A stretch of DNA of 63,875 nt, filler included, from Rozella allomycis CSF55 (Eukaryota), in assembly GCA_000442015.1 (NCBI GenBank). It is 9 parts of 9 records of this genome, joined end to end, with 100 filler letters (N's around TTAATTAATTAA, not from the genome) between each part and the next. Parts side by side here need not be neighbours in the genome. Positions count along the whole stretch, not along the records: positions 5,595 to 20,314 come from KE561177.1; 8 more parts are not named here. One strand, written 5' to 3'. The notes below the pieces were generated by a model. It was not told the DNA's origin. It saw nothing but the letters and a program-made list of their open reading frames with translations, and did not search any database. Position 1 is the first letter of the stretch. Each line of letters starts with the position of its first letter. The translations under genes and the position numbers were made by a program. This document shows positions 1 through 63,875 of the stretch, one piece after another.

Positions 1-447
1 GGTGTGAAAAATTCTTCTTGTGTGACTTTACTTTTGGTTGCAGTGCTAGTTCCTGGTTGTGATTGTTCCATTGGTTTTTCCTTTCTTTGATTTGATACTG
101 GATTGTTTCTAGAGACATCAATTTCAATATATTCTTTTGCAACTTCATTGAACACTGCGTGACAAGTAACAATTACTTTTTGTTCCTATAGGAACGAATC
201 GCCATCGCTTTGAATTTTCATCATATCCGACCATTTTGCATTTAATTGAATGGTAATCCAGCTAGTTTCTGAATTGTTTTGGTATGTGTGCAAAAGCTTC
301 ACACCCGTATGTTCTGAAGTTGGATATGTCTGGTTTTCTTCCGTGATATACTTCATATGGTGTCTTGAATTCCAATGATTGTTTTCCTGTTCTGTTATGA
401 ATATAATTCGCCGCATTGATCGCTTCCCCCCACATCGATGATGGCAC
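1..447 (-). mobile_element. Ty1/copia retrotransposon remnant (integrase C-terminal region)
   Basis: ORF 262..447 reads WGEAINAANYIHNR...TPYEVYHGRKPDISNFRTYGCEAF, typical of the copia integrase/SH3 region; disrupted downstream. Confidence 0.9.
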
Positions 448-3400
448 GACACATCAATCAAATCACAAAGACCATTACATATCCTCTACCGCTGATAAAC
501 GAGATACTTGAAGCCATGAAAAGATCAGTCAGTGGTCTTGACTTGAATGCGGTATTTCATCAATTCAAAGTTAAAGAGGAAGATCAAGTCAAAACACCTT
601 TACATGGAATGGGAAGCTGTACAAAAACTTTATTGGAGCTCCATTCGGCTCAAGAACATTCCTGCTTAATTCCAAAATGTGATGACCAACTTTTTGAGCA
701 AATATGATTTTGTGAAGGTTTACAAGTCTTACCAAGAACATTTTAGGCATGTATCTATTGTCCAAAATTCAAATTTGCCTGTCAAGAGATGAATGTTCTT
801 GGATTCAAAATAGACAGAAATGGAATCACTATTGTTCCGGAAAAGCTCTTAATAATGGATGATTGGGACGTTCCAGTCAATGGTCATATGATTGAACAAC
901 AGTTTGAAGTAGCCTGATTTTAACAAACCTTTTATTGATGCCAGAGATGCTTCAAGCAGAGGCCTCGGAGCCGTGCTTTATCAGCAAGAGGACGNTAGTT
1001 GCTTCCAGCAGAGGCCTCGGGGCCGTGCTTTATCAGCAGGAGGATGGCGAAGACCAATATGTTTGTTTCGCTTTAAGAGCACTAACCCAAGGTGAAAGAA
1101 ACTACAGTGAAACAAACAAGAATTGGCGGGAATAATATTTGCTCTAAAGAAGTTTCATAACTGTGTTTATGGAAACCATTTTACCCTATATACGGACCAT
1201 CGAGCTCTTGCTTTTCTCTTTACACAAAAGCATGTTAATGCCATGATGAATAGTTGGATAGATTTATTATTNCGCCTCAAGACCACTAACCCAAGGTGAA
1301 AGAAACTTTAGCGCAACAGAAAGAGAATTGGCGGGAATAACATTTGCGTTAAAAAAGTTTCATAACTATGTTTATGGAAGTCATTTTACTCTATATACNT
1401 GCCTCAAGACCACTAACCCAAGGTGAAAGAAACTATAGCGCAACAGAAAGAGAATTGGCGGGAATAACATTTGCTTTAAAAAAGTTTCATAACTATGTTT
1501 ATGGAAGTCATTTTACTCTATATACNTTATATGTTTGTTTCTAACCCAAGGCGAATGACACTACAGTGCATCAAAAAGAGAATTAGCGCGAATTATATTT
1601 GCTTTAAAGATGTGTCATAACTACGTTTATGGAAGACATTTTACCCTATATACAGATCATCGAGCTCTTGCTTGTCTTTACACAAAAGCATGTCAATGCT
1701 ACATGGATTTACTTGTGGAGTACGATTTCCAAATCGTACCCAGGCCGGGAATACTAAACATTCTCCCTGACAAACTAAGTCGGATTTACGACGCTAGTCC
1801 TTTGAAAGAAGGTCAACAACCTAAGATCATGAAAATACATAAGGACAAATGATTTGTAAACAACCCATTGATGTTATCGGACAGGATATTTAGAAGGATT
1901 GAAAAACATAGAGGACCATCTCTATGGAGCTCTTGGCTAATCCTAGAAATAACAAGCTGCATATTTTCTGTATCAATAAAAAAGAATGTTTCAAACTACC
2001 ACTAGGAAACGAAGTTATTTGGGCAGAACCCAAAGAAGATCTTATTCACAAACTTCTAGTGAAACTAATAATGGATAAGTCAAAGGGATCCATTTTAACA
2101 CCGATAAAAGAAAACGAAGTTGGTTTAAGTTAAAGGAATACACAATCTCCAATCCAATAGTAATCACAACTAGTGAAGAAACATTTATAAAGATGGATAG
2201 CAATATTCCTTCCTATAACCAATTTGTAGTGTGGAAAATAGAACAAGAACGTTGACTTTATTAATTATACAGAGCTGGAGTTTCAACAGGAAGTGAGAGA
2301 CATTTCNATAAGATCATGAAAATACATAAGGACGAAGGATTTGCAAACAACCCATTGATGTTATTTCTTAACCGTTCTATGAGAGAACGTCACAGGATAT
2401 TTAGAAGGATTGAACAACATAGGGGACCCTTCTCTATGGAGCTCTNTGGATTAAAATTGTCGCAACCCTCCAAGAGGATTTTTTACAAAATCCAACTCTG
2501 GAACACGACAAAATTTAACTAAACAAGCACATGAAATCGGACATTTTGGGAAAAATCAATGGTGAAACAGATAAGATCGAAGGGCTTCAATTGGCCATCC
2601 ATCAGATCAGACTTTGCNGTTAACATTCCGATCAAGGAGATTAAAATTGTTGAAACCCCCCAGGAGGATTCGCTACAAAATCCAACTCTGGAACAACGAG
2701 AAAATCTAATTAAACAAGCTCANAGACGATTGATACAAAGGAAAAGCAAAACACGAATGTTGAATATATCAATTATACAGAGCTGGAGTTCCAACAGGAA
2801 GTGAGAGACATTTCACAGATCAACCTTCCGATCAAGTGGATTAAAATTGTCGCAACCCTCCAAGAGGATTTTTTACAAAATCCAACTCTGGAACACGACA
2901 AAATTTAACTAAACAAGCACATGAAATCGGACATTTTGGGAAAAATCAATGGTGAAACAGATAAGATCGAAGGGCTTCAATTGGCCATCCATCAGATCAG
3001 ACTTTGCATAGACTGTCAGAGGTTCAACATAGGAAAAATTGGATTTCATCCGTTGAATTCCACAACTTGTATGTTACCATTCGACGAGGTCTCTATGGAC
3101 TTGAAGGAATTTTCATTATCCAAAAGAAAGAATATATATCACACATGTACAAGATTTATATTTCCTAGTGCCCTACAAGATAAGGAAATAAAAACAATAG
3201 CAACAACATTGTCTTCTCTGTTTTGTGAACTCGGGTTCCCAAAGAGCATTCGATCGGATAACGGTCGAGAATTTCTTAATAGAATCATTTCCGAAATGTT
3301 GCAATTATCCAACATTAATCAGATGTTCATCATACCTCACAACCCTAGAGCTAATGGAATAGGGTAAGGTTTATTGGGACAGTAGCGAACACAATTTACA

Positions 3401-3850
3401 AGAATTTAAGAGGACAAGATACAGAATGGGATAATTTTATTGATCACACTCAATACATTCTAAACTTGAGAGTGCCCGACACAACCAAGGCCACTCCATT
3501 TTCTTTAATGTTCGCGAGACAACCGAACTATTTCAAAGATTTCAATAATTACATATTTCTCCAAGAAATATCTAAAAAGGCGTTGATACAGAGACTCAAT
3601 TACATGAGACAGATTTTATATCCCGAAGTCAACAGAATAGCCAGAAACAAAGCGTATCTGGAAGGGGGTAAGTTCTTGAAGAACAATCGGATTAAATTGT
3701 TCCAACCAGGAGCATTCGTAATGTCTAAGAAATCAGAACCCCATTACCCAGGGCCTTTCAAGATTGTAAGACGAAACAAAGCAGGAGCGTACATCTTATA
3801 AGGACCAGATGGAACTTTATACACAAGACCTCCTCATGTCTTAAACTTTT
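438..3850 (+). mobile_element. Degenerate Ty3/gypsy pol (RT, RNase H, integrase)
   Basis: Fragments YPLPLINE..LDL (RT), ASSRGLGAVLYQ..ERNYS and FTLYTDHRAL (RNase H), CIDCQR and GFPKSIRSDNGREF..HNPRANG (integrase), YPGPFKI (GPY/F); many frameshifts and single-n joins. Confidence 0.92.
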
Positions 3851-4009
3851 TTAAGGGGATAATCCCTAATATTGACAAGACCGTAATAATCAACACTTGT
3901 ACAACCGTTTATCAATTAGCTATTAAGACAAGCCCTAATAAATGTTTTGCACTTAATGAACTTTCTCGTTTCCAAGATTCTCCTAGAAATATTCATTGGT
4001 TATGTCTTA

Positions 4010-5250
4010 AGAGCCTTCTTCAACTAAAAAGTCGACTTTTGAAAAATAGATAATTTTGTAAAATTCGTAAATAAACCCTTGCTTAAAGACAAATTTCCTA
4101 CTTTTTTGAAAAGTAGCTACCCTAGCTACTTTTTTTAGGAAATATCTACTTTTGCAATTTATGAGCTCAATGTTAAAAATGAAGGAAAAAATTGCACAGT
4201 ATTGCTATTTCAATTACCACTAGTGCTGCCTTTACAATTTTGGCCACTGTTGCAAGTGATGGAAGATCACATCGTTCCAAAGTAAAACGTAAATTTTCCA
4301 CCCGAATAACGCCTTGGCATGTTGTCCAACGTCATGTGGAATATTTTGAAGGTTGGTTTGTCGACAGATTAAGATGTAATAGGCGCTCGTTTGACAAAAT
4401 TGTGGATGAAATTGAAAAAAGATTGGAGAAAAACATGTTTTCCAATCGGAAAAAAGGCATATTTTAAAATTCGGGAACATGTTGCTGCTACCTCGCACTA
4501 TTTGGCGCATGGGGGTACAGTTACATCTAGTGCTAAAATCTTTGGAATGAGTCAAGCAGTGGCTTTTCGTGCAATCAGAAATGTAATATCGGTACTTCTT
4601 TCAATAAACAACAAATGGATTAAAATTCCTAACAGTAACGCTGAATGGAGATCTATTATGAATGACTTTGAGAAAATTGCAGGTTTAAATGGTGTTTGTG
4701 GCGCAGTCGATGGTACCTTAATAGAAATAAATCGGCCCCTGGACTTTGAAGGTTGGTATTGTCGAAAAGGTTACCCAGCAAAAATATTATCTTACTCCGT
4801 TCGCCCTGGATCTTTTAATTATCAGGGTATATTTAATATGTCAAATGTTGGATCACATATAGCAAAAATTATACCTAAAGGATGTTGCCGATACTGGTTA
4901 TAAGTTAACAGAAAACGTTATTTACTCCATATCCCATCACGGACGCGATGTTATGGGAACACAGAAACTTTAAATATTTGCATTCCAAAACTAGAATTAT
5001 TGTTGAAGCTGCAATAGGGATTATAAAAAATCGTTTTCGCGTTTTAAAATCACCGCTAAAACAAAAAAGTACTTCCAAAATGTCGAGTATAGTTCATTCG
5101 TGTTTTGTTTTGCACAATATGATAATGGATTTTAAAGATTCGGCAATGGATACTGACATATTAGAATATGATGGGGAAGATAATGTTGAAAGGAATTCAG
5201 AAGCAGCTGTGACTGGCGCAGCACGACGAGATATAATAATGCGCTAATTG
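4010..5250 (+). mobile_element. PIF/Harbinger (HARBI1-like) DDE transposase pseudogene
   Basis: GAVDGTLIEINRP..WYCRKG (D1), ADTGY near 4888 (D2), HSKTRIIVEAAIGIIKNRFRVL..CFVLHN (E); upstream palindromes aaaagtcgactttt and aaaagtagcta-ccc-tagctactttt; left boundary approximate. Confidence 0.88.
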
Positions 5251-5494
5251 TGTAAAAACTAGTATAAATAATCGACTTGAAATTGTTTATTCATAACTTT
5301 CAGATTTTACAGATTATAAAACTTGAAATTCTTAGCCCGAAACCTGACCGTGAACCTTAGTCAAAAAAGTGGATTTTTTGCAAAATGCTTATTTTATCAT
5401 AAATATTAAAAATATGTTGAAACTAGACGTTTTTATGTCAAGAATATTAAATTTATTGCCAATTAATTTAATAAATTAAATGGAAATTTACTAA

Positions 5495-5594
5495 NNNNNN
5501 NNNNNNNNNNNNNNNNNNNNNNNNNNNNNNNNNNNNNNTTAATTAATTAANNNNNNNNNNNNNNNNNNNNNNNNNNNNNNNNNNNNNNNNNNNN
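5495..5594. other. Artificial contig linker (44N-TTAATTAATTAA-44N)
   Basis: The same 100-bp linker with stops in all frames recurs at 20315-20414, 30117-30216, 37393-37492, 48302-48401, 50391-50490, 61285-61384 and 62438-62537. Confidence 0.98.
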
Positions 5595-5892
5595 TGGCTG
5601 ATTTGAAAGATTATTATAAATAAATTCTTTAACTAATAAAAAAAAATTAAAAACAAAGTTATGACGTCAATTTTAAGAACATCTATTCATAGCTTTAACA
5701 AAACGATTTAGGTGTTCACACAAATTAAGTATTTTTTTTAAATATATACAATTAAGTCAATAATCGTATTTATTAAGGATGAGGGATCCACATCGTCAAA
5801 ATCACCAAGGAGTCGAACCTTGCCTCACCCTAANATCGTCAAAATCACCAAGGAGTCGAACCTTGCCTCACCCTAAACCCCCCCCCGCAGAA

Positions 5893-5962
5893 AATTGGGT
5901 GGGGATCGAACCATGCACCTAGACGTCCAAAAGCATCATGGTTTGCCACTAGACCAAAGGAA
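5893..5962 (-). pseudogene. tRNA-like remnant or tRNA-derived SINE head
   Basis: Minus strand has A-box TGGTCTAGTGG and B-box GGTTCGATCCC at tRNA-like spacing, but the acceptor stem does not pair; a second T-arm-like hairpin caagg-ttcgact-ccttg lies near 5806-5822. Confidence 0.45.
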
Positions 5963-6199
5963 GTATGTCATTTAAAATAGCATTCCAAATTGCGATGATT
6001 TGGAGAGTTCGGAAAATATACAATTATTGCACACAGCACAACGGGTAGTACCAAGGGAGAAGGTAGAGACCTACTTTGAAAAAACGGAGATAATAAAGTA
6101 AATTCAACACAGACAATGGCATTTTGAATTTTAAATATCCGTAAAATAATGACGTTGATTGTGACGAATCAATAATCATTGCAATGACTGCAAAAGTAA

Positions 6200-6640
6200 A
6201 AGTCATTACGTTGCGAACTGACACACACTATTACGGCTCCCTTAGTAATAACAAACTTGGCTATGCATCCATAATTATCATAAAACTTTCCATAACTAAA
6301 TAATTATTTCCGGCAGAATACTCGGACAACCGTCCTCTACAAGGCCTGAACAATTCGCCATTATCAAGGGTCTGACCCAATGCCCGGCAAATGCCAACAT
6401 TAAAGTATTTAGTGGCTGCCAAAACGCTCTTACAATTATGAAAGCAATTTTTTCAAAGTTCCCACACCACACGCTCAAAACCCACCAAAACTCCTAACTT
6501 GAATATTGTGGACCATGCCCTGTACCTCCGAGCACAATTCGCAGACTGAATTGTTTTTGAACATGTAAAGGGGCACTCAGGAATAGAATTAAATGAAATA
6601 GCCGAACCACAAGGTAAAGCGGCCACACAGACAAACATAG
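6200..6640 (+). mobile_element. RNase H domain remnant of a non-LTR retrotransposon
   Basis: Plus frame near 6550 reads IVFEHVKGHSGIELNEIAE, matching the RNase H 'H-V-K-G-H-x-G-x-x-x-N-E-x-A-D' motif; degenerate upstream. Confidence 0.75.
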
Positions 6641-7499
6641 TTCATTACATTCCTACTTTACCTAATCAACAAAACTACTACTTATACCATAACGATATTC
6701 TTATAACACAACCGCCTCGATTAAGATCACGCGTAAGTCCCTGGATTGTCCTTACAATCGCTGTGGTACTTGAGGGCACATCTACGGTATACAAAATAAA
6801 GCCATAAATAAATAAATAAGTAAACAGCCAGCGTGAAGAAATGAGCCCTGATAATCTCGTGTTCTTCTCGTATAGGCGTCTGAAGGTTTAAACTGTCAAA
6901 TTATTAGTATTGTAAACATATAAATCCAAGGGATATAATAACAAGAAAGCAGTCAATAAAGCAAATGCCAATCAACAACAAAAACGAAACAATTAAATAA
7001 AGCATAGAGCACTCTTTTGTGTTTATCTGAAAGACTTTACTAATACTAGGCTAGGTCGTCTAAAGCTCGGAAGGTACAAACCTATGATGCTAAGGAAATC
7101 ACCTAAACCTAGATTAATCCTATCAGGACTGGTCCTACCTTTTATCCTCGGACTTCCAAAATACTCTATTTTGGGGTATACCACTTCGAAAGGAGCCTGG
7201 TGCAAGCCATCTCCTCACGAAACCCATCAAATGCAATGCCTTAATTATTACTTTCTTGTTAATTATAAAAAACTATTTAATATTGGATATCTCAAAAACA
7301 ACTTACTTGTAGGTTTTCGCTGAATATCTACCTCTCCAGGTATACTCTGTCACTCCCAGCCTTCGTGCTGGGGATTATATCTTCATCATCTTGCTCTTTA
7401 GAAATAAAGCAAATTCTAATTATATTGAAATCTCGTTTAAACTTCTACATTTATTGTTGCTTCTTAATATCTTATCAAACACAACTTAAGCGAAAGACC

Positions 7500-10299
7500 C
7501 ATGGGTTAGCGAAAATCGAATGGGGATGACTTTCCAGAACTGCCATCAAACACATTACATACTCACTATGTATGTCATATAAACTTTGCTTCCAGTACCT
7601 CTGGTAACATGACTCGAAAATCTTACGGTCGAGTCCTAAATATTCAGCTCAACGCACTAAACAAAAAGGAAGGAGTAGAAAAGGCCATCAAAATGGTAGC
7701 GAACTACTCCGTTTTGTACCCGTATATGAACGAGGTCAATAAAACTTTCTTAATAGCGTATGAATTTGATCATGAATTAAAAGACTATAACCTAAAGAAT
7801 ATACAGGAATACATAACTAAGCATAATTTAATAAATGAACACGTCTTACTAAAAATCAAAATGACCTCCCAGAAAGCTGTATTTATGGACTTGCCAGGAA
7901 TTAAAGTTGAAACTGCGCAATACGTGACAGTCCATCCGAAAAGAGAATTCGACGACGCCTTTCAAAGAAACAGAAAGAAATCTGATTTTGCTATTAAGCG
8001 AGTTAAAAATAATATGAAAGAGAAACAGAGAAATGTTTGCTAGGTAACATGTTGGACCCATGCCCAGCATATCGCGCCTCTGAAACTCAATTACGGCAAC
8101 CGCTTCCATGGCCGTCAGTGAAAACGAAGACCACTTCAGAAATAGTGGTCCAAACTTGCTTGCGTAGAAACAGAAGAAAGGCAATTTGAATTCCTTTGAC
8201 AAAATATCGAAAGAATTGCTGTCGCCTTTAGTCGCCGCAGTAAATTCCAATCTCAAAAATTTCTATACCTCGAAACTTTCACGAAAGACGATTCTGAGAT
8301 AGCAATATCCTACAATCAGACCGAGCCATTGTTCCAAGGGGAATGGAGCTTCCCAAAAAGGCACAACTAGCAACGTAAAGCACTACATGACACAAATGCG
8401 AGAAACACTGAACGTTAAAACCAGCCAACCAAAACGCCGACGTGCGCTACTTACTATCTCACCCAGCAGAGGATACTGAGTCTCACAAGAAATCTTGGAA
8501 GGATCTCGCACAGACTATAGGGGCTTGTCTAGTGAATCCTTTGAACGTCGTGCACGCAAAAGCCGATTTCGAGAGCTGAACAAGAAAGCCAATCCAACAG
8601 CCAAAACATAGGCGAGAAGGATGTAACATACGAACAGGAATTTGAAAACAATGCGCCACGATACTTAAATACTCAAACACATTAATAAATTGGGAAAGAA
8701 TATTTTAACTACAAAATTATGGAAAAGTGCATGGCCCGTGAAGAACATTTCATGGAACGCATTAAACTTACACTTAAAGGCCGTTTTTGATGACTATGAA
8801 ATCCCTGTATTAAACTACTAAATGGATCATGATTCAATATTAATTGAACCAATGCACGTTAAAAGTAAAATTTTATCATACTACAAAAACAACATCTACT
8901 CTGCACATAATAACCACCTACCAAACTTACAGCGCTTGCCCCAAGAATGGCAAGATATATATACCCCGCCGCCAATTCCACAGGGCTCAATACAAAAACT
9001 CGTGCAATGTATTACAACTGAAGAACTTCTAAATGCTCTATCAATTGCACACAAATAAAGCCCCTGGACAATCGGAAATAACCTTTGCATTGCTTACACG
9101 TTTACCACTACTCATGTTGACAATTATCACGCAATGTTGTAATAACATCATTCAATTTGGAACAATACCAACGAGTCTTCACGACATGAACCTAATCTTT
9201 CTCACAAAAGATAAAACATGGAAAGGTGACATTACCCGCACCCGCCCGATTGCCTTACTTGAGTGTATCAAGCAACTTCTGCCATCCGTAAATACCAATC
9301 AATTAAAAACATATATCTTTAAAAATGACTTCTTTAAGGGCGAACGCAGGTTTCACACCAGGGCATAATTGTACTGATGTGTTAATTTCACTGCGCACGA
9401 CTATTGATTATTCCAACGCAAACAAAAACCACTGTATATATTCAAAATAGATCTTCAAAACGCATATGACACAGTTAAACCATCGTCCATGTATTTGGCT
9501 TTACACCGACTTGGAATTCCACCAACTCCTATTAATAGTATTATAAGCTGCGCACTGCTCGGCGACAATAAACTACTAACATACTTCAGACCTACAGATG
9601 CCATTACACCAGAGAGGTCCATAGGTCCATAGCACAAGGTCCACCAACATCTTGTACACTGTTTATAGCTTACTGTGATCCGCTGCTTATAATGACCACC
9701 AAACATAACATCGGTTACAAAATTGATCGACAATTTGTAGCCACAATCGGTTATGCTTATGTCACATGGACCTTAGAGGCTCTGCAACTACCACAAACAT
9801 AAACTATACTTTCCTTGTAGTAATACACGACCAGGCTATTTGCGTCCTCAAGACTAATATAGCTAACAATCTGCTCAAAGATAACACGCGATTTCCGCAC
9901 TGTATAACATTTCTGTGTAGAAAATCAGCCATTATGGCACTTGAAAAAACCACTGATAGTAAAGTACTTGGTCGTCAACTGAGTTTGGAATCTTCCCATA
10001 GTCAAACGTTAAAACACGCTTTAAATGAATTTAAACGAACGCTAAACATTATACATAGAAAACATATCCTACTCACATTGCACAATACATCGTGCAATCA
10101 GTGATTCACCAGACATTCATCTTCCGCCTTCAAGTATCACCACTTAACCCCACCACCGACACTGTCATTACACAAGCCGTTAAATGCAAATTCCAAATAC
10201 CTCGCAACACTCCCAACTGGATGTTGGAAGCACGCATAGCACTTCACATACCTTCTATTCAGGAATCGCACACCAAAACTACGATAACAAACCTAACCC
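7500..10299 (+). mobile_element. Degenerate LINE (ORF1-like 7609..8043 plus RT fragments)
   Basis: NKAPGQSEIT, TRPIALLECIKQL, GFTPGHNC and KIDLQNAYDTV motifs of non-LTR RT in 9033-9500; many stops and frameshifts. Confidence 0.82.
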
Positions 10300-10444
10300 T
10301 ACACAAGCTAATCTGGGATGCAATCTTCAAAGGGTATGTTTTTGTAACGAACTCATGGATGGAAATAATTTTACTGCTTTATCATTTTTACTAAATAAAT
10401 TTTAACCCTGGCTTTAAAAGTTTTCGTTTCTATCTAGTTCAACA
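10300..10444 (+). repeat. Short LTR, copy 1 (5' end about 8 nt truncated)
   Basis: Aligns with 49982-50135 and with the reverse complement of 63811-63875; ends ...TTCAACA; contains AATAAA. Confidence 0.8.
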
Positions 10445-10456
10445 CAAAAACATAGA

Positions 10457-11330
10457 ATGAAGTTTGAAACTCCCAAGCCGCTAGCAAAGTATGGAAAGGC
10501 CGCTTTTTACGCTCACAAGCTCAACATTCTTGACCTCTTTGGTGCTCAAACATCCGGAAGTTCCTGTTTTACTAGACGTTTCAGCTGCTCCCGTTCCGCC
10601 AAAAGCTAACGACAAGGACTATGCTAACAAGCTGCAAGTTTAACAAAAGAGTTGCCAAATCTATGGTCATGTTAAATCTATGAACAACGAATCGCGGGAG
10701 AAGTATGAAAAATATTTAAAAGATCACGAAAAAGCGTTCTCTTTGATGAAATATTGTTTTCGGTCTCCCGAAAACAATATGGTTTTCTTACGTGATAATG
10801 CTCCTAAGACTGTTCGTGAAGCCTTTAGTTTGTATGAGAGTGTATTTAAGGCAAAAGAATTATCTGGAAATGATTTAATCAGTTGGTTAAGAGACTAATG
10901 CAAATCACATTAAAGAAAAATGGGCGCGATGAACCTGGTGAAATCCATAAATTTGTTCAAAATTTGGTTTCTAACGCCGGCATATATCGAGAGCTTATGA
11001 AAGAAGATATAGTTGAAACTGACTTGCAAGGGCAGGCTCTAACTGACAGAGAAAAACAGTTAGTTAATTCGTTTATACATGAAACAAATAAAACATGGGC
11101 GATTTTATATTATTCAAGTCAATATTTAGAATCTACGCCTGATACACCATATTTTCATGAAACTACATCTAAATTAACGACTTCTGGATACAAACATTTT
11201 AAATCTGTACAAGAGTTCCTTGACCACCTTGTAAATTTATCTCAATCGTTACTATCGTCTGTTAGAAAAATGCCTGTAGTAAATGAAAATAATGTTGAAG
11301 ATAAAAATCCTTCTGCAGCAGTGCTAATAA
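10457..11330 (+). mobile_element. Copia-like gag pseudogene directly after the short LTR
   Basis: MKFETPKPLAKYGKAAF..KL.ILD.FG, then DHEKAFSLM..KTVREAFSLYESVF..LISWLRD, resembling the copia gag pattern; second copy at 50148-50390. Confidence 0.6.
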
Positions 11331-12226
11331 TTGGTATTAGGAATTCTATATTTTTAGTTAAGGATTGTGAACAGGAGCGACGTTGAGGAGGTCTGCATCC
11401 CCGACTTTATTTTCATGTAATTTAATGAGACGCACTAATCGCATAGGCACGTGGCATGGGTCATTCCTCTGCCTGCCTAAGACCTGCAAAAGTTCCTCAC
11501 GCCAAGATTTGGTATAGTTGCCCCCCGTTAACGTCTAGCAAGGATTAATTACCAAATGGGACAAATAGTGTTAAAGATTTATAAAGTAGAGAACATGCAA
11601 AGAAATCATTATAGTTATGTTTGAGACAGGAACTCTACAATGGTTACTCAAAAAGAAAATATCATGCTTACTCTGAAACCCCCTTCTGGTTCTCCATGCT
11701 GTAATTACCGTGTTTGCGACAAACACGGGTGGGATATCAGGTTTGGTCGGATTTAATTTTGCCTTTTTGACTGCATTTGAAGCAGTTGCCAAGTACATTG
11801 CTTATGGCTGTGGTCACCAAAAAACCAAAAAGGCATATGAAGATGTTGAAATTGACTACCAAAGTTTATTAGTCGTCATTGGATAAGGACATAAAGTCGG
11901 TAATCATTTATACTGTAAATCAAAAGAAATGGACGGACTTTACGAGAGTTATAAAGATAAAAAATAAAGATACTTAAGATGGTTCAATCAAGACATATAT
12001 TTTAGAGATTAGTTTTGATACTTCGTTATACCACGCCAAAATGACGTTATGTGTTTGTTGTGCAAAGAGAGCGTACGCAACGTACCGACTCTGAACAAAA
12101 CATTGGAAAATATATTTAACACCTATTGGAAAGCAAACAGCTTGTTTCAGCTGTTTTTGTCGATCTAGACTTAGTCCTTATCTTCTGTGTCCTACGTGAT
12201 ATAATAAATATATCATATAAACTTGT

Positions 12227-12754
12227 ATGGCCTCTTTTGCAGTTTAAAAAGAGGCGAACACGATGTGAAACGAAAGGCTGCCGAAATAAGTCGACATTTT
12301 GTACTACTCTTTGTAATACATAAATACGACAATCCGATTCTCGAAGTAAAAAAAGTAGAATCCGATGGGGCAGTAGTTTACGCCAGGCAAAACGTAAAGC
12401 GTGGACAAATCGTTGGACAGTATCATGGACGACTATTAAGAGAGGAAGAAAACTGTCCATATCTAGATCGTGTTGTGTCTTTGAGGGAATTTTACAAAGT
12501 AGTGCATGACGAAAATATTACGCCTCACGAAATGCGATCGTAATATATTTGCCCCACAAACAACAGGCATGGGTTTTTGCCATTATATTAATGTAGCCAA
12601 GAAATATGACCAGGCTAACGTAACATTTGGTCGCAAGTAAATTTTATGTGAAAATAACAAGACGACAGGCTACATTGAGATCGTGGCTTAGACGAATTTA
12701 AACATAGGCGATAAAATGCTTCTATATTAAAGGCGCAAACATAATCTTGAATAA
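12227..12754 (+). pseudogene. Intronless SET-domain gene with N-terminal Cys/His cluster (decayed)
   Basis: Joined frames give RCETKGCRNKSTFCTTLCNT(H)KYDNPILEVKKVESDGAVVYARQNVKRGQIVGQYHG...FCHYINVAKKYDQANVTF...IEIVA*TNLNIGDKMLLY*, covering the SET motifs. Confidence 0.75.
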
Positions 12755-12799
12755 AACATCACAACATTCATTGAATTATTATGTGTTATATATGGATAG

Positions 12800-14600
12800 T
12801 GTTGTCGCGGTCAGGTCAAAATGTTTTTATGTCGTTTTTTCCAAAATTCCGAATTGCATTGCAGATTTAAAACAATTTTAAGCAATCGAAATCCTCTGTA
12901 CGCGCACTGATACCAGATACACTACGGAATTGCAAGAGATTCTATGTTTTTATAGAGACTCTATAAATATCAAAGGAAATTGGAAACGTCACTCAACCCG
13001 CAATAAGCATGATTTTGATAAAACCTTTGACATATACATAATTAAACTAGCGTACTTTAAATGTAGAAATCTCATTTAACTGAAATTGACAGTACCTTGA
13101 GTCTAAAAGTTCGAATTTGTTTCTGAGGTATGATCAACCACACGTAACAAGTATGCCTGGGACAAATGTATCTTTAAATACCTAACAATTTGAAGCAAAT
13201 ATTATACATATATCTTTTCAAACTAGGACCTCAAAATATGAGAGACTTCGACCCTTGCAGGATACTAAAATGGCAGCCTATCGATCAATTTTAATGTTAC
13301 TCAGTCATTTTTAGTATGTGTTTGCTATATGCATTGTCTGCGTACAAGCGTCTTTTTTGGAAATAGAGACATGATTTGTGGTATAGCGCCAAGGCCGCTG
13401 ACACTGAGACGAGCAACCTCACGTGTAAGAGGAGGCAAAGTTTGACTTGCTTCAGATTCAGACATGATAGATATAAAATCAAATGCATTGTTTATATTTT
13501 TTCAAAATCGTGAATATAACCAATACGGAGACGTATATTTTTTGACATGAGCACCAATCATTATGATGTGTCTTGTTATGTGATCTGACCCAAGTAAGCT
13601 TCTCAAGGGTCTCTTCTTTGTCATTTGTCTTTACAAGAGACTTCATAGACCTTTTCAGATATTTTTTCGTTTTTCCTATATTTCGAACACTTTAATGTTA
13701 CCAAACATTTTATAGTTCGACCGCGTCCATAAATTTCCTACGCTGTCTGATGTTCTCCAATCGGATAAATTATAATCGCCATATCTTTCAAGCCTTCCCT
13801 GTTTCTCATCTCTATACTTTTTTGAAAAAAACCTACTTAAATCTATATTTAAGGACTTTGGTTCAAAACCAATCGCTTCGTTTAAACTCTACATGGGTTT
13901 GTTGTACTAGAAATTTTTAAAACAATTTGGTAAAATTGAAAATTCCCATTTTGTTATTTGTGAGATTTGGTTGTAATCGTATAATGTAACGCTATATGGT
14001 CATTGTCATGACCCAAATGATTCCATATATTAAACTTTATATAACTTTAACCTATTTATTGATGTCTAAAAAAAGTCATATTCACAATAGCACACAACTT
14101 TTTGTTTAATGAAATAAGTGACGTTGGGGCCTTTGACGCAATAAAAAGATCCCAGGTACCTTACTAAGGAGATAATAATTCAGACAAAATATCAAACTCG
14201 TCCTACTCTCCCTTATCTGTTGACAATTATTTAAACTATGTATAAATAGGAAACCCAAAAAATCATCTCATTTCATTAATGACTTATTAAATAACCAACT
14301 TTATAGCCACTTCGGGTAAGAGCGACTAAAAGCCGGTTACAAGTATTTGTTATATTTCAAAACATACTTAAAGAGCGTTATCACAATTAATTCACTTAGC
14401 AATTCCTTTAATATACCTTTAAACCAAAATTTGCGAAGCGACCTTAATATTATTTTGTAAATTTGGTTTTGTATTTCTCGCGTTGTAAAGACGTGGGAAT
14501 GGCGGTATGTTCAAAAGCCCGTAAGACGATGTTATTTTGGTACAACGCCACAGGTTTCGACCGTGGCCCTTACGGCAATTGAAATGTAACCCCAAACCCA
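12800..14600 (-). mobile_element. Possible heavily decayed LINE
   Basis: Only weak fragments: DNDHIALHYTI..KWEF (endonuclease 'SDH'-like end) and IGYIHD (RT 'YxDD'-like). Confidence 0.3.
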
Positions 14601-15877
14601 ATACACACTATACATTTGTAAATGCATCTAATCAAAGTTGGGTAAATTGTTAACATTTTGATTCACCAATTTAACAATTCATTTTTTGGGAAATTACAGA
14701 CTTTGTGTTATGCTAAAATCCAACCATTTAATTTTATACATGCTTTTATTATAATACAAATTTGGGAAAAAATCAAGGTCAAAGCTAGTATTCAGCTAGG
14801 GTATAGGGGGTTTTGTATTTAGATCAGTTACATAAAACTAGTCAAAATACAAAACATTGAAATCTGATAATCGATGTGGCCGATGGGATAATTTCGAAAT
14901 AACTATGGAATCAATGTCTATATTGTTTTCAAAGAGATATGAAACACTAAAAATGTGAATTGAATATATTTATTCCAGATTGTCGTTCAAGATTTCTTCT
15001 GAAAATGGGACAAATGTTCGGCGTGTCTTTTCCCTTTAATGTGGCCGTCGTATTCTCGATTGTATTTCGTAAGGTAATTTATGAACAAATTATTTTCCGA
15101 AATCAACAAATGCTTCTATCTCATCAAATTCCACCAAATGTGTCTTAACAGTATTGTAATATTAATGCCTCCTGTCGGTCATAAATATTGTCAGTACTGG
15201 CTTTGGTACGTAAAATTCATATAAAGCACCACACGTTTGTGCATATCGGCAAAAGTAAAGCTCTCGACGCCGATTATTTTTAAAGACACAGGATGTAAAC
15301 AAAGGGCAATTCAATGAATATTTTTAAAAGGGAATTTCAGCGTCCCAATAAGAAACCTTTCATCAACAAAGGACTGCATCGTTCTACAGCATGTAGCACC
15401 AGCCATACTTTGTGGGACATTGTTTAACAAAATTTTGTACTGCCCTTTTTTAGCACAAACAGTTTGTTTTGTTGCTCACGATCAAGCTGCCAACCAAGAA
15501 TTGGTATTCGTAAAATTTTAAAACGTCTAAGGATCCTTTTAATAATGGTATATCAATATTGTTCAAAATTGCACCAAATTATTATCATCGAATTCAAACA
15601 ACTACCTATGAATTTTGGCCCAAGTTCTATTCATAGTCCTGAGTGTGCAACAATGGAACTGCCACATTGAGTCACCCTCGTTTTTGTTTTTTGTGCAAAT
15701 CTCGTTTTGTCTGTCTCGTTTTAGGCATGTTACTTCTAAGTCTATTACAATTGATAAGAATTTTTCTACTTGATCTTTTACAAGTATATTCCGTAAATTT
15801 AAACCGTCATCAAAAACATTGTCCAACCTATGGCAAGAACATCCAATGCAGGTACAAATACCTTACTTATTGGATGA

Positions 15878-15946
15878 CAAGAATATTAAATTAATTGGCA
15901 ATTAATTTAATATTCTTGACAGGGCAATTAATTTAATATTCTTGAC
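15878..15946. repeat. 20-bp AT-rich perfect inverted repeat plus an extra direct copy
   Basis: caagaatattaaattaattg-g-caattaatttaatattcttg; related motif at 5438-5494 and 18981-19027. Confidence 0.85.
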
Positions 15947-16988
15947 ATTGGAAACTGAGTTTTGTCCACTGTATTCGAATTTTGTGAAGTTCTAAACTAT
16001 TTCCTAAAAACCTTTTTTTACGCAGTTTTGTATATCAAATGTTGAGACATCAAGTTCTATTCCTGAGTATTTTAGATACTATGACGAAGATATATATAAA
16101 CATGGATCAATCTCTGTTCCATTTAAAATTTCATTCAACGATGAACTAATAATAACGATCGATTTAAACTATGATGATCGTGAATACATTATTGAAAAAT
16201 TACCTATAATAAATATCCAGGGCGTGATGGTTTGACAAACAAATTCTATAAATTACTTTCACAACGTCACAAGAAATTTATGCTTTTATGTTTGAGATAG
16301 TTAATGATTGGTTGAAATCGAACATATATACAAAGTCAGTCATAAAATCAATTGATTATAGGATGAAATTCAAATTGGGTGAAACGGAGAATTCCAGGAA
16401 TCGGAGATTAAAATCACAAATTATCACTAACATCAGTTGACATAAATACACGAACTCATGACTTTAAATATTTATCAAAAACCTGATTTAAGATAGCTAA
16501 GTATTGAAAACTCTTTTTGGCAAAAATTATTATACGTTAATGCCATTTACTTGGTAGCATGGCCCTCCTGTTGTTCCATGATCCATAGCATAGAATGGGA
16601 CCTCTAACCTACCCAGCGTGTCCGCACGATGCAAGGAGGTGGTAACCATTCCATACCTTCGGGGCTGCAGTTCAAAGGCCACCTGAAGTTTAAATCCTTT
16701 TTTTTCACTGTCCGTCAATTATAATGGCTCTTTGGTTTTAACGTACAATTTTATACACAACAAACAGTTGTATTTGTCTGTGCAAAGACTTAAACTCAAA
16801 AACGCAAAGTAAAGATATAATTAGATGCGTTTGTGCAATTGAAAATTGCAAAAAGGATACCAACCCAATTGCTAACATTTGAATTTGTGACAATTCGTAG
16901 CAATGAAATAGACCGTCAAATGGCAACAATAGTTAGTATGGACGAAATCAACAGAGCCGTCAGGTTTGCCAATGCTTTTGCTACCTTA

Positions 16989-17257
16989 GGGGCTTTTTCA
17001 TGATTCTCTGTCGCTTCTTTGACCCTTGCAGCACAGGGTAATTTAAATTTCCTTAATATTTTAAGGAAATTTGCTCCGCTTTTTAGCGGACCAAAATCGT
17101 CTCCGCCACAAAGCGGATGCATCTACCCTTTCTCTCCTTTTGCACAACAAGCAAGAATTATTTACACATATTATATTAAAATTTCTTTGATCGCATATTT
17201 CAACTTTTGGCAGCTCCAGAACGTTGTTAATTGCATAAAATTAGTTTTAACAGGCCC
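16989..17257. mobile_element. Non-autonomous PIF/Harbinger-type (Tourist-like) element
   Basis: TTA|GGGGCTTTTTCATG at the left end and AACAGGCCC|TTA at the right end; internal hairpin array shared with 40139-40240. Confidence 0.65.
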
Positions 17258-19041
17258 TTAATAGATACAATGGTTTGACCGTCATTATGGATTACTTCAA
17301 TCCTACTGCTGTCCTGACACACGAAGATTGATATTTAAATACGTTTGTTAACATGAAATGAAATTGATTATGTTTGTTTATTCTGCGATTCTCATCACCT
17401 AAAGAACATCATGGAAGCTTACGGAAGAAATCGAACATGTTACCATAGAAACTGATCCCTATAAAATGACGCAAACATTAAATACACCCTGGCAAGTTCC
17501 GGCTATCGCTGGATCAGATTCTACGAACTAGTTTACAGCTTCATCTACTTTCACCAAAAGTCCTTTTATAAGGTCAGTCAGCTGCTAATCGGTTTCATTT
17601 TACTTTATCAATTTATCCATCCATCCAATCTAATGTATTAACATTCACGAGACTTATGAATCCGCCTAAAAAACATTAATGCTCATCTGCAAACAAACGA
17701 AACCACTCAAGACATAAAAGCTCATAGAACCGCATGCTAGGAAAAATGTTCTTTGCGATTAAAAACGATTAAAAATAAGAATACTACAAAAACAACGATG
17801 TCGGTTCCTTAAGTCACGTCTTTAAATATGTACCTGGCTTTTGATGATGCAACCATGCCTTGTTCAAAAGATTAGTGGATTTTTAAGCCTCCAAATCACC
17901 AGATCTTGGAAAAGACTTGATGCAAAACAATTTATCATGTCAGTTCTATTTCTGCACAAATTGTTATGAATGAAGATAATTAATTTGTTGTGAAAATTAT
18001 TTCTTGCGCGCATCAGAATAGGGCGAGACCTTTGGATATCGCGTATTATATTACTCAAGGCTGCAGCATACAGATCGAGCAATTCATGTAGCCTTTTCTG
18101 AAAATCAAAGAATACTCGCCGATATGAAATATCAATACCGCCCGTGTCACATAATCACCCAGTTCCCACAATAACATAATCACCCAGTTCCCACAATAGA
18201 CTTTAATATAATGCTTGAGGCCAAAAGTAAAAATTGTCTTTGTTAAAGGCCAAACCTTCCAACTTACTTTGATGATATCGTAGACTGACCAGGAGTATGG
18301 TAGTAAATTGAGAAGGCCAGGTGTTAGTAAGCAATACACTATTTACCCAGATTGCAAACGTTGAGTATTGTGGCCGATTTCTATTATGCGTTTCACTCAA
18401 TCAATGAGTCCAACCATTAAAGAATAGATGATGACCATTCTCCACTATTGTGTCAGACTGTCGTTGAAGAGCTGCTGTGAATATGATACTACTTCCATAT
18501 TTAACAGCTAATATAACTACTGTGTCAAATATAAATTCCGCTATCAAGAATAATTATCCTAACTAAACCAAATTTACAAATACATTTTAGAATGAAGCTT
18601 AAAACAAAAATTGAATAGTTTGATCTTAATGCTTCTGCATCTACAAATCTTGATAAAAAAATCTCTGGTATAAAAAATATATTTAAATCCTTTTTCTTTA
18701 TTAGGCATATTAGCTTTATCAATATATAAATCTTTGTTAAAACAGCAAATGATATTGATGGATGATGCATTTCTGATTATTTTCGCTTAGAATATTTTTC
18801 ATGTTTTTCTCATGCTAAAACACAAAATTTTACATTTTCTTTCATCAATTTCCCGTGGCAAATTCTTTGAATTTTTTTAGCGTACCCACTATAGCTCTGT
18901 GTCCACAAAAACATTTTCACAAGATAATTAGGATTAAGACTTTTCTTTCTATTGAATATGCGGTTTTTGTTAAAATATTCCAAGAATATTAATTTAATTG
19001 ACAATTAATTAAATGGAAATTTACTAATTAATTTATCACTT

Positions 19042-20053
19042 ATATATATACTCAGCATAAATTCAATAAATTACCTTTAACGTTTACTTCTTTTTACGTT
19101 ATCAGCACTTATGCTAACTCAAGGTCAATTAGTATCTTATACTCCTGATAAACTCAAAGTCGAAACTACTCTACGCTCAAAGACTGACAACTTTGACTGG
19201 TGCTTTGAAATGCAATCACTCCTAGCTAATGTTTCAATGTGGAAGACTGTTTTAATGTCTTGTGCAATTTTTCTGATGAAGCGAAATGTTTTACCTGTCA
19301 TCCAAACCTTAATCCAACGCCTTGTGACGCGTTGTGATCATTTCTTTAACGCTAAAAAGTGTTGGCTATGTCATCCAAATTTGAAAGTCTCTATTATAAA
19401 GAAAGGCAAAGCCACAGACAACGCTGCCGATGCTGCCGATGATTCGAATAAATCCGCTTCTGAAGCTTACATGTCTTTTCTGTTTGATTCTGGTTCGAAT
19501 ATTCATTTGACAAATCATTTATCATGTATTACTAACACTAGGCCTTCGCCCATTACTATCTCCACTGCTGGTGCTATTGGGAATATTATTGACTCAAGTG
19601 CATTTATTGTTGTTGCAAGGTTATAGAATCTTAAGTGATTCATTGTATAGAATTGATTTGCCCCTTGTGCATGGTCAGACATGTTCTGCCTATTCTTCCA
19701 ACCAACCAACCAACTAAGGTCACCTTATCTGAACCTATTCATAGATTTAATCATTTACCTCCAAAATATTTCCAAAAACTTGTCGGTTCATCCTTAGTAA
19801 CTGGTCTTGTTGTTGACAACAAATTATCGGAAGAAGTTCATGTGATTTATTGTATAGAATTGATTTGCTTCTTGTAAATGGTCAGACATATTCTGCCTAT
19901 ACTTCACACCAACCAAATAAGCTTACTTTATCTGAAATTCATCATAGATTTAATCATTTATCTCCAAAATATTTACAAAAGCTAGTTACCGCAAGAGAAC
20001 TTTTATCATGCGCGGCCATGTTGTTCGTGACGATCCATTACGTCTCCATTTAG
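19042..20053 (+). mobile_element. Ty1/copia remnant (partial LTR, gag, protease, pre-integrase)
   Basis: KKCWLCHP knuckle-like motif, FLFDSGSNIHL protease motif, HHRFNHLS pre-integrase motif (locally duplicated); TATA and AATAAA upstream. Confidence 0.85.
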
Positions 20054-20414
20054 CACCATACCTTCCAATTTGCGCTAGCGAGGATAACTATCGGACCCGC
20101 ATAGTCTTGTCGAAGGTATTCACGGTTTCATTAACAATGCCATCCCAAGCAACAATGATCAACTGCAAAAATAGAAAGAAGTAAACGTTAAAGGTAATTT
20201 ATTAAATTTATGCTGAGTATATACANGGTATTCACGGTTTCATTAACAATGCCATCCCAAGCAACAATGATCAACTGCAAAAATAGAAAGAAGTAAACGT
20301 TAAAGGTAATTTATNNNNNNNNNNNNNNNNNNNNNNNNNNNNNNNNNNNNNNNNNNNNTTAATTAATTAANNNNNNNNNNNNNNNNNNNNNNNNNNNNNN
20401 NNNNNNNNNNNNNN

Positions 20415-23050
20415 TTAGAAATTTTAGAAAGAAAAGGTAAATTAGAATTTGAAATTTTAAAAGTTTTATAAAATTCATCATTTCGTTCATTTTTGAATTC
20501 TTTTCTTACTTGTCTGAATATATTGTTAATCATTATTGTTAAAAATGATTCAAATGGATTAAACAACAAATTTGAAAAATCATAACGATCCAACGCTGAA
20601 TTCACAGACATTTCCTTGCCAAGAAACTCAAACGCTTCTTTCAAATCTTCAAAATCTAAAATCTCAAATTTAAAATCAAATTTCTCATAAATTTGATTCT
20701 CATATTTCTGTTTTCCATTAAATTCACTCGTCAACATTAATGGAAATTTATTCTTTCTAGTTGAAACTATTTGCCAAACATTCTTTTCAACTCCATTATA
20801 CTTTGAAAATTTTATAGAAATTTCAGGAATGCTAATTTCATTTCTAATTAAACATTTATTAGGTAAAATCTTTATTGGCAAAATAGTTTTAATTGATGAA
20901 TCCATAAAAAATGTATTTGAATAAAATTCTCTCAAATTAATCTCATTCGTTATCAAACTCCACTTCCCATTAGGCGTGGACATTGATGAAAGCAACTTGA
21001 AATCTTCCATTATTATTTCCCAAGGCAAGTCACCCTGGAAATTCATCTTTCCTTGTCCAATCTTTCCCTTTACATAAAATTTATGTGGTAATGGATCACT
21101 GTGGTGTCTACTGCTATTCCCCAAATTGAAAATATATTCCTGAAAGAATCCATTCAGTTTATTCAACTTGACTTCATCATACTCTGAATACCCAATCTGG
21201 AACTGAAACTCCATCTTCCCCTCGTGAACCAAACACATAACATTCTTCAAATCTCCATTCAAATACACTTGGCCCTTGTTAGATCTAACAGAAAATAATT
21301 CTTGCTTTTCACTCGGATGATGTCCCGCCACTTGGAAATTCATATACATATCATTCCAATACAGTTTAATCCTTGATTCACTCAAAACACTCTCATTCAC
21401 ATCAAACATCATTCTAGAATCAACAGTCACCATCGAATTAGTAGATTCTACATTAATCACATTCAAATGCTCAATCTCACACTCACTCTTCCCTTCACTC
21501 TCAAACCCTACTGGAATCTTAAAAAATGATAAAATTGATGAAATTATATTCTCTTCTCTCCGCCCAGACAGAAACACATTCTTAAACTTTTCTTCTCGTC
21601 TAAACATCTCAACTACACTCGTCATATTCGATATCCCAATCTCTGTCATCATCTCTACAACAACTGAATCAACGCGCGATGGCTTCACATCAAACGATAA
21701 CACTTTACTACTCAACCCACTCTCACTCAAAAACATAGACTCAAACGACAACAATGGCAAATTCCCCGATATCATCTCATTCTTCATCTCAAAATTAAAA
21801 TACTCTCGAGCCATATACCCCAAATCAGCTACAGACTCTAACACAAAATATGGCACATTGTCCCTCACATTCCCTCCTATCAGTCCAACAGACAAAAATG
21901 GCTCATCAGTGCATCCATTCTCTTTATTATTTTTATTACATATCTTTTTATCATCACTTTTATTATTTACTCGGCGATTCAAGCTTTTGCTCGCCAAAGT
22001 CTTTTCAATGTCTTTTACGAAATTTCCTAATTTATTCTTGAGCAAATCTTGATATGAATTCAGAAATTTAGACGCCAAATCCAATCTCTTCTCCGAAACT
22101 GGTAATGGAATCAAAGTATCTGATATAAAATCCAGCAATTCACACTTTTCTTCCATTCCATTCCTCACATTCAAATACAACCCCAAATTCGATGATTTCT
22201 TCTTTATCTTGCCAAGAACATCCAATATCTGTCGCTCAGCTGCAAACGGTATTTCAAATCCAAAATTAACATCCAAACCAGTCGAATTATTCAAAATCAA
22301 ATATCTCTCTGTATTCAACGTCATCAGCCTATTCTTCTTGCCATCAGCCAACGATATCGACATTGCCGGCACCCTCAAATCCAAATACACCGGAACACTC
22401 CCAGCCTTGACATCCAAATTAACCCTCGCCCCAAAATCCTTCGATCCCCTCTCATTCAAAAACTCAATATTCCTCACAGCAGCCTTGCCCTCCCCACCCT
22501 CTCCCCCAGTCACCAGCTCATGCACGGGAATCTCCACACTCCTGCTCACAGGAACCCTAACTCTCACAAAAAACGCATCCGTCTCCACATCCACACTCAC
22601 CCTCACAACAACTTTATCGTCCGGATCAAACTTGAACAGAAACTTCTCCAGCCCCTTCTCCACCACACGCACGCTCGACCGGAAATCATACACATTGCGC
22701 ATCCGCTTCAGCTCCACATCAGGTATCCCCCGAATTTCCAGCATCCGTTCATCTTGATATTCAACGTCAATCTTGACATGCGAAAACTGCAGCCCGTATT
22801 TCGACGGATTATCTACTAAAGCCCGGATATCATACTCTATCGCCGCGAAATCACAGAATGATCCAAACTTTAAACGCTCAATCACTATCTTTGATTCTTT
22901 CGCCTTGTACAGCTCTTTCGCTATTATAATGCCATTCAGCAATAGTATCAGTAACGTAAACATTATAAAGGAACAGGCTGTAAATATTAACTGGCTCTTT
23001 CGAGTGCTAGGCCATATTTTTGATATTTTCTTTGGGATTCTAACAGCCAT
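20415..23050 (-). CDS. Hypothetical membrane-anchored protein with LEA_2-like beta domain(s); 3' end cut by the contig edge
   Basis: Long intronless ORF (>870 aa); N-terminal TM helix followed by the 'VDNPSKYGLQFSHVKIDVEY' LEA_2-like pattern. Confidence 0.75.
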
Positions 23051-23509
23051 GGTGGCGCAGTACGAATGGGGCGTTTAACGTTGGAGTTGTTATGAAGTGG
23101 AATTGATTTGATACTAGTTAAATTAATAAATTGCAATTACAATATTTAATTATTTTGACATATTACAGATGTTGGCAGTAAATTTTGGGGAACGTCATTC
23201 CATCAATTGAAATGACACGTATTCCAATTTCCATATACTATTTTAGAAATGATATATATCTAGATCATAGATGCTAATGTTATATGTTAAAATGTGCTAA
23301 GTCTTTGGTTAATCGTTACAGCAATTTTGTATGGATATTCACACAACATATCTAAATCCGTGTAACATTTCGTTACGAAATTTTAAAAGCTTTATGAATT
23401 CAGAATTGACTAGTCACTAGATTTACAAATTCATATAACATATCAAATCACTGTTACAAAATCGCTGAGATATACTAATTTTATACAATATTAACTTTAA
23501 CAATTTCAT

Positions 23510-23720
23510 TTATTTATCATCTGCAACTAGATCATTAACAGACTTTTCTAGATCATCCATTCTCCCTATCATTTCATCTATTTTCGCCAAAATTTGGTTT
23601 GAAGCAGCCGAAAACTTTTCTTCCAAATCCACTAACAAAGATTCAACCTATAGTTAACATATTAACATATTATATTACATTTGTGGGTTGTTCATCTGGT
23701 GAGACAGTCTCAGTTTCCAT
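23510..23720 (-). CDS. HSBP1: Heat shock factor binding protein 1 (2 exons; 31-nt intron 23648-23678); absent from the ORF track
   Basis: Spliced product METETVSPDEQPTNVESLLVDLEEKFSAASNQILAKIDEMIGRMDDLEKSVNDLVADDK matches the HSBP1 pattern; GT..AG intron in frame. Confidence 0.88.
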
Positions 23721-23864
23721 TTTCTGAAATTTCAAGGTCCAAAAAGTCGATAAAAGTCCAAATAAAATTTCCTATACAATAAATACCATTTTCAAATCAT
23801 TCTCATGTTTAATTGATTTTATTTCAGTTGATTATCATTGTAGTAAATTTACTAAAATATTTAA

Positions 23865-25570
<1,706 letters not shown>

Positions 25571-25744
25571 AGTTTTCTTCATTTCTATCTAAAACTTCGG
25601 GATAATCGGGCTAATCTTTATCTGATTGCGTTATTAGAATGCCACTTAAAATAGATCGCGCTGCGCCATACTAAAGAAAATAGACATATGTTAAAATGTG
25701 ATATTTGCTCGTATGTTCACCCCGAAAATTTTACATTTCAAAAA

Positions 25745-27393
25745 ATGCATAATCTTAGCAGTGAGGAATTCAGTTTTCTGCTAGAGCAAAATAGTTTTGC
25801 CGACATAGCATTGTTTTTCAAAGGTAAATGCTTGGATTGATAAAAACAGAAAATGAAATAGACGGAAGCCTAATATTCGACTTGAGTTATGATACTCTCA
25901 AAGAGATTGGAATCAAACTAGTAGGGCCAAGACAAAAGGTGTACCATTTTCTGAAAATGATAAAACTTTGCTGCACAAAATCACTATTCAATCAAGGATC
26001 GGATTTAAAACATTTAGAAGTCGTACAAGAAAACGTTGATAAGGCCAAAACACTCCAATTTTTTGACGAGTGTGAAAATGAGTATAACGTTACCATTAAA
26101 GATTATTCGAGCTACGAAAGTATTATATCCTCAGTCAAAGAATCACTAAGAACTGAAAATCATACTTGTTTGCATATAATACCTTTTCAATTAACTTTTA
26201 ACTCACTGCATTCACAAGGACGGCAATTAACAGAAAAGCAAGTTCTATACATATTGAACAGATTTGATAACATTAACAAAAAGTTTTGCAATTATAAATT
26301 TTACGCCTTCACAGAAAAGAAAGTGCCTAAATTGACCAAACATCATTTCTACGAAAACCGGCCACCGACAGAGTACATTTCATTAAACTTGAATCAATAT
26401 TTCCCGAATGTGCGAAAATCAAGCAAATTGAATAGATCTGCTTTTGTATTAAAAATTGATACAAAGTTGGATGAATCGTTGCCTGGCGATGATGAGGTTT
26501 CAACTGCGACGTCAATGTCACCGGCAAAAACAGATAAATGGGTGCAAGGAAGCTTGATCGGCCAAGGTAGTTTCGGTTCTGTAGTGTTAGGCCTCAACAC
26601 AAGAACAGCAGAGTTATCAGCAATTAAACAAGTTGAATTACCGACATTATCGAATGAAGAGAGAAAAATCCAAATGGTAAAAATTACAATTTTATTTCTA
26701 ATTTAGTTAAAATCATTTGAACATGAAGTTTCTCTTTTGCAAGAACTAAACCATTCAAACATAGTCAGATATTTAGATTGTCAAATCACTGAAGAAAAGT
26801 TTTTGATCTATTTAGAATATGTTCCAGGAGGAAGTGTAAGACAAATGTACAAATCTTATGGGGCCTTTGAGGAGCCATTGATAAGAAATTTTACCAGACA
26901 AATCCTAAATGGACTTTGCTATCTGCACGAAAAGAAAATCATTCATCGAGATATTAAAGGAGCTAATATATTAATTGATAATAGAGGGCGAGCAAAGATT
27001 TCTGACTTTGGACTGTCTAAAAGGATTGAAAATCAAGTTTTGATGGCTAGTCGTCAATCAGGGATGCAAGGCTCTGTACATTTTATGAGTCCGGAAGTAG
27101 TCAGACATTCGGAATACATTACGGCGAAAGCCGATATTTGGAGTCTTGGTTGTACTATAATTGAAATGTTAACAGCTGAACTTCCTTGGGGAAACACTAA
27201 TTCAATTCAAGTTATGTTTAAGATAGGGCATGGAGATCACCCAGTGTTACCCGATAATCTATCTGATTATTTGAAAGACTTTTTATCGCAATGTTTCAAA
27301 TTTAAGCCAGAGGAAAGGCCTAATGCTGATGTCCTTCTTAAACATCCATTTCTAGAAGACGGGATTTTGGTCTGTACATGTACACATAAATAA
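25745..27393 (+). CDS. STE11: Ste11-like MAP kinase kinase kinase (SAM + kinase)
   Basis: SAM-like N-terminus (ENEIDG..LKEIGIK.VGPR), RPPTEYISLNLNQYFP, GSLIGQGSFGSV, HRDIKGANIL, KISDFG; two short introns. Confidence 0.88.
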
Positions 27394-27400
27394 ATACAGT

Positions 27401-29234
27401 TTATTCTATTTTGACTTCTTTGGCTTGTTTGTCTTGTACAATTAGCAACTTTTTATGATACTTAAGTAAAGATGGATCGTGAGAAATTGTAATGAATGTA
27501 ATATCAGATTTAGTAAGTTCTTCGTACATTAAATCACGAACATTACGGTCTATACATGTAGTGCTCTCATCGAGAACTATTCACAAGAAAACTTTGTCTT
27601 TACATGCTATTACAGGCCTTTTATAAAGTACTCTTAAAATTAGCAGCTTTTGCATATCACCAGATGACAATTTGAAATAGTCGTCTTGGCATTCCTTTGA
27701 GGAAAATATGCCCCTAAATATTCCACCCAGCTGAAATTTTTCATTATACTTGTTCAGAAACATTAAGGAGTCTTTCAAAATTGACCTTTTTGGTTTACTG
27801 TTTAATGAGACTTGATTAATCGGATCGGGGTAGGTCAGTATGTCTGTAATAGGATGATTCATTAAAAATGAAGCATCAGGACAAAACAATATGAATGGTC
27901 TTTCATATGAATATGAATCATTGATTTTAATTTTCCCGGCGTCAAGAGTCCAAATATCCGCCATGGCTCGTGCGATCGAAGTCTTTCCAACACCTAATTG
28001 TTATAAAAATCACATTTGCTACCATTGTTACCATTAATTAACACACTTTCATTTTTATTAATATCTAAATAAAGATTAGATATCAAAACATGTCCTGATG
28101 GATCTTTTAATGTGCAATTCTGAAAACTTATTAAGGGTGTCATCAAAAATTCATTTTCAATGTTTGAAGCGACATTTAATTCGTCTTCATAGTTTATTAA
28201 GGATTCTACTCTATTCTTATATCCCAAAAAGTTTGAATATTCATTGGCCAGTTCAAGAAGTTTTGTTAATGAATTGATCAAATACATTGCAAAAAACGAA
28301 TTCTTGGACAAAAGGGCACCCTTCTCTGATGGACTCAAATGATCGTAATCATTTGACATAAATGAATAACCGAGAATTAGGTAACTTAAAATTGACCCAA
28401 AGTACGTCATGAACTTTGTTTGTCCTTTCAAGAAAAGAGATGTCCTAATTACCTTCTAATAATGATTCGAATCCAACTAATCTTTTTTGCAAGGCCACTG
28501 CACTGGTGAACAGTGAAGATAACTTTGCTCTTTCAGCATCCTCGCCCCGATAAAAGCAAATGTTCTCATATTCATCTTTTACCAGACAGCTATAATGTCT
28601 ATTGACAATTAATATTTAAGATTACCTATATTTCCCTTCAAACTTTTCTTTTTCATTGACGATGTTTGCAATTTTGGGTACCAATATATTGGAGATTAAA
28701 GTGCCAATCAAAAAATATGAATAAATTAATAATGGGCCAAAATATGTCATGTCTCTCCAACATATAAATGTATAGAATACAATCTGCAATGGTACAATCA
28801 GGAATTGCTCCAACAGTTTTGCTTTACTTTTAACCAATAAATCCACATCTGTTGTCATTCGATGGTCACTTGACAAAATTTTAAATGAAATCATACATAT
28901 TTTCAAATTTATGTATAACTTTTAACATCGTACGAGAAATATATCGCTTTAAAATTCTTTCTGTATAGTTCTTCCGAAGGCGTATTTCAATTATTCCCTT
29001 CAGGTAAAAACTTGATGCAAATGCCTCGTTCATTATGATCTAATACTTTACAATGCTGATTGCAATTATTAGTAATGATAATTTCTGTAGCAAAAATATG
29101 AATCCCTCACGATCCTTTGCTGGAAGAATCACAAAAAACTCGCTGATTTTCGGCATCATTAAATATATAAAAACTTCTTTCAATAGTAGGATGATTGCCC
29201 ATAATGCATACAAGAAATTCACATTAAGGGGCAT
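27401..29234 (-). CDS. ABCD4-like half ABC transporter (multi-exon; start uncertain)
   Basis: EVFIY..SEFFVIL..KDREGF N-terminus resembles ABCD4; DHRMTTDVD, EKEKFEGKYR, Walker A GNNG/VGKTS split by an intron, signature LSSGDMQKL, Walker B VLDEST. Confidence 0.85.
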
Positions 29235-29255
29235 ATGTACCAAGAAATTTGTGAA

Positions 29256-29966
29256 ATGCCAATTTCAAAGTAAAATACTATCGACATTTCAATAGAGTTT
29301 ATTTTTTCCCAGCATCTAAAATTTCTGTAGAAGAAGCGAAAGAATATATATCAGAGAGTATCACAAACATTTCTGCTTGGGACTTGAAGATCAAACTATA
29401 TCTCTCAGATATTTCTCATCAAAAGACAGAGAAAGAAAATAAAATATGGAATAGTGACACTAAAAACTATTATTTATCCAAAACTTCGTGCTTTCCCAGT
29501 AAGAATTTTGTCATTTGCGGAAATTCAATACTTACTGGCGATGAAAAACTGGAACAACTAATCGAGAAAACTAAGGCGCTGTATATATTTCGGCATCAGG
29601 TGTCTGTGGAAGTAATTACAATTATTTGCTAGGAAAGGGGATCACATGCGATATAGGAAATGATTTACAAGTTAGAATAGGAAGTGTATCCAGCTCATCG
29701 TCTACGGCTGGATTGGTTATAGAATTCTGTCATCAAGCCATAAATGATATTATTGGATACAAATCTTTTGAGAAAACTATTTATCAAAAATATAAGGAAC
29801 TTTTTGATTTAAATCTAGCCAAAACGCTTGAATTGAGCGAAGTTTTAGAANGCTTGAATTGAGCCAAGTTTTAGAAACTCCATTAAAAGTTGATTCCAAA
29901 ATATACAGCCAAGAGCATTACATTGTTCATTATTTGACAATTTTTAAAAGGGAGAACGTAATCTAG
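29256..29966 (+). CDS. MED20: Mediator subunit 20 (Srb2)-like
   Basis: Spliced MPISK/VYFFP..WDLKIKLY..RHQVSVE/GKG..GNDLQVRIGSV..GLVIEF..YSQEHYIVHYLTIF fits the Med20 pattern; two short introns. Confidence 0.72.
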
Positions 29967-30216
29967 CTGAAAATCTCAATAAAATGGCTGATAAACTTTA
30001 AGTAATATAAATTCCATCACATTGACAGTTTATAACTTTTCCGACAAGATGTTTCAACACCCAATGGCAAATAATCGCACGCAAAATTGTTTAAACTATC
30101 ACTGGGGATGTCCAACNNNNNNNNNNNNNNNNNNNNNNNNNNNNNNNNNNNNNNNNNNNNTTAATTAATTAANNNNNNNNNNNNNNNNNNNNNNNNNNNN
30201 NNNNNNNNNNNNNNNN

Positions 30217-32094
30217 ATTGTTTAACTTCCTTAACTCCTTGTTTAACTCTTTCAACTCGCCCTTCAACTTTCACTTTAATTATTGAATTATTTTTAGAAA
30301 TCAAAATTAATTTCTTCAAACTTGTGGCTAAAAATTCTTCTTTTATCGTTAAAACTTCAATCGCATTTTTATTCTTCAAATTAAACTTTTTCAAAATAGT
30401 TTCATTCTTTTCTTTCAATATCAAATAAAAATAATCTCTCGTTAAACTTAAATTAAATTTTGTTTCTGAAACAATTCTATTTTCAATAGAGAAATTCAAT
30501 AAATTATAAATCACCAATTCATTTCTATTAGAAACAAACAAATAAATATCCTTGTAAAACTCTAAATGAATCATTCTATCAACATTCTTCATCGGCAACG
30601 TCTTTATCATCAAATTATTCTCAGAATCCCAACACGTCAAACTATTCTCAAACAACACACAAATCAAACTCCCATCTCTTGAATATTTCACAAATTTACT
30701 CTTTTGCTTCTGATACGTTGAAATTGAAAAACAAACCCACAAATTCTTCTCCTTGTCATACTTCCACTGCTTGAAATTTCTTTCATTCGCTGACGTAACA
30801 ACCTTATCACCACACACATCTATACAATTCACATCCTCTTCATGCGGAGAATGAATAATCGTATTAATCTCATATCTCTTTTCTTCTTCATTATACTCCC
30901 AAAACTTTAACTTTCTATTAATCAAATTTATTGAATTGTCATCTTTCCTAGTCTCAAATGTCACAAGCCACTTGCCGCCAAATCCAACCTTCTTCACATG
31001 ATACATCAGCCCCTCATTCTTCTTGCCAAAACTACTACTCACATAGTTCTGCTCTGACACATCCATACTAAACATCTCCCTATTATCCTCCAATGAATAG
31101 AACTGCAAATGACCAGGTATAGTCTCAAACACAGCAGCTCCATTCACAGGGCAAATAGCCACAGAAGACGCATTCCCCAACTTTTTATTTCCAACAGACA
31201 TGAAATTAATCGCCTTTTTAATCTGCATCCCAGCAAACTTGAACACTTTCACAGAATTATTCATCAACGCCACAAATATCATCGACTCATCGCCACTCTT
31301 CCAAATACTCTTAATAGGTCCTCCCAATCTAGGCACAAACTGTCTCGTCCCATCCTTCAGTCTCCACACAACCAACACAGACTCCAATCCTCCAGTCATC
31401 ATAAAATTCCCACACTCGCTAAACTCTACCGCCGACACACTCGTAGAATGCCAATGGAACATCTGGCTCGTCTTCTCCTCATAGTTCCACAAATGGATCC
31501 GACCAAGCTTATCCTTCAAACAAACAATCCTCTTCCTCTCAAACATCCTAATCCCATCAATCGGGAAATTATAAAACGTGCGCTGTCCAACCATCCTCAA
31601 TCCAGCCTCCCCAATCTCATACAAACTACACATCTCACTCTCGCGATCAAACACCGCCATCTTGTCGCCCTGCACATCCACATAGAAACTAGGCGGCAAG
31701 TCACAATANACCACCTTCTTGTGCAGCTTCTTGGTATTATACGTAAAAAACTCTTCATCGTTAAACGGATTAACCGCTAGCCAGCTGATTCGCAAGTCAA
31801 ACGACACCTTCCACTTGACCTCCATGTCCTCGATCCAGTACACAGTACCCTCGCTGCTCACACACACCAAGACGGCGTTTTTATTCGGATGCCAGAACAT
31901 ATTCACAGGGCGGCCGTCCAACTCTATACGTCCCATAATCTCTTCCGTTTCTACATTCACAACTGAGATGCTCTTCTGGCATGGGCAAAATATATATCTA
32001 ATATTAAAAATTATTTCTACACATACTTGCCGTTGCGGACACTCAGGCCAGCTGCTTTTGTGACATCTACAGTCTCTTCTAAAGAAAATTCCAT
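30217..32094 (-). CDS. UTP17: WD-repeat U3 snoRNP protein UTP17/Nan1/WDR75; 3' truncated
   Basis: FHWH..V..VEFS..G..MTGGLESVLVVW..RQFVPRLG, LKFW..YEINTIIHSPH; short first exon at 32094. Confidence 0.92.
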
Positions 32095-32210
32095 TCGACC
32101 AGGGTTAAAAGTAAAACGGCATGAAAATGGAACAAATGAAATGAAATAGTGATATGATTATTTATTTATTTTATTTATTTCAATCTTAATATTTCAATTG
32201 TTTTATTCTC

Positions 32211-32525
32211 CTAGTTATTTTTGTCAACCTTGGCCTTCAAATTCCCAGAAAAGATCATCACAAACGCCGCAAAGACCAGCACCGCACTCAAAAACAAGAC
32301 AAACGGTATCACCACAATCTTCAATGCGACAGTCTGCTCCATGAAATACTCGCGAATGAAATGCTCGCGGTCAATGAATGGCTACAACACTACACGCACG
32401 CACAGTTACCAGAATAAGCAGCCAGAATATATAGTAGCTGTACACAGTAACACTCACGGTGAATATCAATTGGCCGAGGAATCGGTCTGACAGTCTCTTT
32501 ATGAATAGCAGGAATTCAATACCAT
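32211..32525 (-). CDS. DPM2: Dolichol-phosphate mannose synthase regulatory subunit (3 exons); absent from the ORF track
   Basis: Spliced M/RLSDRFLGQLIFTVSVTVYSYYIFWLLIL/PFIDREHFIREYF..VIPFVFLSAVLVFAAFVMI matches DPM2; 26- and 28-nt GT-AG introns. Confidence 0.9.
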
Positions 32526-32573
32526 TCTGAGGGATTGGTAAATTGGATTTTGGGGTGGCTGTGACAGCGATTG

Positions 32574-33543
32574 ATGGAGAGTTTTAGGGCTTATTTAAAG
32601 GGAACTGGTATGAAAGAATTTGATGGGTGATTAGGAATGTGGATCAGTGATTATGCCACACAAAGGAATTTTGGAATTGCTTGTGCCGTGTCGACTGCTC
32701 TGTACGTTTGGTTTAGAGAAAAGAATGAGTATAATGGAAAAAAGATATTAAATTTATTCAAATATAGAAAGGGGTCGTCTTTTACGGGTAAAAAACTGGC
32801 AATCGCTNGACATTTTGGATATCAGTTTGTTGATAAAAATGACGAGGTTGGGGATGGTTTTTAATGATTTGTAGAGAGTTGCAAGAGTTGAAAGGATTGT
32901 GAGACGATTGGAGAATGCTGTTAATAAAATTGGAAAGTAATGAAATAACAAAATTTATAATGGAAATGATGGGAAACAATGGAATGTGTTTGTGGTGCAA
33001 GGAAATTTAAAGAAAACTATTGTAATGGAAAATGCGATTATTGCATTTACAGGGTTGTTGGATGTAACAAGGGATGATGATGAATTGGCTGCTAACATAG
33101 CTCATGAGGTAAAGATTATAAACAAACATTAAAGATTTCACATGTGCTGTTGAAGCATGATGATCAAAACTGGTCAATAACAGCGTTATCAGGGTTGGTC
33201 GGGGCTGCAACAGTGTTTACCAATCCGTTTTTGAGAAAATTTAATTTATACTCATTGGCAACTCTAATTGTGTTTGGAAATTTGTTTCTTTTGCCGCGTG
33301 ATTTAAAAATGTATTTTCATTGATGTGATTTGAAAGGATGCGGAATGAACTGGAGGCAGATTCACTTGGCAAGAAAATTATTGACAGAGGAGAATTTAAT
33401 TCTAATGGGATACATAAATACATAAATGTAAGTTTAAATAGGCACATTAAGTAGAATGAAGAGTTGAAATATCCATTCTTTTCAGTTGAGCGACGATTTA
33501 CTCCACATTTAGTTTGTTATGCACCACTTTCATGGAGAAATAA
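32574..33543 (+). CDS. Peptidase M48 (Oma1-like) zinc metalloprotease (multi-exon; ends uncertain)
   Basis: RVERIVRRL..WNVFVV..FTGLLDVTRDDDELAANIAHE/ISHVLLKH (HExxH split by a 26-nt intron) and RNELEADSLG. Confidence 0.8.
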
Positions 33544-34379
33544 GAATATTTCATAAAATAAATTATTTGATCGTCTTTAATTTAAATATTACTATATATT
33601 AACGGACAATGGAACATTAAGGTACAAAGGTTCGCAAAAAATACCCGAATCTGGACAGTTTTGTTAATAGTTTCTTAGAGCAATTTTGAAAGCGCATTTT
33701 ATTAAAAGTTTAATATTGAGCTATAACTCTATCTTAATTTTTGACCCTGGAAGTGGCAACTCGTCATGCCATCAAAGNTGGGGAATCTTATTTATAATTT
33801 TTTGGATGTGGCGAGCCTTACCTTCATCAACATTATTTGTTTCGTCGAAACCATCAACTGTTGGGCACGACGGTATTCCAACTAGTGAGTGCATGTAGTT
33901 ATTGAGAGTCTCCCAATCAGTGTAAACTTCTTTGCTGACAGGTGGANTTTGTGTCGTCGAAACCATTAACTGTTGGGCACAACGGTATTTCAACAAGTGA
34001 GTGCATGTAGTTATTGACAGTCGTCCAATCCCTATAAATCTTTTTACTGACAGGTGGCAATGTCATGAAGTGTGACCGGGTCCCTGGTACAAATATTTTT
34101 AGGTTGGCTTGGCCAACTAAGCCGCAGCTGAAACTCCCTGACATATATCTTAAGGTACTATCAGAAGTACTGAATACAATAATAACATAAGTCGATAAAA
34201 AGTTAATGAAAAATTAATGAGAACTTCAAATATGAAGTTAATACAACATCACTTCGATTTGTATATTATGTTGTCTTACAGTTAACCGGAGCACACACAA
34301 ATAACTAATATTGTATGGGTCTGTCACAATACCTATATCGAGCTGTTGCAAATGATGAAAACCTGGAGTTAGGAATTTT

Positions 34380-35570
34380 ATGACTTGGTTTATGGCAATA
34401 ACAACCNAGATTTTTCATTTATCAAAACTAGGCGAGGATAGCCCAAAAACGGAATCATACAATGAAAATATGACACACGAAATAAGTTTTTGTTATTCCA
34501 ACCCGCATCTGAAACGTACATACTTGGTTAATAAAGACGAGAAGGTGCTATCAGCAGTAAATATTTTAGCTCTGCGGTTTTTTCAAGAGTCCGCGTTAAA
34601 GAATTTCGAATTCTCAAACTTTGAATTGAGTATCGTCCCAACAGTAAGAAACGAGAGCGTGACCGTGGAACAGCTCACCCGCCTGAATGGAGGTGCAAAG
34701 CCTGTTGTTTTGGTTTCGCATAAAAATTCACACATGACCGCTGATTTGATTCAAGCGCGCCAAGATCTCCATGCTCGTGAGGTAATGGACACTGGCCATT
34801 CTGGCCGAGTTCTTCCAGATGTTCCAAGTGAATTACACAAAATTCCTGCATGGTTAAATGAAGCAAGAAAGATCATGGAGATTTGGAAGCATGAGTTGGA
34901 TATAAAGAATGTGGAAATATCGGAATGGAAAAAAGAGCTTAATCAAAAGAACATGGAACTAAAGCGAAAGAATGTTGAGATAGCACAATGGAAAAAAGAG
35001 CTTGATCAAAAGAACATGGAACTAGAGCGAAAGAACATGGAACTAGAGCGAAAGAATGTTGAGATAGCACAATGGAAAAAGGAAATTGATGAAGAGAATA
35101 AAGAAATAAAGGATTGGATGTTGAAGACGAATTTAGAAATTATGGAATGGAAACAGAAAGAAAATCAAAAGAACAAGTTACTTGCTCCTATTTATATTGG
35201 GTCTGCTCTTGAAAAATATTTGATCATTTATCTTGAACTGGACAAGAAAACACATTTTCATGACATGAATATAGGTGGTTTTCTAAAATATGCTAGTCAG
35301 GAGCAGCTGGATGAATTGGATAACGTTTTGAAAGAAAGGAAATCTTTTATTACTGTTGAAAACCTAATGTCTTATAAAAGCATCTGGGACGAAAGAAAAA
35401 GAAATTCAGTCTCGCGTGATCCGCCTTTCTTTAAAGAAGAAGTTACAAGGTCTATGTCAATCTTGGGAATTCAAGGCGATGAGGGATTAGAACAAATAGT
35501 TAATATCTTGTACAATGAAAAAGGGTTTTTGGAGGCACAATATTTCAATTGTGAGTATGACTCGTACTAA
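34380..35570 (+). CDS. Hypothetical coiled-coil protein with heptad tandem repeats
   Basis: 396-aa ORF; near-exact 21-nt and 63-nt repeats (KNMELER, KNVEIAQWKKE) at about 34900-35085; true start uncertain. Confidence 0.7.
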   Translation: MTWFMAITTXIFHLSKLGEDSPKTESYNENMTHEISFCYSNPHLKRTYLVNKDEKVLSAVNILALRFFQESALKNFEFSNFELSIVPTVRNESVTVEQLTRLNGGAKPVVLVSHKNSHMTADLIQARQDLHAREVMDTGHSGRVLPDVPSELHKIPAWLNEARKIMEIWKHELDIKNVEISEWKKELNQKNMELKRKNVEIAQWKKELDQKNMELERKNMELERKNVEIAQWKKEIDEENKEIKDWMLKTNLEIMEWKQKENQKNKLLAPIYIGSALEKYLIIYLELDKKTHFHDMNIGGFLKYASQEQLDELDNVLKERKSFITVENLMSYKSIWDERKRNSVSRDPPFFKEEVTRSMSILGIQGDEGLEQIVNILYNEKGFLEAQYFNCEYDSY

Positions 35571-35625
35571 AATTGATTATCAATTAGCAATTAAAGCAAT
35601 TAAAAAATAAAAATCAAAAATATGT

Positions 35626-37392
35626 TTATTTTCTTAGTTTGGCAATGTTATCGTTGATGTATACAATGACAGGGTCATTTTCATCATAGAGGCCAGTAGC
35701 GAATAAAATTTCCTTTTCTTTTAAAAGTCTTTCAATGTCATCATTAGTTGAATCTGAAGAAGAATAGACTTTCTTTTTGTGTCTTCTGTGTCTTGAGAAT
35801 CTTTTGTTTTCCATTTCTTTTAATATTTTCATTTCATGTAATTCTAATTCTTTCATTCGTTCTGCTTCTCTAATTCGTTCTACTTCTTTAAGTCTTTCTA
35901 CTTCTTTAAGCCTCTCTACTTCCCTTTGACGCTCCAACTCTTTAACTCTTTCTGCTTCCCTTGCACGCTCAAATTCTTTTAATTTTTCACATTCTTTTAA
36001 TGATTTAACCCATTCAAATTTATAATGCTTTTTAGATTTAATTGTAGAGTTTAATTTACTTTCCAATTCATTATTCTTTTCCATTAATTGATTAATTTGA
36101 TTTAACAATTTAACGTCAGGGATTGTAGAATATTCATTCTTTAGTCTTCTATTCTCTTCTTCCAAGTCTTTAATAACTTTATTTAAATTTAGTAATTCAT
36201 TTTTTAAAATTGATTTATTTGATTCTAAATCTTTAACTTTATTTTTTTCTAATTCTAATTTGTGTTGATATTCTTCTTGGATTCTTCTAGCTGAATCTTT
36301 AATTTCAGTTAACAAACTTTTTCTTTCCTTTTCAAATTCTGAAATTTTGGAATTGATTTCATTTTCATTTATCTTTATTTTTCTCTCTCTCATTTCTAAA
36401 TCTTGTATTGTTTTCTTTATTTTCTCTTCCATTAAATTAAATTCAGTCATCTTTTCTAAAATCTTCTTTTCTCTTTCCTTCTCTTTCATTTTCCATTCAT
36501 CAGCCAATATTTCCAAAAAGTTATTAACCGACTGATTTGAAGCAATATTTGAAGTCGGAAGGTTTGAACTGACTTGATTTGAAGTAGTTTGATTTGAAAT
36601 GGGATCCTTGGTAGTAGAATTGTTTAAAGTATTAGTAGAATTGTTTGAAGTTGTATTAGTTTGTTTCACTGCATGGTTCACTGTGTTATTTAAAGTAGGG
36701 CTTGCTGTAGTGGAATTGATGTGTGAAGGTCGATCTCCCTTTAACCGTGAATCATCAAAATCAACTTGCATCGCTGAATCAACATTTTCATTTCCAATTT
36801 TATTCTTTCCTGTCACTTTATTATTTTTAATGTCCAACTTCAATGCATTACTCTTACTTCTTGGTGACTCAACCTTCTCTACTTGTTTAACTCTTTCAAC
36901 CCCTGCTTCTCCACCTCCAACTGGCGAATTGATTATTCCTAAATCTTCAAAAATCAATTCATATCTCAAATCACAAATCTTAATAATCTTTCCATTCTCA
37001 TTTTTCGCCAAAATTCCAACAACGCCATGATAGACCCATGCAATACCTTTTTCAGTCTTTTTCGATTCTTGCAAATAAACATCCGCTAATCTAACCTCAC
37101 CAATGCCAATAATCTCATCTTCTTCCTTTGAACACATTTCCACTAAAATTGGTACATTAACCATATAGTTTTGTATCTGTGTTTCTGTCATTACAAACTC
37201 ATACGAACAAAATGAATTGTCGAAATGCGTTTGCTGTGAGCGCGAAATTAAAACTGATGGGTGAGTCTTGAACGTTGCATGAGTGCCAAATGGGGAATAC
37301 AAATATCTCAAGTAAATAAAGCTATTTTGAATATCAACGTTATGAACTGATTTTAAATCTACCGAATATTTATAATGGTGAAGCATATCGGA
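35626..37392 (-). CDS. CEP120: Centrosomal protein CEP120-like (third C2 domain + coiled coil); 5' truncated
   Basis: HHYKYSVDLKSV..LRYLYSPFG..T.P.V..SFCSYEF (C2C), KHYKFEWVKSLKE, IERLLKEKEILFATGLYDENDPVI (CEP120 C-terminal motif). Confidence 0.88.
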   Translation of the reverse strand, partial: SDMLHHYKYSVDLKSVHNVDIQNSFIYLRYLYSPFGTHATFKTHPSVLISRSQQTHFDNSFCSYEFVMTETQIQNYMVNVPILVEMCSKEEDEIIGIGEVRLADVYLQESKKTEKGIAWVYHGVVGILAKNENGKIIKICDLRYELIFEDLGIINSPVGGGEAGVERVKQVEKVESPRSKSNALKLDIKNNKVTGKNKIGNENVDSAMQVDFDDSRLKGDRPSHINSTTASPTLNNTVNHAVKQTNTTSNNSTNTLNNSTTKDPISNQTTSNQVSSNLPTSNIASNQSVNNFLEILADEWKMKEKEREKKILEKMTEFNLMEEKIKKTIQDLEMRERKIKINENEINSKISEFEKERKSLLTEIKDSARRIQEEYQHKLELEKNKVKDLESNKSILKNELLNLNKVIKDLEEENRRLKNEYSTIPDVKLLNQINQLMEKNNELESKLNSTIKSKKHYKFEWVKSLKECEKLKEFERAREAERVKELERQREVERLKEVERLKEVERIREAERMKELELHEMKILKEMENKRFSRHRRHKKKVYSSSDSTNDDIERLLKEKEILFATGLYDENDPVIVYINDNIAKLRK

Positions 37393-37744
37393 NNNNNNNN
37401 NNNNNNNNNNNNNNNNNNNNNNNNNNNNNNNNNNNNTTAATTAATTAANNNNNNNNNNNNNNNNNNNNNNNNNNNNNNNNNNNNNNNNNNNNCAATATAT
37501 GGAAGCACAAAATCATGATTCGGAACTTCAAAATGATAATTAAACCTCTACATCCTTCAAAAAATTTTCAATGCATTTAGAAAACTCTGTAATTTTTCAA
37601 GAAGTCGAAACTGTTTTCATAACATTTGGCACCCTTTTATCCAAAAAAGTTTATGTGTAGTTAATTAAGGGAAAAAACACACAATACAACGTATTCGAGA
37701 ATAGGATTCAATTGGCCTCATATAAATATTTTGTATCCATACAC

Positions 37745-38280
37745 CTCCCATTTAAAAAGGAGCGTTTATTAATACAAGTGTTTCTCATATATAGTGCTAA
37801 TTAGAGGCTTGGATACGTTCTGATGAGAATTTGCCGGCTGAAGTCGGCACAACTTGGACAACATTCATATTAAGTCGATGTTCACGGAATTCGGAGAAAT
37901 AAAGAGACTTTGTTAGATAGAGCGACATATTCAGCGTCACAGATTACGAGTGCTACGGTAGCTTGCTTTTTACTGCACCAACTTACACATGAGTCACCAA
38001 CGAAAAGCAGTATCCGGATGATGATCGACGTGTATCCATATCCCCGGCCCAATCCGCATCATCAAAACCGGTAAAGTTCACCGTATTTCCTCCCAGGACC
38101 AGCTTATAATCTAAAGTTCCTTTTACATACTGCAGGATAGGTTTCAAAGCGGTCCAATGAGTTTCAGAAGGTTGTTCTTGATATCTACTTATTTGACTTA
38201 CTGCTTGTGACATTTCTGGACTTGAACAGGTGGCAAGATACTGAATTGACCCAACAATGCCCAACGGCTAAATCTATGCA
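37745..38280 (-). mobile_element. Ty1/copia RT-RNase H remnant
   Basis: VGSIQYLA..P..AVSQISRY..P..HW, DADWAGDMDTRRSSSGY, W.SKKQ.TVA.S..AEY. Confidence 0.9.
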
Positions 38281-38559
38281 CACCTGGGGTGAATGAACAC
38301 CCCCAGTTCAAAGTACACGTATTTGAATGAATGTGATTGGATGGTGCTGGGCTGCGCCGTAGTGGCATTTGACATGGATTTATCATGGCTGGCTTGGGAT
38401 TAACTTAGAAAATATTTTGTTCTACTTCAACAAAAATAAAAAAAATAGTAATGCTTAACTGAATTATTAAATGTTATCTGTCTTATCAAAAATCCTATCC
38501 GGTAATATTCGAGATACCAAATTTTGTATAGAGTGCAACTTTGCGAAGAGCTCTTTTGC

Positions 38560-39450
38560 TTCTAAAATAAATTGATCTTGCCATGCCACGTATTGATTAT
38601 ACTTGTAGCTTCATCTGGAAAGTTCAAAACGAAAGATTCATGTATTTGATCAGGTAATACTTGAATTGAAGATACAAATTGCTTGGCACGACATCAGTTT
38701 ACATATAACATCATAGCCCAGAGCGATTTGAGTATTTGAATACATGTTTTTAATATCTCTTAAAATCAAGACTGCATACTTGAGCCCTTCTCCCTCATCA
38801 ATGTCTCTAAAGCAAAAATGTGTTCCATGGGCGCGAATGCAACCGAGTCAAAAACAGAATTTATTGTTTAAGTGTTTCCATGAGTTGCGTTTTATGGGAA
38901 TGTCAAATTGAGCTACAATTACCTTCTATATTGTATACAGAAGGTTCCCTTTTAGGTACATGGACCGCCCCAATTTCAACAATGCTAAATGAAACGCAAC
39001 CGTCGGAGTCACCGAAAAAGCTGGTATAAAGTTCTGAGCAAGTAGTTCGTTCACGGGCATCGCCGACACGACACGTAATTTCACCCGTTTACGGTAACCA
39101 ATAGAATATTCGTCATTGGCTCCGTTCCTTTCAATTGATATTCTTGCCTTTCATTAACAACTTAGCACATCATCATACTACTCTCATGCAATAAACCATG
39201 ACTGTTACGGAAAACGGGATTTAATAGGCAGGATGTAGTTGTGCATCGGCAATTTCCAGGTTCATGACAGTCAAAGACAGTACATTTTCTACCGCTCCAT
39301 GTTTTACTTCTTATTATTGTTTTTAGTAAGTCTGGCTTGATTGATATCCAACGCAATCACTTGTTCCCATTTATTATGGGAACAGGTATTTTCCTCGCAT
39401 TCAGTACTCACATTATCATATAAATCTTCAGCAAGTTCATAATCAAAATT
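38560..39450 (-). mobile_element. KDZ (Kyakuja-Dileera-Zisupton) transposase remnant with CxC1-like region
   Basis: Minus frame GCIRAHGTHFCFRDIDEGEGLKYAV..IALGYDVICKL (38690-38845); upstream ELLAQNFIPAFSVTPTVAFHLALL and Cys clusters. Confidence 0.75.
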
Positions 39451-39733
39451 GTTATTGTCGTAAAGCATCTGTTCATTCGGTGGCTCTGTTAAGATTCTGT
39501 TTGTGTAGTTTCGAAATGCCTATTGCCATTCGGGAGGTATGGGTGAGTACTTAGAAAATTTTTGGCTCTAGTTTTCAGTTTTTACCAACTCCCCAACATC
39601 CTACCAGTTGATTTAGTATCATCCAAAAGTCCTTTGCCTAGCGAATCATCAAGTCCCAACACTTTAAGTGGATCAATTGATGGTCCAGATCAAATATAAG
39701 GCAACTTCATCATGTTGTCATTATTCTCGTTAT

Positions 39734-40273
39734 GGGCCTGTTTCAAGATGCCCTGCTCCGCCTACGCTTAAATTTGTTTTTGTAATTTTTTGATTCATGT
39801 CAGTTTGTGAATTTGCTCCGCTAAGATTAAAAGCAAAACGGTAACTATTTAATTACGGTGAAAAGATTTTTTTAACACAATAAATGGTCAACAATAATAT
39901 TTTATTAAAATTTTCTTATTTATTTAACGTTTAAATTCATTTTACAATGTTTGCTAAAATAGTGCATTGTGATCTTCTTTTATTGCGGCTCCAATTAGAT
40001 AAATAGGAAGTTTACAGGTTCAACCTAAGATATTTGACTTTTAGATGGCCTAAAGTGCCAAAACATTATTTAACATGGTTTTGTAATATTTTAACTCGAA
40101 TGGATTAAAAAAATTTTAAAAAAGAGAAAGCGTTCATGCTCCGCTTTTGTGGCGGAGATGATTTTGGTCCGCTAGAAAGCGGAGACAAATTTCTTAAATT
40201 ATTTTAGAAATTTATGGAATGACCCCTGTCTTACAGGGGTAAAAGCCTAGACGGAGCAACTTGAAACAGGCCC
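39734..40273. mobile_element. Non-autonomous PIF/Harbinger-type TIR element (MITE, about 540 bp)
   Basis: 14-bp perfect TIR GGGCCTGTTTCAAG ... CTTGAAACAGGCCC; flanks TAT/TGT; AT-rich noncoding interior. Confidence 0.8.
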
Positions 40274-40293
40274 TGTATATATATATATTTCCT

Positions 40294-41428
40294 TTAGCCA
40301 AAGCCAACACCATTTATATCCGATTTATAGCTTGGAACATCGTTTCGCAAAATCACCTTGGGGTCCAACGGAGTCGATTTCTCCGCATTTTCCAAATTCG
40401 TGGCTTGGAGTAAATTTGCAATGAATTTTCTCTGTGAGATATATATTTCCTTCTTCTCCCTTTTTCTTTCTACGTGCAATCCTAAACAGTATTTAATCTC
40501 CCCTAAGTCAGTGGTTTGAAATTTCTTCTTAATAAGATCCTTATAATAAGCAATGACTGTCTTCTTAGCAACAATTACCAAATCGGCAACATAAATACTC
40601 ATGAAAGCATCTTTTGCAACATAAATGCAAGGATCGGCTGATGAAGGCTTGAATCCAAAGGAAAGTAGAAATTTGTGGAGTTCTTCAAACGTTTCTTTTG
40701 GAGACTAATGTTATCCACACAATGTCTTTCTGAGTCTCAGTAGATTATAATTACCTTTAAGGTTAATCCTTTGAGGTAGCTCCATATAAATGTCTTCTTT
40801 TAAAGATGGAATTAAGAAGGCTTTAACAATATCTAACTGATCAGCATCAATATCCAGAATTGCTGCTATTGCAAAGAGAACACGAAGAATCTTATATTTG
40901 GAGACTGGAGCGTACGTGTCAGTAAAGTCTTGTCCGATTACTTGAGAATATTCTTTAGCGACCAACTTAGCCTTGTAGTGCGCGACAGATCCATCATCGT
41001 TGCGTTTTTGGCGAAAGACCCAGCGAGATTTAATAGGTTTCCGACCAGATGGTAAATTAGCGTACTCAGATGTTTCATTCTTTTCTTTACTTTCCAGTTC
41101 ATCATTAACAGCGGCATACCACTGTTCAGCATCTGGGCAACCTTTTATGTCATCATAGTGATTGGCTCGTCGGGAAGTAGCAGACAGTGCGCAACGAAGC
41201 TTGATGGAGAAGCAGATGTAAATGTGGGTCGAGAGCGCTTAACATTCTGGGGAAAGACTGTCTTTATGCACACTGGACTAATGTGGGGACATGCTAGGTA
41301 CTTCAGGCAAGGCGGGAAAATCTATAACCACTGGATTTAGACTTTAAGAGTTATCGATGGAAGTTTGAATGTCATTCAAGTTTGAAGTTTGAGCTTGAGC
41401 TCGAGCTAGAGCTAGATCTTGGCTCTCA
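40294..41428 (-). mobile_element. Ty1/copia reverse transcriptase remnant
   Basis: YKAKLVAKEYSQVIGQDFTDTYAPV, QLDIVKAFL, IYMELP, ADPCIY, IYVADL, DLGEIKYCLG. Confidence 0.92.
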
Positions 41429-41431
41429 TTA

Positions 41432-42886
41432 GGGTCTGTTTCATGTTGCTACGTCTACGCCTCCGCTTTGAATTACGAAATTTATAGTTGCAAATATCTG
41501 TTTCATGTCCGGTTTATCTCTGCCCCGCTTTCATATATATTCGGACTCGCGAAAAACGAATTTATCATGATTTGAGGGCTTAACATAATAAAAAGGTTTA
41601 TAAACATTTAAGTAATATTCAATTTTTTGTTTTAATACATCCAAAGTATCTCCATTACAATTGTGAGCACTATGTTTGTGTAAGTAGAAAATTTTAAGCG
41701 TATTAATAAAATCATCCTTTCTTGCATCAAATATTTTGCGGCCTTTAAAATAAACTCAATAAATACAAAACAAACTAATTTTATGCAATTAANAAACTGA
41801 CTCATCTAGACGGAACAACTCCAGCCTAATATCCGTGTTAGCAACATCATTTCCCCCTGCACCCCTAACGAATTCGGGACTCCATCCGCGCCACCAATCG
41901 ACCTAGACCCCGGATAACTCTGTGAGTGCGCTTACTTGCCCTTGTCAAGAAGCAATGAACACTACGGTCTAATTGCAACTCAACAAAGCGTGCCTCTCCC
42001 GTATCCCCTTGAACAATATACTCCTCGTTGCCAGGTTTGCAGACTGTTGTTTCCACTAAAGGACAAATAAAATCACAAATCTTTAATACTCCTCATAAAA
42101 CAATATTTTATACAATAAAATTTGAATTTTCACTTTCACAAATATCTTCTTATTTTTATAAAGAAAAGAATAATCGACTTTTGAAATTACAAATTGAAAA
42201 AGGAGTAATTCTTGAGGATTAAAAATAAATGATATTTGAATTAGAAAAATACAAAACATAAGAACGAAATAGAAATAAATTATGAGTACAGAGCAAATGA
42301 TAATGAATATTGAAATTTGAAATTATGATTATAAATTGNGATTTTTATATAGAAGAGAAAAATCGACTTTTGAGATTACAAATTGAAAAAGGAGTTTCTT
42401 GAAGATTAAAAATAAATGATATTTGAATTAGAAAAATAGAAAACATAAGAACGAAAAAGAAATAAATTATGAGTGCAGAGCAAATGATAATGAATATTGA
42501 AATTTGAAATTATGATTAAAAATTCTAATGTATAAAAATTAAGATAGATGATAATTAATAATGGATAATAAAAAGAAAAACTTTGACANTGATGATAATT
42601 GATAATGGATAATAAAAAGAAAAACTCTGACATATTAAAGATTAAAAGAATTAAAGAAAACGGAGAACGAAATAAAAAATCATATCATCGTCTTGGTTCT
42701 AGAACACTTGAGGCGCAGGGAACAAAAGCCACCAAGATAAAAAATAGACTATCTTCAACGTGCACTATTTTGACCTTTTCAAGCAAAGCATCCCTCGTAC
42801 AACAAACCTATGTTATTCAAGTAAACTTACCGTTTGTTTNGTTCTGCAAGCGTCAAAGCAGAGACGGAGCAACATGAAACAGCCCC
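41432..42886. mobile_element. PIF/Harbinger-type element with 25-bp TIRs and TTA TSD
   Basis: TTA|gggtctgtttcatgttgctacgtct ... agacggagcaacatgaaacagcccc|TTA (23/25 match); the interior has single-n joins and a segment repeated at 47950-48301. Confidence 0.75.
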
Positions 42887-43729
42887 TTATCGGATGGACA
42901 GTCTATACAATCCGAGACATCAGTGTCAGTTTCCGTTCCCGTCCAGGCCTCGAGGTTGTGTTCATGCTGATCCTCATAATGAGACAATGATGTTAATGGA
43001 AAGGTTTGGTAAGCAAGATCTTCTTCTGTAACTTGAGTGGAGGAGTGAGTATGATACATTTCAGACAGGTTTTCAGTAATTTTTTCCGCTGCATACTTAC
43101 GTTCGTCAAATAAAAAATGGTTGGATTCCTTTTGGGTACAAATGACGTATCACGTTTAAAGAAACGGACACGTCAATACGCGTTGAAGCAGAACCAAGTC
43201 ATCGCACAGTGAGAAATTGTCATAAATATCAGGCACGGCAAGCGCGTTGTGGCGGGCACTATTTCAGAATTTCAGCAGTTAGCACCAATATCTGGCTTGA
43301 ATGATGAACCAATTAAGGAATGTGTATATCAAGCTGTCGATACCATTACCCACTGGAAGTTTTGTGGATGCTCCCGAGGCTATTTCTGAATTCTATGATT
43401 TGATAATGAAGTTTGATGAACTAAAAAAGCATTGTGATAAGATTTTTCGCAACAAGTTGACAATGCTTGCTGATAAAGCACCAATGATCTTAGATGCCAC
43501 GCGACAATTGATCACGATTGCCATTAAAACTTTGTAAACAGCAGCGTAGATGTCTTAAATGATTATTTCTCGTAATTGCTCTAATAGGTCTCGTAGGGAC
43601 ATAAAACAAAAAGACTGATTTTGTAATTAATGGAATCATTTCGATAAATTTAAAGTTGAAGCATTGGTAAACGTGAAGATCAGGGGAGCCAGGTATACGC
43701 ATATTTTTCCGCCAATCTTAACAACCATT

Positions 43730-44261
43730 GGGAATGCGCGACATTAACTTGCGCGCCAAAATTTGAATACGCAATTTCGAAAAGTACCAACTTGGGTGCC
43801 AAAATTTAATCCGAAATTTCGCAAAAAACAATATATTCATTCATTTGATATTTTACAGCGATATGTCGTACGATAAACGAGAAAGTGCTTACAAACTTTT
43901 TCCAGTATATACGTTCTTAAAAATACTCTTCCAAATGTTTTCTTGTGTTAGTGCCTTTCATTTTTAACATTTGTTTAACATTCTTTGATCTTTTTTTAAT
44001 AGAAGCTCGTAATCCATATCTAGCGCCCGAACGCCATGATATCCTGCCCATTCATCAACAATAACTTTTTTACCCATTCGTAATCTTTTTTTGTAATGAT
44101 TGGTGAGTGTCGCGGCGGTTCTGTCGGGCACAATTGAGTAAAAAGTGGAAGGTGTCATTGCCTTGTGTATTTCTCTCTATCCCACCAAAACTCCATAAGG
44201 CTTCCACCGCTCCGTCGATATCAAGAATGTTGGCCTTACCACCTTGTTGATGATTTGGCAC
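43730..44261 (-). mobile_element. Merlin/ISXO2-like (IS1595 family) transposase remnant
   Basis: WSFGGIERNT / VPDRTAATL..KKVIVDEWAGY / RKHLEEYF; two tandem aacttg.g.gccaaaattt subterminal-like repeats at about 43746-43821. Confidence 0.82.
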
Positions 44262-44639
44262 GTAAGTTTGAAAGTAATTGAATGGTTATTTCGCGGCAGA
44301 ACGATACTAATTTAATTCTCTTGCTGTGCACCCTGCAGTAGCCTTGGTGCTCCAATTGTAAATTAGTGATTTTTTATGACAAACTAGAATGTTCAAAGAA
44401 TGCTACATGTCTTGATGACAACCACCAACGATTCTGGAATTTCCATATTACGCCGTCTTGGCAATGGTGCTTTCATAAACAACATATGTCATTTTCTGAA
44501 ATACTCAAAATCCACAATGATTATATCTTATACTCAAAATCTACAGTGCATATCTCTTACCAAAAATACAATAATGAAACTGTTTCATTATTTAGAGTAA
44601 GTCACCAGCTGGAGCGCCAATTTTGTTTTTTACCAAAAT

Positions 44640-45405
44640 TACGGTTCTTTACAGTTAAGTGTGGATTACCGTAATTTACATAATACAAAAGTAAAAAATC
44701 GATACGACTTCCGCTCATTTCTGAACTTCGAAACGATTTTCATCTTCAAAGTTTATTACCAAATTGGGTTATATGGATGCATACAATTTAGTACGTGTTA
44801 ACGAGGAGAATCAATGGAGGACACTTGTTAGACCCCGTTATGGGCATTGTGAATACCGAGTCGTGCCTTTCGGCTCAACGAACGCTTCCGTGGTTTTCCA
44901 AAAAAAGATGCAAGAAATACTTAATGGCATAGGTGATGAATATACAATCATTTATCTTGGTGAAATTGTTATTTATGCAAAACATTTGACAGAACATCGA
45001 GTGAATTTGAGCAGGGTATTGGAACACTTACTAGAAACTAAACTTTACGTGAAGCTAGCAAATTGTTTATATGTAGTATTAAGTATTGATGCCTTTTTAC
45101 GTTATGCTATTACGTCCACAAACGCTCACACTTAATATAGATAAAACAATTTGTTATTCTTAAAATATTTTATTACGCGTAATGTTGCTAGCAGAATTGA
45201 GAAAAAGATTAAATCTTTATTATCTCGGAAGACTCCAAAGAAATGAAATAGTTCCAGCGATTAATGGTATTGCCAAAATTCAATGGAAAATCAATACCTG
45301 GCTATACTCGAATTTTGACTTCTTTAACTAATTTATTAACAAAGGATAGCAAATACATCTCGGATGCCGCTTGCGACGAAAGATTTTGTTATTTAAAAAA
45401 CAGTT
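44640..45405 (+). mobile_element. Ty3/gypsy RT remnant
   Basis: VDYRNL..KNRY, DAYNLVRV..YGHCEYRVVPFGSTNA..IYLGEIVIY. Confidence 0.9.
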
Positions 45406-46907
45406 TGTGAACGTCCATGTGTAATGAAATTTAACGCAGTGGTATCAAAATAAGGAATCTCATGACATCGTGTCCAAGCCTCTAACTAACACTATATATG
45501 AGAAATCCTTGTATTAATAAACGCTCGTTCTTTTTGATAGTCTTATATCTTTCCTACGTGTTCAGCATAATATGGATAATAATACTACCCCAAAAGAATC
45601 TGTCACCTACGCTGGCACTCTACTTCCAAAAGAGTACATACTGCACGGCCGCTCCAACTGGGACCATTTTCAATGGTTCTTTCCGCTATTCCTCTCAGAA
45701 CATGGATACTGGAACTCAACCATCAATAGTCCCACCACCTCCTGCAAGCCATTTACATTTACCAAGAACGGTCATTGTGAAACTACTGCCGACATTTAGA
45801 CGACATTACAAGAGGAATTCAATGGTTCTGATGTGAACGCCAAGATGAGATCTTTGAAAGACCTCATGGATCTAAGACCTATTTTGAATATTAAAACATC
45901 ATTACAAACATTTGATAGAGTGAAAAGAAGTTTCATTCCTGTCTTTGGAGACACCTATGGTCATCTTGTTGCACTTGTCTTTACTGAACGATTACCAACC
46001 GAGTACTGCATCCAACGTGCTCTTGCGTCTAACTCTACTATCCTCGACTTCAATGACCTCAAAGAACGCTTACTTACAAAATAGAAACGCTTACAACAAC
46101 TTTCACCTTCGTCCACTGAATTCGCTACCAAACAATCGTCCTCCCTTGCTGCGGTTACTTCAACTCTGTGTCCTCATAATCATGACTCATCCAAATGCTA
46201 GCATTGCTAACCTTCTGCTGCGCAATCGTTTAAAACTAGCAAAACTATGAATATTAACTTCTTACCGCTGTCCTCAACTTCAAATTAAGAAGAAGAAAAC
46301 CAAACTTAATGCTGTCACCTCTGATCTAACTTTTCGCATTGACTCTGGAGCCACTGACCACATCGTCACCAATAAAAAAGCCTTTTACTGCTACACCAAC
46401 TTTGTGTCATTGCCTAAGAACCTTAACATTCCTACCAAGGACGAGGTAACATCAATTTTGAAACTCCAACTCTCACCGTAGAATTTTGATAGTCCTGCCA
46501 ACTACTTCGAGGATAGCTGAAGTGGCCTACTTCAAGCTATAATCCGAAGANGTCCTCTAGGCGTACCAACTAAAGCATCAAGACCAGGCGAGGCAGTTCA
46601 TATTGATGTTTGCGGTCCCTTATCTTCTCTAACCTATCATGGATTCAAATATTTTATTACCTTTACTGATGATTATTCAAGATATGTAACAGTTCTTCTT
46701 CTTAAAGCAAATTCGGATGCGTTTGATGCATACCGACAATATTCAACAAGAGTTTTCAATCTTTTCGATCGTCATATTTCTTTTGCACATTTTGACAACG
46801 GTGCATTATTATTTAATCAAATGAAAGAACTTTGTTTACAAAATGGAACTCAAATTTAAACAACGACTTCTTATACACCTCAACAAAATGGAATAGCTGA
46901 AAGACTA
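45406..46907 (+). mobile_element. Ty1/copia element (putative ~160-bp LTR, gag, protease, integrase) inserted into the gypsy RT
   Basis: TG(T)GAAC...GTTCA(GCA) ends with TATA and AATAAA; SNWDHFQW gag, FRIDSGATDH, VHIDVCGP..FTDDYSRY, TPQQNGIAERL. Confidence 0.85.
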
Positions 46908-47838
46908 CCGTAATTCGAAAAAAAGTTGAGACTGCTGCGGAATTTTTACCCATGTCGTTTTCTTGTACATTTTGAAGAAACAAAAAATGTTATCAAATCA
47001 AGATGGCGAAATCAGTTTTATTAAGAGCAATATATTTTTGACTATTGTTGGGATTTCTAGAGGCACCAATGGGTGGAGTTGCTCCATTCATGAAACTGGT
47101 GGAATGGAGCTTCAGCTTGGTCAGATAATAGTATGCGAATTGGCTTATATAAGAAACGGTAACGCCTTATACTGGATTAATTTAGAGCGACCAGGAAAAT
47201 CAATAGAAAAGGTGGTAAAAATAAGAACTATATAGGAAGGAGAACTTTTATGTCACGTTAGATATTTGTCATCCCAACATGGATCTCATTTTGATCAATT
47301 GCATGGCAAATTTTTTCAAGTCGTAGAAATTAATCGTGGCAGTTGGGAATCAAGGAAAGAATGCGGAACAGCGAAATGTGTCCTACTGAAATGAGAAGCT
47401 AATAAAATGAATTTTATTTTTTATTTTTTAATACCTTAATAATTAGGTAAATCCACATTTTCTCCATGAGTTCTGTATGGTTTCAGCCGATATTCTCTGT
47501 GATGCATTCACTACCCGGTTGACCATTATCTCTCTTTCTTGAGCTGGTGTAAGACGGTTCAAATTGTTACTACGAATGGCCAAGTTTTTTCCACCCAGTC
47601 CTGACGACAGTAATCCTTGAATGGTTTGTTGCAACCAACATCCAATGGCTGCAACACTGAAGTCATATTGCTGGGAAGGAAAAGAGCTGTTATATTCTTT
47701 TCATTTAACAATGCCGCTACCTCTGGAGTCTTATGAGCACTAAAATTGTCCATGATGAGAAGACATCGACGATTGTTTGCATATGGCAAAAGCACTTTGT
47801 TTATCCAATTAAGCATCTCAAATGTGTCAACATAAGCT
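46908..47838 (-). mobile_element. pogo-like (DDE_1) transposon, one end at TA|CCGTA
   Basis: LLIMDNFSAHKT..LFLPSNMTSVLQPLDVGCNKPFK..IQNSWRKCG; the copia integrase frame breaks exactly at TA 46906-46907. Confidence 0.85.
46987..47394 (+). pseudogene. 135-codon ORF with one internal stop inside the pogo element
   Basis: A single frame runs ..IVGISRGTNGWSCSIHETGG..KIRTI*EGELLCHVRYL..HGKFFQVVE..CGTAKCVLLK*, followed by AATAAA. Confidence 0.55.
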
Positions 47839-47948
47839 NNNNNNNNNNNNNNNNNNNNNNNNNNNNNNNNNNNNNNNNNNNNNNNNNNNNNNNNNNNNNN
47901 NNNNNNNNNNNNNNNNNNNNNNNNNNNNNNNNNNNNNNNNNNNNNNNN
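47839..47948. other. Assembly gap (110 N)
   Basis: N run without the linker motif. Confidence 0.97.
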
Positions 47949-48419
47949 ATCTCCAACTCAACAAAGCGTGCCTCTCCTGTATCCCCTTGAACAATATATT
48001 CCTCCTTGCCAGGCTGGCAGACCTGTTGTTTCCACTAAAGGACAAAACAAATCACAAATCTTAAATACTCTTCCTAAAAACAATATTTTATACAATAAAA
48101 TTTGAATTTTCACTGTCACAAATATCTTCTTATTTTTATATAGAAAAATCGACTTTTGAAATTACAAATTGAAAAAGGAGTTTCTTGAAGATTAAAAATA
48201 AATGATATTTGAATTAGAAAAATAGAAAACATAAGAACGAAAAAGAAATAAATTATGAGTGCAGAGCAAATGATAATGAATATTGAAATTTGAAATTATG
48301 ANNNNNNNNNNNNNNNNNNNNNNNNNNNNNNNNNNNNNNNNNNNNTTAATTAATTAANNNNNNNNNNNNNNNNNNNNNNNNNNNNNNNNNNNNNNNNNNN
48401 NCTTCTCATTTATTAAATC

Positions 48420-49981
48420 TTCTTTGGAATCTATTCTGACATGTTAATGCATTACCTATTGTGAGATTTATTCTTTCGACTAATCCATCGCTTGATAGTT
48501 GATAGGCGGAAACAGTGTGATGATGTGCTTGCCATTCTCAGAAGAAACAGTCGACGGTCTAGGATAACGACAAAGCCATTCAGTGTCAAATTTTCTCGCT
48601 GTCTCCTGTGCCGTCAAAGTTTTCAAGGGATTTAATTCGACCCATCTTGTACAAACATCAACACAAACCAATATATAACTGAATCATTCTTCGCCTTCTT
48701 CAACTAACTCAACGTTCTCATCAGTGTGCTTCAAGGGTCCAAAAATATCTATCGCGACTTGTGCAACGGAACATTCGACAAAATAACAACATCGGTCTCC
48801 AATTTTCTATATTGTTTGTTTGATGGTTTTGCTCGTCGACAGTCTTCGCAATTTGCACAGAAGTGTGAAATACCATTGAACATGCTTTTCCACTAAACAA
48901 AAAGCGTCAATGTATAATATAATTTATTGCTGCCTGGATGAATTAAGACATCATAAAGAAAATCGCGGACCTTATATGTGTGATTAGCAGGGATAATGGC
49001 GACACCTGTCGTTGTGCGCATGACCTCGTCTGTCAATCTTGGACTTGACGTGACTTGTATATATTCTCATCAGTTTTCTACATATTAAGATAACAACATC
49101 TTGACAACCAATCAGCTTCTACTCCAGCAATGTGATTGAAAGGAACATTGTATTAATCAATTATAAGTTTCCAACGTTGAACTATTCCTAATTTTGATCC
49201 CGTAAGAAATTCTAAGTTTGAATGATCAGTAGAAACCCCTATTTCACACCCGAAAATCATTGTTTTCATATCGTGAAGTGCCCATACTATGGCCAGACAT
49301 TCGTGTTCGGTAACAGTATAATAATGTTGAGCAGGATTCAGTTCTCGGCCAAAGAGGTGTAATGGGCGACCATTACACCTCTTTAGCCCAAGACGTACCG
49401 CCCCAACGGCATACTCACTCGCGTCATAGTAAAGATCAAACGGCTTGGAGTAATCAGGGTGCCAATTTCCCTTTATGTATTAGTTCATCAAAAATTTTAG
49501 TAGATTTGACATATCATCGTTCCAGTGAAAGTTGCTTCCTATCTTGGTCATATTGGTAAACATGGCGGTTTGCGCGCTTTAATTGGGAATCATGTTTCGA
49601 TTAATATTGAGAAATCCTAGTATTGATCTGAGTTCCTTCACACTGCTTGGCATTGATACATTTTTGGCAACATTGTTAATTCTTTCGGCGAGTGATAGAT
49701 TCGGTGGAAATGGTCATACCAAAATATTCCAGTTTAAATTCAAAAAACGTTGACTTTTCCTGACTAATTGGCGTCCTTGAGTTTCTGAAATACCTTATAC
49801 CAACTGTAAATGCATCAATTGCTCTTCGGGATTTTCGCTCACGACTATTCATGTACACGCGGACAAATTAAAACTCCGACATAAGGTCAGACATAATTTT
49901 CTGAAAGATCATCGGCGCTGGCGCAATTCCAAATGGGAATCGAAAAAAATCATATTGACCAAAGGGTAGGACAAATTTAGT
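48420..49981 (-). mobile_element. Degenerate Ty3/gypsy pol (RT, RNase H, integrase)
   Basis: PFGQY..FPFGIAPAP, YYTVTEHECLAIV, STDHSNL, HPGSNKL, VDVCTRWVEL..WLCRYPRP. Confidence 0.9.
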
Positions 49982-50135
49982 TGTTGAGTTACACAAGCTA
50001 ATCTTGGATGCAATCATCAAAGGTTATGTTTTTGAAACGAAATCATAGATGGAGATTACTTTTATTGCTTTATCATTTTTACTAAATAAATTTTAACCCT
50101 GGCTCTAAAAGTTTTCGTTTCTATCTAGTTCAACA
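49982..50135 (+). repeat. Short LTR, copy 2 (complete, 154 bp), followed by a gag fragment to 50390
   Basis: TGTTGA...TCAACA terminal inverted ends; the gypsy RT frame stops at its 5' edge. Confidence 0.85.
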
Positions 50136-51102
50136 CAGAAACACAGAATAAAGTTTGAAACTCCCAAGCCGTTAGCAAAGTATGGAAAGGCCGCCTTTCG
50201 CGGTCATAAGCTCAAAATTCTTGACTTCTTTGGTGCCGATGGACTTCGATATTTTTTACGTGACGATTTCAAACCTCTGGAAGTTCCTGTTTTACTAGAC
50301 GTTCCCGCTGCCGTTCCGCCAAAAGCTAACGACAAGGACTACGCTAACAGGCTGCAAGTTTACCAAAAGAGTTGCCAAATCTATGGTCATNNNNNNNNNN
50401 NNNNNNNNNNNNNNNNNNNNNNNNNNNNNNNNNNTTAATTAATTAANNNNNNNNNNNNNNNNNNNNNNNNNNNNNNNNNNNNNNNNNNNNTTATCGTAAC
50501 AGTACAAAATTCGGAAATATTCGAAATTCGAAAATATTCGGAAAAACCTACTTTTTTCCAATTTAGTTTTTGATTTAATCATTTTCATTTAATCTGCTCT
50601 GTGATTTTTCAATTGATATTTGTTGCCAACTTGCCATATATTCTCTAATTTCTTAACTCTTTCTTTTTTCAACTCCAAAACATCCGCCACCTATATCTCA
50701 ACAGCTACCTTTACTATATGGACTGAAAAATATTACATGGTATATCGAGTGTTCAACTTGGCCCTTCCAAACTTCCGCCACCTATATCTCAACAGCTACC
50801 TTTACTANTGATATTTTGGGGGTTTCTTCAACATGTATTTATATGAACTTTCAGGAATAGTCACTAGAAGCAGTATTATGTATTTGAAATTCAAAAANAG
50901 TCCGGGTCTCATATTACCCGTAGGGCTCCGCAACAAACAAACACAAATACTAGAATGAAAGAAAGTTAGAATGTTCTAGTTGACAAATGTTTGTAGAACA
51001 AATACCTTTGGTATTTGTTTGTTTTGTGNATATAACACATTTTTCAGATTATTGTCAAAAATGATTTTATTAACTCATTTTGTTTTATCCATATGTTTTA
51101 GT

Positions 51103-52071
51103 TTATCCAATCCAAGTACGACCTTTTACGCGCTCTTTGACAGCAGCGTATATAGGCCAATAATTTCTCGCGTACAATTGTTCTACTGAAATCATAACAG
51201 GATACTTAGCGACAATATTATTATCCATTTTATGTCTCCTCATGAGATACATGGGCCCAAAAATAATGCAACAACAAGAAAGTACGCAGAGGCATCGTAC
51301 AAATGAACTGTTTGCGAGAGCAGACATATCCGAAGCAGAAAGTACTTTAATTTTGTCGCCATTTGTAGAAACATGAACATCAACTTTCCTTGTAAACCCA
51401 GAAAAACGAATAACATTGTAGACCATATCCACTACACTTCTTACATCCCATTCAATTTTTTTTCTAATACAAATTTGTTTAAGACTATTTTTGCTAGATG
51501 AATATGTTTCAAGAATATCGTTGAAGCGTTGGTAGCGCCCATCTTTCTCTGGAATTACAGCAATGGCGCTCCACTGTTTTTGAACGTAAGGAGACACATC
51601 AATAGAAAATGAGAAATCGATAACTTTGACTTCTTTTGCTCTTGTTTCGAATTGTGTATTTCCATGAGCATCTTTGACTGAAACCTGCACGTATTCTGTT
51701 TCCATGTGATATCCTTCAGCATGGATGCAAGCGGTTGGAGAACTTGAAAGATGTGTGAGAAAGAAACGCCAAAGTTCATCCTTGTTAGATTCGAGAAGGG
51801 GATCTTTTGAATAAATGTCGCCGCCATTTTCGATCTTGTACTTGGCGTGTGACGGTGTCCATGGAGGGCAAGTATGGGGATAGATAATATAATCGCTTGG
51901 GACAGAATCGAATACGAATGCTTCTGGAGGTGGTGCAGTTGGCTCGTAGGACTCAAAATTAGAGGCGACTTGACCAAAAGAGGGTGGAGGTTGACTTTCA
52001 GATGCACATGCTGAGTTAGAATAGTTCTCTGTTTTTACAGCATCGCTGACGGGTGCTACATATGAGTTCAT
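51103..52071 (-). CDS. Conserved-looking hypothetical protein (Pro-rich N-terminus, C-terminal Cys-rich hydrophobic helix)
   Basis: 322-aa open ORF in the gene island; GYHME..IDFSFSIDVS and K.IEWD motifs; function not recognised. Confidence 0.75.
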   Translation of the reverse strand: MNSYVAPVSDAVKTENYSNSACASESQPPPSFGQVASNFESYEPTAPPPEAFVFDSVPSDYIIYPHTCPPWTPSHAKYKIENGGDIYSKDPLLESNKDELWRFFLTHLSSSPTACIHAEGYHMETEYVQVSVKDAHGNTQFETRAKEVKVIDFSFSIDVSPYVQKQWSAIAVIPEKDGRYQRFNDILETYSSSKNSLKQICIRKKIEWDVRSVVDMVYNVIRFSGFTRKVDVHVSTNGDKIKVLSASDMSALANSSFVRCLCVLSCCCIIFGPMYLMRRHKMDNNIVAKYPVMISVEQLYARNYWPIYAAVKERVKGRTWIG

Positions 52072-52205
52072 TATTTCTGGCGGCGCAGTGGTGGCTAGGA
52101 ATAGAAAGATATTTATACAATGAGCTATTTATATCAAAAAGTTATTTTTAACTTTAATAATGATAAATGTTATTTAAATATTAATCGCGACCAATCTTAC
52201 TTTGG

Positions 52206-54551
52206 TTAAGAATTGCAGTTACAAAAACAACCAGATACAGGGCATTGATTTGTGGATTTCATCCATTCCAAAAGATGATCCACATGTCCTCCATGGTTGC
52301 ATTTTACGCACCATGCGAGAAAGGTATCATCTGTTGATCCTCCAATGTTTAACTGGCAAACAGCGCATCTTGGTAACGCCTTTTTGCAATGTTCGCAGAT
52401 AGATTTGGGAATTTCTTGTCTATTGCATTTAGAATCGGCCTTCAAGATTACATGACCACAAAATTGACATTTTAAGACAATTTGAGGTCTAGATTTGGGT
52501 AAATGGGGATGAAGTGATGAGAATTGGGTGTCGAAAATTGCTCTATATTTCCAAAGTCTCTGCTGATTTAAAAATGTTCGATAACTTTGGATAGTTAAGA
52601 TATTAATTTACATTGAAGACCATTTTTGATATAAAGGAAGAGATAAATTGTTCTCGAATTGAGATAAGATTAAAACGACTGACTGCACGTCGTTCGACTT
52701 GTCAATGTAATTTTGGCATACTTTGAATGCTAAAGGATTACAAAATCCAGTTATCAAAAGACAATGAAGGCCACCATTTCGGCAAAGTTCATCAGCGATC
52801 TTCTGAAGCGCGTCATTGGCCTTGATCAAATTCAAATAAATAATTTACATTCTCACAGAATTTTAAAATGAAAAGAATTTTTTCAACAAGTCTAATAGAT
52901 TGATTATTTAAAAACGAATCAAAGTCCTTTGTGATGAGAAAGTCTATAACTGCAGAGATCTTTGGCTCATTTAACTGAGAGACTACTTGTTGGCATAACT
53001 CTTGCCACCAAAATGCTTTATTTATAGGATAATTTTCAAGTCCTTTCAATAAGGAAGACAAAAGCCTTAATGGAGACGCGGGCGGTGCCTTTTCGCAAGC
53101 GTCAATTGCTTTAGAAATTTCTAAATCTCTCAAGAAACTAAAAATTTGCAATTCCAAACTTTTTCTATTTAAATTTACTCATGTAATTGGTACTCGTCGC
53201 AATAAATACTGTTCAATTGTTTCCTCAAACATTCTCTTATATCAGAATGATATCCCTCAACGCCAAACCTTAAATTGGATGTTAATTTATTTTCAGACTC
53301 CAAGAATTTCATAATTCCATCTTCTAAAATACCCGGGTCAAAATCTGACCCTTGTTTGATCCACAGCCACATCAACCTTAAATATTCGTCTTTCAATATC
53401 GCCAAATTATTTTCAATCTGATCGATAAAATTGTTGATAACTTACGTCAATAGAATACCCTTTAACGGCTCTATTTTTCATTACACTAATGACGTCGTCT
53501 TCTTCCTTCTTTACCTTTACGCAAGAGAAAACACCATTTCGTTCAAACAATATCTTATTATCGTTATCCCAGCCATACCGTGGAAATTCCTTATAATAAA
53601 TCATGTCAAAAGTGCCGCTCGTTCTAATCAAGGCGCTAATGCTAGATTCTTCAAGCCATTCAAAGGTATCAATAATATTAGATGAATGAATTTGGTTGCA
53701 TTTCCAAATATTAAATGGCCTCGATTCCTCAAATGATTTAACTATGTGGACGGTATCAATAAACACAGAGTTAGATGTCAAAACTCCTAAAAGTCCATTT
53801 CTGTTAGGGGAAAAAGACACATGTGATATTTTCTTCCCATTAAAAGTTAAATCCAAAATAGATTGATCTGTATTTCTCAAATCCCAAATTTCAACAATAC
53901 CATCATCGGAAAACCCGGCAATTCTATCAGGCATCATTGGATCACTTTTAAATCCTCTAATTGCTTTAGAATTTATTGCTGCATTTGAACTATTTAAAGG
54001 TATTCTTGTGTCGTATATCTTAATTTGCCTTGAGGCCAGCGTAACACCCAGTAAGAATTCATTAATCCATTCCATTGATATTACTGCTTCATTTGAACAG
54101 CCCTGATCAATTAAATCGAATTTGGAATTTTCAATGTTGAAAAGTAACAATGAATTATCATTTCTTGATCGGTCATATCCTGCTGCACAATAATTTGAAA
54201 ATTTATTCAACCTCACAGAACGACATGCCCTATGTTGTCTTGGGATGAACGTATCATAAACTTTTGAATTCCTATTTTCGTAATGAAATTGAGTAATCTT
54301 CCCATTCTCCTGTGCTGTAAAATATAACTTTCTATTTGAGACGTCTCCTGAATATGACTATAAAATGATGTAAAAGTTAAGTAAGGTACGGTAAATCGAC
54401 TGTTGCTGGTTAAATCCAAAACTTGTTCACATCTTTCCAACTATTTTTAACAATCGTTCTGTTGACTTACGTTATTCTTATTGTAATAAAGTATTTTATC
54501 AGGCTCTGCGTATACGAATCCATTATATTCTACGTATATCTGGCTGGACAT
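52206..54551 (-). CDS. MIOS: GATOR2/SEA complex subunit MIOS/Sea4 (WD40 + C-terminal zinc ribbon/RING; multi-exon)
   Basis: AAGYDRSRNDNSLLLF, WD repeats, C-terminal CEHCKKALPRCAVC..WCVKCNHGGH..EW..CPVSGCFCNC; start approximate. Confidence 0.88.
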
Positions 54552-54691
54552 TTAATTCAAAATTTCGTTCAGATTTTCCAAAAATAGTCAACAGTTAATT
54601 AAAAAGAATAGACTAGAATATTATTGTATGGGGTAACATTAAGGAAGTTTTATTGATACAAGAGACTTACAGATAACAGACTGAGACTACC

Positions 54692-55745
54692 TTAAAGCCT
54701 GCTTTGAATATTGTCAATGTTCACAACGACCTTGCCTATTACTTTGCGATTTTCAATATCTTTCAGACCCTTAATAACACCTTGTAGCCCATTCTTTTCC
54801 TCGATACAAATTAATGGTTTCACACTAGGGTTCTTCAAAAGTTCCTCCATATCTTTCCATATCGACCTAAAGAGTTTTGGATCGGAAACGGCATGGTTTC
54901 CCCAGTACAATCCATGAATTGAAGCATTCTTTAGAAGAACTTTATTAGTTGGAACGTTTTCAATTTTGCCTCCAGCAAAGCCTAATACCACGATTCTCCC
55001 TGACCATCTCACGCACTTCAAAGCATCATTCACACAGCCTACAGGATCAATGACTACATCTACCCCTTTTCCATCTGTTATTTTCATAATTTTAATGGGC
55101 CAATCTTTTTCATTATAGCATATAACATTCTCCGTAAACTTTTTGGCCTCCTTTTGTTTTTCCACAGATCCCACGACAGCTATTACGTTAAGATTCAATG
55201 CTTTAGCCATCTTCATTGCTACAAGTCCTATTCCTCCCGTGGCCCCGAAAATTAAACACCATTCACCTGTCTTAATGTAAGTCAACACATTTACCGCTCT
55301 TGACAGCAGCTTTATGAACCAATGCAGCATAGCAAGTAGGATAAGTTATATACAACCCAGCGGCTTCTTCAAAGGACCACATATCTGGAATCTTTATGAC
55401 ATCTTTATCTTTAAGAACAACGTATTCGGCAAATGCACCAAATGCATTACTTCCACACACCCGATCTCCCACTCGAAGGTTTGACTTGCTACCAGTTGCT
55501 ATCACCACCCCACTAAACTATTATACTCTGTTTAAAGAATATACCTCGCTTCCTAATGTGAAAGGCAAACTCGGCTTCAGTTGATATCGGCCTCGAGCCA
55601 CCAGTAAATCAAAGTAGTTGAGACCGGCACTTTTGACCTTAATGAGAACCTGATCAGAATCTGGATTTATGGATGGTTGACGACATTCTGTCACCTTCAA
55701 TTGTTCGATATTGTCTACATAGGAATCAATAACAATCGCCCTCAT
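54692..55745 (-). CDS. NADPH:quinone oxidoreductase (MDR superfamily; 3 exons)
   Basis: GLNYFDLL..GRYQLKPSLPFTLGSE, GAFAEY, GATGGIG, GKGVDVVIDPVG. Confidence 0.92.
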
Positions 55746-55789
55746 TGATTATAATGAAATATCTTAAACTTAAATTTAGGAATTGATTT

Positions 55790-56677
55790 ATTCACACTTT
55801 ACGTCTTTTTTCATGATACTTCGAAATTCACTCCAATGCCACGTCAAAAATTCAGTTATTTCTAGTAATAAGAGCAGCATTATAAATTACCATCTGTTGT
55901 GAAATCATATGGCACTATGTAAGCTTTTAAATCAGCATAAAATCTTGTTGACACAACAAATGGCTTTGTTTTAAACAGTCCATCAATCTCATAATACTTC
56001 AAATGGTTAAATAAATTGAAGCAACCGTGCCATTTCTGGGATGGCGTCAATTGAGGATCAAAAGTTATAAGTGTATTTCTTTTAAAGAAAGCAAACATAG
56101 TCTGCAATTCATATGGATGTACACCTTCTGGTGCATCTTTTATTCTGTAGTTGACTGACCGACGCAAATTTTTCGCGAATTCAAGTTTCACTTTAGTTTG
56201 ATGAGTCTCATTTAGATAAGATGGTAAGCCTCGAAGGTCAGAATTATTCGATGTCTTTATGGGAAGTGCTTGTATTTTCTTGATAAAGTCATTGTCTTTT
56301 GGAAGAGCCACCCCTACTTTTTCAAGGAGTCTAATAAATGATTTTCCAAAATGAAGTTGTTTTTGTTCCAAGCTTAAGGTGTTAGTTGGGGGTATAAATT
56401 TATGAGTTATTAGCAATGAATCGCTCCCATTCTTTGAAAAGAAACACAGATCGACTTCTTTACGAAACGAATTGAAAAATATCTGACTCTGACTTGAATC
56501 AAAAGCATCTTTTGTTATTTGGTTCAATAGCACGACTGAATTATGATTAATGGATCTTTTTGATTCTTCAATTACATCAGGATGGACTTTTTTTAATAAT
56601 GCTTTGTATAAGTCTTTGAAAATTAATTCTGATTGACTTCCAAAAAGAGATTGTCTTCCACCCATGAAATTTCCCAA
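55790..56677 (-). CDS. DUF4460/TCAIM-like protein
   Basis: LYKALLKKVHPD..N..SV.LLN motif; a probable 29-nt terminal intron extends the ORF to about 55790; start uncertain. Confidence 0.6.
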
Positions 56678-56769
56678 AACTTTTGAAAAATATCGTTTGC
56701 TCGTCAGTTTCTAAATGCAATTATTATATCCGATTTTGAGTTACCATAGAAATTATCTACAAATATACA

Positions 56770-58380
56770 TTGACCTACACATTCACCATGATTAAGAAAT
56801 GGATGAAGAAATTACTGAAATCTGAAAAATTGCAGAAAATAGACGAAGATTACGTTAAATTGAGGAGTTTAACAAAAAACTGGGCTACTTTGATAGTGAC
56901 AATGTTTATCGGTGTAGCGTCAGTTTTGTCTGGAGAATACTTTGCTTGGAATGCGGGTCTAAAATTTGGCTTTATTAACATGTTAATTGCGTCTATCTTA
57001 ATAACATTTGCGTATTGGGTGCTTGTTTGTTCTTTGGGTGAGTTAACGTCTGCCCTTCCTTTTAGTGGAGGCTCCACTACTTTCGCGACTGCTGCTTTTG
57101 GGCCATTACTTGGATGTATTGTAGGATATTGTTATTTGATGGCGTTGATACTTGCTACTGCTCAAAACGGAATCTGGTTTTCCAGTTTTATCCTTCAAGT
57201 TTTTAGCTTATCCAAAGCCTACCTTCCTTTAAGTTGTTTTGCTACTTTTGTTCTTGGATTGGTTATAATTATTGATATCAGAGTTTTTGCTAAGTTTATT
57301 GTCATTTTACCCATGGTTTCCATATGTTTCTCAATTGCCTTTGTAGTTTTGATGATACCCTGTTTGAATGACTACGTTGGAAACCTTCATTTAAATGAAC
57401 TTGCATTTCAACCCAGTTTTATGGGAGTGATCCATTGTCTTCCTTTTGCAATGTGGTTCTATGTGGGAATCGAATGCATTCCAGTATGCGCAGAGGAAAC
57501 AGCTGATCCCCGTAAAGACACCCAAATAGCTATTAGAGGAGGGATGTTGATGCTGACGATACTAGCGTGGATTTCTTTTATTTTTGTTAGTGGGGCACCA
57601 CCTGGAATTACCTTTTATTCACATTCGGCCAATCCATTAGTTGATTCAATCATGTATAATTACGGAATTCAAAGAGACAGTAAACTTGGGATATTTATGA
57701 GCCTTGTTTCGTTAGTGTCTATTTTTGTGTCTTACATTGGCATGATGTTCCCGGCTACCAGATTTTTATATGGACTATCAAGAAGTGGCTATCTACCCCC
57801 TTCTCTATCTTTAACAAAACAAACAGGATCATTTGGGACAGGTTCGCCGCTATATGCGCTCGCGTGTGTAAATGTATGCGTAGTAATTTTATGGGCGTTG
57901 TCGATTACGTTTGACACAAGTGTTGAAAGTTTTATATTAATGGGTTCTATTTTCTATGCCAACTTTGCATATCTTGTAGACTTTCTATCGTACTGTGTGC
58001 TACATTTCAAAGCGTCTTCTCTGAAAAGATACTACAAGAGTCGTTTTGGATACACTGGATGTGTTCTTGGAATTATAATATGTGGAATGACAGTTTATTC
58101 CTGTACTTTAATAAGCGCAAGTTTGATTGCGTTTTGGATTGTATTTATACAAGTCATACTCACAATTCCATATTATATATTTTTTATTAGGAAAAGATTG
58201 GTATTAAGTCCCGAACGATTATTCATTAAAAATCAAGTGAAGAATATGTTCTTATCAGACATTAACAAAATTGGGGAAAGTACAACTGATGAAAAGACGA
58301 CTACAATTGACACGAAAAAGAAACCTGTCATTTTAAAAGTAAGAAGCTTTGAACCATCCAACTTGAATACTTTTCAATAA
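56770..58380 (+). CDS. APC-family amino acid permease, ethanolamine-permease-like, intronless
   Basis: About 12 hydrophobic segments; VLSGEYFAWNAGL, ELTSALPFSGG, LPFAMWFYVGIE..AEE..DP, LSRSGYLP. Confidence 0.9.
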   Translation: MTYTFTMIKKWMKKLLKSEKLQKIDEDYVKLRSLTKNWATLIVTMFIGVASVLSGEYFAWNAGLKFGFINMLIASILITFAYWVLVCSLGELTSALPFSGGSTTFATAAFGPLLGCIVGYCYLMALILATAQNGIWFSSFILQVFSLSKAYLPLSCFATFVLGLVIIIDIRVFAKFIVILPMVSICFSIAFVVLMIPCLNDYVGNLHLNELAFQPSFMGVIHCLPFAMWFYVGIECIPVCAEETADPRKDTQIAIRGGMLMLTILAWISFIFVSGAPPGITFYSHSANPLVDSIMYNYGIQRDSKLGIFMSLVSLVSIFVSYIGMMFPATRFLYGLSRSGYLPPSLSLTKQTGSFGTGSPLYALACVNVCVVILWALSITFDTSVESFILMGSIFYANFAYLVDFLSYCVLHFKASSLKRYYKSRFGYTGCVLGIIICGMTVYSCTLISASLIAFWIVFIQVILTIPYYIFFIRKRLVLSPERLFIKNQVKNMFLSDINKIGESTTDEKTTTIDTKKKPVILKVRSFEPSNLNTFQ

Positions 58381-58438
58381 AATAACTTTCAGTTTAGTTT
58401 TCATTAACAAAAAAACTATTTTGTCTAGAAAACAAAAT

Positions 58439-58520
58439 TGATTGGAGAGGGGTTCGAACCCTCGCCTCCGAAGAGATAGGTACCTGAAACCTACGCCTTA
58501 GACCACTCGGCCATCCAACC
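58439..58520 (-). tRNA. tRNA-Leu(CAG)
   Basis: Full cloverleaf: GGTTGGA/TCCAATC acceptor, TAGGT-TTCAGGT-ACCTA anticodon arm, long variable arm CTC-TTCG-GAG, GGTTCGAACCC. Confidence 0.95.
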
Positions 58521-58527
58521 TTAAAAA

Positions 58528-58552
58528 TGCGAACATCGTGGATCGAACACGA

Positions 58553-58594
<42 letters not shown>

Positions 58595-58600
58595 GTTCGC
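58528..58600 (-). tRNA. tRNA-Phe(GAA)
   Basis: GCGAACA/TGTTCGC acceptor, TCAGA-CTGAAGA-TCTGA anticodon arm, followed by TTTTT. Confidence 0.96.
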
Positions 58601-58745
58601 TTGTTACACGCCGTTTCAAATGAAGAACTATATTATATTGTTGATTTTGGTTACTTTACATAGTTTTACAACTGAAATTTTTCATGATTCTATCGAGATT
58701 ATGATTCAGACACGAAAATTCCTTTTTAAACGACAAAATTTCTAA

Positions 58746-61059
58746 ATGTCTTCGAGACCAACGACACCTAAAACATCTGGCAATAATAATATTCGCGTCA
58801 TTTGCAGATTTAGACCTGAAAACAAAGTTGAAAAGGAAAATAATGGCAAAGTTTTCGTTGATATTTTGGACCATATGTCTGTTAAAGTGCAGGTAGATAA
58901 CGATTAGTGGTATTGTTAGTCCAATGAGTATTCTGGAGTGTTTAGTTTTGACAGAATTTTCGATTGGAGTACGAAACAAGACGATTTATTTCACTATTCT
59001 TGTGAGGAGATAGTCAATGGTAAATTGATTGAAGCGTAATTTTCAAGAGACATTATGAATGGATATAATGGGACGATATTTGCGTATGGCCAGACTGGTA
59101 TAGATATTAGTTTTATGATTTAGGAAGTGGAAAGACTTGGACAATGATGGTAAGAATTACATTGGCGAGATAATGTAGGGTTCAGGCCCAGACAATTCAG
59201 AGAATAGAGGATTAATTCCTCGAATGGTTGAAAAAATCTTTTGTATGATATCTGATTCCCCTGAAACCATTGAATTCGCTGTGAAAGTCTCGTATATGGA
59301 GATATACATGGAACGTGTCCGAGACTTGTTGAATAGTAAAGTATCGTAATTACGGATATAGCAATTAATGAAAATTTACCTATTCATGAAGACAAATCGC
59401 GAGGAGTTTATGTAAAAGATTTATCAGAAGTTTATGTGTCATCTTTGAATGAAGTGTTTGCGGTGATGAAGCAAGGAACAGACGCACGAATGATAGCATC
59501 AACGAGTAATAACATTTTCAAATAGCGATAGATATGAACCAGGAAAGTTCAAGGAGTCATTCGATATTTGTAATGACAATTGAACAAAAAGATCTTTCTG
59601 ATATGAGTGTTAAGAGTGGCAGTCTATTTTTAGTTGATCTTGCTGGTTCTGAAAAAGTGGGCAAAACGGGTGCAAGCGGGCAGACATTGGAGGAAGCGAA
59701 AAAAATCAATAAATCATTAACAGCATTNGAAGCGAAAAAGATCAATAAATCATTAACAGCATTGGGGATGGTTATTAATGCTTTAACAGATCCCAAGGTA
59801 ATGTTTTAATTGAAAGATAAAGTTGATTAGTTATGTTCCTTACAGAGACAGCAAATTGACAAGAATTCTCCAGGAATCATTGGGAGGCAATTGTAAGACC
59901 ACTTTGATTATCAATGCATCTCCTTCATCTTATAATGAATCTGAGACTATTTCAACGCTTAGATTTGGTTCGCGTGCCAAGAAGATCACAAATCAAGCTA
60001 AAGTGAATAAAGAACCAAGTTTAGGAGAACTAAAACAAACAATCAAGATTTTGCAACAGGAAATCGAGCACCTCAAATCTCAAATAAATGTGCTGGAAAA
60101 TAATGAAGCAAAATCTGAAGCTTCAAAATTAATTGATGATACGAGCAAAATGACTGAAGAGGAGAGAGAATCATTTTTGAAAAGAGAGAATGAATTAATG
60201 GATGAGATATTCGAAAAGGAACAGGAAATCAAGTACAAATCTGGAATTATGGGAGCCATCGAAGAACAATTAGAATTTTATCATTCAAGAACAAATAAAT
60301 TACAAAGGGTACTTAGATTGTTATTCTCTCTTTTAGGAACTTGGCGAGAAGAATTTGGAATGCTTGGAACTGCAAAACGAAATTTCAGATTTGAAAAAGC
60401 AGATTGAAATAACTTTGGAAAAACTTGAAATCTTGGAAAAAGACAAGAAAAAAGAAACGGATGAAGGAAATAGAAATTTTAATGATAACATTGGACAAAT
60501 TTTAGACGCAACTATTGACGCAACTATCCATGCACATTCTCTATTGCTGCAAAACATTCTAAACACGTTTATTAACGAGTAAATTGCAATAAAATTCAAA
60601 AAAGTGAAAAATATAAAGATATGGTACCGTTAATCCAATATTCAATCGATGATTGTGAAAACATAAAATCAAAGTAAGAAAATTCATTGGTGGCTGTCAA
60701 GAATGATCTCTTCACTGATCACTGAAAATATTAAAAAGCTGTTTAGTTTACATGAAGCGAAATCATTGAAAAATGAAAAAGAACACGAATTAATGTCCAT
60801 TCAAAAAGAAAACAACGAATTAAAAGAAATTCTTGATGCAAGGAACGATGAAATAGATTGCTTGAAGCAAATGATACGAAATATGGATCCAATTTTCACA
60901 TCTCCGCCAAAATCTCCAATGTAATAGACATATCACATTTTCAATAGCCAATTGGACTATTTCACCACCAGCAGGAAATCAGATCCTAAAATGGTTAAAA
61001 AGATAAGAAAAAAGAATAGCTTGCCTGCAAAGTCAAACAGTGACGATGTTTTAGATTGA
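58746..61059 (+). CDS. Kinesin-1 (heavy chain)-like motor (many short introns)
   Basis: [86 protein letters not shown]; coiled-coil tail; 3' end approximate. Confidence 0.93.
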
Positions 61060-61384
61060 ATTCCTTTCCCCAATAAACTATACCTTTCGCTTCTCACTTT
61101 TTAATTCACCATTTTTGAGATAATATGAAAGTAAGGTGGAAACAATTTTATTTATTCGTCATTAATTCTTGATTAGCGAATGGACGGAGGAAATAATGAA
61201 TCTATTTATCAAAATATATCCATCGTATATAAGAATTCAAAGATCATGAAGTACAGTACTCGGATTGCTTTATTGTGAGACAGANNNNNNNNNNNNNNNN
61301 NNNNNNNNNNNNNNNNNNNNNNNNNNNNTTAATTAATTAANNNNNNNNNNNNNNNNNNNNNNNNNNNNNNNNNNNNNNNNNNNN

Positions 61385-62437
61385 TTGCTTTTGCCTATAA
61401 TACATGCTTCACATAGTTGTGGCGAAGGCATAGTTGAATTTGTTAATGTAGCCACATCTTTATAGTTCAGGTGATTTAGCTTTAGATGCATAGTTTGAAG
61501 TTTCTTTTAAGTGTGATCTAAAGTTTGACTTTGAGATTTACTTTGTGATTGACTAAGGAAGGAAGATATATTTCTTGGTTGAAGACTAATTTGGTACAGT
61601 CCATTTTGTTTCGCCCCTTCCATGACAATTCTATTTTGTTTGATAAATTCAGGTATTCCGGTAGTTTCTTTAATGACATAGCAACAATTTTTGTAGAAAA
61701 GGACTGATAGCTGATTGCTGCAGAGACGGCTTATAGACATGAGACGGAGATGAGCATCAGGAACATACATACAATCATTTAAGGTAACCGTTGATGTTTC
61801 ATTTTCACAGCAGACCTTCCCAATACCAGGTGAATGAGCAAACTGACCATTGGCAACTTTAATAGATGATGGTAAACTGTTGTAGGTATTGAAGTCTTCT
61901 TTATTGAAGGTAAGATGATCTGTAGCACCCGAATCTAGAGTCCAATTCCTAGCACCTTGAGCGACATTTGCTTGCTTGGAAGAGTTGCAGTGAATAGAGC
62001 CCGTTCGATGAGTAAATCTAAGGTTTGCTTTTTGACATGGTTCACAAACAGGCTTCTTACTTGGATCACAAACCCAGCATTTTCCGATTGGGCGGCGATG
62101 CTCACATTTTCTTGCGACAACAGCAGCAGTGATTGTTGGCTTATTTTCTTGTTTTTGGCTTTCCCGGAGAAGACGATCTTCGATATGATTAATTGTAAGA
62201 GCTTTCATTTTTATATCAGGGTTAGATGATTCAGCTTCTTGTTCTAGAATAACACGGACATGGTTAACTGAGCTTGGAAGAGTAAGAAGAGTAATCATGG
62301 CAGTAAGTTGATCGATGTCAAGAGTTTGGGATGCACTGGCTGCTTTTAGCTGTTTGATGATTGACCGGATGCGATTGAAATCAGAGGAAAAATCTTCAGT
62401 AAACTCGAAGCTAGTGAGGTCACGAAGGCAACGTAAT
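61385..62437 (-). mobile_element. Ty1/copia gag-protease-pre-integrase fragment
   Basis: LLTLPSS..LLRE, Cys/His knuckles, WTLDSGATDHL, NGLY, HLKLNHLN..CEAC. Confidence 0.92.
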
Positions 62438-62677
62438 NNNNNNNNNNNNNNNNNNNNNNNNNNNNNNNNNNNNNNNNNNNNTTAATTAATTAANNNNNNN
62501 NNNNNNNNNNNNNNNNNNNNNNNNNNNNNNNNNNNNNAAAATTTCCAAACCAATTCCGTCTTTATTTAGATGATCTAACTATCGCACGGAATCGTCAATG
62601 TTCATGCGGTGGCTACGCCTGAATGGCCAATATCTTTAATTTTAAATTCATAAATAAATTTGATATCATTAGGTTTA

Positions 62678-63180
62678 GGGGACTAATTTTAATTTAAATC
62701 TTACATTATTATCTACGTATTCCATTAGTCAGAATTTAAATTTGGAATATAATGATGTTTGGGTGTCAAGCCACGATTTGGAAAATGATCATATCTGAAC
62801 CAATTTTGATGATACACATGAATTCGACATGATACACAATTTAAATAATTATTCTGCATTATATGAAACTCAAACGAACTACTTTGGAGTTGTCGCATTT
62901 TCAACTTATGCAAACTATGGTTAAATCATGTCAGATTTCGATGGGACTAATTTTAATTTTAATCCTACATTATTATCTAGTCATTCCGCTATTCAGAATT
63001 TAAATTTGGAATACAATGATGTTTGGGTGTCAAGCCACAATTTGAAAAAAATGATCATAACTGGACCAATTTTGATGATCTAAATGATCTAGATAGCAAA
63101 CCATCTTTAAATAATTATTTTTCATATTATAGACCTCAAAGGGATTTTTTGAAGAGACTTCATTTTTAACTTATTCGAAT
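62678..63180. repeat. Diverged tandem duplication with 264-bp period
   Basis: gggactaattttaatt..cagaatttaaatttggaata.aatgatgtttgggtgtcaagccac occurs at about 62679 and 62943. Confidence 0.85.
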
Positions 63181-63499
63181 GATGGGCAAAACTTGTCCGA
63201 TTGGAGTGCTTCAAAATTATTTGATAATAATATAAATTTATCTTTCTTCTCAGTTCACTTTTCAAGCTTATCGCGAAATTTTTGTGTTGGGCATATCAGC
63301 CACAATTTACAAATGAACATATTTTAATCAATTCAAAAAAAGAATCAATATTTATTAATACTATATTATTAAATAATTATTTTTTACCTTTTGAACTCCA
63401 AATACAATCATTTCAGAATTTACAAATTTCCAAATATCAAATTAAGGTCAAAAGTGGGCGAAATCAAACGGAACAAATTTCCAGATGCATGAAAAATAA

Positions 63500-63790
63500 T
63501 TCTTTAACAATAGCTACTTTGCAAAGGGAAACGAAACACAAATGTTCCATTTTCTACAATTTTGCTTTGCTCCATAAAGGCTCTTCAACAACAGACACAC
63601 TTTGTTTGGTTGTTCCGTATCAATAAATCCTTCTGGTTGGGTCATATATAAAACTGTGTCCATTTCTGAATTCAAATATACTGTTTTGACATCTAATTGA
63701 GCTGTGAACATTTCTTCNACTGTTTTGACATCTAATTGAGCTGTGAACATTTCTTCTGAACAATAGTTGACATAAAAATTCGCACACTTG
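63500..63790 (-). mobile_element. Ty1/copia RT fragment
   Basis: QLDVKTVYLNS..YMTQPEGF..VCLLLKSLYGAKQ. Confidence 0.9.
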
Positions 63791-63810
63791 TCATATTTAT
63801 CATTGGTGAG

Positions 63811-63875
63811 TGTTGAACTAGATAAACCGAAAAATTTTTAGAGCCAGGGTTAAAATTTATTTAGTAAAAATGATG
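63811..63875 (-). repeat. Short LTR, copy 3 (3' half, reverse orientation)
   Basis: Reverse complement matches 10380-10444 and 50071-50135; similarity stops just after ...TTCAACA. Confidence 0.8.

What the first reader, a model, noticed from the sequence alone, without database searches (positions are those of the whole stretch)
10300..10459. Copia-like element with a 154-bp LTR, no tRNA PBS and an 11-nt self-complementary primer site (possible self-priming)
Seen: three copies define an LTR TGTTGA...TCAACA (49982-50135 complete; 10300-10444; 63811-63875 reverse). The LTR is followed by neither a TGG-type nor a GGTTATG-type PBS, and the gag ATG (10457) comes only 12 nt later. The PBS position, ACAAAAACATA (10444-10454), is the exact reverse complement of TATGTTTTTGT inside the LTR (10335-10345), upstream of its AATAAA. 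Copy 2 keeps 8/10 Watson-Crick pairs plus one G-U. Known: S. pombe Tf1 and related gypsy-group elements prime reverse transcription with the 5' end of their own RNA annealed at the PBS. Inference: the gag looks copia-like, so this could be a self-priming copia lineage, which I do not recognise as described.
Basis: partly seen in the sequence, partly recalled or inferred. Interest (0 to 1): 0.78.

Follow-up and report, generated by a model that had tools for sequence, protein, structure and literature searches.

The report
Short-LTR retrotransposon with possible self-primer
These are decayed copies of a real retrotransposon with a very short (154-base) terminal repeat and no tRNA primer site; it may start copying itself with its own RNA, a mechanism already known or proposed for other elements, and this is not proven here.

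Summary
The 154-bp LTR (TGTTGA...TCAACA) is real. Contigs of four public runs end or diverge at both boundaries, with several different flanks.

The 11-nt complementarity between LTR nt 44-54 and the bases after the LTR is exact only in copy 1. Such a match is rare by chance (P about 0.0015). Copy 2 has three uncompensated changes. The most abundant contig that covers the site seems to keep 9 contiguous pairs (P about 0.01).

Two results are new:
- The two boxes close a long predicted RNA hairpin (z -4.4 in copy 1, -2.9 in copy 2).
- Contigs from two runs carry a fold-back junction exactly at the pairing.

Both fit Tf1-like self-priming, but neither proves it. There is no transcript start, no covariation and no host tRNA set.

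The copia label is weak. The gag matches no Pfam family. The only link to a copia-type RT is one LTR-RT junction, which could be a nested insertion.

Self-priming has already been predicted for the plant copia TAR lineage (PMC6317226), so the idea is not new. The nearest named protein is from Rozella allomycis.

Verdict: plausible new member of a known kind, of moderate interest.

The parts
49982..50135 (+). Complete 154-bp LTR (copy 2), TGTTGA...TCAACA, with AATAAA at 50085-50090 (LTR nt 104-109)
   Evidence: Both boundaries are marked by loose ends with different flanks in contigs of runs X1, X2, X5 and X6.
50025..50035 (+). LTR box of copy 2 (TATGTTTTTGA, LTR nt 44-54). The last A is private to copy 2; every contig counted at 50035 reads T.
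   Evidence: table 3, row 50035: A>T makes up the whole depth in all four runs.
50135..50145 (+). Post-LTR primer-site candidate of copy 2 (ACAGAAACACA). The G at 50138 is private to copy 2.
   Evidence: table 3, row 50138: G>A in every contig counted there (15, 7, 4 and 2 contigs in X1, X2, X5 and X6).
50136..50390 (+). Open frame for the gag N-terminus in copy 2 (85 aa, no ATG), cut by an assembly gap at 50391
   Evidence: It is 90% identical to P0006.
10300..10444 (+). LTR of copy 1, lacking the first 8 nt, with AATAAA at 10394-10399
   Evidence: The same truncated junction is seen in run X5 (loose end before 49990).
10335..10345 (+). LTR box of copy 1 (TATGTTTTTGT); the putative self-primer if transcription starts here
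10444..10454 (+). Primer-site candidate of copy 1 (ACAAAAACATA), the exact reverse complement of the box. Its first A is the last base of the LTR.
10457..11383 (+). Degraded gag-like reading frame of copy 1. The ATG is at 10457. A 32-nt deletion shifts the frame near 10550, stops follow, and the longest open piece is 10874-11383.
   Evidence: (joint 50236>50269). No Pfam family. No pol domain follows up to 17000.
63811..63875 (-). 3' part of the LTR (copy 3), cut by the window end
63517..63810 (-). Fragment of a copia-type RT (Pfam RVT_2, profile positions 47-135) placed directly after the LTR of copy 3, with no primer site or gag between. It contains a 37-nt duplication flanking the N at 63718, which looks like an assembly artefact.
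   Evidence: (E 7.3e-17). The same junction is in a 190-nt contig of run X1 (loose end behind 50136).

Best explanation
The window holds three decayed pieces of one LTR-retrotransposon family with a 154-bp LTR. The host is most likely Rozella allomycis or a close relative.

The family has no tRNA-type primer binding site. The most likely mechanism (inferred, not shown) is Tf1-like self-priming:
1. Transcription starts at or within about 2 nt of LTR nt 44. That gives U3 of about 43 nt, R from nt 44 to a poly(A) site after the AATAAA at nt 104-109, and a short U5.
2. The 5' end of the RNA (UAUGUUUUUGU, or at least UGUUUUUGU) folds back onto ACAAAAACA(U/C)A, which begins with the last base of the LTR. 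A long R-U5 hairpin helps bring the two together.
3. RNase H cuts behind the duplex, and the freed 9-11-nt RNA primes minus-strand DNA.

Whether the element is copia-type or gypsy-type is open. The copies in the window are dead.
For: Shown:
- The LTR boundaries are real and the family is repeated. Summed contig depth over the LTR is thousands, against 3.5 to about 1900 on the upstream flank.
- There is no TGG or GGTTATG after the LTR. Only 12 nt separate the LTR from the gag ATG, so there is little room for a longer PBS.
- The 11-nt exact complement in copy 1 starts at the LTR's last base. P is about 0.0013-0.0017 for 11 or more, and 0.010-0.015 for 9 or more.
- Every contig counted at 50035 and 50138 reads the copy-1 letter, so the box TATGTTTTTGT and at least ACAAAAACA are the common family state.
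- The predicted RNA from box to primer site folds into one long hairpin closed by the box-primer site duplex. Copy 1: -26.6 kcal/mol against -13.8 +/- 2.9, z -4.43, 0 of 200 shuffles as good. Copy 2: z -2.87, 2 of 200. The inner hairpin without the duplex gives z -2.38 (5 of 200) and -2.71 (2 of 200).
- Contigs in runs X2 and X6 read LTR end + ACAAAAACA and then continue as TAACCTTTGAAGATTG.., which is the reverse complement of the LTR just upstream of the box (loose ends behind 50143). That loose end maps to the minus strand at 10317-10336 and 50007-50026 with 2 mismatches; 0 of 100 shuffles gave two matches.

Inference: a plus-strand strong-stop DNA ending in the primer-site copy, or one that copied a longer self-primer, would give exactly this fold-back product.

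Literature:
- Tf1 uses the first 11 nt of its RNA in this way (PMC7175516, passages).
- A complement of 10 bp or more starting 0-5 bp after the 5' LTR is the published criterion for predicted self-priming. Copy 1 meets it (PMC6317226, methods section).
Against: - There is no transcript start. No RNA run holding the stretch was listed, so the requirement that the box is the RNA 5' end is untested.
- U3 would be only 43 nt and shows no obvious TATA (reading).
- An RNA starting at nt 44 would carry a 16-codon upstream ORF (10355-10405) before gag.
- No covariation was seen. All three differences of copy 2 in the 22 paired positions weaken the pairing. Otherwise the sites hardly vary, which says nothing either way.
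- The deepest contig seems to carry C at 50144. That leaves 9 contiguous pairs, below the 10-bp published criterion and Tf1's 11. In a self-primed element the primer site is recopied from the primer each cycle, so a common mismatch is unexpected unless the primer is only 9 nt.
- TGTTTTTGT is a common word here: 9 matches in the window against 2.4 expected.
- The fold-back junction could come from host replication or from library preparation, because a strong hairpin in a very deep repeat favours such chimeras. Its depth was not reported.
- The host tRNA set could not be searched (no genome held). Only 2 tRNAs lie in the window, and their best complement to the 35 nt around the LTR end (from 3 nt inside the LTR) is 6 nt, far from the LTR end.
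Confidence: 0.42

Rival explanations
1. The complementarity is chance in an A/T-rich, low-complexity context. The element uses another primer that could not be identified here: an internal tRNA fragment, another cellular RNA, or an unknown mode like the one left open for fungal GalEa elements.
For: - Only 9 contiguous pairs seem common to the family, with P about 0.01-0.015.
- The word TGTTTTTGT is over-represented in the window (9 matches against 2.4 expected).
- Copy 2 shows no compensation.
- Copia elements with non-canonical priming sites and no accepted model exist. Fungal GalEa have a conserved hairpin site, and FunCo1 has a PBS matching an internal tRNA-Lys region (PMC5445492, passages). 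Skipper elements are another case (PMC5006619, passage).
- The host tRNA set was not available.
Against: - The complement starts exactly at the LTR's last base, which is where a self-primer site should be.
- The intervening RNA adds its own helices.
- A fold-back junction uses exactly this pairing.
- A run of five U is unusual in a tRNA (general knowledge, not tested).
- The two tRNAs in the window do not match.
Confidence: 0.33
2. The element is not copia-type. It is a Ty3/gypsy element of the Tf1/sushi kind, where self-priming is the rule. The RVT_2 fragment next to copy 3 belongs to an older copia element into which this LTR was inserted.
For: - The gag matches no copia gag family.
- No pol domain is joined to either gag-bearing copy.
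- The window is a mosaic of gypsy-type pieces (RVT_1, RT_RNaseH, rve) and copia-type pieces (RVT_2, gag_pre-integrs, Pol_BBD), so nested insertions are likely.
- The C-terminal part of P0003, a gene model that joins this gag to other sequence, has its only weak window match in the rve frame of a gypsy-order element (46764-46904, E 0.58). It also has a weak match to a retroviral integrase chain (3dlr_A, E 0.47). Neither is significant.
- Self-priming is best documented in the Tf1/sushi group, and is also proposed for Tcn1 of Cryptococcus.
Against: - The LTR-RVT_2 junction of copy 3 has LTR and RT in the same orientation. It is also present in an independent contig.
- No gypsy-type domain is linked to this LTR either.
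Confidence: 0.4
3. The long LTR hairpin, including the box-primer site stem, serves another purpose: masking the 5' poly(A) signal, packaging or dimerisation. Or it is only a fold-back-prone DNA structure. The pairing then has nothing to do with priming.
For: - AAUAAA sits at the top of the predicted hairpin.
- The inner hairpin is mildly better than shuffles on its own.
- Leader hairpins with such roles are known from retroviruses (general knowledge).
Against: It leaves the element without any primer site, although only 12 nt lie between the LTR and the ATG.
Confidence: 0.12

Closest known systems
Tf1/Tf2 of Schizosaccharomyces pombe and the Tf1/sushi group (Ty3/gypsy chromoviruses); Tcn1 of Cryptococcus, proposed
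   Same: There is no tRNA PBS. A short site (11 nt in Tf1) directly after the 5' LTR is complementary to a sequence inside the LTR. A predicted RNA structure brings the two together.
   Different: In Tf1 the complement is shown to be the first 11 nt of the RNA and RNase H cleavage is shown; here neither is known. The only RT next to this LTR is copia-type. The common family state may have only 9 contiguous pairs. The LTR is very short (154 bp), with a putative U3 of 43 nt.
Plant Ty1/copia TAR lineage (including Houba and Osr-1), predicted self-priming (Neumann et al. 2019, PMC6317226)
   Same: These are copia-type elements without a tRNA PBS. Their post-LTR bases are complementary to a stretch in the 5' LTR. 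The prediction is computational only, as it is here. Copy 1 meets their criterion of 10 bp or more.
   Different: That lineage is in plants. The host here is apparently a cryptomycete. No RT phylogeny could be made here, so relatedness is unknown. Copy 2 does not meet the criterion, and the dominant variant probably does not. The supplementary files with the TAR primer sites were not looked at.
Fungal GalEa copia elements with a Conserved Hairpin Site in place of a PBS (Donnart et al. 2017, PMC5445492)
   Same: These are fungal copia elements that lack a tRNA PBS. They have a conserved motif that includes the final A of the 5' LTR, and a hairpin at the PBS position.
   Different: The GalEa motif is a 9-bp palindrome (CTGATCAGT or CTAATTAGT, palindromic when the LTR's final A is included) that pairs with a sequence just downstream. 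The authors found no complement in the LTR. Here the motif is not palindromic and its partner lies inside the LTR.

Membership tests
Tf1-type self-priming LTR retrotransposons | The site directly after the 5' LTR is complementary to a sequence within the LTR, and no tRNA PBS is present | tested here: met
   Copy 1 is exact over 11 of 11, starting at the last LTR base. Copy 2 has 8 Watson-Crick pairs, 1 G-U and 2 mismatches. The dominant contig seems to have 9 contiguous pairs.
Tf1-type self-priming LTR retrotransposons | [quoted passage not shown] | not testable with these tools
   No RNA run holding the stretch was listed. Contigs cannot show RNA ends.
Tf1-type self-priming LTR retrotransposons | An RNA structure supports the primer-PBS duplex (U5-IR-like helices) | tested here: inconclusive
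   The predicted hairpin has z -4.43 (copy 1) and -2.87 (copy 2). The inner part alone gives -2.38 and -2.71. This is a prediction from two sequences, with no covariation.
Tf1-type self-priming LTR retrotransposons | RNase H cut behind the duplex releases the primer | not testable with these tools
   This needs biochemistry or cDNA end mapping.
Tf1/sushi clade (Ty3/gypsy) | Pol order PR-RT-RH-INT with a gypsy-type RT | tested here: inconclusive
   No pol is attached to the gag-bearing copies. The only adjacent RT is RVT_2, and that may be a nested insertion.
Ty1/copia (Pseudoviridae) | RVT_2-type RT, with integrase before the RT | tested here: inconclusive
   The copy 3 LTR is followed by RVT_2 profile positions 47-135 in the same orientation, and the same junction is in an X1 contig. 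No full-length copy was found in any collection.
Ty1/copia (Pseudoviridae) | Gag of a recognised copia gag family | tested here: not met
   No Pfam family matched copy 2's N-terminal 85 aa, the 170-aa ORF of copy 1, P0002 or P0003 at E up to 10. A 60-aa piece of copy 1 gave only an unrelated sub-threshold hit (Pro_sub2, E 0.038, 14.7 bits against a cut-off of 25). The protein atlas gave no usable hit.
Plant copia TAR lineage (predicted self-priming) | Perfect complement of 10 bp or more between the 5' LTR and a region starting 0-5 bp after it (criterion of PMC6317226) | tested here: inconclusive
   Copy 1 meets it (10 bp from offset 0, plus the LTR's last base). Copy 2 does not: its best complement is 6 nt, elsewhere. 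The dominant variant probably has 8 bp after the LTR plus the LTR's last base.
Plant copia TAR lineage (predicted self-priming) | RT, RH and INT cluster with TAR in a phylogeny | not tested
   No RT can be assigned to the family with confidence.
Fungal GalEa (Conserved Hairpin Site) | A 9-bp sequence after the LTR that is palindromic when the LTR's final A is included | tested here: not met
   A+CAAAAACAT is not a palindrome. The motif description comes from PMC5445492.

The most novel reading that the evidence does not exclude
A copia-type retrotransposon lineage of an early-diverging fungus (Cryptomycota) evolved Tf1-like self-priming independently. It would work with a minimal 154-bp LTR (U3 about 43 nt) and a primer of only 9-11 nt. 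The fold-back junction seen in two runs would then be a by-product of its plus-strand strong-stop DNA, either integrated or extrachromosomal. That would make it a direct DNA footprint of the primer-primer site pairing.
Probability: 0.18. Interest if true: 0.55.

Novelty: new member of a known kind. Interest (0 to 1): 0.35.

Why it matters
If true, self-priming of reverse transcription would extend to an LTR element of a cryptomycete, beyond the Tf1/sushi gypsy group and the plant copia TAR lineage. That would argue that this escape from tRNA primers arose several times. It would also give a very compact LTR (154 bp) for dissecting the minimal promoter, R and U5 functions. The fold-back junction, if it comes from reverse transcription, could be used to detect self-priming from genomic reads alone. 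As it stands this is a computational lead on dead copies.

Tried and rejected
- Whole genome: none is held for this window. All genomic copies, a full-length element and the host tRNA set were therefore out of reach.
- More copies from public collections all failed. A 25-nt LTR pattern found nothing in viral contigs. A 22-nt LTR pattern found nothing in metagenome contigs. The gag N-terminus found nothing in metagenome contigs: 278 pattern matches, none confirmed.
- Protein relatives were few.
  - The 170-aa gag ORF against 1.84 billion representatives gave 5 hits. Three are real (P0001-P0003). The two long repetitive proteins I judge spurious.
  - Searches for longer proteins found none with the gag C-terminal part and none with the C-terminal part of P0003.
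  - The N-terminal part found one longer protein, P0006. It is a chimeric gene model and has no pol.
- Protein atlas: no usable hit.
- Structure of the 170-aa ORF from a 4-row alignment: mean pLDDT 42, all helices. It is too poor for a fold search, so none was run.
- Rfam on 49800-50390: only two sub-threshold chance matches.
- No RNA holder was listed for the stretch, so expression and the transcript start could not be examined.
- Earlier notes of this scan: none on this genome and none relevant.
- Literature search for Rozella LTR elements: no paper specific to them among the 15 listed.
- Rejected idea: the fold-back contig as a simple nested insertion of one LTR into an inverted LTR. That would need the 10 bases after the LTR to match the internal sequence by coincidence.
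- Rejected idea: a GalEa-type palindromic site. The sequence is not palindromic.

Full report
**What is in the sequence**

The window is an A/T-rich (34.7% G+C) eukaryotic draft scaffold with 840 N in many small gaps. No whole genome is held for it.

- Copy 2 is complete (49982-50135; 154 bp; TGTTGA...TCAACA).
- Copy 1 (10300-10444) lacks the first 8 nt.
- Copy 3 is on the minus strand at 63875-63811 and is cut by the window end.

Copies 1 and 2 stay alike past the LTR, 84% over 404 aligned columns. The likeness ends at 10670 in copy 1 and at an assembly gap at 50391 in copy 2. Copy 3 diverges from the other two right after ..TCAACAC.

**Independent support for the LTR**

I laid contigs of four public runs on 49900-50390.
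- Loose ends with different sequences begin at 49981/49982.
- Others begin at or next to the LTR end: 50135, 50136, and 50128 in a variant copy that still ends ..TCAACA. So both LTR ends are true repeat boundaries.
- Summed contig depth rises from 3.5 to about 1900 on the upstream flank to thousands or tens of thousands over the LTR and the gag start. These sums are not copy numbers, but the family is clearly repeated.
- The truncated 5' end of copy 1 and the LTR-RT junction of copy 3 both recur in the contigs, so they are not artefacts of this one assembly.

**The coding part**

Copy 2 has an open frame of 85 aa after the LTR but no ATG (ATA instead). Copy 1 has the ATG at 10457, then a 32-nt deletion and stops, and a longest open piece of 170 aa at 10874-11383.
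- No Pfam family matches copy 2's N-terminal 85 aa, the 170-aa ORF, P0002 or P0003, even at E up to 10. A 60-aa piece of copy 1 gave only an unrelated sub-threshold hit.
- Among 1.84 billion representative proteins the 170-aa piece has three real relatives: P0001 at 97%, P0003 at 76% and P0002 at 42% identity.
- The N-terminal piece has one longer relative, P0006, at 90% identity. A source names it a hypothetical protein of Rozella allomycis CSF55. It begins MKFETPKPL, so the ATG exists in at least one other copy. It then runs into unrelated sequence.
- No pol domain follows copy 1 up to 17000.

The only link to a copia-type enzyme is copy 3. There the LTR is followed at once, in the same orientation, by a piece of RVT_2 (profile positions 47-135, E 7.3e-17). 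That could be an internally deleted element. It could equally be an LTR inserted into an older copia element, because the window is a mosaic of gypsy-type and copia-type fragments. 'Copia-like' is therefore possible, not shown.

**The complementarity**

In copy 1, TATGTTTTTGT (10335-10345, LTR nt 44-54) is the exact reverse complement of ACAAAAACATA (10444-10454), whose first base is the last base of the LTR. I asked how often the longest perfect complement between the LTR and a segment starting 0-6 nt from the LTR's last base reaches a given length.
- 11 nt or more: 0.00165 of 20000 dinucleotide shuffles of the LTR, and 0.0013 of 19474 random window 21-mers.
- 9 nt or more: 0.015 and 0.010.

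In copy 2 the same positions give 8 Watson-Crick pairs, one G-U and two mismatches. Its best perfect complement is 6 nt, at another place.

The contigs help to sort this out.
- At 50035 and 50138 every contig counted there reads the copy-1 letter. Two of copy 2's three differences are therefore private decay.
- At 50144 (C in copy 2, T in copy 1) no other letter is listed. The deepest contig across the site (X5, 92 nt, depth 3056.5) therefore seems to read C.
- The common state would then be 9 contiguous pairs (TGTTTTTGT/ACAAAAACA), an A-C mismatch, and one more pair.
- Five table rows were hidden and differences near contig ends are not listed, so this is an inference.
- No compensatory change was seen anywhere. 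The sites hardly vary, which is neutral evidence.
- The 9-mer is also a common word in this window (9 matches against 2.4 expected).

**New observations that bear on the mechanism**

First, the RNA from the box to the primer site is predicted to form one long hairpin. It consists of the 11-bp duplex, a 5-bp helix (10349-10353 with 10435-10439) and a 10-bp helix (10357-10366 with 10424-10433).
- Copy 1: -26.6 kcal/mol against -13.8 +/- 2.9 for shuffles, z -4.43, 0 of 200 shuffles as good.
- Copy 2: z -2.87, 2 of 200.
- Without the closing duplex the inner part still gives z -2.38 (5 of 200) and -2.71 (2 of 200).
- Two private changes of copy 2 in the 10-11-bp helix (50047, 50054) swap A-U and G-U pairs and keep the pairing. 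That is weak support at best.

Second, contigs in two runs (X2 and X6) follow the LTR to ...ACAAAAACA (50143) and then continue TAACCTTTGAAGATTG.... This is the reverse complement of the LTR just upstream of the box. It maps to the minus strand at 10317-10336 and 50007-50026 with 2 mismatches, and 0 of 100 shuffles gave two matches. The junction is a fold-back exactly at the box-primer site pairing.

My inference is that a plus-strand strong-stop DNA ending in the primer-site copy could snap back on the box and be extended. One that copied a self-primer longer than the box would give the same product directly.

The same product could also come from host replication slipping at the strongest inverted microhomology. 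It could come from polymerase fold-back during library preparation on a very deep repeat. Its depth was not reported. I give it modest weight.

**Most likely mechanism**

Tf1-like self-priming, with these inferred parts: U3 about nt 1-43, R from nt 44 to a site after AATAAA (nt 104-109), a short U5, and a 9-11-nt primer site.

Points against:
- No transcript start is known.
- U3 would be tiny and shows no evident TATA.
- A 16-codon upstream ORF (10355-10405) would sit in the leader.
- The common variant has a mismatch, which a primer site recopied from its primer each cycle should not keep, unless the primer is only 9 nt.
- The host tRNA set was not checked. Only two tRNAs lie in the window (Leu-CAG and Phe-GAA), and their best complement to the 35 nt around the LTR end is 6 nt, far from the LTR end.

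I put self-priming at about 0.4, an unidentified other primer with chance complementarity at about 0.33, and another role for the hairpin at about 0.12. The copia-or-gypsy question is separate and roughly even.

**Comparison with what is known**

- Tf1 uses the first 11 nt of its RNA, cut off by RNase H (PMC7175516, passages).
- Self-priming is the rule in the Tf1/sushi gypsy group and is proposed for Tcn1.
Neumann et al. 2019 (PMC6317226; passages and the methods section read) predict it for the plant TAR lineage and cite an earlier proposal for Houba and Osr-1. Their criterion is a complement of 10 bp or more starting 0-5 bp after the 5' LTR. Copy 1 meets it and copy 2 does not. I did not open their supplementary tables.
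- Fungal GalEa copia elements lack a PBS and carry a palindromic hairpin site that includes the LTR's final A (PMC5445492, passages). The motif here is not palindromic and its partner is in the LTR, so this is not that system.
- A search for papers on Rozella LTR elements listed nothing specific. Two searches on self-priming and copia listed no report from a cryptomycete. The library does not hold most subscription journals.

**Verdict**

If the mechanism holds, this is a new member of a known kind (self-priming LTR retrotransposons) in a new host group, seen only in dead copies. Interest is moderate.

Noticed in passing
window 58439-58600 (-): tRNA-Phe(GAA) and tRNA-Leu(CAG) genes lie head to tail with only 7 nt between them, so they may be one dicistronic unit.
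   Followed up: partly
window 63681-63755; 20115-20314: Exact duplications flank single N's: 37 nt on each side of the N at 63718, and 88 nt at 100% identity on each side of the N at 20226. They look like scaffolding artefacts. Many gaps also have the form 44 N + 12 bases + 44 N. The first duplication inflates the RT reading frame of copy 3.
   Followed up: partly
window 41976-48301: Direct repeats about 5.98 kb apart (41976-42515 and 47954-48301, 93-99% identical in pieces) enclose RVT_1 (44725-45132) and rve (46521-46856). This looks like a gypsy-order LTR element. There is a 187-189-nt internal duplication in the left repeat, and its ends are hidden by gaps. Its primer site was not determined.
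   Followed up: partly
window 61510-62481 (-): A 324-aa open frame has a CX2C knuckle-like motif (CWVC), LDSGATDH (motifs read by eye) and a Pol_BBD domain (E 1.2e-17). It is a piece of another, typical copia-type gag-protease, unrelated in sequence to the gag of the finding.
   Followed up: partly
window 4909-5244 (+): Fragment of a PIF/Harbinger-type DDE transposase (DDE_Tnp_4, E 1.8e-13).
   Followed up: no
window 34359-35567 (+): A 403-aa open frame contains 63-nt tandem repeats with a lysine/glutamate-rich repeat (KKELDQKNMELERKN..). No Pfam family matched.
   Followed up: no
window 49900-49981: The flank upstream of copy 2 is itself a repeat. Contigs about 87% identical to it stop matching at 49982, and at least one (run X5) runs on from there with unrelated sequence in place of the LTR. 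Together with RT_RNaseH at 49156-49479 (-), this suggests copy 2 sits inside a gypsy-type element.
   Followed up: partly
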